DNA of 64,000 nucleotides from Tubulanus polymorphus (GCF_964204645.1 NC_134032.1:6436275-6500274); one strand, 5' to 3'; numbered from the stretch's first letter, positions 1 to 64,000 are shown. Program-made: numbers and translations. The notes: a model not told the origin generated them from the letters alone.

Positions 1-1154
1 ATCTCGACTGGACGTCCGAGTTCTGCACTGCGCAGACGGATAACGACTGGGTTGTCGTCAGGACTTGAGCGACGTGAGTCTTCCCCATCCCCGGGGTCAC
101 GTCGCCAAATATCGCAGTTATCAAACGAAGCTGAACATCCATCGTTCTTCAAATGTTGATGGTCACGATCGTTCGAGGTTAAGGTCAAATGATCCTTGCG
201 TTGATCGTAATTCGCTGACCCTTGTTTTTCACAACTTGCTGATCGCGACTTTTCGTTATTAGGTGATCGCAACATTTCCGTACTTCTATCGTAATTTGTT
301 GATTGTGGCATTTTGTTACTAACTGATCGCGACATTTCCATACCTGTATCGTAAGTTGTGTCATGAGCTGGTTGTGACATTTCCAATTTTCTATCGTAAT
401 TTGACGATCGCATCATTTCCACACCTCTATCATAACCTGTAGATCGCAACTCGACCCCTCTATTGTAACTTGCTGGTTGAGACATTTCATAACTCGTTGA
501 TTGCAATATTTTGTTATTTGCGGATCGCGACATTTCGGGACTTTTAAGGTAACTTGCTGAATGCGACATTTTTGTGCCTTTATCATAACTAGCTGATCTC
601 TGCGTTTCATAATTTCCAGAAAGCAGCATCTCGTAATTCGCTGGTCGCGACATTTCAGGGCCCATATCGTAACTTGTCGAACCTTGCTTTCCAGTTCCTT
701 TATCATAACTTGCCGAAAGCGACATTTCATAATTTCCAAAATGCGACATCTCGTAATTTGCTGACCTTGAAGGCTCAGAAGTTGCTGATTGCGACATTGT
801 TTCAGTAAATCTAACACGATCCAACGGCGACCTACTGCGTCCGCCTCCCAACCATGAACCGTCATACGACGACAACATTTCGATGGAACGTCCGCGTAAT
901 GGCTCACTGTGACGAGTCACTGACGAAAATTCAGGATTTCGATGATCGACGATAAAACGATTACCGGTATTTCGCGACGGGTATTCCCCGTCTCTGGCAT
1001 GGCCTGACGATCCATCATTACAGGCGCGTAGCAGCATTTCTTGGTGTCGCGCATCAAAATTTGATCGTTGATTATTGGGAGCGTTTGTGAGAATATTTGA
1101 ACCACCGAATGGATGAGCACGATAGCGCCCATCGGCTGGTCTTCTATAAGCCAT
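1..1154 (-). CDS. Partial CDS (first coding exon, 384+ codons, continues beyond the left edge); low-complexity protein with S-x-[NS]-Y-[DE]...E-M-S-R-S repeats
   Basis: Manual translation finds no stop from ATG at 1154 (context AATATGG) to base 1: MAYRRPADGRYRAHPFGG...SANYEMSHFGNYEMSLSASYDKG...LGRPVE. Pyrimidine-rich tract and AG just upstream of the ATG. Probably missing from the ORF track because its stop lies outside the window. Confidence 0.75.
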   Translation of the reverse strand, partial: MAYRRPADGRYRAHPFGGSNILTNAPNNQRSNFDARHQEMLLRACNDGSSGHARDGEYPSRNTGNRFIVDHRNPEFSSVTRHSEPLRGRSIEMLSSYDGSWLGGGRSRSPLDRVRFTETMSQSATSEPSRSANYEMSHFGNYEMSLSASYDKGTGKQGSTSYDMGPEMSRPANYEMLLSGNYETQRSASYDKGTKMSHSASYLKSPEMSRSANNKILQSTSYEMSQPASYNRGVELRSTGYDRGVEMMRSSNYDRKLEMSQPAHDTTYDTGMEMSRSVSNKMPQSTNYDRSTEMLRSPNNEKSRSASCEKQGSANYDQRKDHLTLTSNDRDHQHLKNDGCSASFDNCDIWRRDPGDGEDSRRSSPDDNPVVIRLRSAELGRPVE

Positions 1155-1334
1155 ATTTACTTAATGAAATGCAGACAAAATATGTCAAAAATACAAAACC
1201 TATGGAATTTTGAAAACTTCTTGCCAATCTATTTCTATTAGTAGGTTTCCTATGGTTTTTGAATTATGTTGTAAATTCTAAAATTTCAGTAAGTTAAACC
1301 AGTAACTGCGTAATACAAAAGCAAAAAATCATAA

Positions 1335-1575
1335 TTCAGTAGGTCATTTAATCAGTTAGTAAGTTAGGCAGTTAGCTAGGCAGGCAGTCAGTCATTCAGT
1401 AAAGGCTATCAGTCAGGTAGGCAGACAAGCAGTCAATCAATCAGGTAGTCAGTCATTCAGCCAGGCAGTGAATGAGTCAGGCAGTAAATTTGGCAGTCGG
1501 TCAGTCAGATAGCTATCAGTCAGTCAGTCACTGAAAACTGTCAGAGAATCAAGTCACTCAGTCAATCAGTAAGTC
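1335..1575. repeat. Degenerate (CAGT/CAGG)n microsatellite
   Basis: Runs such as cagtcagtcagtca and aggcagtcagtc. Confidence 0.8.
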
Positions 1576-2169
1576 GGACTGTATGAACACTGTCGGCGAT
1601 CTGGAAAATGACGAAAAAAGTTACGAAAATACGTTTTTAAAACATTCATTTCATGGAACAATACAATATATGATAATGTAGTTATGAAATGAGGGAAAAT
1701 GTTATAAATTGAGATATAACGAAAACAAGTGCGAATTATGATGAAATTATTCCGCTACAAGAACAACAATGATAAGCAACAATTGATAAGTAAACAATTA
1801 TAGGAACGATTCAAATGATAGGATTCAATATCGATAACGACAGATGATATAATGATAAGTTTCACGGATGAAAAAGAAGATGACATGGAAGAAACTATTG
1901 GAATGTAAATGATAATGAAATAAATGATAATGACAGATGACAATATGCGTAGGATGTAGTTAGTTCTGTTATATACTACACTCACACAGTGTACAAAGTA
2001 AGAAAAAATATAATATTACAAATAATGAATAGACAATATTATCAGTTCAAGATATCATACTAGGAGTGACCATAGTAACAACAAGAAAGGCACCAAAAAT
2101 AAAATCTCCTATATCTGTGCTCTATCTATTCTTCTTAACTGACGCTTTCTGTGGGACACATAACTTAAA

Positions 2170-2750
2170 TTATTGCTCAGGGATATTACAGATCACCGAA
2201 TCCAAAACTCCCTGATATTTCCGTTACCATTGACAAAATTTTGCAGATTAAATCATAAGATATGCTTAGTGAGGGCTGTTTCTTATCGAAGGGTTCATTT
2301 TGCCAATCCTCACCAGAAGACAAGACACAAAAATATTCAAATTCTCCGATTAGTTTATAAGATATCCCCAGTGAGGGTTGTTTATTACCAAGAGGTTCCT
2401 TGTGTATTGTCAGTAGCAAGAAGAAGATACCAAAAATTCAAATCCCCGATCGAATTACAAGATATAACCAGTGAGGGCTGTTTCTTATCAAGAGGTTCCT
2501 TGTGCCTCCCGTTCACCAGCAAAAACAACAGAACACCAAAAATTCAAATAGATATCCTCAGTGCGGGCTGTTTCTTATCAAGATTTTCTAATTTTGTGCC
2601 ACTTGTCAACAGCAAGAACAAGATACCAAAAATTCTAATTCCCTCATTAGATTATAAGATATCCTAAGTAGGGGCTGTTTCTTATCACGAGGTTCCTTGT
2701 GCCACTCGTCACCAGCAAGAAAAAGAAGACAAAAAATTCGAATTCTCAGG
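2170..2750. repeat. Degenerate tandem repeat, unit about 100 bp, about 5 copies
   Basis: Core GTGAGGGCTGTTTCTTATC..GAGGTTCCTTG recurs near 2269, 2371, 2471, 2561 and 2668. Confidence 0.8.
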
Positions 2751-3968
2751 AACATTCCTATTTCAGAACATTGATCATTTGTCCTTTTGCTTATCTCGAA
2801 CAAGGCAGAGGTTTAATCTAACACATGGAAATTTGCGATATTGGTAATTTTTCATTGGGCCATTGCGCACGTAGTCAATGATATAGTGATTGACAAGTAA
2901 ATAATGCATACAGGTCATAGGCCTATGTCAACCTAAATCATTGCCCAAGGTAAATGAAATCAGAAATCTTAGTTAGATGACTGAAAATCAGGGGAAAGGT
3001 TAATCGTGAATTTGGAGTGGCACAAGAAACAGGCTCCACTGAGGATGTAGATATCTTAGAGCCGCAAATCACATTAAAACTAGTTAGACTGGTCCAAACT
3101 TGGAATAGACCAAATCGGTGAGCATTCATATAGGCATAGCTAAATTGGCTACGGAGAGTTATGACTCTCCTTTGTGACAAGCAAGACGTCGCCATGACTG
3201 CTTTAACCCGAGATTCATATCTAAATGATGGATTTCAGAGACCCTGGCTGTTATTATTCTTAAAATTTTGCAGTTATCATGTTATATCTTTTAACATCAA
3301 TCTATGGTAAATTGTAGAACATTATCTAAACAATTGAAACAGCTAATCGTCGAGCCACACATTCATGCTATAGACAGATTTTAACATAAATGATGAACCG
3401 TTAGCATATTCATTATTGCCTAGGTAATATAGAAATTATATGATCTGAAAACTAATATTAATCAGCTTGATGACAAATTGGTGACACGTAGGCCCTATCA
3501 ATTGAAATCATAGTACAGAGTACAATCAAGAATGGCTCTGGGACCAGTTTCTGTTCACACACGCACACAAAAAGAATTAGTCCATTCCAAAATTGGGAAA
3601 CAGCCTGGTTCGCTCTTTTAGTTAGTAATTTTTCTGTTTCAATTGTGAAGGCTTGGTCCAATTGGCACGGGCCAAATTAAGACTGGTCTAAAGAACGTCG
3701 TCTGAACGCACCGTAGGATTTAACCAGGGAATCTTTGGTGAAGGATCAGGTAAATTATTAATTTTGGATTACCTGATCTGGAAGAACCTTGATATCACCT
3801 CATCAGGTGAAATGCAAGTATACGAAATGAATAAAACTACAGATACATATTATGGGTTATCACAATTACCAGTGCTAAATTCTAAGCTAATTACAAACAA
3901 GTGTTCAAAATAACAAAAAAATTATCTAAATATGTTTAGAATAAAAGAGCCATATTAAAATAGTTCTA

Positions 3969-4022
3969 TTTCACCTGATGAGGGCCTACGATCCCGAAAA
4001 TGTTTAGGCTTATGGCAATAAA
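3969..4022 (+). ncRNA. Degenerate Penelope-type minimal hammerhead ribozyme motif
   Basis: CTGATGA (3975-3981), GGG/CCC stem II, GAAA (3996-3999), then AATAAA; a 16-bp inverted copy of the core lies at 3798-3813. Stem I is poor. Confidence 0.45.
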
Positions 4023-4547
4023 TTGTTTCAGACTCATTAAAAATTGACGATTCAGATCATATTTCCAAAAAAACACATTTTAGGTCTACTATACTGCGTT
4101 TTTATGGCAATTGCTCATCCGAATTCAGAGACATCGTGAATGCATTTTCAAGGCAATTTTTACAAGTTCTAAATACAGTAACCTGAAGGACCCGGGGTTC
4201 ATAGCCTCAATGAGGGATCTGGTTCCAGGACTTTCTATGACATTTTTTGGCCCAATTCCATGATACGATTAGTCAAATTTCATGACTTGTTGTCAAGAAA
4301 CTGCGCTAAATAAGAAATTATCATCATTATCAACAACAAATGTTCATATTGGTCAGACCATCCTCGAAACCTATTAGGCCTACACATTTCCAATATTACA
4401 TTTCTTTACTAAGAACTGAAAAAGACAGAATCGATACAAAAAGAAAGAGATATACTAGAGGCTATACTTGACAGCACAATGGCTACTAATTCTATAAGGA
4501 GTACAGTGGTTTCCGCTGCATCAATACGGTCACACGCAAAAGCTAAG

Positions 4548-5251
4548 GCGTTTCATCCCTTGTTATTTATATATAGTAAGGCGTTGCGACCGCTTGATAA
4601 TGATCCTTAACGACCAATTGTTTATTGGAATTTTATAGCGGATAAATAAACAATATCAACACTAGGTATTTCCGTGATATTTTGAATTTATTTGCATTTC
4701 ATGTTTATGCAGATGTTTATTAATGACCTGAACCCCCCTGGTGAGGCATTCGACAGACATACGATCAATACGATGTCCATACGATGCTATTTGCCTGTCG
4801 TACATGAATCAATTCATTATCGTTTTTTAATAGACTGCCTAAAGAAACGGATTTTTGAACTTCCGTATCAATGATGTATCTCCGTGCTGACGGAATATTA
4901 ATGAAATTGAACAAACGGCGAATAAATGTCGGACTCTCAACGAACCCATATTCTGATTGCTATTATTCAATCGGATGAAAGATGACATCATCTCAATCCA
5001 TATGTGTATTAGACTGGTTGCAGGCCTCGAAATTAATTGCGGCAACATTTGCTGTTGGTTACACAACCACTGCTGCTGGTTGGTCCCCTTACCGGCGGCA
5101 ATGAAATACCGTCAGTAAATATGTTTCTACTATTGCCGTAGGTGATATAAAGGTAGGTTTAGGTCATTCATTGACGCCTGCATTAGCGCCATTATCGTGA
5201 GATTATCAACAAACCGGAAATAAGATCCAAGCCAGTTAACAAGCCCCCGTG
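4548..5251. mobile_element. Partial copy of the same CAC...GTG MITE family as 7975-8391
   Basis: 4548-4697 resembles 8162-8315; ends GATTATCAACAAACCGGAAATAAGATCCAAGCC...CCCCCGTG like the right terminus of the other copy. Confidence 0.65.
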
Positions 5252-5436
5252 GTCGTGACAAACATCATAGCAATGTCTCCGAACAGCATATCATAAGCAT
5301 ATGCCAAGTAAACTATCCCTGATAAATGAAAATGAATCGATAAGGAATAAATAAATATGCTATATTTCATTTCATCTCGGTTCATCTCGGTAAAATACGT
5401 CATCTCGGTAATAAGGATGACCCTCTATATAGGCTA

Positions 5437-6223
5437 GGCCTAAAGTCTATTTATTTTTGATTGTCCACAGTCTTTTTGGGATATTTCGCTTAATTTTGAG
5501 TGTGCATACCTCAAATAGGTCTTAATCGAATCAGTAGAGCTGTGCAGTCCAGATAAATCATCGTTTTTATATCCATTTTGGACTGTTTAGAAGGATTGAT
5601 GAATATTCTCGAAAATTGAGGTTTAAATCGGCGAGAAAGACCGCCATTTTGTTCGTTGTTGCTTATTTCTTTATGGAAATGAGGCATTGCACACATGCGC
5701 AATGAGGCGAGGATGCGTCAATTATACCATGGGGATGTAGCAGCTTCTTATCGCCAAGAGACCAATCAACGACTCACAATATTACTCTAGAAAGCCGTTT
5801 TAGTGAATAAAGATGGCTTTGTCAAAGGTATCAAAACAATGTGGTTTGGCAATGATTTAGGCCTATGATAGCGCAACCATTACGGCCGTAGGGGCCTACC
5901 CACGTAGTGAAACACGTGCGAGCAACGTACTCTCCCCATAAAAAATAAACTTACCCAGATCACATGGAACACACTGCTCATTTGCATAAAGAAGTGAACA
6001 AACTGGAACCAAATGGTGGTCTTTCTCGCCGATTTAAAGCTCAACTTTCGAGAATATTCATCAATCCTTCCACTCGGTACAAAATGGATATAAAAACGAT
6101 GATTTTTCTGGACTGCACAACTCTACTGATTCGATTAAGACCTATTTGAGGTATGCACACCCAAAATTAAGCATAATATCACAAAAAGATCGTGGACAAT
6201 CAAAAATAAATAGACACTATGCC
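5437..6223. mobile_element. Non-autonomous DNA transposon with about 250-bp imperfect TIRs
   Basis: 5444-5690 is the reverse complement of about 5980-6216; this also explains the twin ORFs 5511..5702(-) and 5964..6149(+). Confidence 0.75.
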
Positions 6224-7974
6224 ATACGTCCATCTCATGGTAGTAGCTAGTAGTAGCTATCACTTACGATTTTTTAGCTTGATGGGGGCCCCCAGGAGTC
6301 CAACTGGGCAGGGAATCAAAATCAATGACATCTTGCAAATCAAAACTTGAATTATATTTGCCCTAAACACTGCAAAGTTGAATGAATTAAGACTTCAGAA
6401 CAAGTCGTCAAGTGTGTAAGTAAAAGTATAGAAAAGGTCGATAAAAAATGATTGATCGACGGAGTGGCTTTCTATTCTATCTAGCTAGGCTTACCATCTC
6501 GCGTCCCGTCGAATCAAACCGGTTCAGCAAGGGATCGGTGTTGATCTGAAGGTTATCTCAATTCGGACAATGAATCAGCGAATATCTTCTCCAGAATCCT
6601 CATAAAAACCACCACGGCAAACATCACATGAGCTCTCAATCAATCAATCAATCCGCTTTATTGATGACTCCCGAAAATACTTCCGGGTTTCCCAATTCAA
6701 TTCAATTTGCTCAATCTTTATTGTGTTATTGATATATTATCGATGTTCATGTATACGAGTGTGTAATCAAAATTTGCTATCAACGGATGAAATAATAATG
6801 ATTTTGATAAAATTAAGATTGAAAATAATGACCGACAACGACCGGCCCACAACGACCACGAACGTGAATCACAAGTGATGAGTACCGGGTGACTCCGACA
6901 ATATCGAATACAGGCCTAACTTCACCGAGACTCGGTGTCAAAAGAGACTGGTTCATGGTCTCTACTGTAACGGATTCCGTAGCGGGCACGGTACCCCAAG
7001 TTGCTTCTTCGTAATATGTGGATTTCGCGGGGGACAAGGCAACACCTGCTCCGCCTCTACCCAACTTACGGCCCGGATCCGCTCGGGGCCACCCCTATCT
7101 CTTCGTGTCTCACCGTTGGTGGGTACGTACGGGTCCGCTCGTCCTCCTCTCGCCTGGGACGAGTAATTCAGCTATGAAAATATCCGCGCTAATAAGAGGC
7201 GTCTCGAACAACTGGTTTGAAAACTATTTGAAGAATAGAAAACAATTCCTTCAAATTCACTGAAAATTATAAATCTTCAATGTGTACCGTTTAAAACTGG
7301 AGTACCCCAAGGATCACTTAGATCCCTCAGATTTTTATTATATGTAAATGACTGTATTAAATTTTCCTATCTGTTTAACCTCATATTGTTTAATGATGAC
7401 ACGCATGCTTTTTATAGTGACAACAATTTAGACGGATTAGTACTACTGTAAATATTGAATTAAAATTGTATACCTGTTGTTATTAATGTAAAGAAGACAT
7501 CATTTAGTGTTCAGTTATCTCTTGAAACATAACTTGGGAATACTAATTAATAACATAGAGAAATAAGCCAATGTCACAAATTTTCTTGGCATTCTTATTT
7601 ACCTGGTACGATCAAATAAAATCAGTCGAAAAAATATTTCTCGAAACATTGGTATAACAGGCTCCCAGTAAGTTCACTTCGTACCCTTTATCTATCGCTT
7701 ATCGATTCTTGCCTGCAGTATTATAATGTAGTTCGGGGACGAAATTTCGAAAATAAATTACAGCCATTAAATGTATTGCAAAAAAGTGTTATAAGCATTT
7801 CTAATTCCTATTATTTGGCACACACTGACCCTATATTCAAACAGTTTAATATCCTCAAGCTCAAAGATATTAATAAACTTCGGCTAGGTACTCATACAAA
7901 TTCGTCCACTCTGAATTACTGAAATCATTCGAAAATCATTGGAGCCAAAATTTTCAAATCCACAGTCATAATAC

Positions 7975-8391
7975 CACAGGGGTTTGGCGATGGGCTTGGA
8001 TTTTATTTCCGGGTTGTTGATAATCTCGCGAGAATGGCGCTAAATATGAACTGCGAATAAATTCAAAATATCATGGAAATACATTGTGTTTATATTGTTT
8101 ATTTATCCGCTATAAAGTTCCGATAAACAATTGGTCGTTTCTGGCTGGCACGACTTGAACTGCGTTTCATCCCTTGTGATTTGATATAGTACCGGTAAAG
8201 CGTGACGACCGTCTGATAATGATTCTTAACGAACAATTGTTTATCGGAACTTTATAGCGGATAAATAAACAATATAAACACAAGGTATTTCCATGATATT
8301 TTGAATTTATTCGCAGTTCATATTTTGCGCCATTCCCGCGAAATTATCAACAACCCGGAATAAAATCCAAGCCCATCGCCAAACCCCTGTG
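7975..8391. mobile_element. Palindromic MITE with CACAGGGG...CCCCTGTG termini and a 5-bp TSD (Transib-like)
   Basis: About 165-bp TIRs; flanks AATAC (7970-7974) and CATAC (8392-8396); removing it restores the LINE frame H-N-T-R. Confidence 0.85.
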
Positions 8392-8872
8392 CATACGCGT
8401 CGACGTCAAGATTTACAAACACTATCTTACAATAGTCAAAGAAGAAAATTTTCAGTAAAAATATCCGGCCCTTTACTTTGCAATAACATCATTGACAATC
8501 TAAAAAACTGGAAAAATTCAAAACTGTTTCTGAGAAATTATAGAAAACAGCCAAGCGCTCGATTACGATAGTTATCCTTAAAACAGAAGTTATAGTTATT
8601 GAAGTATTACAGAAAACAACTGGCTTATCAAATGATTACATCTTAATCAAGCAGTTATCATAGATTATGAGTGCATTTTGTGTGTTGAGGGTTGGCTGTA
8701 AGCGTGTTTATTTTCTTTATTGCATATCTCTTTTTTCTTCTTCACTTTTCTCTTTTAAGGGACCTGTTTTATATATACTATTTCTTAGTTTCTACAGACC
8801 CCTCCTAGTCTATTTTAATGTATTTTGTATTATGCTTTTGTACACTATGCTGTAAATTATGAAAAGTAAAGC

Positions 8873-8941
8873 GTTCGTTCGTTCGTTCGTTCGTTCGTTC
8901 GTTCGTTCGTTCGTTCGTTCGTTCGTTCGTTCGTTCGTTCG
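8873..8941. repeat. (GTTC)n microsatellite, about 17 units
   Basis: Perfect gttc run. Confidence 0.97.
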
Positions 8942-9069
8942 TGCCTTCGCGCAGACGGGAGGGTTCTTACATTTTGATTAGCTGGTAAGCGGAACTGATG
9001 CTCGAATTAGCGTTTAATTACGTTGTTTGATCTTTATCTAATCTTTTCTTGCACGGACAGCCCGAGTGA

Positions 9070-9270
9070 ACGGTTTTTGTTATCCAAACTCGCGCGCTGC
9101 CTCCTTTTATAGCCCGCGGTTGTCCCCGCCACGCTCTCATTGGCAAGAACAAAAGCCCGGGTACACGTGATTTGTCACGCGTGCCACATGACTTCGAGGT
9201 TGGCTGGGTTCCAGCGACAATGAGGGCGGAACCGGGTAACCGCACGCCAGCTGCAAGGTCGCCGCGGACA
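9070..9270 (-). promoter_or_regulatory. Candidate Pol II promoter on the minus strand
   Basis: CpG-rich patch with TATAAAAG (9104-9111, minus), GC box (9124-9130), CCAAT (9139-9143, minus), CACGTG (9164-9169), CACGCG and CACATG, in canonical order. Confidence 0.55.
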
Positions 9271-9544
9271 CAAGGAAAGACATCAATAAGCGATATCGCT
9301 TATTAAGGTCTATTTTACTTATCTATGATAAATTATAGATAAGTTGAATAAGTAGAAAGGATTCGAACCCTCTGTACTTGCCTAGCATTTTCTCCAACTA
9401 TTCCCTTTGTTTATATTCTACAAGGAGACGAGGGTGGCAGTTTTTCAGAGACTCGATCCATATAAAAGGTTATGTGGACTGAACCAATAAGCATGTTGGC
9501 TGATAAAGGACCAAATGAATTAATTTTTACACGACTTCGATTAT

Positions 9545-9686
9545 AGAAAAACGCAAAACGAAACCTATAGAGCAAAAACGAAAACTTCGTTTTTGCTACT
9601 GCGCAAAAACGAAAATATTCGTTTTTGCTCTATGACTTTTCGTTTTTGCTCCATGATATTCGTTTTGCGCCCTAGCAAAAACGAAC
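9545..9686. repeat. Array of GCAAAAACGAA motifs in both orientations
   Basis: gcaaaaacgaa and ttcgtttttgc alternate about 8 times. Confidence 0.8.
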
Positions 9687-9937
9687 TTGACATGGTATTA
9701 AAATTCGGTTGTCCGGGTGACCATGTATATTCGTTATTGTTGTTGATTGGTGCGTTTTCACGTAGCAGGAAAAAGTCGCAGTTAAAGGTTAGCTGGAAAC
9801 CGCTCGTGAAAACCAGCCTTGCTGTAACACGATGATCTTTTGATTAAAGACAAGCCCGTCTTTACCAGTCTCTATTATTGGTTTCATGATAAAATCTGGA
9901 ACCAAGACGTTGCATCACCTTAGTTCAAAGAAATGGC

Positions 9938-10142
9938 TGTCATACGGAAAATGACCTGGGACTGTAGATCCTCCAAAGGCAGAAAAATAACTCCAACACA
10001 GCTAGATACAAACGAAAAACTGAACCCCACTTTATTGCAGGAAAAGGTTTATATACACAATAATATACATGGTTGATCACCCGTGAAACTGTGATCGGTG
10101 AAATATAACACGTTACATAATACACGCTAGTACTGCGTGACA
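9938..10142 (-). repeat. 3' LTR of the BEL/Pao element
   Basis: Identical by eye to 15807-16011. Confidence 0.97.
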
Positions 10143-10336
10143 CTCCCACCACAGCAGATAAGTTTAAAGATAAATCGTACATAGAATCATACAAAATAGA
10201 AATAGAAGTTCGTATAACAAATATCTCAATGTACGAAATTACAAACAATTTACATATTATTATAATGAACAATTGATTTAACAATCAAACTATTTACATG
10301 TAATTGTAATATAATCTTAATAGAACTGAGACTAAT

Positions 10337-13300
10337 TTAAGCATTATCTGTATCTTGATCTTCCAAAACTTTTAATTGCTTCGAAATTCTATCTTTGGCA
10401 ACTATTGCCGATGCACGAGTAGGGGGACGAGGAGTTTGAGTTTTCTCATCAGTTGAAATTGAATTTTGCACTGGAATGGATTCAACTGGAACATTTACTT
10501 CTAGATAAACTAGTTTAGAAATTGGACGGTTAGTGAAACCATTGGCAGTTTTTAACTCTACTGACCGAATGAGGTCATCCTCCCCGCGCAAAATCTTAGT
10601 AATTATAGCTAATTTCCATCGTAAACGTGGAACATGTGCGTCATGTATTAAAACTAGCATTCCCGGTTTGATATTTTGATAATTATCGCCAACAGATTTA
10701 TGAGATTCTCTCAAATTTACCAGGTACTCTTTATGCCACTTATCCCAAAATTTATCTTGAAGTGTAACCAGGAATTTATATCGATTCTGCAACTCGGATT
10801 CTGACAAATTGGAATAATCAGGATCATTGATATCAAACTCAGGATGAGGCAATGAATTAATTTTCCTTCCACAAACTAAATGAGATGGAGTTAATACATT
10901 AATGTCATTGATATCTGATGTTTCCCTGACTAAGGGTCTGTCATTAATCGTACACTCAATTTCTGTGATTAATGTCGAAAATTCATCTAGAGTTACTTTT
11001 GCCCTTCCTAAACACTTTTTCAGAGCAGACTTTGTCAAACCGATTAATCGCTCGTAGAATCCTCCGTGCCAAGGGCTTCTTTTTGTCATAAAATGCCAAT
11101 CAATGCGTCGCTTTGAAAGGAAATTCGTTGAACTCAAAGCTTCAAATATCTTCTTCAATTCGGAGTTGGCTCCGATAAAGGTACTAGCATTATCAGAGAT
11201 AAGCATCCTTGGCACGGAGCGACGAGCAGTGAACCTACGGAAACATCTTATAAATTCGTCTGTAGAGTTACTAACTACAACCTCACAATGGACTGCTCTG
11301 GTTACAGTGCATGTGAATAATGCAATATAACAATTGCTGCCATTTTTTAAAACGAATGGTCCGCAATAATCCAGTCCACAGTAGTAAAACGGTGGATATC
11401 TAGAAACTCTATACCCAGGAAGTGGAGGTGGATCTGGTAACGTAAAGGGTTTACCAGAAACTTTGCGACATGTAACGCATTTTCTGACCTGAGACTTGAC
11501 TGCTTGGCGTATCTGAGGGATCCAAAAATTTTCTCGTATCTTACACACAGTTGCACTTACACCGAAATGCATGACCTGCAGATGAGCATCATTGATAATC
11601 AAACTAGATAACATACACGATTTTGGTACGAATATCGGGTGTTTAGAATCAAAACTCATATCAGCATTCTGGAGACGACCTTTGCACCTAATAATGCCCT
11701 CGTCGTCTATGTATAATTGTAGTTGATTAACTACAGATAATTTCTTTCTCTTTGTGCCACTCGTCAAGTCCTGAATTATCTCGGCACACAAAGCGGACTG
11801 AAAATATTTGATTATCAATTTTTCAGCATTCACGATTTCTGATGACGATAGTGGTCCGTGATTTCGATCCTCTTTTATTGATTTAAGGTTATGAATAAAG
11901 CGTAAAGCCAGAGCCATGACATTTACCAACTCTGAGTATGACGTGAATTGACTATAATCTATAACTTCTCCCAATTGAAAAGTAAAAATTGAACTTTCCT
12001 TCTTACGAATTGGATCGGAATTTTGAGCCACTACGTAATTGATTGAAATTGTGCTAGGCTGTTCAGGTAGAGGACTCCCATTGGTCAACCAAGCTGGCCC
12101 TTTTAACCATAGATCAGCTGTTAACTCATTGTAATGCACACCGCGAGTTAACAGGTCTGCAGGGTTAACGTTACCTGGACAGTAAAACCAACTGTTTAAA
12201 GAAGTTAATTTTCTAATCTCGGATACCCGGTTATTCACAAATTGTGTCTGTTTCTTTCCTGAATTTAACCAACCCAATACAATCTGACTGTCAGTCCAGT
12301 GAAAGGATTTTATAGGCGAATTAGAACCAATGGTTGGATTAATTGAACGTTGAATGTGATCAGACAACCTGGCTGCAACCGTAGCTGCCATCAATTCTAA
12401 CTTAGGGATGGTCAATTCTTTAACTGGAGCGACACGAGATTTTGACATTATCAAACTAGACTGACTACCAGATTTAAGGTACGCCACTGCTCCATACGCG
12501 CGAGTCGAACTATCACCAAATATGTGTAGTTCTAAATCAGTAGTTCGCAAATTCGGATCTGAGAAATACTTTCTCTGAAATGTCATATCCAAAGCTCGGC
12601 ACAGGTTTTCATTAATAGAGAACCATTGAGAACAAATATCCTTAGGTAACAAATCATCCCATCCGTATGACTGCTTCCATAAATCTTGAAGAAGTAATTT
12701 TGATGGAAGAGTGACGGGAGTCAAAAACCCAAGAGGATCATATATTTTGGCGGTCCTTCTCAAAATAACACGTTTTGTGATAGGAGACTCGTCTATTACC
12801 GCGTGCTTTGGATATGCGATCAAATCTCTATCAGTGTCCCACATGAGACCAAGATTCTTTACAATACGAGAAGGTTCAAGTACACCGTCGTGTTTTGCAA
12901 GCTCACGTAGCTGCGAACTATTCGATGCCCAGCATCGAAAATTGAAATTGGCATTTTCTTTGAGTGATCTCGCTTCTTTATAGAACTGAATTACATCTGA
13001 CACAGAGTTTACGCTTGTACTAATATTGTCGACATATATATCTCGTAAAAGGTTATTCGTAAATTTACCTTTGAAACTGTTTCTAAGATGATATATAATT
13101 GTACTATTTAGCATAAACGGCGAACATTTCGCACCGAAAAGGACTCTCTTAAAGCGATAAACCTCAAATGTACTTTCAGTGTCTTTCGAATCACTAAGCC
13201 AGAGAAAACGCGTAGAATCTCGATCCGATTTATCTAAACCAACGTGCAAAAACGCTTTTTCGATATCAGTGGTTACTGCGCAATCAAATAATCGAAATCG

Positions 13301-15769
13301 TATGAGAATAGAAGTGAGTTCATTGAGAAGGCAAGGCCCTGACTCCAAACAATCATTCAAACTTAATGAGTTTTTGGAAGAACGACAACTACAGTCAAAT
13401 ACTATGCGGATAGGTGTAGTACTAGACTCTCGAAATACAGCGTGATGCGGAATATAATGAATTTTCCCTAAATCATCAATAGGATCAGGGTAGGCCACCT
13501 TCTCAATGAAGTCGCGTTCTAATTGATATTTGATTATCCCGTCATAACTCTCTAACAACGAAGATTGAAACAGGCGCCGAGCGAGTGATCTTGTACGGCC
13601 GTATGCTACCGAGTAATTTGATGGTAAAGGACCATAACCCACTCTCCACGGGAGTTTTGCCTGATAGATACCTCCTTCTTTAGAAATAGAACTATTTAGA
13701 TATTCCTCTAAAAAATTGGAAGTTTCGTCGACTGGAGGCGTGATACCTAAAATATCTAACGACCAGAATCGGCCAAGATTATAAGAATCAGGCTCCGATA
13801 CTACATGTAACATGCTAACATTACTAGAACTACCATTTTTCCTAGGCCCAGTTATAACATAACCGAGTTTAGTTGGAACCGCTACTGGACCATCGCTCGA
13901 CCGTATTGTGCCTTCAGTCTCAATAAAATTGTAGTAATAATCACTTCCGATTAATACAGAAATGTCGATGTGATCTGAAGCGTAATGTATGGGTTGTGCA
14001 AATTGAAGACCTTTAAATTCATTAATTGTTTCAATATCAGAAGGCACAAGTAATGGTTTTGTTATGGCCGGTACAACTATTGCTTCGACTTTTAAAGTAG
14101 ATCCATCTGTACATATTATGTTAATCTCTACAATATCGACCTTCCTGTTCGTAGTCGAAGTTGCCCCAAAAGTACACAAATTCAAATCTGCATTTTTGAT
14201 AATCTTTAATTTTAGAAGATTTGCTAACTCTTCCGTAACAAATGATCTTTGCGATCCATCATCGAAAAGGATGTTGGCGAAGGTATGTTCCTCGGGTCCC
14301 GTTACCCTACCAACAGCAGTTTTTAAATGAACTGGAATCGTTTGAACCGTATTAACGGCTACTGAAATGTTAACATTTTCTATAGACGTTTCTGATTTTG
14401 CGTAAGAATTGGATTCATTTATTAAACTCATTGTTGACTGCTGTTGTGGTGTGGGATTGCGAGCCGCGGGTACTAACTGAGGTGTAGGCGCAGTACCATC
14501 AACGCTACGCTCACAACTGACCAAATGTGCACGCACACCCTTAGGTTGAGATCGCCTGAAAAAAGAAGCACTGCACAAACTCGAATGATGTTTGCCGCCG
14601 CACGATTTACACCGCTGTTGAGAACCACAATCTCGAGAACGGTGTTTCCCTAAACAACTATAACATAAATTCGCATTTCTGATCATACTGAAGCGAATTT
14701 CAGGGTCAGTTATGATCTCGCACTGGTTCGCGTAATGATTTGAAGAATAACAATACGCGCATTTACCGCGGTTCGAATTGTTGGGACGGTGTAGTTGTTG
14801 TTTAACCGGTCTATTATAATTCACGCGATCTACGGTCGAAATCAACGACGTCACGGTTGAACTTTTGGCTTGAGTTGAATTCGAACAACTCAAAGTGTTA
14901 CACGCCTCGAGAGTTAACACTTCATTCTTTATAGCCGTACGCAACGAGTCGAGGTCCCAGTCTTTATTGCCATGCTCTTTAGAAATACTCAAATTTACTT
15001 CATATGGTAATTTCGTTCGCAGAACCGGAACTAACATGGCGCCATAATTTGAAGTAGGCTTCCCTATCGAATCTAAACTCCTGATGTATTTCTCTAACTT
15101 ATCGTAAAATGACCTTAACGATTTTAGATCATAGCGGGGTGCCGGTAAACTCAACAAGGATGTCATATAGACCTCAGCGATTTTATGAGCTTGCCCGAAT
15201 CGGTCGCACAATAACTTTTTTGCAACGAAATAATTCACATCGGTTAACGGGAGGCCCTCAAGACATTCTTTGGCTTCTCCTGTCAAATGAGTAATCAAAT
15301 GACTAAATTTTTCGATACCCGAGAGATCCGACTGCTCGTCAACTGTTGCGCAAAATAAGTCCCAGAATGACTTCCATTCTAGGAGGTTTCCTGAGAATGT
15401 CGGCAATTTTAATTTTTCGAGCGTTAATCTTTTCGGACGAGTTGTAAAATCACGGTTTGAAGGAACATTAATCGTAAGAGCTTGTACGGAATGCTCCAAC
15501 ACTGACAAATCAATTTTTCGTTCCGACAAATAATCTTCAGACTCGGCGATAAAGTCGCAAATTTCTTTTTCTTTCGAATAAAATTCTAATAAGTTTGAAT
15601 CTAAATCGGTCATCATTTGAATTTTTTCCTTTATCATCGATACGACGGACATACCTTGCACGCTTTGCTCCTGAGATACCGCGTCTCTTCCTCTCGTAAA
15701 TAATTTCGTTAGGTGACTCCGATGTCCTTTCCTCGTGTTGTATAATTTTTTCTTATCTTCTTCGTCCAT
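10337..15769 (-). CDS. BEL/Pao Gag-Pol polyprotein, 1810 aa
   Basis: Gag LPTFSG..EW..FWD.F; three Cys/His knuckles; protease LFDDGSQRSFV; RT DIEKAF and YVDN; RNase H FGDSS..AYGAV; integrase HHCC plus LDY/SDN/E. Confidence 0.97.
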   Translation of the reverse strand: MDEEDKKKLYNTRKGHRSHLTKLFTRGRDAVSQEQSVQGMSVVSMIKEKIQMMTDLDSNLLEFYSKEKEICDFIAESEDYLSERKIDLSVLEHSVQALTINVPSNRDFTTRPKRLTLEKLKLPTFSGNLLEWKSFWDLFCATVDEQSDLSGIEKFSHLITHLTGEAKECLEGLPLTDVNYFVAKKLLCDRFGQAHKIAEVYMTSLLSLPAPRYDLKSLRSFYDKLEKYIRSLDSIGKPTSNYGAMLVPVLRTKLPYEVNLSISKEHGNKDWDLDSLRTAIKNEVLTLEACNTLSCSNSTQAKSSTVTSLISTVDRVNYNRPVKQQLHRPNNSNRGKCAYCYSSNHYANQCEIITDPEIRFSMIRNANLCYSCLGKHRSRDCGSQQRCKSCGGKHHSSLCSASFFRRSQPKGVRAHLVSCERSVDGTAPTPQLVPAARNPTPQQQSTMSLINESNSYAKSETSIENVNISVAVNTVQTIPVHLKTAVGRVTGPEEHTFANILFDDGSQRSFVTEELANLLKLKIIKNADLNLCTFGATSTTNRKVDIVEINIICTDGSTLKVEAIVVPAITKPLLVPSDIETINEFKGLQFAQPIHYASDHIDISVLIGSDYYYNFIETEGTIRSSDGPVAVPTKLGYVITGPRKNGSSSNVSMLHVVSEPDSYNLGRFWSLDILGITPPVDETSNFLEEYLNSSISKEGGIYQAKLPWRVGYGPLPSNYSVAYGRTRSLARRLFQSSLLESYDGIIKYQLERDFIEKVAYPDPIDDLGKIHYIPHHAVFRESSTTPIRIVFDCSCRSSKNSLSLNDCLESGPCLLNELTSILIRFRLFDCAVTTDIEKAFLHVGLDKSDRDSTRFLWLSDSKDTESTFEVYRFKRVLFGAKCSPFMLNSTIIYHLRNSFKGKFTNNLLRDIYVDNISTSVNSVSDVIQFYKEARSLKENANFNFRCWASNSSQLRELAKHDGVLEPSRIVKNLGLMWDTDRDLIAYPKHAVIDESPITKRVILRRTAKIYDPLGFLTPVTLPSKLLLQDLWKQSYGWDDLLPKDICSQWFSINENLCRALDMTFQRKYFSDPNLRTTDLELHIFGDSSTRAYGAVAYLKSGSQSSLIMSKSRVAPVKELTIPKLELMAATVAARLSDHIQRSINPTIGSNSPIKSFHWTDSQIVLGWLNSGKKQTQFVNNRVSEIRKLTSLNSWFYCPGNVNPADLLTRGVHYNELTADLWLKGPAWLTNGSPLPEQPSTISINYVVAQNSDPIRKKESSIFTFQLGEVIDYSQFTSYSELVNVMALALRFIHNLKSIKEDRNHGPLSSSEIVNAEKLIIKYFQSALCAEIIQDLTSGTKRKKLSVVNQLQLYIDDEGIIRCKGRLQNADMSFDSKHPIFVPKSCMLSSLIINDAHLQVMHFGVSATVCKIRENFWIPQIRQAVKSQVRKCVTCRKVSGKPFTLPDPPPLPGYRVSRYPPFYYCGLDYCGPFVLKNGSNCYIALFTCTVTRAVHCEVVVSNSTDEFIRCFRRFTARRSVPRMLISDNASTFIGANSELKKIFEALSSTNFLSKRRIDWHFMTKRSPWHGGFYERLIGLTKSALKKCLGRAKVTLDEFSTLITEIECTINDRPLVRETSDINDINVLTPSHLVCGRKINSLPHPEFDINDPDYSNLSESELQNRYKFLVTLQDKFWDKWHKEYLVNLRESHKSVGDNYQNIKPGMLVLIHDAHVPRLRWKLAIITKILRGEDDLIRSVELKTANGFTNRPISKLVYLEVNVPVESIPVQNSISTDEKTQTPRPPTRASAIVAKDRISKQLKVLEDQDTDNA

Positions 15770-15787
15770 CTTGCTGTTTCTATTTCC

Positions 15788-15803
15788 TCGGCTCGAGGGA
15801 CCA
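15788..15803 (-). other. Primer-binding site (tRNA-Tyr-like)
   Basis: TGGTCCCTCGAGCCG begins 3 nt after the 5' LTR. Confidence 0.75.
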
Positions 15804-15806
15804 AAA

Positions 15807-16011
15807 TGTCATACGGAAAATGACCTGGGACTGTAGATCCTCCAAAGGCAGAAAAATAACTCCAACACAGCTAGATACAAACGAAAAACTGAACCCCACT
15901 TTATTGCAGGAAAAGGTTTATATACACAATAATATACATGGTTGATCACCCGTGAAACTGTGATCGGTGAAATATAACACGTTACATAATACACGCTAGT
16001 ACTGCGTGACA
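15807..16011 (-). repeat. 5' LTR of the BEL/Pao element
   Basis: TG...CA, 205 bp, adjacent to the PBS. Confidence 0.97.
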
Positions 16012-16179
16012 ATGGCTACGAATCATCTTACTGAGATCATGTTGAAATTTCTTTCAGGCACATTGAATAAATAAATATCTCGTACCATCTAGCTGACATG
16101 ATTAGTGAGAAGTGGTTAAACAATATTATTCACCATTGAATAGATTTCAGCGGAAATTTAGTCACCTTGTTGCACGAAG

Positions 16180-16475
16180 ATTCTGGTTACTGAAGTTTCT
16201 AGCTCGAATTATCATCATGAATCGATGAGCAAATACGTGTATACCAGTCATCTGTTGCTCTTAAGGATCTGGTTTTTCGAAATTTCTACTCGTTGAATAA
16301 TCATCATGAATCGATGAGCAAATATACGTATACCAGTCACCTGTTGCCCTTAAGGATCTGGTTTTTGAAGTTTCTACGCTGTGAATTATCATCGTGAATC
16401 GTCGAGCAAGTACACGTACACCAGTCACCTGTTGTACTTGAGGATCTAATTACTAAAACTGTTGAATCATCATGC
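16180..16475. repeat. Degenerate tandem repeat, unit about 90 bp, about 3 copies
   Basis: ATCATCATGAATCGATGAGCAAAT...ACCAGTCA.CTGTTG..CTTAAGGATCT recurs near 16211, 16300 and 16388. Confidence 0.8.
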
Positions 16476-17999
16476 AGTACATGACAGACACAATGATAGA
16501 CAGACTGAAGAATAATCATTCTACGCTAGATCCAATCAAGATCCATATTGAATATTCATATATGGAACTATGAATATGGATTTTGTAAACTCACAATGGT
16601 CAAACTAAACTCAGTGTGGAGCTGGTTACGGGGTCAATTCAACCCCTGAAATCATAATGGTCGAATTTTAACCCTGCGCTGAGCTGTTATTCCTATAGCT
16701 TTCAGGGGCCAACAAACAACAATATAGCTGCCCACATCCATGAACGATGTTATCAGATAATAATCAAACGTTCCAAATAACTGAGTAATCTACCATCTTA
16801 ATTGAAAAATGAGCCCCATTTGAACATATCTCGTCTCGGGCTTTTAAACCAACGATTCAATTGATTAAACATAAATCATCGATTTCTGGCGTTAGCCCTC
16901 GTTATCAAGACGTTGCATCGCCTTTCAATGGATATGTAGTTCGGCATTATGCACAGGTAAAGTTTGCTAGAATCATACCTTTCTTCGTTTAAAAATTTGG
17001 GCTCCAGGGGCCAAGTATAGAATTCTCTCCGCGATTTTAGCTATTTTATACCACTTGGTATGTTGGATAAAGGGCGCTTTTAGGGCAGAAATCGACCGAA
17101 CTTTTAGAACGAAAACTATTTGAAATGCATTGAAAACTTCATAAAACATCGATTTAAGTGTCAATCATTATTTAGTTGTGCAATCATTGATAAGATTTCA
17201 ACATGTATTTGAAGCGTACATGTATAAAATATCAGGCGCAATATATTCTATGAATTCGTCGACTATTCTGGTACGAAAAAAACGAGATAATTTAATTTCG
17301 AAAATTTAATACGTTGTAAGAAGCGACTAAGGTAAGCTCAGTAATGAAATATCCAAATCTTAATTATTCATAAGCAAACGTTGATAGTCAATGAAACAAT
17401 TTACAATTAAACATGCAAACGCTCACTTAACAAAAACAGTTTAGGTAACACAAATTTTGTCGAACGATACCATCTTTGTAAAACATCACATCTCAGCTAA
17501 TATTTGAGATATACATACGCAAACGATAAAAAGCATCCGACGGTAGAATATCTCAGCTATTGAGGTCTATCAAATGATATACGAATTACTTCGCTGGAAT
17601 GTACAATCTTTCATCAGTTACTCGATTTTTTGAATTCCGAAAGATTTGTATTACTGAGCGGTTACTACTCGACCAATTCAATTAAAAACTTCTGTGGAAA
17701 GCAGAGCCGCAGCCTTGATGACGTAGCCTCGATATTCTGTTTATCTTCGGGTCTAAACAAGCATTAGGGTGAAGTGGCAGCAGTGAACCATTCTAGTCAA
17801 TTCTATACCATATTTGAAATTCTGAAAAATTAAATCATGGAATTTATTTCTTCGGCGGTGGCCCAGCCACAATACGGTTGCCGGCACATTTTTAGATTTT
17901 ATATTTGATGTTACTGTCTATCAACTTCATTTCCTACCCTAGTTTCGTGCTTCAATGAACATTCTAATTGGTTTGCAAGAACGATACAATACGATACGA

Positions 18000-18500
18000 G
18001 AAACAAAATGAATGTACTTGTACACGAACGGCAGCAATTTCAGTGGTTTGGGTCATTCCTGACCGGTTGGCGTCAGAGTGTTGTTATAAATGGTGTTTAC
18101 TCGTCGTCGGAGCAGTTGTGGTATGGCGTCCCTCAGGGGTCCGTGTCTTTGGTATTTTTGGTGTATATTCAGCGTCTCGCTGAGCTATATCTTCATATGT
18201 GCCGCCATGAATTCGCAGACGATTATCAGGAGTACAGACTCACTTCTCTTCGTGATTCAAAGTCGGCCCGCAGTTCTCCAAGGTCGAATCCTGCCTTGAG
18301 TGAGAAGTTCTTGAAGGCCAACCCATTCAGCCAGATTCGTGCCATTAGCATTAAAATGTTGCCGGTGTTAAAATGCCAATCTCTGCTCATCTAGTTCGTA
18401 ATCTCGGGGTGCTGTTTTGACCGGCAACTTAGTAAGAAACCTCATGTAAACTATGTTCTCAAAACTGGATACTTCAATTATTTGGCTCGCATTAGCGAGC
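18000..18500 (+). mobile_element. Degenerate L2/CR1-type LINE RT fragment
   Basis: WFGSFLTGWRQSVVING, YGVPQGSV, FADD.Q.Y, VRNLGVLFD. Confidence 0.8.
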
Positions 18501-18543
18501 CTATGTCAACGGTCTGGCCGATCGATCATTCGTATGCTTAATA

Positions 18544-18900
18544 CACTACGCTCAAAGCTTTTTTAGCACACTCAAACGCAATTTCAGTAGCCTGTAATTT
18601 CACTACTAATGGGCGAATTGAACGGATTAAGCAAAAATATATTTCGTAATTTGTTTTTCTTTATGGTGCGCACAGTTGAAAGCCGTGGGTTTCATATTTT
18701 TTGAGAAATCGACCAAAAAGTGTCAAAAATTCGATTTATTTGAGCAGGTTTTTTTTTATGCAGCATCTTTAATTGTCCAAAATAACACGTGAAAATGCAA
18801 TGCTATTTGCGTCGGAAGAATTTTATCTCGTAAAGATCGGATGCTTTGTTCGGTAGTTATGGGCTTTCAAAGACGAAACCCCCCCGCCCCCAGAATCTCG
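18544..18900 (+). mobile_element. Left end of a Tc1/mariner-like DNA transposon (right end not found; end coordinate approximate)
   Basis: TA|CACTACGCTCAAAGCTTTTTTAGCACACT resembles Tc1-type TIR starts. Confidence 0.4.
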
Positions 18901-20299
18901 GTTATATATAATTTGTGTTGACCCGGTTTGAACTCCATCATGACGTCATAGCGTTCTTTGAATATGCAAATGATGTGGATCAGCAGGTGCTAAACAAAAT
19001 GGCGGTACAATTGAAGAGGTTCATATTCAGCATTTCTAGCGCGAATACTGATACTCAAGGCGTATGATATAACGAGTATTTGTGTGCGATGTGTTCAATG
19101 ATGCATCTAGTTTTGAAGTCCCGTGCATGAGGTACCGTTGCATCAATTCTGGTTTAAATTTGCGGAATTTAACTACCGTGTTCACCACACGGCTGATTCA
19201 CTGATGATACTGATCAGCTGATCTGATATATTTACACGACTGGAATAATTGTTTCATCATCATTAATTGAAGTCATTTTATTGACGTTCGCATTAACGAT
19301 CCGTTTTGGAGCCTGATTATTTGTATTAGTTTGTTAATCGCAACATAGTGATAAGCTTCGCGTTGAAAACAGTCGCGTACAGTCGCGTAGGCAATATCGC
19401 CTTGTACTCTCATGTTCACTGCGTGTATGTATCAGCTAAAGCTAACGCGCGGCGCAGGTCGCGCGTAACAACGATTCTGAGTGAATATGTAAGCTTGCCT
19501 GCCTACTTAAAGCAATCCTATCGTGAAATTATTAAAAACCATGTCAGTCGATAAACTTTATTTCGTTAGTAACCAGCACTGGCCTCAAATTTCATAGACT
19601 TGGGAGCTTCTGTCCTAATTGAGCCGTATGATAATGAAAAACCTCCGATGAAACCCAGGCTCTCACTTTGCCGGGTCACTCATAGTTTGAGTTGTTTTAT
19701 ATGTCATTCCATGAATGTATTAGAATTATGAATATTAATTTGTTGAGACAAAAATTCCCAAAATCAATTTTTCGAAGATTTCATTCTCGTTAAAAAGTCA
19801 GTTATCACTGACCAAAATTAAGTCATTTCTGATATATTTTTCTTATTTAACTTTCAATGAAATGTTTTTTTTCGTACTAGTAGCCTATATATGACAAATT
19901 TTTACTTCACACTATGGTTTTGCGAGCCACTGGACTATTGGCCCTCTATACTGCTTTTTGATGCAATTTATGCATTGAGCATTAAATGAAGTCGTGATGC
20001 AAAGTACATTCTACATTGAAATGTAGTTTTCAGGAAATCTTATTTTTTTAAGTATAAGTTTATCACCGTTATGAAATTATATACATTACAAAATGATTTG
20101 CCACCGCGCACGAATGCACATTTGAGGCAAAATTTACAAAAAAAACGAAAACAGAATGCACATGACGGATATAAACTATAAAGTTACATTTTTATACCAA
20201 AAAGGGGGCAGGGGGAGTGTGCAGGTTGGCATTTACAAAATTAGGAGAAGTCTTTGTAGTTAGACTGAATAAAGGTAGCTACTAGGCATAACATTTCAA

Positions 20300-20380
20300 C
20301 ATAAGTATCATCTTCACCCGTCAAGGGATTCGAACCCACTACGCTAAAGCTGTTCGCCGAACCCCTTGACCACACGAGTC
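20300..20380 (-). mobile_element. tRNA-derived SINE head (Pol III A and B boxes)
   Basis: Minus strand TGGTCAAGGGG (A-box-like) then GGTTCGAATCC (B box); no full cloverleaf. Confidence 0.55.
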
Positions 20381-20624
20381 GTTGGAGTCGTTACTAGCCG
20401 ACCAGAATCCGGTCGTACCAATCACAGCGCTTGTAACAAACGACTTCTATTGGTTTTCCCGTTAAATGGACCAATCAGCGAACGTTTTAATGAACAAGGA
20501 AGTATTTCGCAAATCGATATATGACGTCATGCGCAACAGCGCCAGTAATGAAATCACGCTTCGTGAGGCCAGGGGGCTGGTGGAAGCGAGTTCGGGAGTG
20601 ATACCGGACCCCTGGCAAGCGAGG

Positions 20625-21080
20625 ATGCATTAGTATCTAAACAGAAAGTACGAGTATTTAATTACCATTTAGTAAAAAGTTTACTTTATTAGAAAGGGTG
20701 AGAGAATTAAGGTAATTCTGTTTACCTATGTCTAGGTTTGAGAGGAGAGCGTTGATTTTGACTTGGCGGCCAGGACGCTGGCATTGGAACATAAAGTGTT
20801 TAGTTGAGGTAGCACGGTTGCAGTAACTACATAAAGAGTTCTCGACATTGAGGAAGTTGTGATTGAACTGATGCGACTTGAGCAAGAGATCAACGCGTAA
20901 CCTATTAAGGCGGATTTCCTTTTCGCGACTGACATTACCGAGGCGGTGTGATAGAACCGTATGAAAGTTGAATTTCTTCACTGTAGATTTGAAGGCCGAA
21001 AATGCAGGGATATTTCTGACGTTTGGTTCGGTTTCGTTCCATGCGTACATTAATCTAAAACTGTAGTTTTCAGGCAATAA
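20625..21080 (-). mobile_element. 3' fragment of a CR1-group LINE ORF2
   Basis: WN...S.FK...RLR...L.SHQFNHNF...LCSYC...STKHFMFQC C-terminal Cys/His motif. Confidence 0.7.
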
Positions 21081-23899
21081 AGATGAAGTCCGAGATATGG
21101 TGTCACTGCATTATTTACAATTATCTGCCTCGTCTTGTAAAGATGTGCCCTTTTCCACTTTTTGGATTGATGGGATTGATTGTAAAATTGTGCACTCTTT
21201 TACTCTTGGGATTGATACAGACGACTACGAGTGACCTGTCTTGTTTTTCCTGGAACTGATGGACGACTAAATGTGCCTTTACTTGTTCTCACTGTTACGA
21301 AATTATGAGTTATTTTGACGGGCATATTACATACAACATTCAAACCAGCAATGCGAAAACTCATAAACGCTGCTTTGCACTGTATCAATCATCAGTTGTT
21401 TTTTTTCTGAAGCATTATTATCATAAACCTGGTACATTACCCGACGAAGGTTTATTCACTGAGAACCTTTCGAAACCTATTGAATAATCAGAATTTGGGA
21501 TTTCCCAAAATGCCAAACTGTTGATGTTGTTAATTCAAATTCTAGGCATTGAAAATGCTTGCTTATACCTTCACTCGCGCATGTGCGATTGTTGTGATTG
21601 TGGTCAGTGTCGCATCAATTGTAGATGGTGAGTACCGAATAATACGAATAAGTTGCAATTATCAGTAAACATTTTGAACGAATCAATTTGATGAATACTA
21701 CTATACTATACTAATTGCATTTCGGAGATCAAAATTCAATGCATTGTTCTCATATATATTTATTTCTCCAACTTTTGTATTGTTAGTCTGAATGGTCACT
21801 AAAGCATCATCATCCTCGCACTCCTTCATCCGGTGAGGGGGGATTAAATTATTTCTTCAATTTAGGTAAAAAGCGTTTTTCCTTAAAAATTCTTCTTGAA
21901 TTTCAGGTGGTTATGGATTTGCAGGTTGCAAAAAAGCAGGAACCTGTAGCCATAATGGAGCGTGTTGCACCCGCAGGTGTAACAGCGGATTATGTGCTTC
22001 GTGACCTAATCGTTGGTGATGATGTTTCATAATGGGATATACTTATGGTGGTTTGGGATATATCCCTTTATGAAACTGAACCAGTCAGTAACTGACCGAC
22101 TGACTGACTATGTCGTGTACCTACGTGCGTACGTTAAGAAAATGTATTTATATTTCAACTTGGTCAAATCACATGTTTAATAATAAGATTCAATAAAACT
22201 GCGAGTATATAAATCAATGATCAGGTTTTTAACTGATTGCTATTCGTCGATGAAGATTTCCAAAGTGAGTGGGATGCGCCGTTCCATCCACGGCGTGGAA
22301 CACCATTAGCCAATTCCAGTTCCGCGTTTTACTCTTCTTATCGACTAATCCTAAGCAAAAGTACAAATTTCGATTTATATTCAACCATTGAAAGTTTTAA
22401 AAAATATCAATTTATTAGATTATTGATCTTTCAGGAGTAATTTTTGTTATTCTTTTCTCCTTTCCCACCAGCAAGCGTTCATGAAATGCCGCCCTATCAC
22501 ATCCGACTACTTAAAGCTGTAAACGTAGTGCTTAGGTCTGGGAACAATGTATGAGCCTGAACAAGTAAAACCTATATATCTAAAGTGAATCCTATCTCAT
22601 TAAACTCAGAAATATAGCTTCAAAGCAGTGATAACGGGTTTCCAGCTTTTTTTTATTTTACACTATGCAGTTACATGAAACGATGCCGAACGGCACGGTC
22701 TGACATTTGTAAATGGCGTATCTAAGAAAATGTGTTAACCAGCTTAAGGACTACTAATACATGAACTATGACTTTAATTATTTCTACAGCGTGAGGTTAG
22801 TAGATCTATATGTTTGCTCGAGCGTTTTTGTGAATTGCCATTCAAACTGAGCAGAACAAAAAGGACACAGAGGACTGTTCCATTGCAACCAGCCGCCATT
22901 TGACATTGAATTTGAATCACAATATCACCGGATTAGTCTTCTTGTGATGATGTTCTCCTGTATTTTCAAAACACCACCACCAGCAGGAATCGAGAACCTA
23001 ATTGTCCAGAAAGTAACAGATTTTGAGAAATACTGAATCTGAAAATGAGACGTCGAACTCAAGCGTGCATCGGTAAAATGTTTATGATATTGAAAAATTT
23101 ATAATTAGTAAAGTAGATCAACAATTTCACCGAAGAAACATCTGTCTCCGTTAATTCAATTTCATTGTTTCATCTTCATTTATCAATATACGTACGTACA
23201 CAAGGCAATGATACTTGTCTAGGTTTGACTCCTCTTAATGGCCACTCAAAAAACACGGTAGTGCTCGGCCATGCATGACTTGTTTTTGTATTTCAATATT
23301 CTAATCTCGAGACAACGGGTTTCTGCCTCGCTGGTTTAAATGTCGCACTCGAAAGCGCATAAAGATTTCACCAAAATAATTCTTATCAGTTTATAACATA
23401 CAACTGTTTTGAAGGAGCGCGACACATATCCGGGATATGTGGATCCACAAGGGCTACCACGTAAAAAGTACCGATGTACCTTGTTTGGTGCTTACATAGT
23501 TCCGTTGGGAGTTGCGAGAACTAATCGTACCCGTTGGTTATAGCACTTATGTGTATATGTACTTATACCATGTTTCTGATGTGATCCAGCTTTGAAACTG
23601 AACTAAACCACGTGTACTGAATAAATGTTACTTGATTTCAACATGAACAAAACAACATGAACAGAGATAAGAATATATCACTGTTAATTCGATAAAAGAC
23701 AAAAGTAATGAGAAAATGACGTTTTCAGATCAGAGGGCGAGACGGCGACTCGCCGCCACTTTTAATTTGTTTTCCTTTAAAATGGGAGAGAGTGAACAAG
23801 AAAACAGAAGAAAATTGATGGTAATAAAAATCAATATTATTAAACATATTGTAAAAAATGCATTGATAAATTTCACAAATCTCGACATGAAAAAACTGC

Positions 23900-24870
23900 A
23901 TATCATTAAAAAAATGTTATAGATTTTGAGACACCAGAAAATTCTATTAAAAAAACTAAATCTATTTCAAATAAATCTTATAAGGAAAATGTTAGAAATT
24001 ACATTGATTCACTAGAAATAAAAGATACGATTGAAATTTTAGAAACATTACATAGTAAAATTGGACCTGCAGCTACTATATTTAGATTTTTAAAGGCGCA
24101 ACAAGAAGATTATAGTAAATTTATTGAAATATTGGAAAAAATAATGGATTTTGTAACAGATGTTGAATATCCAAAAATTAGTATTTCTGGAAAAGTAAGT
24201 TTTATAAAATAAGAAAAAATGGAGTATCACATTCAAACACATTCTGGAGAAATAATTTCAAAAACACAAATTAAAGATAAATTAGAAAAAATATTTAATG
24301 AATTTAAACGTCATATTGGAGAAAGATATTTTGAAGGTTCTGGTTTAACATTGAATGAAATTATATTTTCAGATTTAAATGTTTATAATAAAAAAAGAAA
24401 TAAAACATCAAAAAGTATTAAAATGTTTACAAATGATTCACAATTTACAACAGAAAAGGATATCAAAGTATCATCTTATATCAAATTACCATTTGCAACA
24501 AAATCAGTTATAAATGTTCAAAATTGAGATAATAAATGTTTTCTATGGTCAATTATTAGTTGTTTACACCCAACAGTTTGTAGAATAACAGATTATCGGA
24601 AATATAAAACATTATATAAAATTTACCAATATCCAGTAACTATAAAAATGATTACTAAAATAGAAAACGTTGATAATTTAGAAATAAATGTATTCGAATT
24701 AATGCAATTACCAAAGACAAAAGGTGAACATATCAAAGATTACAGATTAGAAGCTTTATATTTAACAAAACATTATGATGATGAAAGTGTTATAGATATA
24801 TTATACTATAAAGAAGATGGTATCATTTGCTGTAAAATATTTCCAATTTCAATGTTCTATTAAATCGCTC
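23900..24870 (+). pseudogene. N-terminal part of a Polinton-type protein-primed DNA polymerase ORF
   Basis: EGSGLTLNEI, SSYIKLP, VINVQN*DNKCFLWSIISCLHP, IENVDNLEINVF; internal stops and frameshifts. Confidence 0.7.
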
Positions 24871-24899
24871 AACAACTGCTGCTTTTTTATCCGATTTTG

Positions 24900-25400
24900 T
24901 TAAAATATTCAATATTGCGGTAATCTAAAAGGTTATGAACAAGTGAATTATCAAATTCTTTTCCATCATCAAATTGTATTTTTTTCTGGTTTTAAAATGT
25001 ACCTGGAAGAAATTTTCTGAAAGCAATTGATGTTTGTACAGCATCTTTTCTGTGGGAAACTCCATACATAACGACTAAAAATATCAATTATATTTGATAT
25101 CCACCAATAATCATTATTATCCTTTTAGAGATTTTTCATATAAATTAAATCTTCCTGCCATTATTGACCTGCATAAATTACCATAGTTTACGAGTTTTGT
25201 ATTTCCTTACAATTCTTTTATGTGTTTTATATGTTGCTTGTTCTAACATATATTCATTTTTATATTTACATTTAACAAAATTTTGCGGAATTATTTTATT
25301 TAATCTATCTTGCTAATTTGTCGCCAAATATTTTTTATAGAAGAATAGGCAACCGAACTCTCAGGATTATAGTATAAATTTCTTAAATATTGTTCTTCTT
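24900..25400 (-). pseudogene. Polinton-type retroviral-like integrase fragment
   Basis: LYYNPES, EQATYKTHKRIVRK, WQEDLI, IDIFSRYVW, IQFDDGKEF on the minus strand with frameshifts. Confidence 0.75.
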
Positions 25401-25464
25401 GATGAGATTTTTTATTCTCTATTTATGTATCATCAATATTAACTATATATATTTTTAATATTGA

Positions 25465-26230
25465 ATACTATGTAATTGGATATTGTTATATTTAATTGCG
25501 CATCAGAAATAATATATAAATGCATTTTATAATTATCGATTCCTTTTTTCATTTTTATGAATGATTGTATTCCATCTTTTGTATTTTCTAATTTTTTACC
25601 AGAACCATGTAATGAATTATCTTCAGTAGTTCTTAAATCTAACCATAATGCAAATTTATTACCAGCTTAATGATTAATTTGATTAATATTACAATCTTCA
25701 GATGATTATATTTTTCATTCATAAAATGTTTTTTGATTTCTATCAAATGATCTATCATTCTCATTCCTTGACAAAATATTTTATTTGCTATACCTTCAAT
25801 AGTTATGTCTACTTTTGATATTTCAGGATTATAACAATTATCAACATATATGGTGCCATTAGAATATATTTTAGTAAAAAATATTAATATACCTTTAATA
25901 GATCTCCCAGGAAAGTTGACATTTTCATTAATTATTTCATCAGCTGAATTAATAGTAACAGTTTTAAATTTATCAATATAATCATATAATAATGACAATC
26001 CTTGATTGTATCGAGTTTTGAATTGTGCTCACAATATTTTCATTAGTTACTGTATCATATTCTAAACATATATTTGATAATTTATAACCCATATCTTTAA
26101 TAACACTCGATAATACAATTTCATTTACAGGTGCAAAAGTTATTCCGAATATTAAATCTTCTTGAATTGCATATTCATATAATGGAGAATTATCATTTAT
26201 TAAAATCTAATGGAATTCCATCTACTTTTT
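25465..26230 (-). pseudogene. Putative Polinton-like major capsid protein, C-terminal part
   Basis: NVNFPGRSIKGILIFF, YNPEISKVDITIEG..NKIF.QGM, DLRTTEDNSLHGSGKKLENTKDGIQ, HLYIISDAQLNI; capsid identity is from recall and context. Confidence 0.55.
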
Positions 26231-27729
26231 ATACTGGGAGATTTTTACCTGTTACCGAAAATAAACCATTTTAATGATGAAATTTCAATCTGAATCTATG
26301 ATTGCTTTTCTAATTTAAGAATCGAAATCCAAAAATAATGATGACGTTCACTTGAAAAACTCTGCATTTCTTCTAATTGAAATCTCCATTAAATTATTAT
26401 CGTGAAATAAAGGCAATCTCGATTAATCTTAAACTTCAAAACTTATCACACAATGCAAACGGATTTTAGAGTTTTATCGCTCATATATCTCACATCCTCA
26501 AAGAGCATATTCAGAATCTTAAATTTAACTGCTCTGAAAAGTATATAGCGTCTGCATGCAGTTTTCCACCACTGTTTTACACTGCTTATTGTCACGTATC
26601 TTTGCAAATCTGAAGCATATGTCGCTATTCATAACAGGGAATCTGGCAAGTGAACCTAAACTCAAAAGAAGCCGTATGAAGTATGTAGAGGGGGAGGGAG
26701 GGGGATAATAAATGCTATTGAGTAATGTTAGATAAATTTTTGAGAGTCTAGCTTTTTGGGAACGGGCCGCAGACGCATAAGGCACCGAAAGAGGTCTTTG
26801 AAAATGGAGATGCATTTAGGTGCATTCTGAGCATTCTTAGAAATTAGGAATGGTATATGCTCACAATTTAACCATTCAACCACTGGGTACATACGGATAC
26901 CTACCCAAGGCATGTTTTACGTAAAAAGGATAATGACGATCACAATCGGGGGATAGAACGGTATACATGTATCTTTTACCACCAGGCGATGAAAAAAATA
27001 CGTTCAAACGTCAGTTTATTTGTGATCACATCCAGCAGTCAACTATTTTATTTCAATCGTTGCCTCACATTCCAATCGTCATGATTTTTTGTATATATTT
27101 CTGTCATATCTGGAACTCGGGTCCTCAGGGCAAATCCCTAGTAAAGTAAAGCTGTAAGACTACACCGAATTACTGATGACGTTAGCCGAAAGCCGTTATT
27201 CCTCTCTGCAACATACATTTGTTACAGTAGTCCAACTGATCTTTATCGATTATACGTAACAAAATGTATCAATGAATAGGTCAAATAATACATTTTCTTT
27301 AGAATATGTAAAATGTACATGGAACGATTCACCGTATTTGGAAATAAATTCAAATCAGCGAAATTAATGTAATAATCAACGATTCAGTGATTCTGTGAAG
27401 TTCAAACACCCCCAAAACAATGCACATCTGACTCCAATTCTATATCAATCCTATACTAATTATCATCCAATTCTAGAAACGTTTTCTTATCAATCGTGGC
27501 AATTGCGCAATATAAGGCAGGCTCGCGCTTAAAAACTTCTTTTAAACTTCTTTTTCATGTCCTTCGTCAATGCATGATAGGAGACGTTTGATTAAACCAC
27601 TTTTGGATTCCACGTAAGTCAAACTGCAAATCAACCGACTGATATGGGACCACCAATAACTTCTAAAACTGATCAAGTTAACCGACTGATCTTGATCTTG
27701 GTTTAGTGAATTCTGCAAATATAATGCAG

Positions 27730-27840
27730 TAAACCGACCTAGGTTACAGTATTGTAGCCTCGGTCAGTGTTCACATGAAAATCTGTGCAAGTCAATCAAC
27801 CTAGGTTACAATATTGAAGCCTCGGTCAGTGTTCACAGAT
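27730..27840. repeat. Tandem duplication of about 61 bp
   Basis: ACCTAGGTTACA.TATTG.AGCCTCGGTCAGTGTTCACA occurs twice. Confidence 0.8.
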
Positions 27841-30379
27841 CAATCATACATTTGCCTCAACCTAGTCTGCCAGGTTACTTATTGCTTTGTATTTATACTG
27901 GCCCGAGCATAACCGTATTTCTTTTTTCAGCTTTATAAATGATTCCACAAATTTTAAAATTCCATTTTCGAATAATGAGTGTTTCAACATCTTTTTGACA
28001 CAAACTGAAATGAGAAAATATGAATACATTCTATCATATTTTGTATATACGTAAATATTGTCGCACAGCGAGTTCTAAGGTTAGACCTAGGCTTGAGAAA
28101 ATACAATGCAGATCCATGAGCTTTAGTAATTATAAAGAATAACGTTTATTCGTGAGATCCCCCCACCATATACATTGCTTGCAAGTCATACAAACCTCCA
28201 AAATTGGGCAGAAGCTTACGCCTAGCCATTTGCATTACATCCCCAACCCTTACAAAGTATACAACAACCGTCGCAATAGTTTGCTACCAACACATATTCA
28301 GAAAGATAAAATGACTAAGATTACCTACCTCAGACCCTCCATCTGAAAATACATATTTCCTCATTCTATGGACACTTATCAACTTCTCAATTCTCCATCC
28401 TTTCCCAAAGAATGTTGTCTTTGTAATTTTAGTCATTTAAGTTATCGGCGAGAAAAAATCGAAGTCAGGATTCGATTAACACTGAAGGGAGTTTGAATAC
28501 TAGGTGAGATACATAACTAGATTCATATTCGCGTCACAAAACGAACAAATTATATAAAGTTAACCTTAGAAACGCACGCGTACCAAGTCAATGAAAAAGG
28601 AATCTTCCTTTTTCAACTTGCTCGACGATTAAAAATTCCCAAAACAACCAAGGTGAACTGCGCATTTATCGACGAATGTACTCGTTTTGAGATATGGTAC
28701 TCCGTACATTTATCCAAGGTTATACTCAGGTTATTTTGGGTACTATACATGCCTCACCATTCTCAAGAGCATGGTAAGGCTGAGTATTCCGGAGAAAAGA
28801 AAAACGCGGTCACTCATTTGCAGTTCGGCCATATTGGTAGCAACGAAAATCAGCAAAACGCATGGTATCCACAAAGGATACTCAGAATTGCGTTCCCCTT
28901 AGGCCTACTCGTCAAGTACCGTACCCGGCATTAGGTACGTTTCGATTAATTCGCCTCCAGTCAGAATGGCGCTGCTTACTGATAATTCCGTCAGAAGGGC
29001 CGAAATCCTCAGAATTCCTGTATACACGTCAAAAACACTTGGAAGTCAGGGCAAGTAAATTACAGAAAGCGAAAATTTTCCGAAGTTTTTCTCAGCAAAT
29101 ATCGCATCCCCGTTCCAAGCTCTAGACCTAACCACCTCGCATCATTACTTGCTTCACGATTGAAAAATAACGCCCTAAGTTGATTCCGCTAAATTTTGTC
29201 GCGCATGACATACACCTTGGCAGACTACTAAGCAACTGTCGGTAACATAGGTAAACCAAAAACCACAGATTAGAAACTTCGTTTGATTCTTGAAATAAAT
29301 GGTTGGTCTTCGAAAAACAAGATCAGTGTTGAGTTACAAGCGGGTTCGAGTTCTGGCGGTTACCGGTACAGTGTGCGGGCAAAACTTCGAAGGCCTGGGT
29401 TTCGTCGTGAGGTTAAATGAGCGATCGAATAGGGTTAGTCTTAAACAAGATTTAACAAGATAAAGGAAGATAAACGAAGAAAGGACGCCTAATACGTACA
29501 ATTACATCCCCGATTAAAATTGAGTTAATGCCAGGTTGCGCAAAAATCTCATGTTGATCTTCGTATATGTTTGCCAAGACCCTTGAAAGTCCAGACATCG
29601 ACGCTCTCTTCAAATACATCCGCCTTCAAATCAAAGGTAATGATTAGAATATTGACTCAACAAAATTATAATCTTTAATGATGGATCTTTTGGGAATACC
29701 TTTGTAATAGTGAGCTGAATTCGCCGTGAGTTCCTGATAGCACCCTAGCGCTCGCCTCACATAGTTGTTTACGGAGTTCGGGTAGGATTTCATTGATAAA
29801 CATATCCTCCAATTGAACAACCATAGGATCAAGCGCATCCAACCATCCAACCAGAAATATTCTTCGACAAGATGGCGACTTCCAACCATGCGGTCGTATT
29901 GGCTGATAAACCATTCGTCCATCGCAGCGCCATCTGTAAGTCTTTTCGTCCTCTTGGCTCGTCTGTAGTTTAACGCCGAAACGCAACTGCACCATCTCGA
30001 CTCAATCTAGTTTTGAATCGTCTGCTTCCTCCATTGACGCAGAAGTCAGGACAATCGTTGATTAGATATGCATGTTTTTCTAAATGCTAGCTCGGGAAAT
30101 TCAAGAATTTGTCTATGGTGAATACTCGAAATTATTCAAAATTTAGAATCAGTTCCCAAGCTAATTTAAGGACTACTCAGGGACTTAAAGTCCGTTTACA
30201 GCTATTGTACAGCTAACACCACCAATAACAAAATGACAAAGGCGCTTGTAATATCGATGTTGTAGAAATGTGTCACGTGAATAGTTTGAAACACGCTCTC
30301 AATACTCTGAAAGAAGTTCGTGGAATCAACTGTATATACCTTTAGTCGTGCGCGAGGATCACACCTGTGTACTTCACAG

Positions 30380-31095
30380 TTCGAAAAACGCTCATCGACA
30401 ACATGGCGTCAAATTCTACATTTAGAATCGAGCTCGCAGTTTCATTTCGTGAACACCATTAGCCTATTCCAGTTCCTATTCCATTATCTACGTATCTTTC
30501 AGGAGTAACGACATAACAATGTTTCTATTCCTATGATTATCATCAATTTCCCCTTTCCAGCGGGCGAGCGTTCATAAAATAACATGTCCTACCACATCCC
30601 ACTACTTAAAACTTAAAAAGGTAAAGTTTTAATCTAGGAGCAATATAGAGCCACGCAAAAATATTGCTTGTTTCTCATCAGTTTCAATTTCCGCGCGCGT
30701 CAAAATATTTCGTCAGTAAAAAATGAAGTGTTTTACTTTATTTAACAAAAGTAAAACACTCCCACACGCATCCTGATAAGCAACCTAATCACACTTTTTT
30801 ATATTTTTTTCATGCTCATTACCCAATTGTTACTGTGGCAGGTGAGTATTTCGGTAACGAAGTTCTTTCCATCCCGCTTCAAGGTGTTTAATGCCAAAAT
30901 TTTCCCACAAGAAGAAAAATAGCCACCCTCGTCAATTTTGGAATTTTAAATAAGGACTTTTATTTATATCTTTTTTTTAAGGGAGCCAGAAATAAAAACC
31001 TGCTGCCATCGTCACTTTTCCAAAAAGGGCTAATGAGAAACAAGGGTATTCCCTTGCGTGGCCTTAAAAAACCTGAACGAGTGAAACCTATCAAA
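30380..31095 (+). repeat. Dispersed repeat shared with about 22290-22575, interrupted here by a MITE
   Basis: Shared TCTTTCAGGAGTAA, AGCGTTCAT, CACATCC.ACTACTTAAA and CCTGAAC.AGT.AAACCTAT blocks. Confidence 0.6.
30649..31063. mobile_element. MITE with GCCACGCAA...TTGCGTGGCC TIRs (Zator/Harbinger-like)
   Basis: GCCACGCAA...CTTGTTTCTCAT.AG is inverted at both ends; it splits the dispersed repeat. Confidence 0.65.
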
Positions 31096-31526
31096 AACGC
31101 GTTGACAATATATATTTACACTCCAACTCCTATTATTTCTTCCCTGTGGATACTTCCTAAAGGGAGTTATATATCAAATTTTATTCATCAAATTTTACAA
31201 ATCTGAGGAAATTGTGTGAGATCTCTGAGCATTGATTTTCACTTTGTCGTTATCAATATATATCTGTGTGGATTTCATTTACGTTAGACTTCTGAGAATT
31301 GATTTTCACTTTGTCGTCAACAATAAATTGTAAGGTAATTCCATCTCTAACGAATGATGAATAGCTGATCCCATGAATAAGACTCCATTCACGTTAAATT
31401 GTTTTATCAGCAATATTTGTGCACGCTAGTTGTTTGTGCATGCGTATTACAGTCAACCCGTATTTCATGGATTGATCTCGATGAGGAAGGTTCAGAAAGC
31501 CTAACTCAGTTGTTTCTCGTCGAATC

Positions 31527-32474
31527 ATGAATTTTACTGTGATGCACATCGCTAAACCCGGTAGTTATACCCTTCTCATGTCTGTGGTGAACAGGTCTGG
31601 AATCTACCGTACTGTGTCATTGGTCATCATGGCCATCATGTTCATGTTAGGAGCCTTCGGAAATTCGGCTACTTTCCTAATAATGACAAGTCGCAAATTC
31701 CGCATTTTATCTTACGCAAATTATCTGATCGTTTTGTCTATCAGTGACTTTCTGATTGGTTTCAGTATTAATTTGATGCCTGCTATACAGTTTGTTCTCG
31801 CGTACGTTAAAGATGGTCCAATATTCATGATAAATTCACTGATCAGTTGTCAAATCTTTGAATTTGTGATAAATTCAACGGCAGCCAATAGTACGTGGTT
31901 AATAGTGGTTATATCTCTAGAACGGGTGGCAGTTGTGGTCTTTCCGTTCACATCACGTTTGATATGTACCCCCAGATTCGCCAGATGCGCCATTGTTTTT
32001 ATTTTTACCAAGAACATACTCCTATATGGCATTCCAATCGTAACGATTATGAATTTTTCCGACGAATCCTTCGGCTGTTTCATGTTACTATATGAAAGAT
32101 TCAAGTATTATACTGTATCCATCGTTCACGGTGTTTTTCTCCCTTTATCGGTGATTATAATATCGAATTCTGTTATAATACTTCAGTTATTCAGAGGTCC
32201 AAAAATGGTTTCGTCTGATCAGAAAACTACAAAATCAAAACGAACAACAATAATGCTTGTAACAGTTTCACTCGCATTTGCAATATCTAAACTTCCAAAT
32301 ACTTTGGTCTTTCTTTCACCAATAACTCGGCATGTGAGATATTATCTGATACAGATTTTCACTCGGTTCGAAGAGTGTAATCACATTGTCAACTTTTACA
32401 TATATCTTTTATTGGGACGAGAAATTCGGGAATATTTCTATATGAAAATCTGCTGTAAAAGGTCTGTGAAATAA
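31527..32474 (+). CDS. Intronless class A (rhodopsin-like) GPCR, orphan peptide-receptor/chemoreceptor-like, 315 aa
   Basis: Seven hydrophobic segments; GN in TM1, YL..L..SD in TM2, TM3 Cys, SLERV..V.FPF, ECL2 Cys, P..II..N in TM5, LP in TM6, NH.VNFYIY in TM7, C-terminal CC, N-terminal sequons NFT and NRS. Confidence 0.9.
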   Translation: MNFTVMHIAKPGSYTLLMSVVNRSGIYRTVSLVIMAIMFMLGAFGNSATFLIMTSRKFRILSYANYLIVLSISDFLIGFSINLMPAIQFVLAYVKDGPIFMINSLISCQIFEFVINSTAANSTWLIVVISLERVAVVVFPFTSRLICTPRFARCAIVFIFTKNILLYGIPIVTIMNFSDESFGCFMLLYERFKYYTVSIVHGVFLPLSVIIISNSVIILQLFRGPKMVSSDQKTTKSKRTTIMLVTVSLAFAISKLPNTLVFLSPITRHVRYYLIQIFTRFEECNHIVNFYIYLLLGREIREYFYMKICCKRSVK

Positions 32475-32479
32475 CCATT

Positions 32480-33110
32480 GATTTGAAGTTTTGACTTCAG
32501 AGACTAACATTCTATCTTTATAAGAATTTTTAAGAATTTTATGTAGGCCGGATGTCTTTCCAAGTTTGAGCTGACTTATGGCCTTCGTGATCTCGAGCTT
32601 TGTTATTGAACCAGTGATAAGGCCGTTTATATTATCATCGTCAATCATGTCGATATCCGAATTTTCATCATCGTCTTTTTTATTTATGTCTTTAAAATAT
32701 TCGGGAAATTCTTGGATGAGGAGGGAAGTTGCTGAGGCCTTGGGGTTTAATAAGTTAATTAACTTCCAATACAATTTAGCATTCTTTGTACTCATTGTTC
32801 GAATATCATTCTGTACTTTCTTTGTATGCTGTCGTACGTGTTTTTACATTTTTAAATCGCTTTCTAGCCTCGGACAAGCGTCCTTTAAAGAAAGGGTTTT
32901 TAATCTCGGTTATATGATCTCCGCGATAAATGGTAGTGTCGTCTTGAATTGAAGTACACGCTCAAGCGACGACATGTTTCACGTCAATTCTATTACCCAG
33001 TATCTACGAAATAACCTGATATGGACGTCCAAATTTCCCGTTAATATGCTTACATCCGTAACCCGTCAACACTATGATTCGGAGAAAACCACGTTGATAC
33101 AGTTTTCGAG
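32480..33110 (-). mobile_element. Degenerate LINE ORF2 fragment
   Basis: YWKLIN...F.EYFK...IT..EI.KAI.QLK.GK.SG pre-RT motif. Confidence 0.65.
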
Positions 33111-34636
33111 GAAAATAAAAAATAAGTAAATAATGAAAACACAATTACACACAAGACGCTACTAATACAAACAAATACTCATGCAGTATATACTACAATC
33201 TAATCCATTGACACTAAAAGAAAGAAAAAAAACAACAAAAAACAAAAGCCAAAATCAAAATTTTGCACGAAAAGGAATAAACTCAACTGAAGCGTCCTTC
33301 GTTAACGAATCAGTAACGAACAAGACAACCCAGTTCCACGCAATTACACACCCCCAACTAAACTAAATCGTGACCGCAACACAAACCAAACTAAACCGGA
33401 AATTTTCCTTTCGCTATTCCAAAACGAATTCACATCCAACGATCGCAATCAACGCATCGAATGATATACACGTGTAGATTCATATACGCCACAATCACCA
33501 ATGTGAACACGAACACCACGCATCGAAATCGATTCCAAAACACGAAATGCAATAACACACTTCAGGTTCTTAGCGGTGTAAATTAAGAAATATGGTTTTT
33601 ATACCTCATAAAACCATCACGAAGCAAGTAAATAAACAAATAAATAAATAGCAGCTAAACTAGTAAGCGAAAATAAAGTACATATAATGTTGTGTCCACA
33701 ACACCACAAGCAAAGCAACTTAAAGTGCAAGCACACACGTCTGCTAATATAACATACCGAGACGTAAACGCGATAGCTGAACGATTTCTTTTTCGCTGCT
33801 CCTTTCCGCGTCACTTCCGAACACGCTGACGACTAGTACACTACGACGAGAAACATGAAAGATTTACGGGGCGCCAATGTCGTAGCTCGGTCCCGTTTGA
33901 CCGAGATTATCCTCTGATCATTTTAGGGCGGGAGAGCCGACGGACGAATACCGCACTCCACTCCTCACCTACGTTCCGGTTCCGCAGGATGCTGTCGCGA
34001 CGTTCTTCTCCGAGACTTTTCCTCGATCCAGTGAATAAAAGGAATCCTCGTCCGACCCTGTGGAGCAATTAACACATAGATTGGAATATCATGCCACAGT
34101 TACGTACTTCACCCCATCAATACGAGGACGACTAACTTTCCCCTTACAATTATTTACAATCATTCTCACCACTCAACATTCTAACAACTACCTTTCACAA
34201 CACATCAAAATCACCCCATTTAATATTATGTTTTACTCACCCAAGATTCATCTTATCTTATCAAGCAACAGAACAAGGGCGACACTGACTGCATACATAC
34301 AAACCTCAAATAATCAACAGCGCCCTCTAGATGACGCTCAGCGAGGGAAAATCTATCATCAACAACTTCCCCTAAACATACCATTCAATTACCCCAAACA
34401 CCCTGACAATCAACAATTCGAAGCCCGAGCACATCGTAGTATACTTTCAAATAGATACATGTAGAAGATTACTAATTTACCTGCAGAGCAACCAACACAT
34501 TGGAATATCATGCCACAGTTTATTACAACGTACTTCACCCCGTATCCCGGGCCCGTATCACTACGAGGATGACTGACGCTACAGGTCACCAAGGACGCCA
34601 ACTCCATTTGGTGGCGCCACTTGCCAGACCCATAAA

Positions 34637-35617
34637 ATGACTGAGGCACGGAAGTTATATGTCGACTCCGGCAAAATCAACACTACACATGACCGTCTAG
34701 ATGACCTAGTTAAGCGTGTAGATCATGTCTCGGATTTATCAACCGCTGTACCGATCATGCAGAAATCGTCCGAACAACTAAAGAAATTAGTAGACAGAAA
34801 TGATAATCGCGTCAAAGATATCCTGGAGAAAACGTGCAATACGAACGCTCAAGTCATGTCAGCCTTAGAGCTGCTCAATGATTTGAAATCTACGGCTGCG
34901 AACAATTCACCGGTAGCAAGGGAGGAGTCTTTACACGAAAATAGTCTCCTCGCTTCTAGTGATACGGATGGCCACAGGAATCTGATTGTCGACTCCGATA
35001 ATGACACAATCAGCAACGTCCGACATATCAACACCTACAGCCCGACACCTCGTGAGGCCTCACTAAGTCAAAGTCGGAATTATCGGAGCGTTTACATTAT
35101 CGGCGATTCGAATACCAGATATATAGATCCGAAACGTTTCGTCAAAGATGCTTGCAAAGTATTCTCTAAACGCGCTTTCACCATCAGGCAAGCATCGGAT
35201 GTCGTAGACAAAATCCAGCATGAGCGTGTGTCCTGCATCATACTGCATGTTGGCACCAACGATATAAGAAACCTCAATAGCGGTAGTGCTTGTGTAGACA
35301 AATACATCAACCTAGTTAATAAAATCAAGGACTACTTCCCAGGTGTGAAACTCGTTGTCTCATTAATTCCGCCGAGATTCGATACGCGAACCTTCGACAT
35401 CCAGTCGAGATCATTTAACTCTTATATCGTATCATTAGCCGCGCACGACAGAAACACCACCGTAGTGAACAATGACAACCTTGATGATCAACAACGTTTC
35501 TACAAGGACTCGATCCATCTCAACAAGAGAGACGGAATCAGGAGATTCGCCAACAACTTAGCGACTGGTGTCCGCAGAGCTTTACAACTGTTCACCAGGC
35601 ACTCCAGATATCACTAG
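34637..35617 (+). CDS. LINE ORF1 with coiled coil and SGNH/GDSL esterase domain (N-terminus probably disrupted)
   Basis: IIGDSN, LHVGTND and DSIHLN blocks. Confidence 0.85.
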   Translation: MTEARKLYVDSGKINTTHDRLDDLVKRVDHVSDLSTAVPIMQKSSEQLKKLVDRNDNRVKDILEKTCNTNAQVMSALELLNDLKSTAANNSPVAREESLHENSLLASSDTDGHRNLIVDSDNDTISNVRHINTYSPTPREASLSQSRNYRSVYIIGDSNTRYIDPKRFVKDACKVFSKRAFTIRQASDVVDKIQHERVSCIILHVGTNDIRNLNSGSACVDKYINLVNKIKDYFPGVKLVVSLIPPRFDTRTFDIQSRSFNSYIVSLAAHDRNTTVVNNDNLDDQQRFYKDSIHLNKRDGIRRFANNLATGVRRALQLFTRHSRYH

Positions 35618-35733
35618 ATACTCTTATCTATATATATAAATTCTATTGTTACAGGTATTATCCTGGCTCTTGCTTGTATTAAACAACTGCTGTGTATTTG
35701 TCTTAAAATACTATTACTGTCACTACCCGTATC

Positions 35734-38726
35734 ATGCTCAATATATGTCATTGGAATATCCAGGGTGTGAAAAATGGATTTATATGTAAGACTGAGGACG
35801 AGTACTTTAAGAAACTTACCAACTGTTATGATGTTATATGCCTAACAGAGACATTTACTTGCCAAAACGATGAAATCTCAAACGAAATTTCTGGGTTCAA
35901 GAAGCTGCAATCGTGTAGAGCTAATCTGCCAAATGCCCGTAGAAATTATGGGGGCATAATAATATATGTTAAAGACTATCTTAGAAACTTTGTCAAAGTG
36001 GTTGAAAACAATTCATCGGAAATAGTTTGGCTCAAAATAACTCCAAATTCCGGCACCAAAAATTCTAGTTCATTATATCTGGCCATTGCCTATATTAGCC
36101 CCTTAAATTACACTTACGGAGCAAAACACTCCGATGAAACTTTTCAACTCCTAGAGAGCTGCTGCTCTAAATACCGTAAACGCGGTGATGTAATGATTAT
36201 AGGTGACCTTAATGCCCGGACCGCAGCAGCTAATGTTATACCTAAAACAGATGAGGATGACTTCGCTTTTCTACCAAATATCCAGGAGCTTGTCTCCAAA
36301 AACGGTTATATGCCCAACAGGAGAAGCAAGGATAAAACCATTAACAAAATGGGGAGAAATATGCTTGAAATGTGTGATACTGCCAATTTATGCATTTTAA
36401 ACGGCAGAAGCCCCGGTGACTTTTTGGGCAAGTACACTTGTCATCAGTATAATGGTAGTAGCACTCCCGACCTTTGTATAGTAAACCAAGACCTGTTTCA
36501 TAATGTCAGATATTTCCATGTCCATGACCTAAGTGAGCTGTCTGATCATTGTCCAATTGCTGTAGGCTTAAACTTTGAAAACCAGGAACCAACTAAAAAT
36601 CATTCTAGCTTTAAAAAGAAATGTCTTGAAAACAAGCATTTCAAAAATTACAAGTCACCGTCCGATATTCAAAACCTGCTGTCAAACCCAGAAACTATAC
36701 AAAAATTGCAGGATCTTAACAACAGTAACAGATGGACATCAGACAGCCCAACTCAAGAGTCAGTTGACCGGATAGTAGAGGATTTTGTTAATATTTTGAA
36801 GAACGATTGCCGAAAGCCAAGGGTAACCAAAGCACGCAAATCCTATAAGAAATGGTTTGATGATCAATGCCACCAAAAAAAGCACCGAATCCGTAAATTC
36901 GGCAGACTTATTAGTGAATTCCCATCAGATGATACCAGAGCTGAATACTTTAAAGCCAAAAAGGCTTACAAAAAGCTTATCAAATCAAAAAAACTAAAAT
37001 TCAAACAGGCTCAACTTGATAAACTTAACCAGCCAAATCTACCACCCAGGACATTCTGGAACGCGGTCACTAATCTTGCACCTGGTGGTGATAAGAATAA
37101 AACTTATGAAGGCCCAAATGCGGAAGATCTACTACAGCATTTTATTAATATCAGTAAAGGGGAAAATCATACTGAAAATCAAATAGATACCAATACAGGC
37201 AATAACCCAATCAACCCTAATACTCAAATATTCCATGAACTTGATTACAGAATAACTGAACGCGAAATACTTGAAGCAATCAATAAGCTTAAGAACAACA
37301 AATCCCCGGGGTTAGATAGCGTCACCAACGAATTACTAAAATTCGGACAAGAGGCAATCTCAAAAAGCTTACTACAAATCTTTAACCACGTCTACAGTAA
37401 TGGTATCTTCCCGAGTTCTTGGGCCCAAGGAATAATAACACCCATCCATAAAGGTGGCGCGCCCAATAACCCGGAACAGACTTATTGAATATCTATGTTA
37501 TAATAAAATTATCAATAAAAACCAGATAGGATTCATGCCAAAAGGCAACACCTCTGATCATATATTTACGCTAAAGACCATCATTGACAAAAAATTGCTG
37601 AAATCACAAAAGCTATACACATGTTTTATTGATTTAAAACGAGCATTTGATTCCGTCTGGCACGAGGGACTTATGCATAAGCTAAACGATCTTAATCTTG
37701 GGCAACACTTTCAAAACATAATATCTAGCATGTACTCAAAAACAACCTGGTGCCTGAAAATCGGTACCAATATAACGTCTGAAATGTATCCCTCAAATGT
37801 GGGAGTAAAGCAAGGTGACATACTTAGCCCTATCCTGTTTAATATTTTCATAAATGATGTGATCGATATATTTGATGAATTGTGTGATCCTGTTCAATTA
37901 CATAACTATCTCATAGATTGCTTATTATACGCTGACGATATCGTTTTGATATCAGAGTCCCAAAGAGGGCTCCAACGTTGTCTGGATAAGTTATATACCT
38001 ATTTTCAGAGGTGGAAACTTGAAGTTAACATTAAAAAAAGTAAGGTCATAGTATTTAATCGTAAAGGTAACATTCCAGTGTCCCTAGACTTTAAGTACGG
38101 CAATCTAGCATTAGACATAGTGAAAGAATACAAGTACCTCGGTATAATTTTTTCATCAGACGGTGTTTTTAACAAAGCAAAGGTCCACCTGGTAAATAAT
38201 GCTAGAAGAGCCATGTTCTCAATCCAAAAACTTATTGGTGCGGGTAACTGCACCCCAGAAGTATGTATAAAACTTTTCGATAATTTGGTGGCACCAATTT
38301 TATTGTACAGCTGTGAAATTTGGGTCCCCTCAAAACAACTCCTAAGGAAAATCTCAAAAACTGATGTCTTTAACATTGAATTAGCATTTGAAAAAGATGA
38401 CCACCTACAGAAACTATTTATCTCGTTTTGTAAATATGTACTTAATGTAACACGTCGAGCAACAAACATGGCTGTAATTGGTGAACTCGGTAAATACCCA
38501 CTCTATATAGCTGCTTGTATGAGACTCCTGAAATTCTGGCATGCTGTGCACCAGAATCAGGACAGATTGGTGTACCACGCCATGCAATCATCAATCTTGT
38601 TGAACTCTACTTGGTATAACTTCCTCGCAAAACTTGCTGGCATCCTTAACCATTCAGAACTGATAGAGAATCCATCTAATTCTAAATCTTTTACCCGAGC
38701 TAAACATACACTACAAGAGAAATATA
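35734..38726 (+). pseudogene. LINE ORF2 (AP endonuclease and RT), frameshifted by a deletion near 37475 and cut by the insertion
   Basis: WNIQG, LTET, GDLNA, SDHCP; NQIGF, FIDLKRAFDSV, GVKQG..LSP.LFN, LLYADD, YKYLG, GELGKYP. Confidence 0.9.
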
Positions 38727-40897
38727 CATTATGAGAATGCCGGTTTGCTAGCGTATCTATTTAACACCCGTATTGCTCGGGTTAGTTTTACTATCAACGG
38801 GTGGCGCTGTATGTAAATTTCACATAAATCAACGACTTTCGGCTATTAGCGGTACTTAAGACCACTTGAAAACATCATAGTCAATTACGGTAGTAGTGAA
38901 CATAAAAAGATACAGTACAAAGATACAGTACGGTGTACAGTTAAGGACATGATTCCATAGCACCCATACTAGAGACATTTTATTCAGACAATGACTATTA
39001 GTTAAACATAATCTTCATGACATTTTCAGCAATTAATGATCTGTTGAATTAATTAGTGATTCGGTCTTTCGGTGGTTCGAGATAAAATGCCCGCAAAATA
39101 AGAACCTAACGAACCAGGGCTGACCACAAATTGCCCAACAGATACATTTTCGAAACGACACAATACAATCATGTTTGGTAACAAATGTGGCGTGGACCAT
39201 GGTCTTTTAACTGACCAATGCATGACCAGTACTGACCATATAGTAAATTATTTGTTTGCAAACAATTAAGTTGTTTGGTGTCAAATAACTAGATATGATG
39301 TGGGCATTAATCTAAAAATTGTTTAACTGACCAATGCTTGACCAGTACTGACCAGTTACCAGTGCTAACCAGAACCCCCATAAGTAATTTATATGTTTAG
39401 TGAATCCTTCGTTGGTACTACTAGCTCTTACATTTAAATTTGTCGCTAGAAAAAGTCTTGTCCGATTTTTGTTGTAGGTAGCGAGCTAACTTTGAAATTC
39501 CGCTAAAATGCATAAGATTTTTACGTAGGGTTTTGAACGAACAACGTTTCCATTTGTAATTGTAACGTGCGCATTTGAGCCTGTAACGTGCACATTTCAC
39601 TCGCGTGAACGTGCGTATCGGTACCAACATGCGAGACTTGTCAAACTTTTACGATCAAGACTTTTAACCTGAACAAAGAAGATATCATATCATATTATAT
39701 ATACATGAATAGATGGAATGATAATGTAGTAGTTTTAAATGTTTCGCAGCTGCTGTCCACTGACCACAGATCAAAGCTAATTGCCTGATATGAAATATAT
39801 TTTTGTTATAGAGATGTAGTAGATCAGTGAGAATTCAAACTTATGGTTAATTTTGAGTGATCACAACGCTAACCTATAGAGAAAGCTGTAAGTCCTAAGA
39901 AAATATGCATTAAGTATAACATATCTTTCAATATAATGATGAAGTATTCAACTGGCCATCACAACAATAGTTTGACTTATCTTATTGAAAAAACCGGAGT
40001 GTTAATGAAGGAAAACCTTGAATTCGAAACAATTCCACACTCAATCGTTTACTTTGAAAACACAATTTGCATTTTGTGGACATGTATTTTTTTCTGCACC
40101 AAAAGCATGAAGTATATTATCTTTGCTTGTAAAAATTTGAAATTTTGGGGAAGATTTTTGGCCTCGTTAACCTGTGAACACGTCCTTCGTATATTTTCTA
40201 AGACCGACCCTTGAAAAAATGCTGAGAGTTCCGAGGATAATTTTGGTAGGATGTAAACTTAGGCTGCTTCGCATCCGTGGAGGGTTGCTAATACACATTA
40301 ATCATAAGTACCATGAGATTCGATAGAATATCGTTTTTCAATCATACGTACACGAATTATCGCGATATAAAGATAAATAATATGTTCATATACTTTTTAC
40401 ATCTTATACTGTATATTTCTTTAGTAGTATAAATAAAGAGTGGATCAGCAGGCCACCTGAGACCATTCCACGATCTAAGGTCAGTTGCCAAAAGTTATTA
40501 AGTTTACCAGTGGATAGTTAACATTTATAATGACTATTACATTTTCATTGCTAAAATAACTTTGTACTTGTTGACTCAAAAGCAGAGAATTGAAAATACG
40601 ATAATACGATACGAAAACTCAGTGTACAAATTCAAAAAGATTATCTCTAGTGAGAGATCGAACGTTGTGTCGTAATTTTCTAATGATAAAACATGGTTTG
40701 AAATTTGAAATGTGTACATAGTTGATCTTTTTCAATGTATTTAGTCATGTATCATATTGGATGATGGTTAATTTAAACTATCTTTTGAGAAACGGGTCCC
40801 AGAGCTGTATCCTTTACTCCTGTAATAGAGGATGCAATCTATTTGCGACAAACACACAAATCACGATTGGTAGAACACTATATCCGTGTTGACGCGA

Positions 40898-41341
40898 TGA
40901 GGAGAGAATCCCACAATGATAATAAAAAGTCCGAAAATGAAACTTCGAGAAGGTAGTTTATTTCAACGTTTCGACTATATCCTAATAGTCATCTTCAGGA
41001 ATAATGAGATACTACAGAAATTATGAGATATATTTACAATCCAGAGACAAAGAGACTAATTCAAGTAATCAGAGATGATACTAACTAAAGGAAAATTAAC
41101 GTAGAAACAGTCATTAGTAACAGTAACTGTTTCTACGTTAATTTTCCTTTAGTTAGTATCATCTCTGATTACTTGAATTAGTCTCTTTGTCTCTGGATTG
41201 TATATATATCTCATAATTTCTGTAGTATCTCATTATTCCTGAAGATGACTATTAGGATATAGTCGAAACGTTGAAATAAACTACCTTCTCGAAGTTTCAT
41301 TTTCGGACTTTTTATTATCATTGTGTGGTATTCTCTCCTCA
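40898..41341. repeat. Near-perfect palindrome (about 214-bp arms, 14-nt loop), probably inverted Penelope-type pseudo-LTRs
   Basis: 40898-41111 is the reverse complement of 41126-41341, with one internal mismatch and a small indel near the outer ends. Confidence 0.92.
41232..41280 (+). ncRNA. Minimal type I hammerhead ribozyme motif (mirror copy on minus strand at about 40958-41005)
   Basis: CTGAAGA (41239-41245), stem II GACTAT/ATAGTC, GAAAC-GTT, stem I TTATTC/GAA(A)TAA. Confidence 0.7.
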
Positions 41342-44300
41342 GCTAGTGCAAATAGCTAGAAAAGGTAACAATAGTGCATTGGTAAACTTAGAGCAAGCGT
41401 ACATTGGTTGTTTAGGTTTTTCGAAGGGGAGAATTTGTGGGAAAATTAATCATTACTGAGATATATCCGTGGCGAGCTTTTCCAGGGATTTAAAAAGTTG
41501 AGCTGTACACAAGGAATTTTGTGTAGTCCAATATCCGTGATTACCTCTGGCGTGGAGAGATACAATCTAAAACCAACCCTAGAGTCAAATATTTTACCAC
41601 AATTTTTTGTGATCAATAAAAAGATTGAGTAATAGACATTCAAACAGTATTATCTAAATTCCACTCCATTTTAAACTCATTCATCTCTTCACAAACCCCA
41701 ACTTGTTGAACAGTCCACATTAAAATTAGGGACCACTATTCTTGCTCATCTACACTGGCTACCAATCTAACAAAGGATTAAATTTGAGTGTTTGATGTTA
41801 CAACAATATCAGACTGAAGTATGGATTCGGTTTCTACTTTTTAATTGAACATTTATATCACATATTGGGCATCATTTTTACCAGTATATATTGAATAACC
41901 TATCCATATATCATCTTCAATTTTATAAAATCTGACTTTTGAGATGTCATTCAATCAATGCATTCACATGCGGTCGTCGCTTTCAATAGCCACCACGGAC
42001 TGGCTCCTTATTATTTCTTTGGCGATACCATTGGCGGACGATCCCACACGTTTCTTGCTCCAGCCCTAGAATGCTCAATATTCGTCATGAACCCCGATTT
42101 GAGTTTAAATTCAAAATACTCCTAAAACACACCGGTTAACTAGATTACTCTAAAACACCTTTATGTGCAAGAATCAGTGAAATTGGCGCTTTATCAGTTG
42201 TATTCATCATTCGTACCCACGAATCTCGTATCGTATCCTATTAATGTGGAGACCCATCCTCGTAAAGAGAATGAATAGGCTCTGTTGCGTTCATATCATT
42301 TGATATGAGGCTACGTGTCATCTTCAATTGAAATCACGTTGTTTTTTTAAAGGGTGGGCGAGAATATATTCTTATGTTTTTGTTTCTCTGAATGTTGCTA
42401 TTTAAGAGTTCAATAATTTCAGTCTACCAAACAAAGGATTTTCCGTATGTTTCGTGACATGTTTTTCCATAACCCTAGGAGAGCATTTTAGGTATTTTTT
42501 TGCGGATGACCGTAAGCTGCTGCCCCTTTCTAGTAATTTGATGATATCCGTCGAAATCTAAATTCTAAAAAGGAATCAGGCATATCTTCTTTATTGACTA
42601 AATATGAACTCAACAACAAGTGACACTCCCTTCAAAGGCGCCGAAGTAAAATCATGTGTCGAGTGGAGATGATATTGTGTCAGAATTTCTTCAAAATCGG
42701 AGAAAATTGAATATTTTAAAAATAATCATTTTACATGTATGTTTAAATCCGTTATAACTGGAGCAATTTTCATGAAAAAATATCTATGGAATCAGCGAAA
42801 TGTAATTAAGAGGAATACTATGTTTAAAAAGTTATCAAAGACATTTGAAAAAAGTTTTCTGAATTCGTCAACTGTTAAACTAGTAACAACCAGATGTGTT
42901 CCCATTAAACCACCGACCGCGAGCCGAGTCGATGTGAGATGTGCCCTACACTGAAAATCTCAAGTGCTATACAACCGGTTTTTTAGGTGCCTCTGAATGT
43001 CGGCCGTTAAAAAACTGAACAATTCCCATTTGGAAAGGGCCTACGTAGTTAGAGAAAATTCAATATGTGTATATCGTGTTTGATACAGGCTCCATATTTC
43101 ATGTGCGTTTGGAATTTAACCTTGTTTATAACGAAACACGCATGTATTTATGCTATTTTAGATTTAAAAAGAGCGCACGAAAGTGTTTCATGAGACCCGC
43201 AAATAACGTCAAGTTATTTATGCATTTTTGATTTATATGAATAAATTTCGCTTCGAAATCTTAAAATTTATCAGGTGGATTATTCAATAAATTCACAACA
43301 GTCCATTATGGATTAGTTTGACGCCAATCGTTCTTTTAAAGATCTTTTTTTCTCGAAGAAAGATTTTCTTAAAAACTTTGATTATGGCGAATCTTTTATG
43401 TGTCCGATAGTTAAACCTTCGGGTATTATACTAGAACACAAATTTTTAAAGATATTCATAACATACTGAAGGATATCACAGGTTATACCCGAACATATGC
43501 AGTTGGATAGATCTTTTTGTTTCGACTCGCATGCGACAGTAAAAACGGTACTTGATATAATAAGTGAACTTCATCATTGATATTTTCACTAATCTACTTG
43601 AATTCCAAAAAAGAACTGACAATAAAAAAGGGTTACAGACTGATATCGCTACAAATTTCAATTCCTTTTGAACATTTTTAATATAAAGAAAACTATTAAC
43701 GAAACAGTTTTTAGAGGCGAAGAATCCGCGTTGCCATCGAATTTTCAAAACTTGAAGGAATGGTTAATGCCTCGGTGACCACTGGTCTAGTACGCGGTTT
43801 TCTGAAATGAAAGTGGCCAAGTCTAAAGAACAACTATTGTATCACATGATTTCAAATATTAGGAACCCAATGCGTTTAATGATTTAATTAATTGGTATCG
43901 CGCAGATTGGTTGAAAGACGGGTGTTAGTCACCTTGTGATTTAATTGTTTTTCATACATCGATTAATTAATCTTATTATAACTTATTTGTAGGCGCATCC
44001 CGCAAACATTTTCTATTCGTTGAGTCTTCAAACGCAGTACTGTTCAGATGATTCGAGTCAAGTAGTAAAAAAGTTTATGTATTAGCATTACTATGCAGTG
44101 AAAATAACGCACTGCGGCAAGTGAGGTGCTGTGATCCAGATGTGTAACCCATTTATGGGTAATAAATTTCCATCATGTCAACGCCATTCAAAAACAGTAG
44201 CAAAACTTTCTGCTGGTTTCTAGAAATAGCAATACGACGACAAGCACTTTCGAATTCGACCACGATATTTGAGAAGTTTCACTGGTGGTCAGTGATGGTC

Positions 44301-45073
44301 AATTTATGAATTTTAATGGCGACTCCTTTCTAGTTTCACACCAAAAGCGGTACCGGTATATCGTTCTTTCAAGAAGTTTCAATTGGTCAGTGGTGGTCAG
44401 TGATGGTCAATTTATGAATTTTCAATGGCGAATCCTTTCTAGTTTGACACCATAACGCGGTATATCGTTTTCATATTCGAGAAGATTGAATTGGTCATTG
44501 GTGGTCAGTGATGGTCAGTGATGAATTTGCAATGATGATTCCTTAGAGGTTTGAAAACAAACATTACATGATAAATTTCCGAAATTCGAAGTCAAGTGGT
44601 CAGACTCGGGGATATCTCAATTGGTCAGTTACTGACCATCATGGTGTCACCATTGTGGTCTATAGCTCAAATGAAACATGTGGAACCGACGAAGGGGCCC
44701 AAAAGCGCTAAGTCATTTCCTGGAGTGACGTGATCCAAAAACGCCCTAACTGGAAAAGGCAGTCTCTCAATTTGGATGAAACCAAATCGGACAGGACAAT
44801 TAAAATTTGGGAAGGCCACAGGTAGTGGTCTTGCTACGAAGCCCACGCGGTGAGCGTATTGTTATGAAATCTTGTTTTAAACCACCATGTACCACGAAGT
44901 AATAAGCATCGTTGTAAGCACTTGAAACAGCCATTAACCACTTGAAACTGTCAGATCAAACATCATACCGCATCCCCGCAAAGAGGGGTGGTTCAGCAAA
45001 CCGGAGTTTTCATTAGCCTCTCTAGACTACCCCGCCAGTACGGGTAGCCGAGCAAACCGGAAAACTCATAATG

Positions 45074-45511
45074 AAAATTTTTTGGCACAAATGGATATCA
45101 AATTCCCCAAAACTAGACTGCTACAAAAATCTAAATCCTGAATTTACCATGACGCCATTCTTAATGGATCCTATACTACCAAAACTGTTTAGAACCAACA
45201 TTTGTAAATTTAGGATAAGTAATCATCGTCTGCTGATAGAGCGAGGAAGATATACCAATTTACCAAGAGAGAATAGACTGTGTCAACAATGTAATGCCAT
45301 TGAAGATGAGTTTCATTTTATAATAGAATGCTCTCGACTAAATGAAATAAGATATAACCTAAACAGAGCAGTGAGCTGTATATACCCAGATGCCCCAAAT
45401 TGGGAGGACCAGACCAAATTCAAAAAACTTCTCACAGATAAGAAACTACATGGTCCTATTGGGGAATACATCTCTAAAGGCTTTGAAATCCTAGACTCTG
45501 ATAATAATTAA
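45074..45511 (+). pseudogene. C-terminal part of the interrupted LINE ORF2
   Basis: FW...SPKLDCY, FRISNHRLLIERGRY, RLCQQC..IEDEFHF..EC; the ATG at 45071 belongs to the inserted TIR. Confidence 0.9.
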
Positions 45512-47434
45512 CACGAAACTGCTTTTATTCTTGTTATATTAATGTAAAATGTTTATGTTTTGTAAATACTATTTGTAAATATCACTCTGTGCATCTCGAC
45601 CCGAAAGGGTGTAAGCAGTACAATAAAGAGTTTATTGAATTGAATTGAATTGAAATACAAACTTCGCTCAGTGCATAGTGCATAGTATATGGACTCATTC
45701 TTTTCGTTGTTTTGTAAGATGGAATATCTGGAGCTCGGAAATGTGAATTGACTCTGGTAAGTATCATTTAACGAATGCATATTATATAATTTGTAAATAT
45801 AGGCCATAAAGCCTGAGTGACTCAGAATCGGATCAGCCATAATTAATGTTTAAAACGTTCCCATTACTTTTGTATTTGTTATAGAAACTATAGGTGACAA
45901 TAATGTGAGCGCAGTGCAAAAGATCTTTTCCAATCTCGGACCTTTGGCGGAAAAAAATTAAGAAATGTACAAAGTCTGTACATTTGGCAATCGTGTCGCT
46001 TCAAAATAGCGAAATTGCGGAAACAGATTAGTTAATCTTGACTCATAGCCTTTACTGTGTGACTGTATTTTGATAGAAGATAAACATTTTCAATCTATAT
46101 ATTCACTGGTTTTCAGATGTGATGATAACAGCAGAGCTTCACGTATTACCAGGGATTCTGAGAGAGAATGCGAAAGAACTGAAAACCGTTTACAAGGTTC
46201 GTATTTTTTCTGAATCAAATTTCACTGTTAACTTTGTTTGTCTTTTCTGTTGACAAATGTATTTGGAACTGATGCATGTAATATTATAAAGTGTAGATTT
46301 ACTCACAGAGTATGCATGATTGCAAAACATAATCGATTTTGTTACACCATTAATTGTTCTCAATATTATTTATATTTCAGGAAATATACGACCATCAGCT
46401 GGGTGCTGCGGTTGAAAGGTTACGATGGTGGCTGCGTGTTGGAACAAACTTATTTAAGAAGATGGCTTACAATTAATTGAAAGGGAAGAGATTCTCGATA
46501 AGTTGAGTGGCCTGCCTTATGTCGGACTTATACGTTTAGCATACCATCTTAAGCGTATATCAACAATGTAACTGGAGACAACCAGTTGCAAGGCACTTTT
46601 CGCCGTATGAGAGGAATCGGCTGGATACAATCAGTTGCTTGAATTTTTCGATACGCTAGCTTACGACGGGTAAGCGACGATCTATTTTCAGTGTCAGCCG
46701 CTTGTTGCCTCTTCTACGTTTGAGCAACTGGTCGAACTAGTCTTCTTCTTTTTGTTCTGAACAAAGGAATAATTGCCTGATCATGTACACATGGCCCTAT
46801 AGGCTCGAAACTACAATAGCACGATAATAATTAGGCCCAAAGCATTACGTTACATTACGTTAGCATTACGTCACTATACTCTATGTTTTTATCCAACAAA
46901 AAATTTAACTGAATGTTTTGATAAAAGTTGAGCCGATAATACACACAATTTTCTTTTTTGAGTTGTATTAGAACTTTGAATTTACTAGTTTTTTTTTAAA
47001 CTGCACAGTCTATCATGAAACGCATAGAGTTTGGAACAGTTAAATTGTTTTTTGAAGCATTAAATGTTCTTTCCCCCTGTCGTCTCACCATAAAACCTAG
47101 TCAATGTCTCAGACTAGCAAATCAAGTTATTCAGTCTCTCTACATATTATTATCACAAGTTAAAGGGGTTCGCCACACATTTTAAACGTACAACATTTTA
47201 GATTTTAAAGGACGAATTAAAATAAAGGTTCATTAATTCTAAAAATGTATCGTTATCGCACACGGTCACCAATTTTAGAATATTGTGATATATGATACAT
47301 AGTTAATTGTTTTCATGGTTAACCCAATTCTAATTTCTAGTCAAAATGTTTTGTATTGGCCTGCACCACATAAAAAATAGGCTATATTCATCAGCTATAC
47401 TAATCATTCTCTGTTGCAGTTCTATTAAATTCTT

Positions 47435-49172
47435 AATAAAGAAGTTTCCAGTTTCTAGGCGCCATTTTGTGGCGGTCCCTCGAGGTCCCCATTGTTGCGA
47501 TAATTTGCGCTCATTTTTAAAACATAAGTTTAGATTGAATATCATATAGTTCTACAGTCCCTCGCTCGATGAAATCAATTTATACACCATTTTAAAGGAA
47601 ATGAAATGCAGATATTTGCTGGCGATTCTTAGAATTTTTGAACGCAACAATTGAGAACAGTGACGATGTGAAACCAAGGACCGCATATCTTAACCGCGCG
47701 TAAAAGAAATCGCAATATTTATTAATTTCAAAACATCTAAGTATCTCTTAAAGCTATATTTCCTATTTTCACAGAGGTTAAAGAGGGTTATTTGCAGTTT
47801 AAGCCTGCGTTAAATTTTTTGAATATCTTTACTGACGACTGATCTGTACCCGCTTGAGTTTGAGATTACGCGCAAAAGGGGTCTCCCACTGCGCACCGCC
47901 ATTTCACTGAACATTGAGATTTGTGAAAAGAAATCGCAAAAATAAGATTTTATACTGGTTTGTAATTATTAATATTGCTTCTGATGGTTATATATTACCT
48001 TTATTTTCGTATGGTTGAAAATGGACTTTGAGTGCTTTGATGAATTCGAGTTTTGGGAAATTAAAGGATTTCTTGTAAGAGTGGGGACTTTCCGTGTTGG
48101 TTGCAAATGTGGCCTAGTTGAGAACCTAATTTGCGTTTCAACCGAATGTACCACTCATGGTTGGACACTAGAAAACAAATCTAAGTTTTTATATATTTCT
48201 TAATATGTGGCGCAGCTGAAAGCTGGACGTTGACCCCCTAAAACAGAATATCAAATGGGGGACAGATATGAACCCCTTTAAATACTATATTGGAATTTTA
48301 TGTCAGTAAGGTTTTCTGGTCGATGTTTTCCAGCAAGAAGGCTGAGATTCAGTAAATTCATCGTATGATCCCAGAATGAGGGATTACCAGAGAGGGATAT
48401 GTGTTAAATATATCCTAAGCGTTTAAATTGACTGGCACATTTCACCATCGTAAAACGTTTGATTTCACCGAACACAAAATCGGCGCTAGGCTGGACGGGC
48501 TGTATACGACAATTCCTCAACTGCGCCGTTCAAACTTCAATAGCGGGACAAACAGGACCCCGAAACCAGCTAAACGAATTGCCCCCGCCAAAATACGGTT
48601 CAAACAAGATATGGATTATCATCTCAAAATATCCCCATGGAAAATGTGAAGAAATCAAATTGCATTTAAAGATTTCTTGTCGCAAATCTCAATGTTCAGT
48701 GAAATTGCAATGCGCAGTGGGAGGCCACTTTTGCGCGTAATCTCAAATTCAAGCGGGTACAGATCAGTCGTCAGGAAAGATATTCAAAAGATTTTAACGC
48801 ATGCTTAAACTGCAAATAACCCTCTTTAACCTCTGTGAAAATAAGATATATAGCTTCAAGAGATACTTAGATATTTCAAAATTAATATATATTGCGGTTT
48901 CTTTTACGCACGGTTAAGATATGCGGTCCTTGGTTTCACATCGTCACTGTTCTCAATTGTTGCGTTCAAAAATTCCAAGAATCGCCAGCAAATATCTGCA
49001 TTTCATTTCCTTTAAAATGGTGTATAAATTGATTTCGTCGAGCAAGGGGCTGCAGAACTATATGATATTCAATCTAAATTTATGTTTTAAAAATGAGCGC
49101 AAATCATCGCAACAATGGGGACCTCGAGGGACCGCCACAAAATGGCGCCTAGAAACTGGAAACTTCTTTATT
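47435..49172. mobile_element. Non-autonomous DNA transposon with about 500-bp TIRs (Harbinger/ISL2EU-like ends)
   Basis: 47435-47935 is the reverse complement of about 48671-49172 with high identity; ends AAT-AAAGAAGTTTCC...GGAAACTTCTTT-ATT. Confidence 0.85.
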
Positions 49173-49185
49173 GACAATTTAACCA

Positions 49186-49325
49186 CTTAAGGGTTCTTGT
49201 CGTCAAGAACCCTAATGTCTCGAAGAACCCATTCAGCATTCCATATTACTGAAGAACCTTAAAGCCTCACCAATAACCCCAAGGTTCTTCGAAGATCCCC
49301 TGAAGAACCCTTTGTTCTAAGAGTG
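49186..49325. mobile_element. Terminus of a CACTA/EnSpm-like element with AAGAACCC subterminal repeats
   Basis: Ends GAACCCTTTGTTCTAAGAGTG|TA. Confidence 0.6.
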
Positions 49326-49664
49326 TAGACGGACGTGGGCTGTACTTATCGACAGCATTTAACTGATCAATGAATCTACGTTCTGCTAGTATGACAATTA
49401 TCCCAAGACGGATTTACTTGAAACTGGTGTGAGAAAGGTACCTTAAGATAAGACCAGAGATCTTCGATTGGGAATCCCGTTCGCCCACCGCCCACCAGGG
49501 AGTGTATACTTTTGAAAATTCTTTCATCAAAAAGGACTATGTGATAGATATTTTTATCTTTTTGAGTTTTCAGCCCTGCGCGAGCACAGAAATTGTTCAT
49601 ATTTAGCCCGAAGTGTAAGCGAAGTGCAGGCGACCTCTCCTCACCTCTTTTGAGCGCTAATAAG

Positions 49665-50036
49665 AAACAAGTAACGGTTACTTGTTCCCGATTCGGTTTT
49701 ACTTACTGGTTGCCGGTTTGACCTTTTTGTTTGGTTTTGGTAACAGCGCATCCCCTTGTAACGAATACCTAAAAAAACCTAACTGGTGACCTTTCATAAC
49801 CTCTCTAAACCAGAATTCACCCTCGAAAAAGGAACAAGTAACCGTTACTTGTTCCAATTCGGCTTTACTTGTTCCCGTTTCGACTTGTTTACTTGTTACT
49901 GGTACCCATTTTGACTTTTTCGCCTCCAACTTCACTTAAACACCATACGTTAATCGATTCGGATGGTTTTAGTAACAGCGCATCCCTTATCGACCTCCAA
50001 AAAACCAACAGACGACCCCTCATAACATCTCTAGAG
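49665..50036. repeat. Palindrome-rich repeat with internal duplication
   Basis: AACAAGTAAC.GTTACTTGTT palindromes near 49667 and 49833; TAACAGCGCATCCC...CATAAC.TCTCTA duplicated. Confidence 0.65.
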
Positions 50037-50149
50037 GGCTGCTGCTTATTGCCATGTCGGATTCGTTTCTTGTTACTTATTCGCAAAGTGGCGTGGGCAT
50101 ACCGTTTTCCTCAGTCCAGACATTTACGAACATCAGGACTGTGAGGCAA

Positions 50150-51535
50150 GATGCCTCGGGCCTTTTCTGTGTCGCTGTAGTAAATGACCGATCAAAAGCG
50201 GTGATATTCCTGGACACTGGTGCCTCCTACACCATCAATATAGGTCCAGTGTATGACTTAGTGCGACAGGTGTAGCCGCTACAAGAGGCCGATCGAAGGA
50301 ATTGTGACAACAGCTACTACTGGCCTGAGAGTTGGAAGAGAATTTCATGTTTCCATGATTGTCAGCGAGGATTTGGCCCAAGACAGCTTGCTCGGAAGTG
50401 ATTTCCTCGAGAAATATGGCTGCAACGTATAGATTACCGCAATGAACTGCTCCGCTTCGGAAGCCTCAGCGAGGTGCCTGTTCGGTAAGAGCCAAATCAT
50501 TCCAGCTTGAACCGAAGTGGTAATAAGTGGGTACATGAAATGGAGTTATGCTCGAATTAATTCAACCTCAGGAATAATCAGCAGTTGTGGACAGAATAAT
50601 TTCTACATTGGCAAAACGTTGGTGGTGCCTGAGGAAAACCAGATACATGTTTGGCTGGCTAACTTCTCGGATGAGGCTTGCAGATTCAACAGAGGCCAAT
50701 AGAGACCCGACTATTCGGTCTATTCTGTCCCCTGCAGTCAGTTGACATCATGACTTTTGATGAACAGACTCAAAACCCCTCAACCCCATAAATCCAGCTG
50801 CAGGGTGGTGACAATGCTGAGTTCTCACAATTGAGAGAATTGAAAATCGAAGATCGAAATACACACATGAAAACACTGCTTGCTGTTATCGTACGAGAAC
50901 ACAGGGAGGTGGGAGTGTTCACTCCCACCTGCCTGGAGAACACAAGTCAGTATTTAAGATGGGAGACTTTGACCTTGGTCGAACAGATTCGCTTTAATTC
51001 GAGAGTGACAACGGTGACCACCCTCCGATAAAAAAAATTTACCTCCATCGGCTACCCCGTGGTAGAAGAGCTTTTGTCGAGGGAACGACCAAGGAGCTTT
51101 TAGAGCACAACTTAATCCGGTCACCCATCATCCCTTGGACAAGCCCGATAGTTCTAGCTAGCTGATGGTTCCCTCCGCTCATGCTGCGATTACCGCCGAT
51201 TCAATGACGCGACAGACTAGGACGCCCACACGTTAGGTAGGATTGACAGTACCCTTGAGGCGCAACCTGGTTCTCGTCCCTCGATTTGACCAGCGGGTGC
51301 ATTCACAACTGAAAACGACCTGTTTGAGTGGAATGTCATGCCGTTTGGAGTCTGTAATGAGACGTTATTCAGCAGACTGATGTCAATGGCACTGGACGAT
51401 GTTGCTTGGAAAAGATGCCTCATCTGCCTCGATGATGTAGTGGTGTTTTGCCATGATTTACCAACCCACCTGACACGGCTACTAGAGGCATTTTGCTCTC
51501 AGAAAGCCGGCCTCAAGCTCAAACCGAGAAAGCTT
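50150..51535 (+). pseudogene. Degenerate Ty3/Gypsy pol fragment (protease and RT)
   Basis: FLDTGAS, LLGSDFL, SPWTSPIVL, DYRRFN, MPFGVCN, CLICLDDVVVF, AGLKLKP.K with many frameshifts. Confidence 0.88.
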
Positions 51536-52029
51536 GTTTTAGATGGTGCTGACACCTTTTTCCTAACGGGTTTGGCTATTTCAGATGAACAAGGATCATG
51601 TAGCAAATCATCGTTTCAGCTGCTACTGAATTTCCTATTCCATACTTTCAGATGTCGCCAGAACTCATAAATCTTATCCACTAATTTCTAAAACACTTCG
51701 ATATTCTCATTTATTATTAGTTAGACTTAAATGTGGAAAAACTCCCAACCGATTTAAGATACCAAGCGATTAGCGCACTGAAATAATTTCTCAATCTTTC
51801 AATCTTATTGTACATGTAACCAATTAGTGAAACTATTTTTGTATCATTTATTGTAAACATATGTAACATTCATATTTCAATTCATGAGATTTTATAATAA
51901 AAAGGTTTATATGATATTAATTTAATGCGATCCTTATCATCAGTTTTTTTTTATCCACATGAGGATTAAGGGAGCAGTCAAACGTAACAGAGGATGGACA
52001 AACCATGAAAAGCTTGAGCACTCAAAAAA

Positions 52030-52273
52030 TGAATGAGGAACCCTAAAAATAAATTACCTAAAATGGTTCCCCAAAGAACCCTGTCAAGAACCATTTGATA
52101 ATATTGAAAGGGGTTCTTACAAGAGCCCATTATATGAAATGGTTCTTCAAAGAAGCTCTACCAGGGGTTCTTCAAGGAACCCTACAAAAAAGGTTCTTTG
52201 AAGGGGTTCTCCCTGGGAGGCAAGCCCAAGAACCCCTAAAGGTTCTAAGGTAGAACCCTTTGTTCTAAGAGTG
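52030..52273. mobile_element. Second terminus of the same CACTA/EnSpm-like family
   Basis: AAGAACC and GGTTCTT repeats ending GAACCCTTTGTTCTAAGAGTG|TA. Confidence 0.6.
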
Positions 52274-53772
52274 TACACCGGCTATTTCAATCCGGGTTTT
52301 AATGTACGCAGGTTCGACGAAAACCCGCGTTCGCAGTGTAGCATCTACACGCTCAGCTTCGGTGGTACGAATCCACATCTGTAGTTCAAGTTCATGGTCA
52401 AATGTGGTCCCGAACGCTGCATTGAACACCGGTTTACTAGAGAATATGTATGGAAGCCCTGAGACAACACCTTGCATTCATGAGTTCCCCAGTTCATAAC
52501 ATCCAGAGTTTATGATATTTCGAGTTTATTTGGGCATGTACAACACTATGAAATTACGCGACATAAAGAATCCTATGATAAGGTTGTTAAATCCGTTTAC
52601 GTCATGAATTTTCTACAAAAATGATGTCCCGCATCAACCAAGACTGGTTGACTGTGTCCAATTCTGCACTGGTAGTCAACTGAAGTCGACCGGCAACCAG
52701 TCTATCATCAGCCATCAGCTTTCTTGATGGTTTATAGAAAATAACGCGGGTCCAATATGCGGAGTGTGACCCTTCTTTTTTTCAAGAAGGGTTTCTAAAA
52801 TCTGGGTTTTGCGGAAGACTCTGCATTGAACCCGTGTTTCGAGCGTAGTGGAGATGCGTAACCCAGGTAGAAGAAGCAAGTGTAGTAAGATATAGCTAGA
52901 AATACATCAGATCCGTTCACTGAAGATGATTACCTCATTCCATTCAGTCAGCAACGTAGGCTACATTAATATTATAGAAATGTGAGCGCAATTTCACACA
53001 CGCACGCACACACGCAAATTAATGGCAAATTCAATCTGCTACAGCAAGCTCAGAAGGGCAGCATCACGAGGTCATAGAGGATGATCGAAATGTTTTTTGT
53101 TCTCCGCTCTAAACAGAATTTGAATTTTATGTTCCGTGTGCGCACATTCATTGCCATGGATTACCACTGACTTCATTGTAATGTCCACATGTACATACCT
53201 AATATCACTTGGCAATAGGCTAACTAGAAAATGAATCAAATCGGTCCGTTTTATGTTTTACCGACACTTACGTATGATGATTAACCTACGGGCAATTATC
53301 TAACTAGATAATTGCTCGTAGGATTAACGAAGATGAGGCCCTATAGGGCCTATGCGTTTGACTCGTTCGATGGATCTTGAAATTTTTTTATTAGTTAGAC
53401 ATACGAAATTGTAGCAATCTATCGATTGGATCGAAATATTTTATTCGAGTCCGACTTACTGTGTGATAAATATTTTTTATCTTTTCGAGTACAAAAATTG
53501 TTCATATTATCCCGAAGTGTAAGCACTTAACAACCGCAAACTCTTTGTTGGGAAGGAACGCTTAGATACCATTATTGATATCGTTTGACTTGAAAGAATT
53601 GGCTCAAGTCCATTATAGCATTAAATAGTTCCAGCAGAGACTTATCACATTGGACTGGTATTTGGAATTAATCCGCCAATATTGGACTGATTGAATCTTA
53701 CGACATTACGCCATAGGACGTGCGGCTCAACTCCAGAACAGGTAAAAGTAGAGATCTATCAATCCTAAATGT

Positions 53773-54015
53773 CGGCCGATTCTACTCGTCGACAATGTCT
53801 ACAACCCCGATTGTCGTCCGATTCTACTCGTCGACAATGTCTACAACCCCGATTGTCGTCCGATTCTACTCGTCGACAATGTCTGCAATCCTGATTGTCG
53901 ACCGATTCTACTCGTCGACAATGTCTACAACCCCGATTGTCGACCGATTCTACTCGTCGACAATGTCTGCAATCCTGATTGTCGACCGATTTTACTCGTC
54001 GACAATGTCTACAAT
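53773..54015. repeat. 42-bp minisatellite, about 6 copies
   Basis: CGATTCTACTCGTCGACAATGTCT(A/G)CAA...GATTGTCG with period 42. Confidence 0.95.
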
Positions 54016-54029
54016 CATGTTTATACAAT

Positions 54030-55015
54030 CTTATATAGAGTGGCTGGGATCGAGGGGCTGCGTGTGTGCGTGGATTACCCTTATATAGTGGCCGGGATCG
54101 AGGGGCTGCGTGTGTGCGTGGATTACCCTTATATAGTGGCCGGGATCGAGGGGCTGCGTGTGTGCGTGGATTACCCTTATATAGAGTGGCCGGGATCGAG
54201 GGGCTGCGTGTGTGCGTGGATCACCCTTATATATAGTGGCTGGGATCGAGGGGCTTTGAGGTGCGTGGATTACGCTTATATAGAGTGGCCGGGATCGAGG
54301 GGCTGCGTGTGTGCGTGGATTACCCTTATATAGTGGCCGGGATCGAGGGGCTGCGTGTGTGCGTGGATTACCCTTATATAGTGGCCGGGATCGAGGGGCT
54401 GCGCGTGTGCGTGGATTACCCTTATATAGAGTGGCCGGGATCGAGGGGCTGCGTGTGTGCGTCGATCACCCTTATATATCGTGGCTGGGATCGAGGGGCC
54501 GCGTGTGTGCGTAGATCACCCTTATATTAAGTGGATGGGATCGAGGGGTGGTGTGTGCGTGGATTACCCTTAATATATAGAGTGGCTGCTATCGAGGGGC
54601 TGCGTGTGTGCGTGGATGACCCTTTATAATGAGTGGCCGGGATCGAGGGGCTGCGTGTGTGCGTGGATCACCCTTATATAAAGTGGCTGGGAGCGAGGGG
54701 TGGTGTGTGCGTGGATTACCCTTATATAGAGTGGCTGCTATCGAGGGGCTGCGTGTGTGCGTGGATTACCCTTATAATGAGTGGCCGGGATCGAGGGGCT
54801 GCGTGTGTGCGTGGTTTACCCTTATATGATGTGGCTGGGATCGAGGGGCCGCGAGTGTGCGTGGATTGTGTGCGTGGATTACCCTTATATGATGTGGCTG
54901 GGATCGAGGGGTGGTGTGTGCGTGGATTACCCTTATATAGAGTGGCCGGGATCGAGGGGCTGCGTGTGCGTGGATTACCCTTATTTAAAGTGGCTGGGAT
55001 CGAGGAGCTGCGTGC
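54030..55015. repeat. 42-44-bp minisatellite, more than 20 copies
   Basis: GTGGC(C/T)GGGATCGAGGGGCTGCGTGTGTGCGTGGATTACCCTTATATA. Confidence 0.97.
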
Positions 55016-55033
55016 TTCCATCAGTTGATTTTC

Positions 55034-55117
55034 ACAATCAGGATTGTAGACATTGTCGACGAGTAGAATCGATCGACAATCGGGGTTGTAGACATTGTCG
55101 ACGAGTAGAATCGGTCG
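55034..55117. repeat. Two inverted copies of the 42-bp unit from 53773-54015
   Basis: TTGTAGACATTGTCGACGAGTAGAATCG occurs twice. Confidence 0.93.
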
Positions 55118-55119
55118 CA

Positions 55120-55425
55120 GCCGAATTACTCCTTTTCTATAAATGTATCTTTGAGCGGGGAACTATTCCACGCTATACTGGACTTGAAACAAAGAGGGGC
55201 TCAAGTCCAAAGAAGTTGTTACTGTACTAATTGTATCATCGGTGATTTGGGTGATGTATATCACTGTCTACTTGTTTGCTCTCGAAATACTGAGTCGAGA
55301 AGGCGTTTTATACCCGCGACAAATACTGGAAACTTCCGAACATTGTTATACTGTGAACTAATAAATTGTTAAGATGAAGTAATAACATCTAACCTTGTAC
55401 AATTTCTCAAAAGCTGTGAATCATT
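55120..55425 (+). mobile_element. Degenerate RTE-X-like LINE 3' end
   Basis: CTNCIIGDLGDVYHCLLVC...RRRFIP Cys/His motif. Confidence 0.65.
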
Positions 55426-55449
55426 GTTAAAAATTATTTTCTTTAAAGT

Positions 55450-56300
55450 TTGTACTGTAGTACAATTCTTTATTCGTAGAGCATTTTATCTTACATACTT
55501 TTTGTTTCGTCAACGCATTTTCATCAATGTGTACCCTTTGTTGAATGTGGTTGAAATTTCCACACCTCCTTACCGTATATCTCAGAACTGATGAGACTAA
55601 TTTCGTTTTCTTTTGAAATCGGGCGAGTCGATTTTGGACTTCAGAATCTTGACAAACAAGGTACACGCCTAATATATTAACATCTACATGTAGCTGTAAT
55701 ATTTGTATAACAGGTCCATTGGACAGACACAAAATGTTAATTTGTGAGTTTAGGTCGAGTTTATCGTTTCGTTATTGCTAATCAATTACAATTCAAGGAG
55801 TTAAGATCAAACCTCGAATAGCGCACTGTTTTCCCAAGACTAACCCAATTGGATTGTTCACTACGGGACCATGGTATGGCCTTAGAAATGTTGCCCGCAC
55901 GCCGTGAGCAGTCAGCAGGACTCGATTGAGCCGCATTGGTACCCAGCTCTAACAGAAAATGCAAAAGCACGATGCCTTATTCCACTGGGCTACTGAAGCG
56001 ACTTCCGAAATTTTCAGAACTTCGATTACGAAAGGCTTTGTTTGTAAATTACTTTAAACTCGCATTACTTTACCCCTAGTTTGTCGTTTGACTTCTTTGT
56101 TTTCTTCATTTGTTTTTCAGTTTTTGTTGTTATAACTATTTTAAGCATAATCCTTTTTCTTTAATCTTAATCCTTTGTCTGATTCTTGTATAAATATTCT
56201 GTTATTTCATTTTGTTCTTAGTACGCCTGATGATGGTTAAGAGCATTTAGCCGAAACGTTGCTCGAAATATAATCATTTTAATATATTTCTTTTCATTTT
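55450..56300 (+). mobile_element. Degenerate Penelope-like element 3' part (GIY-YIG remnant and hammerhead motif)
   Basis: NIY...C.IC...IGQT across frameshifts near 55680-55735; T-rich tract; CTGATGA (56227), stem GGTTAA/TTAGCC, GAAACGTT. Confidence 0.55.
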
Positions 56301-57689
56301 TGGCTGAATTCATTGAGGGATTGCTCTCGTCATCATCATAAACGGATATTGTGTATCTTCTCGTCTCATAATCAATGATCCAAATAAAGAGGAGCGACAA
56401 ATTCCCTATTTCATGATCGAGAAAATCAGTAGAAAAAAAGATATGAACTGTGGAACTGGACGTATCGGCCCCACTCCGCGCGGGTGCGCCACCGTGCGGG
56501 ATTTACGCGAAGCAGCAAACACAAACATGGCCACTCTCTCAATTTTCAATGATAGAAATCGTGTGTGCATTTCAATTATTTCGGCTGTTAGGGTTTTAAG
56601 GCACAATATAAGTTGATGATGTGATATGGCGATGTTAATTAATGATAATTCCGCAGTGAAGCTAGTCACGAACGGTGCCGATTGAGTGTACAGCTGCCAA
56701 AAACACTGAAATGTGCGTAGTTGCGTAACTATTTGTAGTGAATTGCAGACGAAACATGAAGCCTTAACGGCCGTTTAAAAAAAAATTATACCAATCGCAA
56801 TTGTAAAATAAAAATGAGATAGAACCTAAGTTAAAATTCTGGCCATTTCTAAAATGTTATTACTAATTTTTAGTCAGTGCGGAACGTTTAGTTTTCCAAC
56901 AATAATGAGGGGTGGTAGGTAGTCATATGCTATTCAAGTCATCATTTATTACACGTTACTTCCGTGTTGTTGAAAATCTCGCGAGTCCTGGACCAAACCC
57001 CAATGAACAATGTGATCTGTGTGCTGGCCACAAATGCACACAGATCACACTACACTACCCATTACACACTCCAGTACCCACAGCTTTCATATATCCATCC
57101 AAATATTTAGAGTGTCTTTCTTCCTGGATTCGATTATTTCGAATGAATCGTTCAACAATACAAAGGGATTGAAATATCAAGTATTGAACGAAATAAGACA
57201 TTTCGATTTGAACTTTTATTCACATTGACCGTTTGTACACTGTGATTTCTATAATGACTATAGCAATCAGAATAGATTACCGCCATGACCGGTAACTAGC
57301 TAGAACCATGCAGTTCGACAGCTGGGAGTAGAGAGTTTACCTCATCGAAAATGAAATGATTTTTATTCAAACAGTTACTCTTACTAACAAGTGTCGAACT
57401 GGAATCAGTACATAAAAAACTGTGCACAGCGTTTAAACTTTAATCCGCAGTTTTGGGCAAAAACCTTGACGCCCAAACTTTGTTGATTTCGGCGGCGGCG
57501 TTTTTCAGGCAGACTGCCGTACATTCGTTCTCGATTGCGAATGGCTTACCCACGCCGCACTGGTCTCCTAAAAATACAAGAAAAAGGAAATCGTAACATC
57601 AAATATGCGATGCGATGCGACGCAACGCGATCGGTTCGGCTCCGGGGCTCGTGATAATCAGAGGCAATTGGCTCCGTGACAAACAGAGT

Positions 57690-58510
57690 CAAGCCCGTAG
57701 CCAGGATTTTGAAAGGGACGTTCTTAAATTATAAAAAGGGCACTTTTGCATGTTTTGTATCTCAGGAAAGCGAGCATCATATGCTCAAAAACAGAGTTCT
57801 GGCTGGGTGCGAATTTAGAGAGGGTGGAACATATTTGATTGTGTTTGGATGGCGACCGCGAGCGCCGTAGGCGCGAAGCCCCACGAGGGGGGGGGGGTTT
57901 AGGGGTCCTGCCTCAAGAGAATTTCGAAAAATGGAAACGTTTAAGATGCATTTCTGGGCAAATTCTAGTGACTATTTCATACAAAAATGTCACTGAAAAA
58001 ATGCTGGAGTCTCATCCTTCGTTTAAGGAGACTGTCTATATCTACTATTCGCAACCAACATCCCCCTCTGGGTACGGTCCTGTAAGTAACTCTGGATGTT
58101 TAATAGTTCAATTTGAAATGTTTGCTAACTACACTCGTCTTGGGTGTTATCCCGCGAATATTTTCGTCACAGCCTTTGTATCTATATCATCAACGTAATG
58201 TATGCGCATGAGGGCCAAGGGGGTTAACCCTTTCGAACGTCATTGAACATTGCATGTAGTCGTTTCACCGACGTAGTGTGAGCCTAGTGTCAGCCACATG
58301 TGTTCATGTAAACATTACAACAACGGATTGCCAGCTGAGTCGCCGGTAAACATCTCAAGTGGTGCCTCTAAACCTGTTACATTTACCAACCAAATAAATG
58401 ACAAGGACAATCCCTATTTTAAGATCAAAAACCTGTTACATAGGCTAGAAATTACCAAAATCATGAAAGGCACTTTCTTAAAAAGGGGCGTTCGTTCGGC
58501 TACGGGCCTG
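57690..58510. mobile_element. hAT-like MITE(s) with CA(A/G)GCCCGTAGCC...GGCTACGGGCCTG termini
   Basis: Inverted termini at 57690 and 58510, an extra right-end-like copy near 58082; no matching 8-bp TSD seen. Confidence 0.5.
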
Positions 58511-60469
58511 AGAATTTATACTTAAAGTTTATTGCAAATGATATGACTTACGATAACAACCATGCAGATTTTCTTGCACCTTCGCCAGCGCTTGTTCATA
58601 CGTGATTTCTTCGCTATTTTCGGCGACGATTTCTCGGGGCAACAAAACCATCGAGACAAACAAGAACGTAACACACCTAATAAAACTGAACCCGGTCTAC
58701 AAAAAGAAACAAATACATTCAACGGAATAAGTAGAGGATACACTTGACGTCATTTCTTTTTAAAGACTGATTTGCTAAGAGTGTGAACGCGAATCGGTGC
58801 CGAAATTGAAAGGAAAGGCCTAGTGATGAAAATGGCTCGAGGTGGAACAAAAATAAGGCTTAAAATTGATACATTGTTTCTGAAAATGTGTGCTCAGCTA
58901 AAAGTTCAACCGGCCGGTTCACTAAATACCCTATAACTTTTTGAGTTTTGATATTCGTTTCTTACATACCATCGTAGTTCTATTCTGGGTAAGTTTCTCT
59001 CATGACGGTCTTCTCTGACTACGCAGCTGACTGTCTGTGCGGGACTTTATGTAGTTACTTACGGCGTGACATACAAATGCATGAAATGGACCGGGAAAAC
59101 TATCATTTAGTATTTAAAGACTCACCGTACAGGTATTCTATTGGTGTGGTATTCAATTTGTAGCTCCAACAATGAAATAGCCCAACGTACAATACAGTTA
59201 TTTTCCATCGCGTTTATAAAGTATAAGCCGACCTTCGCAGAGCTCTGTTGATTTTCAACCCCTGTGCCCTTTAAAAAGAAAATTTTAAAATTTGGGGGGG
59301 GGGGACGGGGCAATTTTTCCACTTAAATGAAAAAATGAAATAAAATTTGTCCCGAGAAATAATGCCCCTGAAATATTCCATAATGTAGAAGAAATGTCCC
59401 AGTCCATCAGTACTAATTAAGTAAGTTTCACATTAAAATAACACCAGAGAACAAACATGGTTATTGTGTAAATTGCGCACTAACCATAGAAAAAGAATTC
59501 ATTGAGTGGCCATGAGCATTATAGGCCTAGAATTTTGGCACTAATTAATTTTGCCTACAGAGAACACGTGAACTCATTGCATGACACTTCAAATTCAAGA
59601 AAATTTAACAATTCAATCAAATGCGTATTAAAATCATCAATGGAGTAGATAATGAATAGTTATCAGGTAGTTATCAGGTATGCATAATTACTTAGATGAT
59701 ACGTCAAATATAAGAAGGTTTAAAATTTATAAAACAAACCAGCTAATCAAATGGAGATCTTAAACTTTTGCGTTCGCGAGTGTATGTGTGACTTTCTTAA
59801 GTCAGGTTGTGAAAATGTCATCGTGGCATGAAATAGGGGCCTGGGCATTGGGCCCCTTGGACCCACCCATGCCAGTTCATATTTATACAGACCTGATTAG
59901 AATAAGAGCAATATATATATAGGCATACTCGTGGTATAGTACCTGTCTTGACCTGTATATATTTTGAATATATTATTCGACCTACGTAGAATATGTAATT
60001 TTCTTTATTAAGCTTACAGTTATTTTATATATAACCCGATAATGATGCGGTACAGATCGACTCCACAGCTTTACCAAAACGTATTGGGCGTCGACAGAAG
60101 AACTGCAGCATTTTGATTTGAAACGCAGTCTCAAATGTTTTGTGACTTTCTCAAAATGTATCAAAAATTTAACTAGTTTTTAGTTCATAAGTCCTCAAAT
60201 ATTCATAAATGAACAGTTAAAAATTGTTGAAACATGTCGACTCTGCCGTAAAATCAACCTATTAACCGTCCGGAATGTGGGATAATGTCGGGCTTTAGAG
60301 AACATAATGCCCCCGAGGTCTTCACATTTACAGGAAAGATTACGTAAGTGATCCACGCGCAGCGCGCGATAGGCGCACAATAGAAATCTGAGCCGCTCGT
60401 TCTTTGAGTGTCACCAATTAAGAGGACCGCTATTGTGAAAATTGACCTTGTGCACAGATATAAATTACA

Positions 60470-60800
60470 TCGTTTGCGCGGATATTGCGCGACGAGCATT
60501 GTTGGCGCGGTCGACGACAGATCAACCGGTATTAGTAAACCGCGCAAATTACCGTGCTCGGAATTTGCGCGGGATCTTGGCACGGTCGACGACAGACCAA
60601 CCGGTATTAGTAAACCGCGCAAATTACCGTGCTCGGAACTTGCGCGGGATGTTGGCGCGGTCGACTACAGACCAACCGGTATTAGTAAACCGCGCAAATT
60701 ACCGTGCTCGGAACTTGCGCGGGATGTTGGCGCGGTAGGCCAACCGGTATTAGTATACCGCGCGAATTACCGTGCTCGGAACTATTAGTAAACTGCGCGA
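60470..60800. repeat. 75-bp GC-rich tandem repeat (about 4 copies), each with an internal hairpin
   Basis: Units start at 60501, 60576, 60651 and 60726; CCGCGCAAATT-ACCGTGCTCGG-AA(T/C)TTGCGCGG. Confidence 0.95.
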
Positions 60801-60944
60801 ATTAAACTGACGCGGTTGGTCAAATACGCGATAAATTAGTAATTATTATCATGTTAGACCTTAAGCTTATAAAATACGGCGCGGTCGCGGGAAAAATGAC
60901 GATAAAATCCGAACAAGTCCATTATTCTTAATTTACCGGGTGAT

Positions 60945-61190
60945 CAGTGTCCGTTATCATTAATTGACTAACTAGCGTTGACTTACTAATTTTAAGTGAC
61001 TTACTAGGCCGGGGTTTACGGTCCGATAATTTTAAGGGTTTATAAGGTCCGTTATCATTAATTGACTAACTAGTGGTTTAAGGTCCGATAATTTTAAGTG
61101 ACTTACTAGGCCGGCGTTTACGGGCCGATAATTTTAATGGTTTATAAGGTTTTATTGATAATTGACTAACTAGTAGCTTTAAGTCCGATT
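60945..61190. repeat. Modular degenerate repeat with about 100-bp period
   Basis: GTCCGTTATCATTAATTGACTAACTAG, CCGATAATTTTAA and TAAGTGACTTACTAGGCCGG each occur 2-3 times. Confidence 0.8.
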
Positions 61191-61340
61191 ATGGTGAATA
61201 ATATTAATTGCTAGTAGATAATTAGTCTAAGAACACCAAATAAATAGCTAGGCGATTTATTATCTCATTCAAATCCGTTTTATTCATCGTACAGTTCAGT
61301 TTCATCTACAATAGTTTCATCCGTTTTCCTGTATATCATT

Positions 61341-62956
61341 ATGCATGCAGCAGAGAGAAATGCATGGTTAGCCGTCGAACGAGCTTTGGACCGATATAAA
61401 ACTGTGTCGGGGAATGATTGCGTAGCAACGGCCATGTATTTTGACAGGAGTGAGGAAAAATGTCTGATGGTAGTGCATGGCACTCCAAAATTTAAGGATT
61501 TGATAAAAAAACATGGAATTCACCAGCGAGAAAGGGCAAGTCACATCAGTAGAAGAAAGTGAATCGAAAAAGACATTACCCAATATTACGGAAAAATATG
61601 GGAAGCGTCTAAGTCAACTCTCAACCGACGAGGCCAGAGGGCTACTTTCGTCGTTGGTATATTTTAGCCGCCAAATCGACGGAATGAGCAAGGAAGTTAA
61701 CCCCAAGTGGGGTAAAGAAGAAGCTAGGGTACCGTGGTGGCCATCGGAGTGGCCTTGGTCAAATCCGAAATCTGATGTCAGACCGAAAACGGCAAGACGG
61801 ACAAAGTGGGCCGATGCTGTAAGAGAAGCCTGCCGCGCGGCTTATAATCATCACAATCTGGTCCATCTTACTGGTAAGTAAAAAATATTATATTTCATCT
61901 TTTACGTAGGCTATCTTCTTATGAAAATTACATAATGTGCCGAGTAATTTTCATAACTTTCAAAGCCCGATTAAACACGAAAAACGCGCGCGACCGTTTT
62001 GCCGTTTCAATTTAAGTAGACCTACCCAGAAATATTTATTTCTAGGAAAATTAATTCAATATCTACGACTGTATTTTTTTTGTCATTTTTCTATGGGCGT
62101 AATAGAAAACTTAGGTGTCTCGTACCTATGCTTGTCAAATGACAAGAAAATTCAAAACCCAATCAATGAATCTAACTAAAGTGCCGCCAGACATAATTTC
62201 TTGAAAAATTTATTCATTCTAACGTCGGAATTTTGTATATTTTTGTTTTTAAAATTTGCTTCTTATTTAAATTTAAGGCGATACGACAGAGTTAGGCCTG
62301 CCAGTAATTCCAGCATCAGTAGTACGTCCAACACCAGCACCACGTCCCCGAGTAATCTCAGCTGTACCTACTGCAGAAACTTCAGCACCAGTAATAGTGC
62401 AGCCAATACCAGCGCCAGTAATAGTACAGCCAATACCAGCACCAAGAAAACAGGGCCCATTTGATTCTGCAGAAGTTGAGCAACAGTTGTTGGATTTTGT
62501 AGACAATGGATCAGTGGGAGAAGTAGTAAGCTTCGACTGCTCTGCACTTGAAGGTATTATTGAATTAAGATAAAGTAATATTGAATTGTGATCATTGAGT
62601 GTTGTATAGATTCATGTGCATTCCTTTCCAAATTTTGTTATTTTCCATATATTTGTATTTTAGAAGCGTTCCATTCAACTGCAATGACTAACCAGCTCCA
62701 GACAAGCAACAGTGATGTGTCGACTGCAGTGTCTCAGTCTGTGGAAAATGTACCAGAAGGTAAATATAGTCAACTTTATAAGCAGGGGCTTGAGAGAGTT
62801 CTATAATACCGTGGTGTCATCATTGCCCAGAATAGGATTTTGCTTAAAATAAGCTTTTTGTGAAAAATATTTATATGTTTTTCAGAAATAAGATGCAGTA
62901 GCAGAAAGAGAAAGCTGACAGAGAAGATGTCATCATACCAAATTAAAAGAAAATGA
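61341..62956 (+). CDS. Four-exon gene for a divergent NRF1/EWG-like DNA-binding protein (exons 61341-61873, 62278-62553, 62664-62759, 62886-62956); one frameshift in an A7 run at 61505-61511
   Basis: RALDRYKTVSG...VHGTPKFKDLIKK and PKWGKEEARVPWWPSEWPWSNPKSDVR...WADAVREACRAAYNHH match NRF1 motifs recalled as ATLDEYTTRVG, VFGAAPLENVVRK and PGWGKESCKPIWWPEDIPWANVRSDVR...WTQALRTIVKNCYKQH. GT-AG phase-1 introns, open exons of 276 and 96 nt, basic tail RKRKL, AATAAA near 62992. Confidence 0.8.
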
Positions 62957-63256
62957 GAATTCTGTTGTTATTATAATGTAAATTTTTTCAAAATAAAATA
63001 TTTGAAGTAACGTACATAAATTTCCTTCCTTCGGTAATTGTAGACTTGTTGACATGTGATCACCACTTAAAGGACTCAAATGACAACACAGTAGCAGAAT
63101 ATAGAGAAAATGCTAGACCAGCAGAGCACTTTAATCCTGTGATCTACCAATAAGTCATTAATTTTATAACATCACTGCAAATTTATTTCCTTTTAACAAT
63201 TAAGTAATACAGCTCATAATCCTGAAGTGTTAGAGCATATAATCCACTTGACACAT

Positions 63257-63950
63257 TTAAGATAGTTTTTTACCACGGTTCTTGATTGCCAGAAACAATG
63301 CAATGTGGCGTATGAAGTTTTCCTGAGACATATATGCTAGCTGAGATTTCAACTTTATTAATCCAGCATTAGCTTGTTCATTCAATTGGGAAATAATACT
63401 TCTGATGTCATGGTTGGTATGATAAGTATCCACACAGTATGCTTTTGAACAACTGAAAAGAAAACATACATAAACATATAACAACAATTGGCAGTTGAAC
63501 AATGTTATAATTGTAGGGCAAGAAATGTTTTGAATGTATTGATCCACAGCTAGATTTTCGTAGTAACTGAAAATGTTTCGTAGTATTTAGAAATGTTCTT
63601 AATGTTGTTTCCGTATGCGTGGGGGTTACGTTAAAGCCGTCAGACAAGAACGTACTAGTAGTAAGAATTACGAAAGTTCTTGTTTGATGCTTTCATCTAC
63701 CAACGCAAACCATAAATCAGTCTATAAACAACAATTCTTTCTCGGTTCTTCTGCTTGAGATCTGGCAAACATTCAGAAAATCTTTATTTAAAACTTTTAA
63801 ATAGTTGGAACCATATTTGGTTGGGTCGGAACAATGTGTATTTATAATGAGGGTCGTGAAGGGATCACGCTGATACTTGATGATATTCCCAGCTACTTTC
63901 CGTAAAAGGAAAAACCGGAAGTTTAGGAAGATGTGGTTGTTTTGCTTATC
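63257..63950 (-). pseudogene. 3' part of a KDZ (Kyakuja-Dileera-Zisupton)-type transposase gene, decayed; probably continues beyond the window
   Basis: Terminal exon 63452-63257 after a TTTTCAG acceptor: CSKAY...SQLNEQANAGL..LKSQLAYMSQENF..H..LFL..KN; weak upstream traces (PFTTL, VDQ.H..H) with frameshifts. Confidence 0.65.
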
Positions 63951-64000
63951 CTGTATTAAAATAGAATTAGTTAAATTGTAGATAAAATAATTAGTATAAG

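Follow-up and report, generated by a model that had tools for sequence, protein, structure and literature searches.

To our knowledge, few superfamilies of eukaryotic DNA transposons are as poorly characterised as KDZ, in which well-defined ends were until recently available for Zisupton alone. In PIF/Harbinger transposons, the second gene encodes a Myb/SANT-like DNA-binding protein, and the NRF1/EWG domain is usually regarded as belonging to a single-copy transcription factor. In human NRF1, bases are contacted by R206, N242 and R244, and the half-site is TGCGC (PMC10810270). Target-site duplications (TSDs) are 7 bp long in Kyakuja and 8 bp in Zisupton or Dileera, and the TET/JBP genes found on fungal KDZ elements have been proposed as transcriptional regulators (PMC12730594).

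Our analysis concerns a window of 64,000 nucleotides from the ribbon worm Tubulanus polymorphus (Nemertea; NC_134032.1:6436275-6500274), which contains the left 3.5 kb of a defective two-gene cut-and-paste DNA transposon copy. We consider it probable that this is a KDZ element of the CxC4 clade, in which a multi-exon transposase gene faces a convergent four-exon gene for an NRF1-type accessory protein that would bind subterminal sites. As in KDZ elements, Kyakuja especially, the predicted transposase combines a Pfam KDZ domain with a CxC cysteine cluster. Its gene is multi-exonic, as in metazoan Zisupton-like elements (PMC9297572), and the present elements share 7-bp TSDs and a 5' end starting with CA with fungal Kyakuja (PMC12730594). 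Going by the lengths described there, the TSDs agree with Kyakuja rather than with Zisupton or Dileera. Fungal Kyakuja are reported to have CA..TG ends without terminal inverted repeats (TIRs), whereas TIRs here reach 215 bp and the ends read ...GCTC-3'. Moreover, where fungal KDZ elements have TET/JBP, the present ones have a gene for a DNA-binding protein of the NRF1 type, and the hosts are bilaterian animals.

Other two-component systems offer partial parallels. Like PIF/Harbinger, the elements hold two genes inside TIRs, one of them for a putative sequence-specific DNA-binding protein, and have subterminal regions rich in short repeated motifs; however, the transposase superfamily is unrelated, TSDs are 7 bp rather than 3 bp, and the DNA-binding fold is unrelated, with no Myb/SANT match in the accessory proteins. 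As in En/Spm (CACTA), each end has numerous short subterminal repeats that run in either orientation, for which binding by a second element-encoded protein is proposed. Yet En/Spm belongs to another transposase superfamily and has 3-bp TSDs and CACTA termini. Its TnpA is an alternative splice product of a shared transcription unit, while the present elements have two separate genes. Finally, the accessory proteins resemble NRF1, EWG and P3A2 in their homologous dimerisation and DNA-binding domains, in keeping the equivalents of R206 and N242, and in having candidate sites similar to the TGCGC half-site (PMC10810270), but the transposon genes are non-orthologous, multicopy and enclosed by TIRs.

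Architecture of the window copy

The features of the copy within the window are as follows, with the evidence for each in parentheses.

60455..60530, +, left terminus and TIR, beginning CAGATATAAATTAC... (matches to C8 and C3 ends)
60500..60783, +, subterminal array, 75-bp tandem repeat, 3.9 copies (TRF and inverted-repeat search)
60949..61189, +, internal tandem repeat, 102 bp, 2.4 copies, between subterminal array and accessory gene (TRF)
61341..61873, +, accessory exon 1, NRF1-like dimerisation and DNA-binding domain (Pfam PF10491; frames; homologue alignment)
62278..62553, +, accessory exon 2, Pro-rich linker, then ...VEQQLLDFVDNGSVGEVVSFDCSALE motif (splice sites, frame)
62664..62759, +, accessory exon 3 (GT-AG boundaries, phase-1 continuity)
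62886..62956, +, accessory exon 4, basic tail RKRKLTEKMSSYQIKRK and stop codon (splice sites, frame)
63257..63452, -, last exon of KDZ transposase, ..CSKAYCVDTYHTNHD..SQLNEQANAGL..FLAIKNRGKKLS, stop (identity to other loci)
63453..64000, -, transposase intron; next upstream exon at 64913-64990, outside the window (tblastn with Family 2 exons)

The whole copy spans about 20.9 kb, from 60455 to about 81330, including a nested insertion of 11.8 kb. Its left end is fixed by a solo end (C3:388496-388541) whose match begins exactly at 60455, and positions 60458-60530 are 84% identical to C8:6517534-6517601 on the minus strand; the initial CAGATATAAATTAC resembles the termini of the other families, CAGGTATA(A/T/G)AA. 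The earlier note had proposed from the window sequence that the repeats and the two genes form one element, in a span drawn from 60340. The element stands, but its first 115 bp as then drawn belong to a different repeat, which runs from 60230 to about 60450 (ending at 60446/60450) and occurs in at least 40 copies at 95-97% identity. A GC-rich palindrome at 60356-60375 is part of this high-copy repeat and lies outside the transposon. A left end near 60291, suggested by a weak likeness to the family terminus, was dropped, as 60230-60450 is this unrelated repeat.

The far end of the same element, with inverted subterminal array and TIR, lies at C8:6517220-6517601, and the copy has TIRs. There the 75-bp array, which the earlier note had tied to the element, recurs in inverted orientation (C8:6517220-6517564, CTCGGAAYTTGCGCGG five times at 68-bp spacing, 90% identity). 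The right end lies near 81330. A search for the predicted right terminus together with the candidate TSD TTGTGCA gave no match, and a simple pattern search of the extended copy found no canonical family termini. The second repeat block that had been noticed proved to be the 102-bp repeat at 60949-61189, for which no second match was found anywhere in the genome.

The accessory gene (61341-62956, + strand) has four exons separated by introns that are all GT-AG and phase-1. The spliced NRF1/EWG-like gene first recognised here was borne out, except that the copy is defective: a shift of 1 nt within a run of seven A (A7, 61505-61511) divides exon 1 between two frames, where intact relatives have one open frame. 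Outside the DNA-binding domain, the exon 2 motif VEQQLLDFVDNGSVGEVVSFDCSALE also occurs in Family 1, as IEDAIMNCVENGSLSEVCSFEMTLL, and the basic tail of exon 4 is kept in Family 2 (NRKRKPTEKMSEYLKKRK) and Family 4. On the minus strand, the convergent transposase gene ends in the exon at 63257-63452, its stop codon 300 bp from that of the accessory gene, just as had been noted. When the extended locus was searched with Family 2 exons (tblastn), transposase exons 1-3a were found 11.8 kb further on; the gene is split by the insertion of about 11.8 kb beyond the window. An ORF at 63720-63947 (-) was dropped as a transposase exon: it is intron, and the true exon is 64913-64990. With a frameshifted exon 1 and an interrupted transposase, this copy is dead.

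Complete elements in the Tubulanus genome

The earlier note had named two outcomes that would count against its proposal, an NRF1-like gene present in single copy and a transposase that never adjoins it elsewhere. We found the opposite of both. Besides the true orthologue, the genome contains 19 transposon-type NRF1-like loci; at 12 of these a transposase lies convergent within 4 kb, and at a thirteenth at 8 kb. Given that the genome of 268 Mb holds 16 transposase sites, chance alone would yield about 0.02 such pairs.

Whole elements, delimited from recent copy pairs of three families, have the following lengths.

Family 1: C3 9303 bp, C2 9654 bp; 96% identical, 215-bp TIR
Family 2: C10 7616 bp, C2 7010 bp
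Family 3: C2 8267 bp, C5 8654 bp

These elements of 7-9.7 kb have common ends (5'-CAGGTATA...TATAGCTC-3'), inverted repeats of up to 215 bp and 7-bp TSDs, and their ends enclose both genes. The TSDs of the six elements (CAGTAGG, CACAATC, TATATTT, CATTGAC/CATTGAG, AACGATG and ATACATC) are perfect in five cases and match at 6/7 positions in one. Copies lie at non-syntenic sites, and Family 1 has left a 4.65-kb deletion form and a 257-bp MITE-like form whose TIRs are 97-99% identical. Although the families share just 35-58% protein identity, they keep the gene pair. One or more frameshifts were seen in each of the long copies inspected, and hence no copy is demonstrably autonomous.

Assignment of the transposase

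The transposase belongs, by its sequence, to the KDZ superfamily and to a clade with a CxC4 cysteine cluster, an assignment made through full-length relatives. Accessory and transposase exons were searched singly, and database gene models stood in for spliced proteins. A profile of transposase exon 3 found 456 proteins, and those of full length score above the Pfam cut-off for KDZ, for CxC4 or for both. The KDZ cut-off (PF18758, 26.6 bits) is passed by P0001 (27.7), P0012 (35.0), P0016 (35.3), P0014 (26.8) and P0062 (27.7). P0001 is a spliced gene model from RefSeq and corresponds, at 99-100%, to the C5 element of Family 3. The CxC4 cut-off (PF18717, 26.9 bits) is passed by P0004, P0016, P0034, P0126 and P0134, with P0004 being an amphioxus gene that adjoins an NRF1-like gene. 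In the full-length relatives the KDZ match covers the region of the window's last exon, which is 56-65% identical to 15 other loci, and this identity ties the window copy to KDZ proteins.

The KDZ claim of the earlier note holds at the level of full-length relatives, including the RefSeq element model, and not at that of single exons: when transposase exons from the window copy and from Families 1-3 were searched one at a time, Pfam gave no match to KDZ, and the KDZ model run across the Tubulanus genome matched other loci only. Word-index protein searches over a limited range of protein lengths gave no match for transposase exon 1 or for the Family 1 accessory ORF. The neighbours of the transposase in the protein atlas include a KDZ cluster.

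Relationship to NRF1 and candidate binding sites

Profile matches show that the N-terminal half of the accessory protein shares homology with NRF1/EWG over the domains for dimerisation and DNA binding. Exon 1 matches Pfam Nrf1_DNA-bind (PF10491; cut-off 23.5 bits) over 61513-61875 at 47.7 bits (E=2e-12), and matches above the cut-off extend across four Tubulanus families and amphioxus (51.5, 43.6 and 51.6 bits for Families 1, 2 and 3 over profile positions 47-208, and 54.4 for amphioxus). A profile of the accessory proteins also matches the human NRF1 chain of 8K4L at positions 76-227 (E=1.2e-18), in agreement with the NRF1-type domain read from the window at the outset. Equivalents of R206 and N242 are kept in the Tubulanus families examined, except in two degenerate copies. 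At the R244 position, Families 1-3 have R, and the window copy and one other group have K. The accessory proteins of amphioxus and Glandiceps are diverged or show gaps over the N242/R244 stretch. The true Tubulanus orthologue of NRF1 lies at C3:7491174-7492411, with exon Pfam scores of 95.9, 68.1 and 67 bits. The window gene is instead one of 19 diverged transposon-borne paralogues, and the transposon copies are only about 20-35% identical to NRF1 across the domain.

The ends of the elements are crowded with TGC(G/T)C(A/G) sites, which resemble the NRF1 half-site TGCGC (PMC10810270). The GC-rich repeat with hairpins described in the earlier note is the 75-bp array, in which each unit holds CGCGCA..TGCTCG..TGCGCG sites and an 11-nt inverted repeat with arms CCGCGCAAATT and AAYTTGCGCGG, 11 nt apart. 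Counted over the outermost 2x300 bp, TGCKCR has a density of 13-42 per kb, versus 0.3-1.6 inside elements and 1.15 outside them. The element ends show a 10-35 fold excess of family-specific TGCKCR sites, a figure that is partly circular because the motif was derived from the same ends. Family 3 ends contain TGCTCATGAGCA and TGCGCATGAGCA, to be compared with the NRF1 site TGCGCATGCGCA. Around the amphioxus and Glandiceps gene pairs, the ends of whose elements were not located, no TGCKCR clusters were seen.

Proposed role of the accessory protein and alternatives

We propose that the accessory protein binds the TGC(G/T)C(A/G) sites in both subterminal regions, probably as a dimer, and that once bound it may label the element ends or bring them together, and attract the transposase to them. 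The Myb-like protein of PIF/Harbinger and TnpA of En/Spm would be the models for such a role.

Alternatively, the NRF1-like gene could be a host-captured passenger, or a regulator of element or host genes, that takes no part in end recognition. KDZ elements are known to carry passengers such as TET/JBP (PMC12730594), gene order differs between lineages, and binding of the accessory protein to the ends is deduced from sequence. We nevertheless regard this alternative as unlikely: the pair has been kept across families at 35-58% protein identity and in three phyla, the DNA-contact residues and the conserved C-terminal tail are retained, and the ends of each family are crowded with motifs like the NRF1 half-site. 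Much harder to sustain is the idea that the window holds a host gene that lies beside a transposon by chance, or a domesticated host pair like HARBI1/NAIF1. This would fit the finding that, as DNA, the window copy occurs just once apart from one 210-bp fragment, but it is hardly credible given that a single genome has 13 pairs, that both genes lie within TIRs and TSDs, and that there are non-syntenic copy sites, deletion derivatives, and a true NRF1 orthologue elsewhere with far higher Pfam scores.

One might also question whether the transposase is KDZ at all or belongs to another DDE superfamily with 7-bp TSDs, such as hAT7 or Dada, since single exons fall below the Pfam KDZ cut-off and the genome-wide KDZ matches lie at other loci. 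Yet the RefSeq Family 3 model and four other full-length relatives pass the KDZ cut-off and five proteins pass that of CxC4, the protein-atlas neighbours include a KDZ cluster, and no match to hAT or another transposase family was found; we consider such an assignment very improbable. On balance, a two-gene KDZ element with an end-binding accessory protein remains our preferred reading. A bolder extension of it, which we think doubtful, is that the NRF1/EWG domain serves, or originally served, an ancient lineage of bilaterian KDZ transposons as its module for end recognition, such that host NRF1 derives from a domesticated accessory gene or the domain moved between host and transposon. If so, the elements would spread arrays of NRF1-like sites through genomes.

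The gene pair in other animals

The pairing of transposase and NRF1-like gene holds across diverged families and three phyla (ribbon worm, lancelets and acorn worm). The two genes lie in tandem in amphioxus, at two Branchiostoma loci (L045 and L055), and are convergent in Glandiceps (L053), as they are in Tubulanus, so that gene order varies by lineage. For more distant KDZ genes, in L049 and L050, the surrounding 10 kb contain no NRF1-like gene, and the pairing therefore marks a transposase subclade only. In two further loci (L051 and L052) and three transcript contigs (L046-L048), the sequences are too short to show or exclude a neighbouring gene. Consistent with the earlier note, which knew of no described KDZ family with this partner, we found no paper linking KDZ with NRF1.

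Complete animal KDZ elements are now defined by ends, TIRs and 7-bp TSDs, and one subclade, represented in nemerteans, cephalochordates and hemichordates, has an additional gene that encodes a DNA-binding protein of NRF1 type. The KDZ superfamily thereby gains a testable two-component mechanism, and the NRF1 domain a second role, as a transposon protein, raising the question of whether the host factor or the transposon protein came first. There is also a consequence for annotation. Some of the transposon genes are annotated as NRF1 or NRF1-like in Branchiostoma, and such extra gene models belong to transposons and are not paralogues of the respiratory regulator.

Complete elements enclosing both genes

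Our analysis shows that an element bounded by inverted repeats at its termini (TIRs) and by duplications of the target site (TSDs) encodes, besides a KDZ transposase, a second protein that has an NRF1 domain, hereafter the accessory protein. When 20 kb was fetched round each of ten gene pairs and compared, three recent copy pairs proved to be complete elements, and in each pair similarity broke off at identical bases on both sides.

Complete elements by family, with motifs characteristic of their ends and those of the window copy
Family 1: contig C3, 9303 bp, and C2, 9654 bp; 96% identical; TIR of 215 bp (97.7% within the C3 copy); TGCTCGG, 22 copies, of which 21 lie no more than ~480 bp from an end
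Family 2: C10, 7616 bp, and C2, 7010 bp; GCGCGAG and TTTGCGCG
Family 3: C2, 8267 bp, and C5, 8654 bp; TGCTCA
Window copy: TGCGCG and TGCTCG

Ends common to all three families (5'-CAGGTATA(A/T/G)AA... and ...TTTTATAGCTC-3') enclose the accessory and transposase genes, and are flanked by 7-bp duplications (CAGTAGG, CACAATC, TATATTT, CATTGAC/CATTGAG, AACGATG, and ATACATC). The earlier note had inferred a single element and proposed looking for copies with shared ends and TSDs; these three families bear the inference out. In addition, Family 1 TIRs flank a 4.65-kb internal-deletion derivative (C4:15810391-15815040), and two TIR halves form a 257-bp MITE-like derivative (C9:6095207-6095463). Their 97-99% identity to the Family 1 TIR suggests that nonautonomous copies have been mobilised in trans. 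The elements are mobile and were active fairly recently.

The association of the two genes recurs across the 268-Mb genome of the nemertean Tubulanus polymorphus. A six-frame search with the NRF1-like exon returned 20 loci (35-58% identity), one of them the true NRF1 orthologue (C3:7491174-7492411; multiexon, at most 95.9 bits per exon), while two transposase exons used as queries found 15 (51-65%) and 14 (49-65%) further loci. A convergent transposase lies within 4 kb of 12 of the 19 transposon-type NRF1-like loci and at 8 kb from a 13th; with 16 transposase sites, chance alone would give ~0.02 such pairs. The earlier note had made its proposal depend on the NRF1-like gene not being single-copy and on the transposase adjoining it elsewhere, and both turned out so. 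Two near-identical NRF1-like frames lie inverted, 21 kb apart, on C3 (14153568-14153876, minus strand; 14175016-14175327, plus strand). No transposase exon was detected near them, and they may represent a rearranged or transposase-less element.

The defective copy in the window

Features of the window copy (window positions, continued beyond 64000; the window is C8:6436275-6500274)
60230 (or earlier) to 60446/60450: unrelated high-copy repeat, abutting the left end
60455: first base of the element, CAGATATAAATTAC...
60500-60783: 75-bp tandem repeat, 3.9 copies (TRF)
60949-61189: 102-bp repeat, 2.4 copies (TRF)
61341-61873, plus: accessory exon 1, second half matching Nrf1_DNA-bind
62278-62553, plus: accessory exon 2
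62664-62759, plus: accessory exon 3
62886-62956, plus: accessory exon 4
63257-63452, minus: last transposase exon, 300 bp beyond the accessory stop
63257-66340: transposase exons 4-6 and second half of exon 3
78152-79658: transposase exons 1 and 2 and first half of exon 3

The spliced NRF1/EWG-like gene and the convergent transposase 3' end read from the sequence by the earlier note were both recovered. All introns of the accessory gene are GT-AG and phase 1, and the Pfam Nrf1_DNA-bind match in exon 1 (E=2e-12) reaches 47.7 bits, the cut-off being 23.5. The reading frame of exon 1 shifts within an A7 run (61505-61511), where intact relatives have one open frame across the homologous exon, so that this copy has either suffered a frameshift or been misassembled at the homopolymer. 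Beyond the last transposase exon, the remainder of the window to 64000 is transposase intron.

The left boundary needed correction. Both genes fall within the element as proposed, but it begins at 60455 rather than 60340: the match to a solo end at C3:388496-388541 starts at precisely this position, and the scored copies of the abutting repeat (at least 40 among 172 candidates, 95-97% identity) all stop at 60446/60450. Likewise, of the GC-rich hairpin repeats assigned to the element, the 75-bp array belongs to it, each unit carrying an 11-nt inverted repeat (CCGCGCAAATT / AAYTTGCGCGG, arms 11 nt apart), but the palindrome at 60356-60375 belongs to the neighboring repeat. On the far side, window 60458-60530 recurs inverted at C8:6517534-6517601 (84% identity), as does the array at C8:6517220-6517564 (motif CTCGGAAYTTGCGCGG five times, 68-bp spacing, 90% identity). 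Together with the separated transposase exons, this indicates a dead copy spanning ~60455-81330, with exon 3 split by an ~11.8-kb insertion carrying retroelement ORFs. A search for the predicted right tip followed by a copy of TTGTGCA, the candidate TSD of this copy, gave no match.

The insertion (window ~66358-78152; L003:6358-10000 plus L024) contains gag-like (plus), RT/RNase H (minus), and integrase (minus) ORFs, and given these differing strands may comprise more than one retroelement. Other DNA-level traces of the window family were confined to an isolated 210-bp fragment (C5:14265862-14266071, 88% identical to the NRF1-like exon) and solo ends at C3:388430-388541 and C7:12733421-12733638. 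Elsewhere in the window, composition profiles marked 24001-26000 as very AT-rich (GC 0.23) and 54001-56000 as GC-rich and strongly G-skewed (GC 0.47, skew 0.23).

Identity of the transposase

The KDZ assignment rests on full-length relatives. Exons were queried one by one rather than as joined spliced proteins, for which database gene models stood in. No single exon reached any Pfam transposase model, and a genome-wide scan with the Pfam KDZ model matched loci other than the paired ones. A profile built on the exon 3 sequences of five copies, however, retrieved 456 proteins from 1.84 billion representatives. Of ten long matches, five passed the KDZ cut-off (P0001, P0012, P0014, P0016, and P0062) and five that of CxC4 (P0004, P0016, P0034, P0126, and P0134), a cluster of cysteines linked to KDZ transposases. 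Because P0001, a T. polymorphus RefSeq model, can be mapped onto the C5 copy of Family 3 at 99-100%, one paired element passes the family test directly, in line with the KDZ-like transposase first suspected. A language-model look-up placed the last exon beside a KDZ cluster, which we treat as a lead only. Judged by sequence, the motifs ..CDG(V/I)DLGF.., ..VYDN(A/C)C.., and ..NEQAN.. fit a candidate DDE triad.

Kyakuja elements have 7-bp TSDs and CA..TG ends without TIRs, and Zisupton and Dileera have 8-bp TSDs (Kojima 2025, PMC12730594). The Tubulanus elements share the 7-bp TSD and 5' CA with Kyakuja but possess TIRs, and are assigned to KDZ rather than to one of its three clades.

The accessory protein and its possible role

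PF10491 scored above cut-off in Families 1, 2, and 3 (profile positions 47-208 of 213), and a profile of ten accessory proteins aligned to human NRF1 (chain 8K4L, positions 76-227, E=1.2e-18) in an alignment that takes in some of the dimerisation domain and all of the DNA-binding domain. With the window exon, these matches confirm the NRF1 type originally suggested. Families also agree in the boundary of exon 1 (..LTG|gt) and in having a basic C-terminal tail (RKRKxTEKMxxYxxKRK). An NRF1 monomer reads the TGCGC half-site through R206, N242, and R244 (Liu et al. 2023, PMC10810270). Equivalents of R206 and N242 are conserved in the Tubulanus families examined, two degenerate copies excepted; at the R244 position, Families 1-3 have R and the window copy has K. 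The N242/R244 stretch has diverged or contains gaps in the proteins of amphioxus and Glandiceps.

The accessory protein would dimerise as NRF1 does, and such a dimer would bind half-site arrays at both element ends. By analogy, the bound protein may identify or pair the ends for the transposase; counterparts of this proposed end-marking role are the Myb-like protein of PIF/Harbinger and TnpA of En/Spm. In the chief rival reading, the NRF1-like gene is a passenger or regulator without a role at the ends, for which fungal KDZ elements carrying TET/JBP genes offer a comparable case. K-mer counts revealed family-specific short motifs almost confined to the ends, all fitting TGC(G/T)C(A/G), which occurs at 13-42/kb in the terminal 2x300 bp, 0.3-1.6/kb inside elements, and 1.15/kb in flanking DNA. 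This enrichment is partly circular, since the degenerate motif was derived from the same ends, but the likeness of the motifs to NRF1 half-sites is independent of that circularity. Family 3 ends carry TGCTCATGAGCA and TGCGCATGAGCA, 1-2 bases off the NRF1 palindrome TGCGCATGCGCA.

In full-text literature searches, Repbase and Dfam being outside their scope, no paper came up that joins KDZ, Kyakuja, Dileera, or Zisupton to NRF1 or Nrf1_DNA-bind.

The gene pair in other animals

The closest full-length transposase outside Tubulanus, from Branchiostoma floridae x belcheri (locus L045), shares its strand with a 644-amino-acid ORF located 1.1 kb downstream, the first 190 residues of which match PF10491 (E=1.8e-14). 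In B. lanceolatum (L055), a KDZ gene is followed 1.7 kb downstream by a gene annotated "nuclear respiratory factor 1-like," which is intronic to a PKA regulatory-subunit gene; in Glandiceps talaboti (L053), an NRF1-like frame is convergent, 1.3 kb beyond the transposase. More distant KDZ genes at L049 and L050 had no NRF1-like neighbor within 10 kb. The pairing thus marks a subclade, either of an age that spiralians and deuterostomes could both inherit it or transferred from one to the other. On a 3.3-Mb eukaryotic contig from an ENA assembly (L054), an NRF1-like match (1340-1549, minus, E=9e-5) 7.4 kb upstream of a KDZ gene (8962-11416, plus) is too weak for the two to be scored as paired. 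Finally, three Branchiostoma database proteins (P0155-P0157), whose annotations read "GTPase regulator Nrf1," "NRF1," and "nuclear respiratory factor 1-like," show 57-65% identity to the protein that the L045 transposon encodes, and one of them (L055:10001-12029) adjoins a KDZ gene; all three are probably transposon genes under a misleading name.
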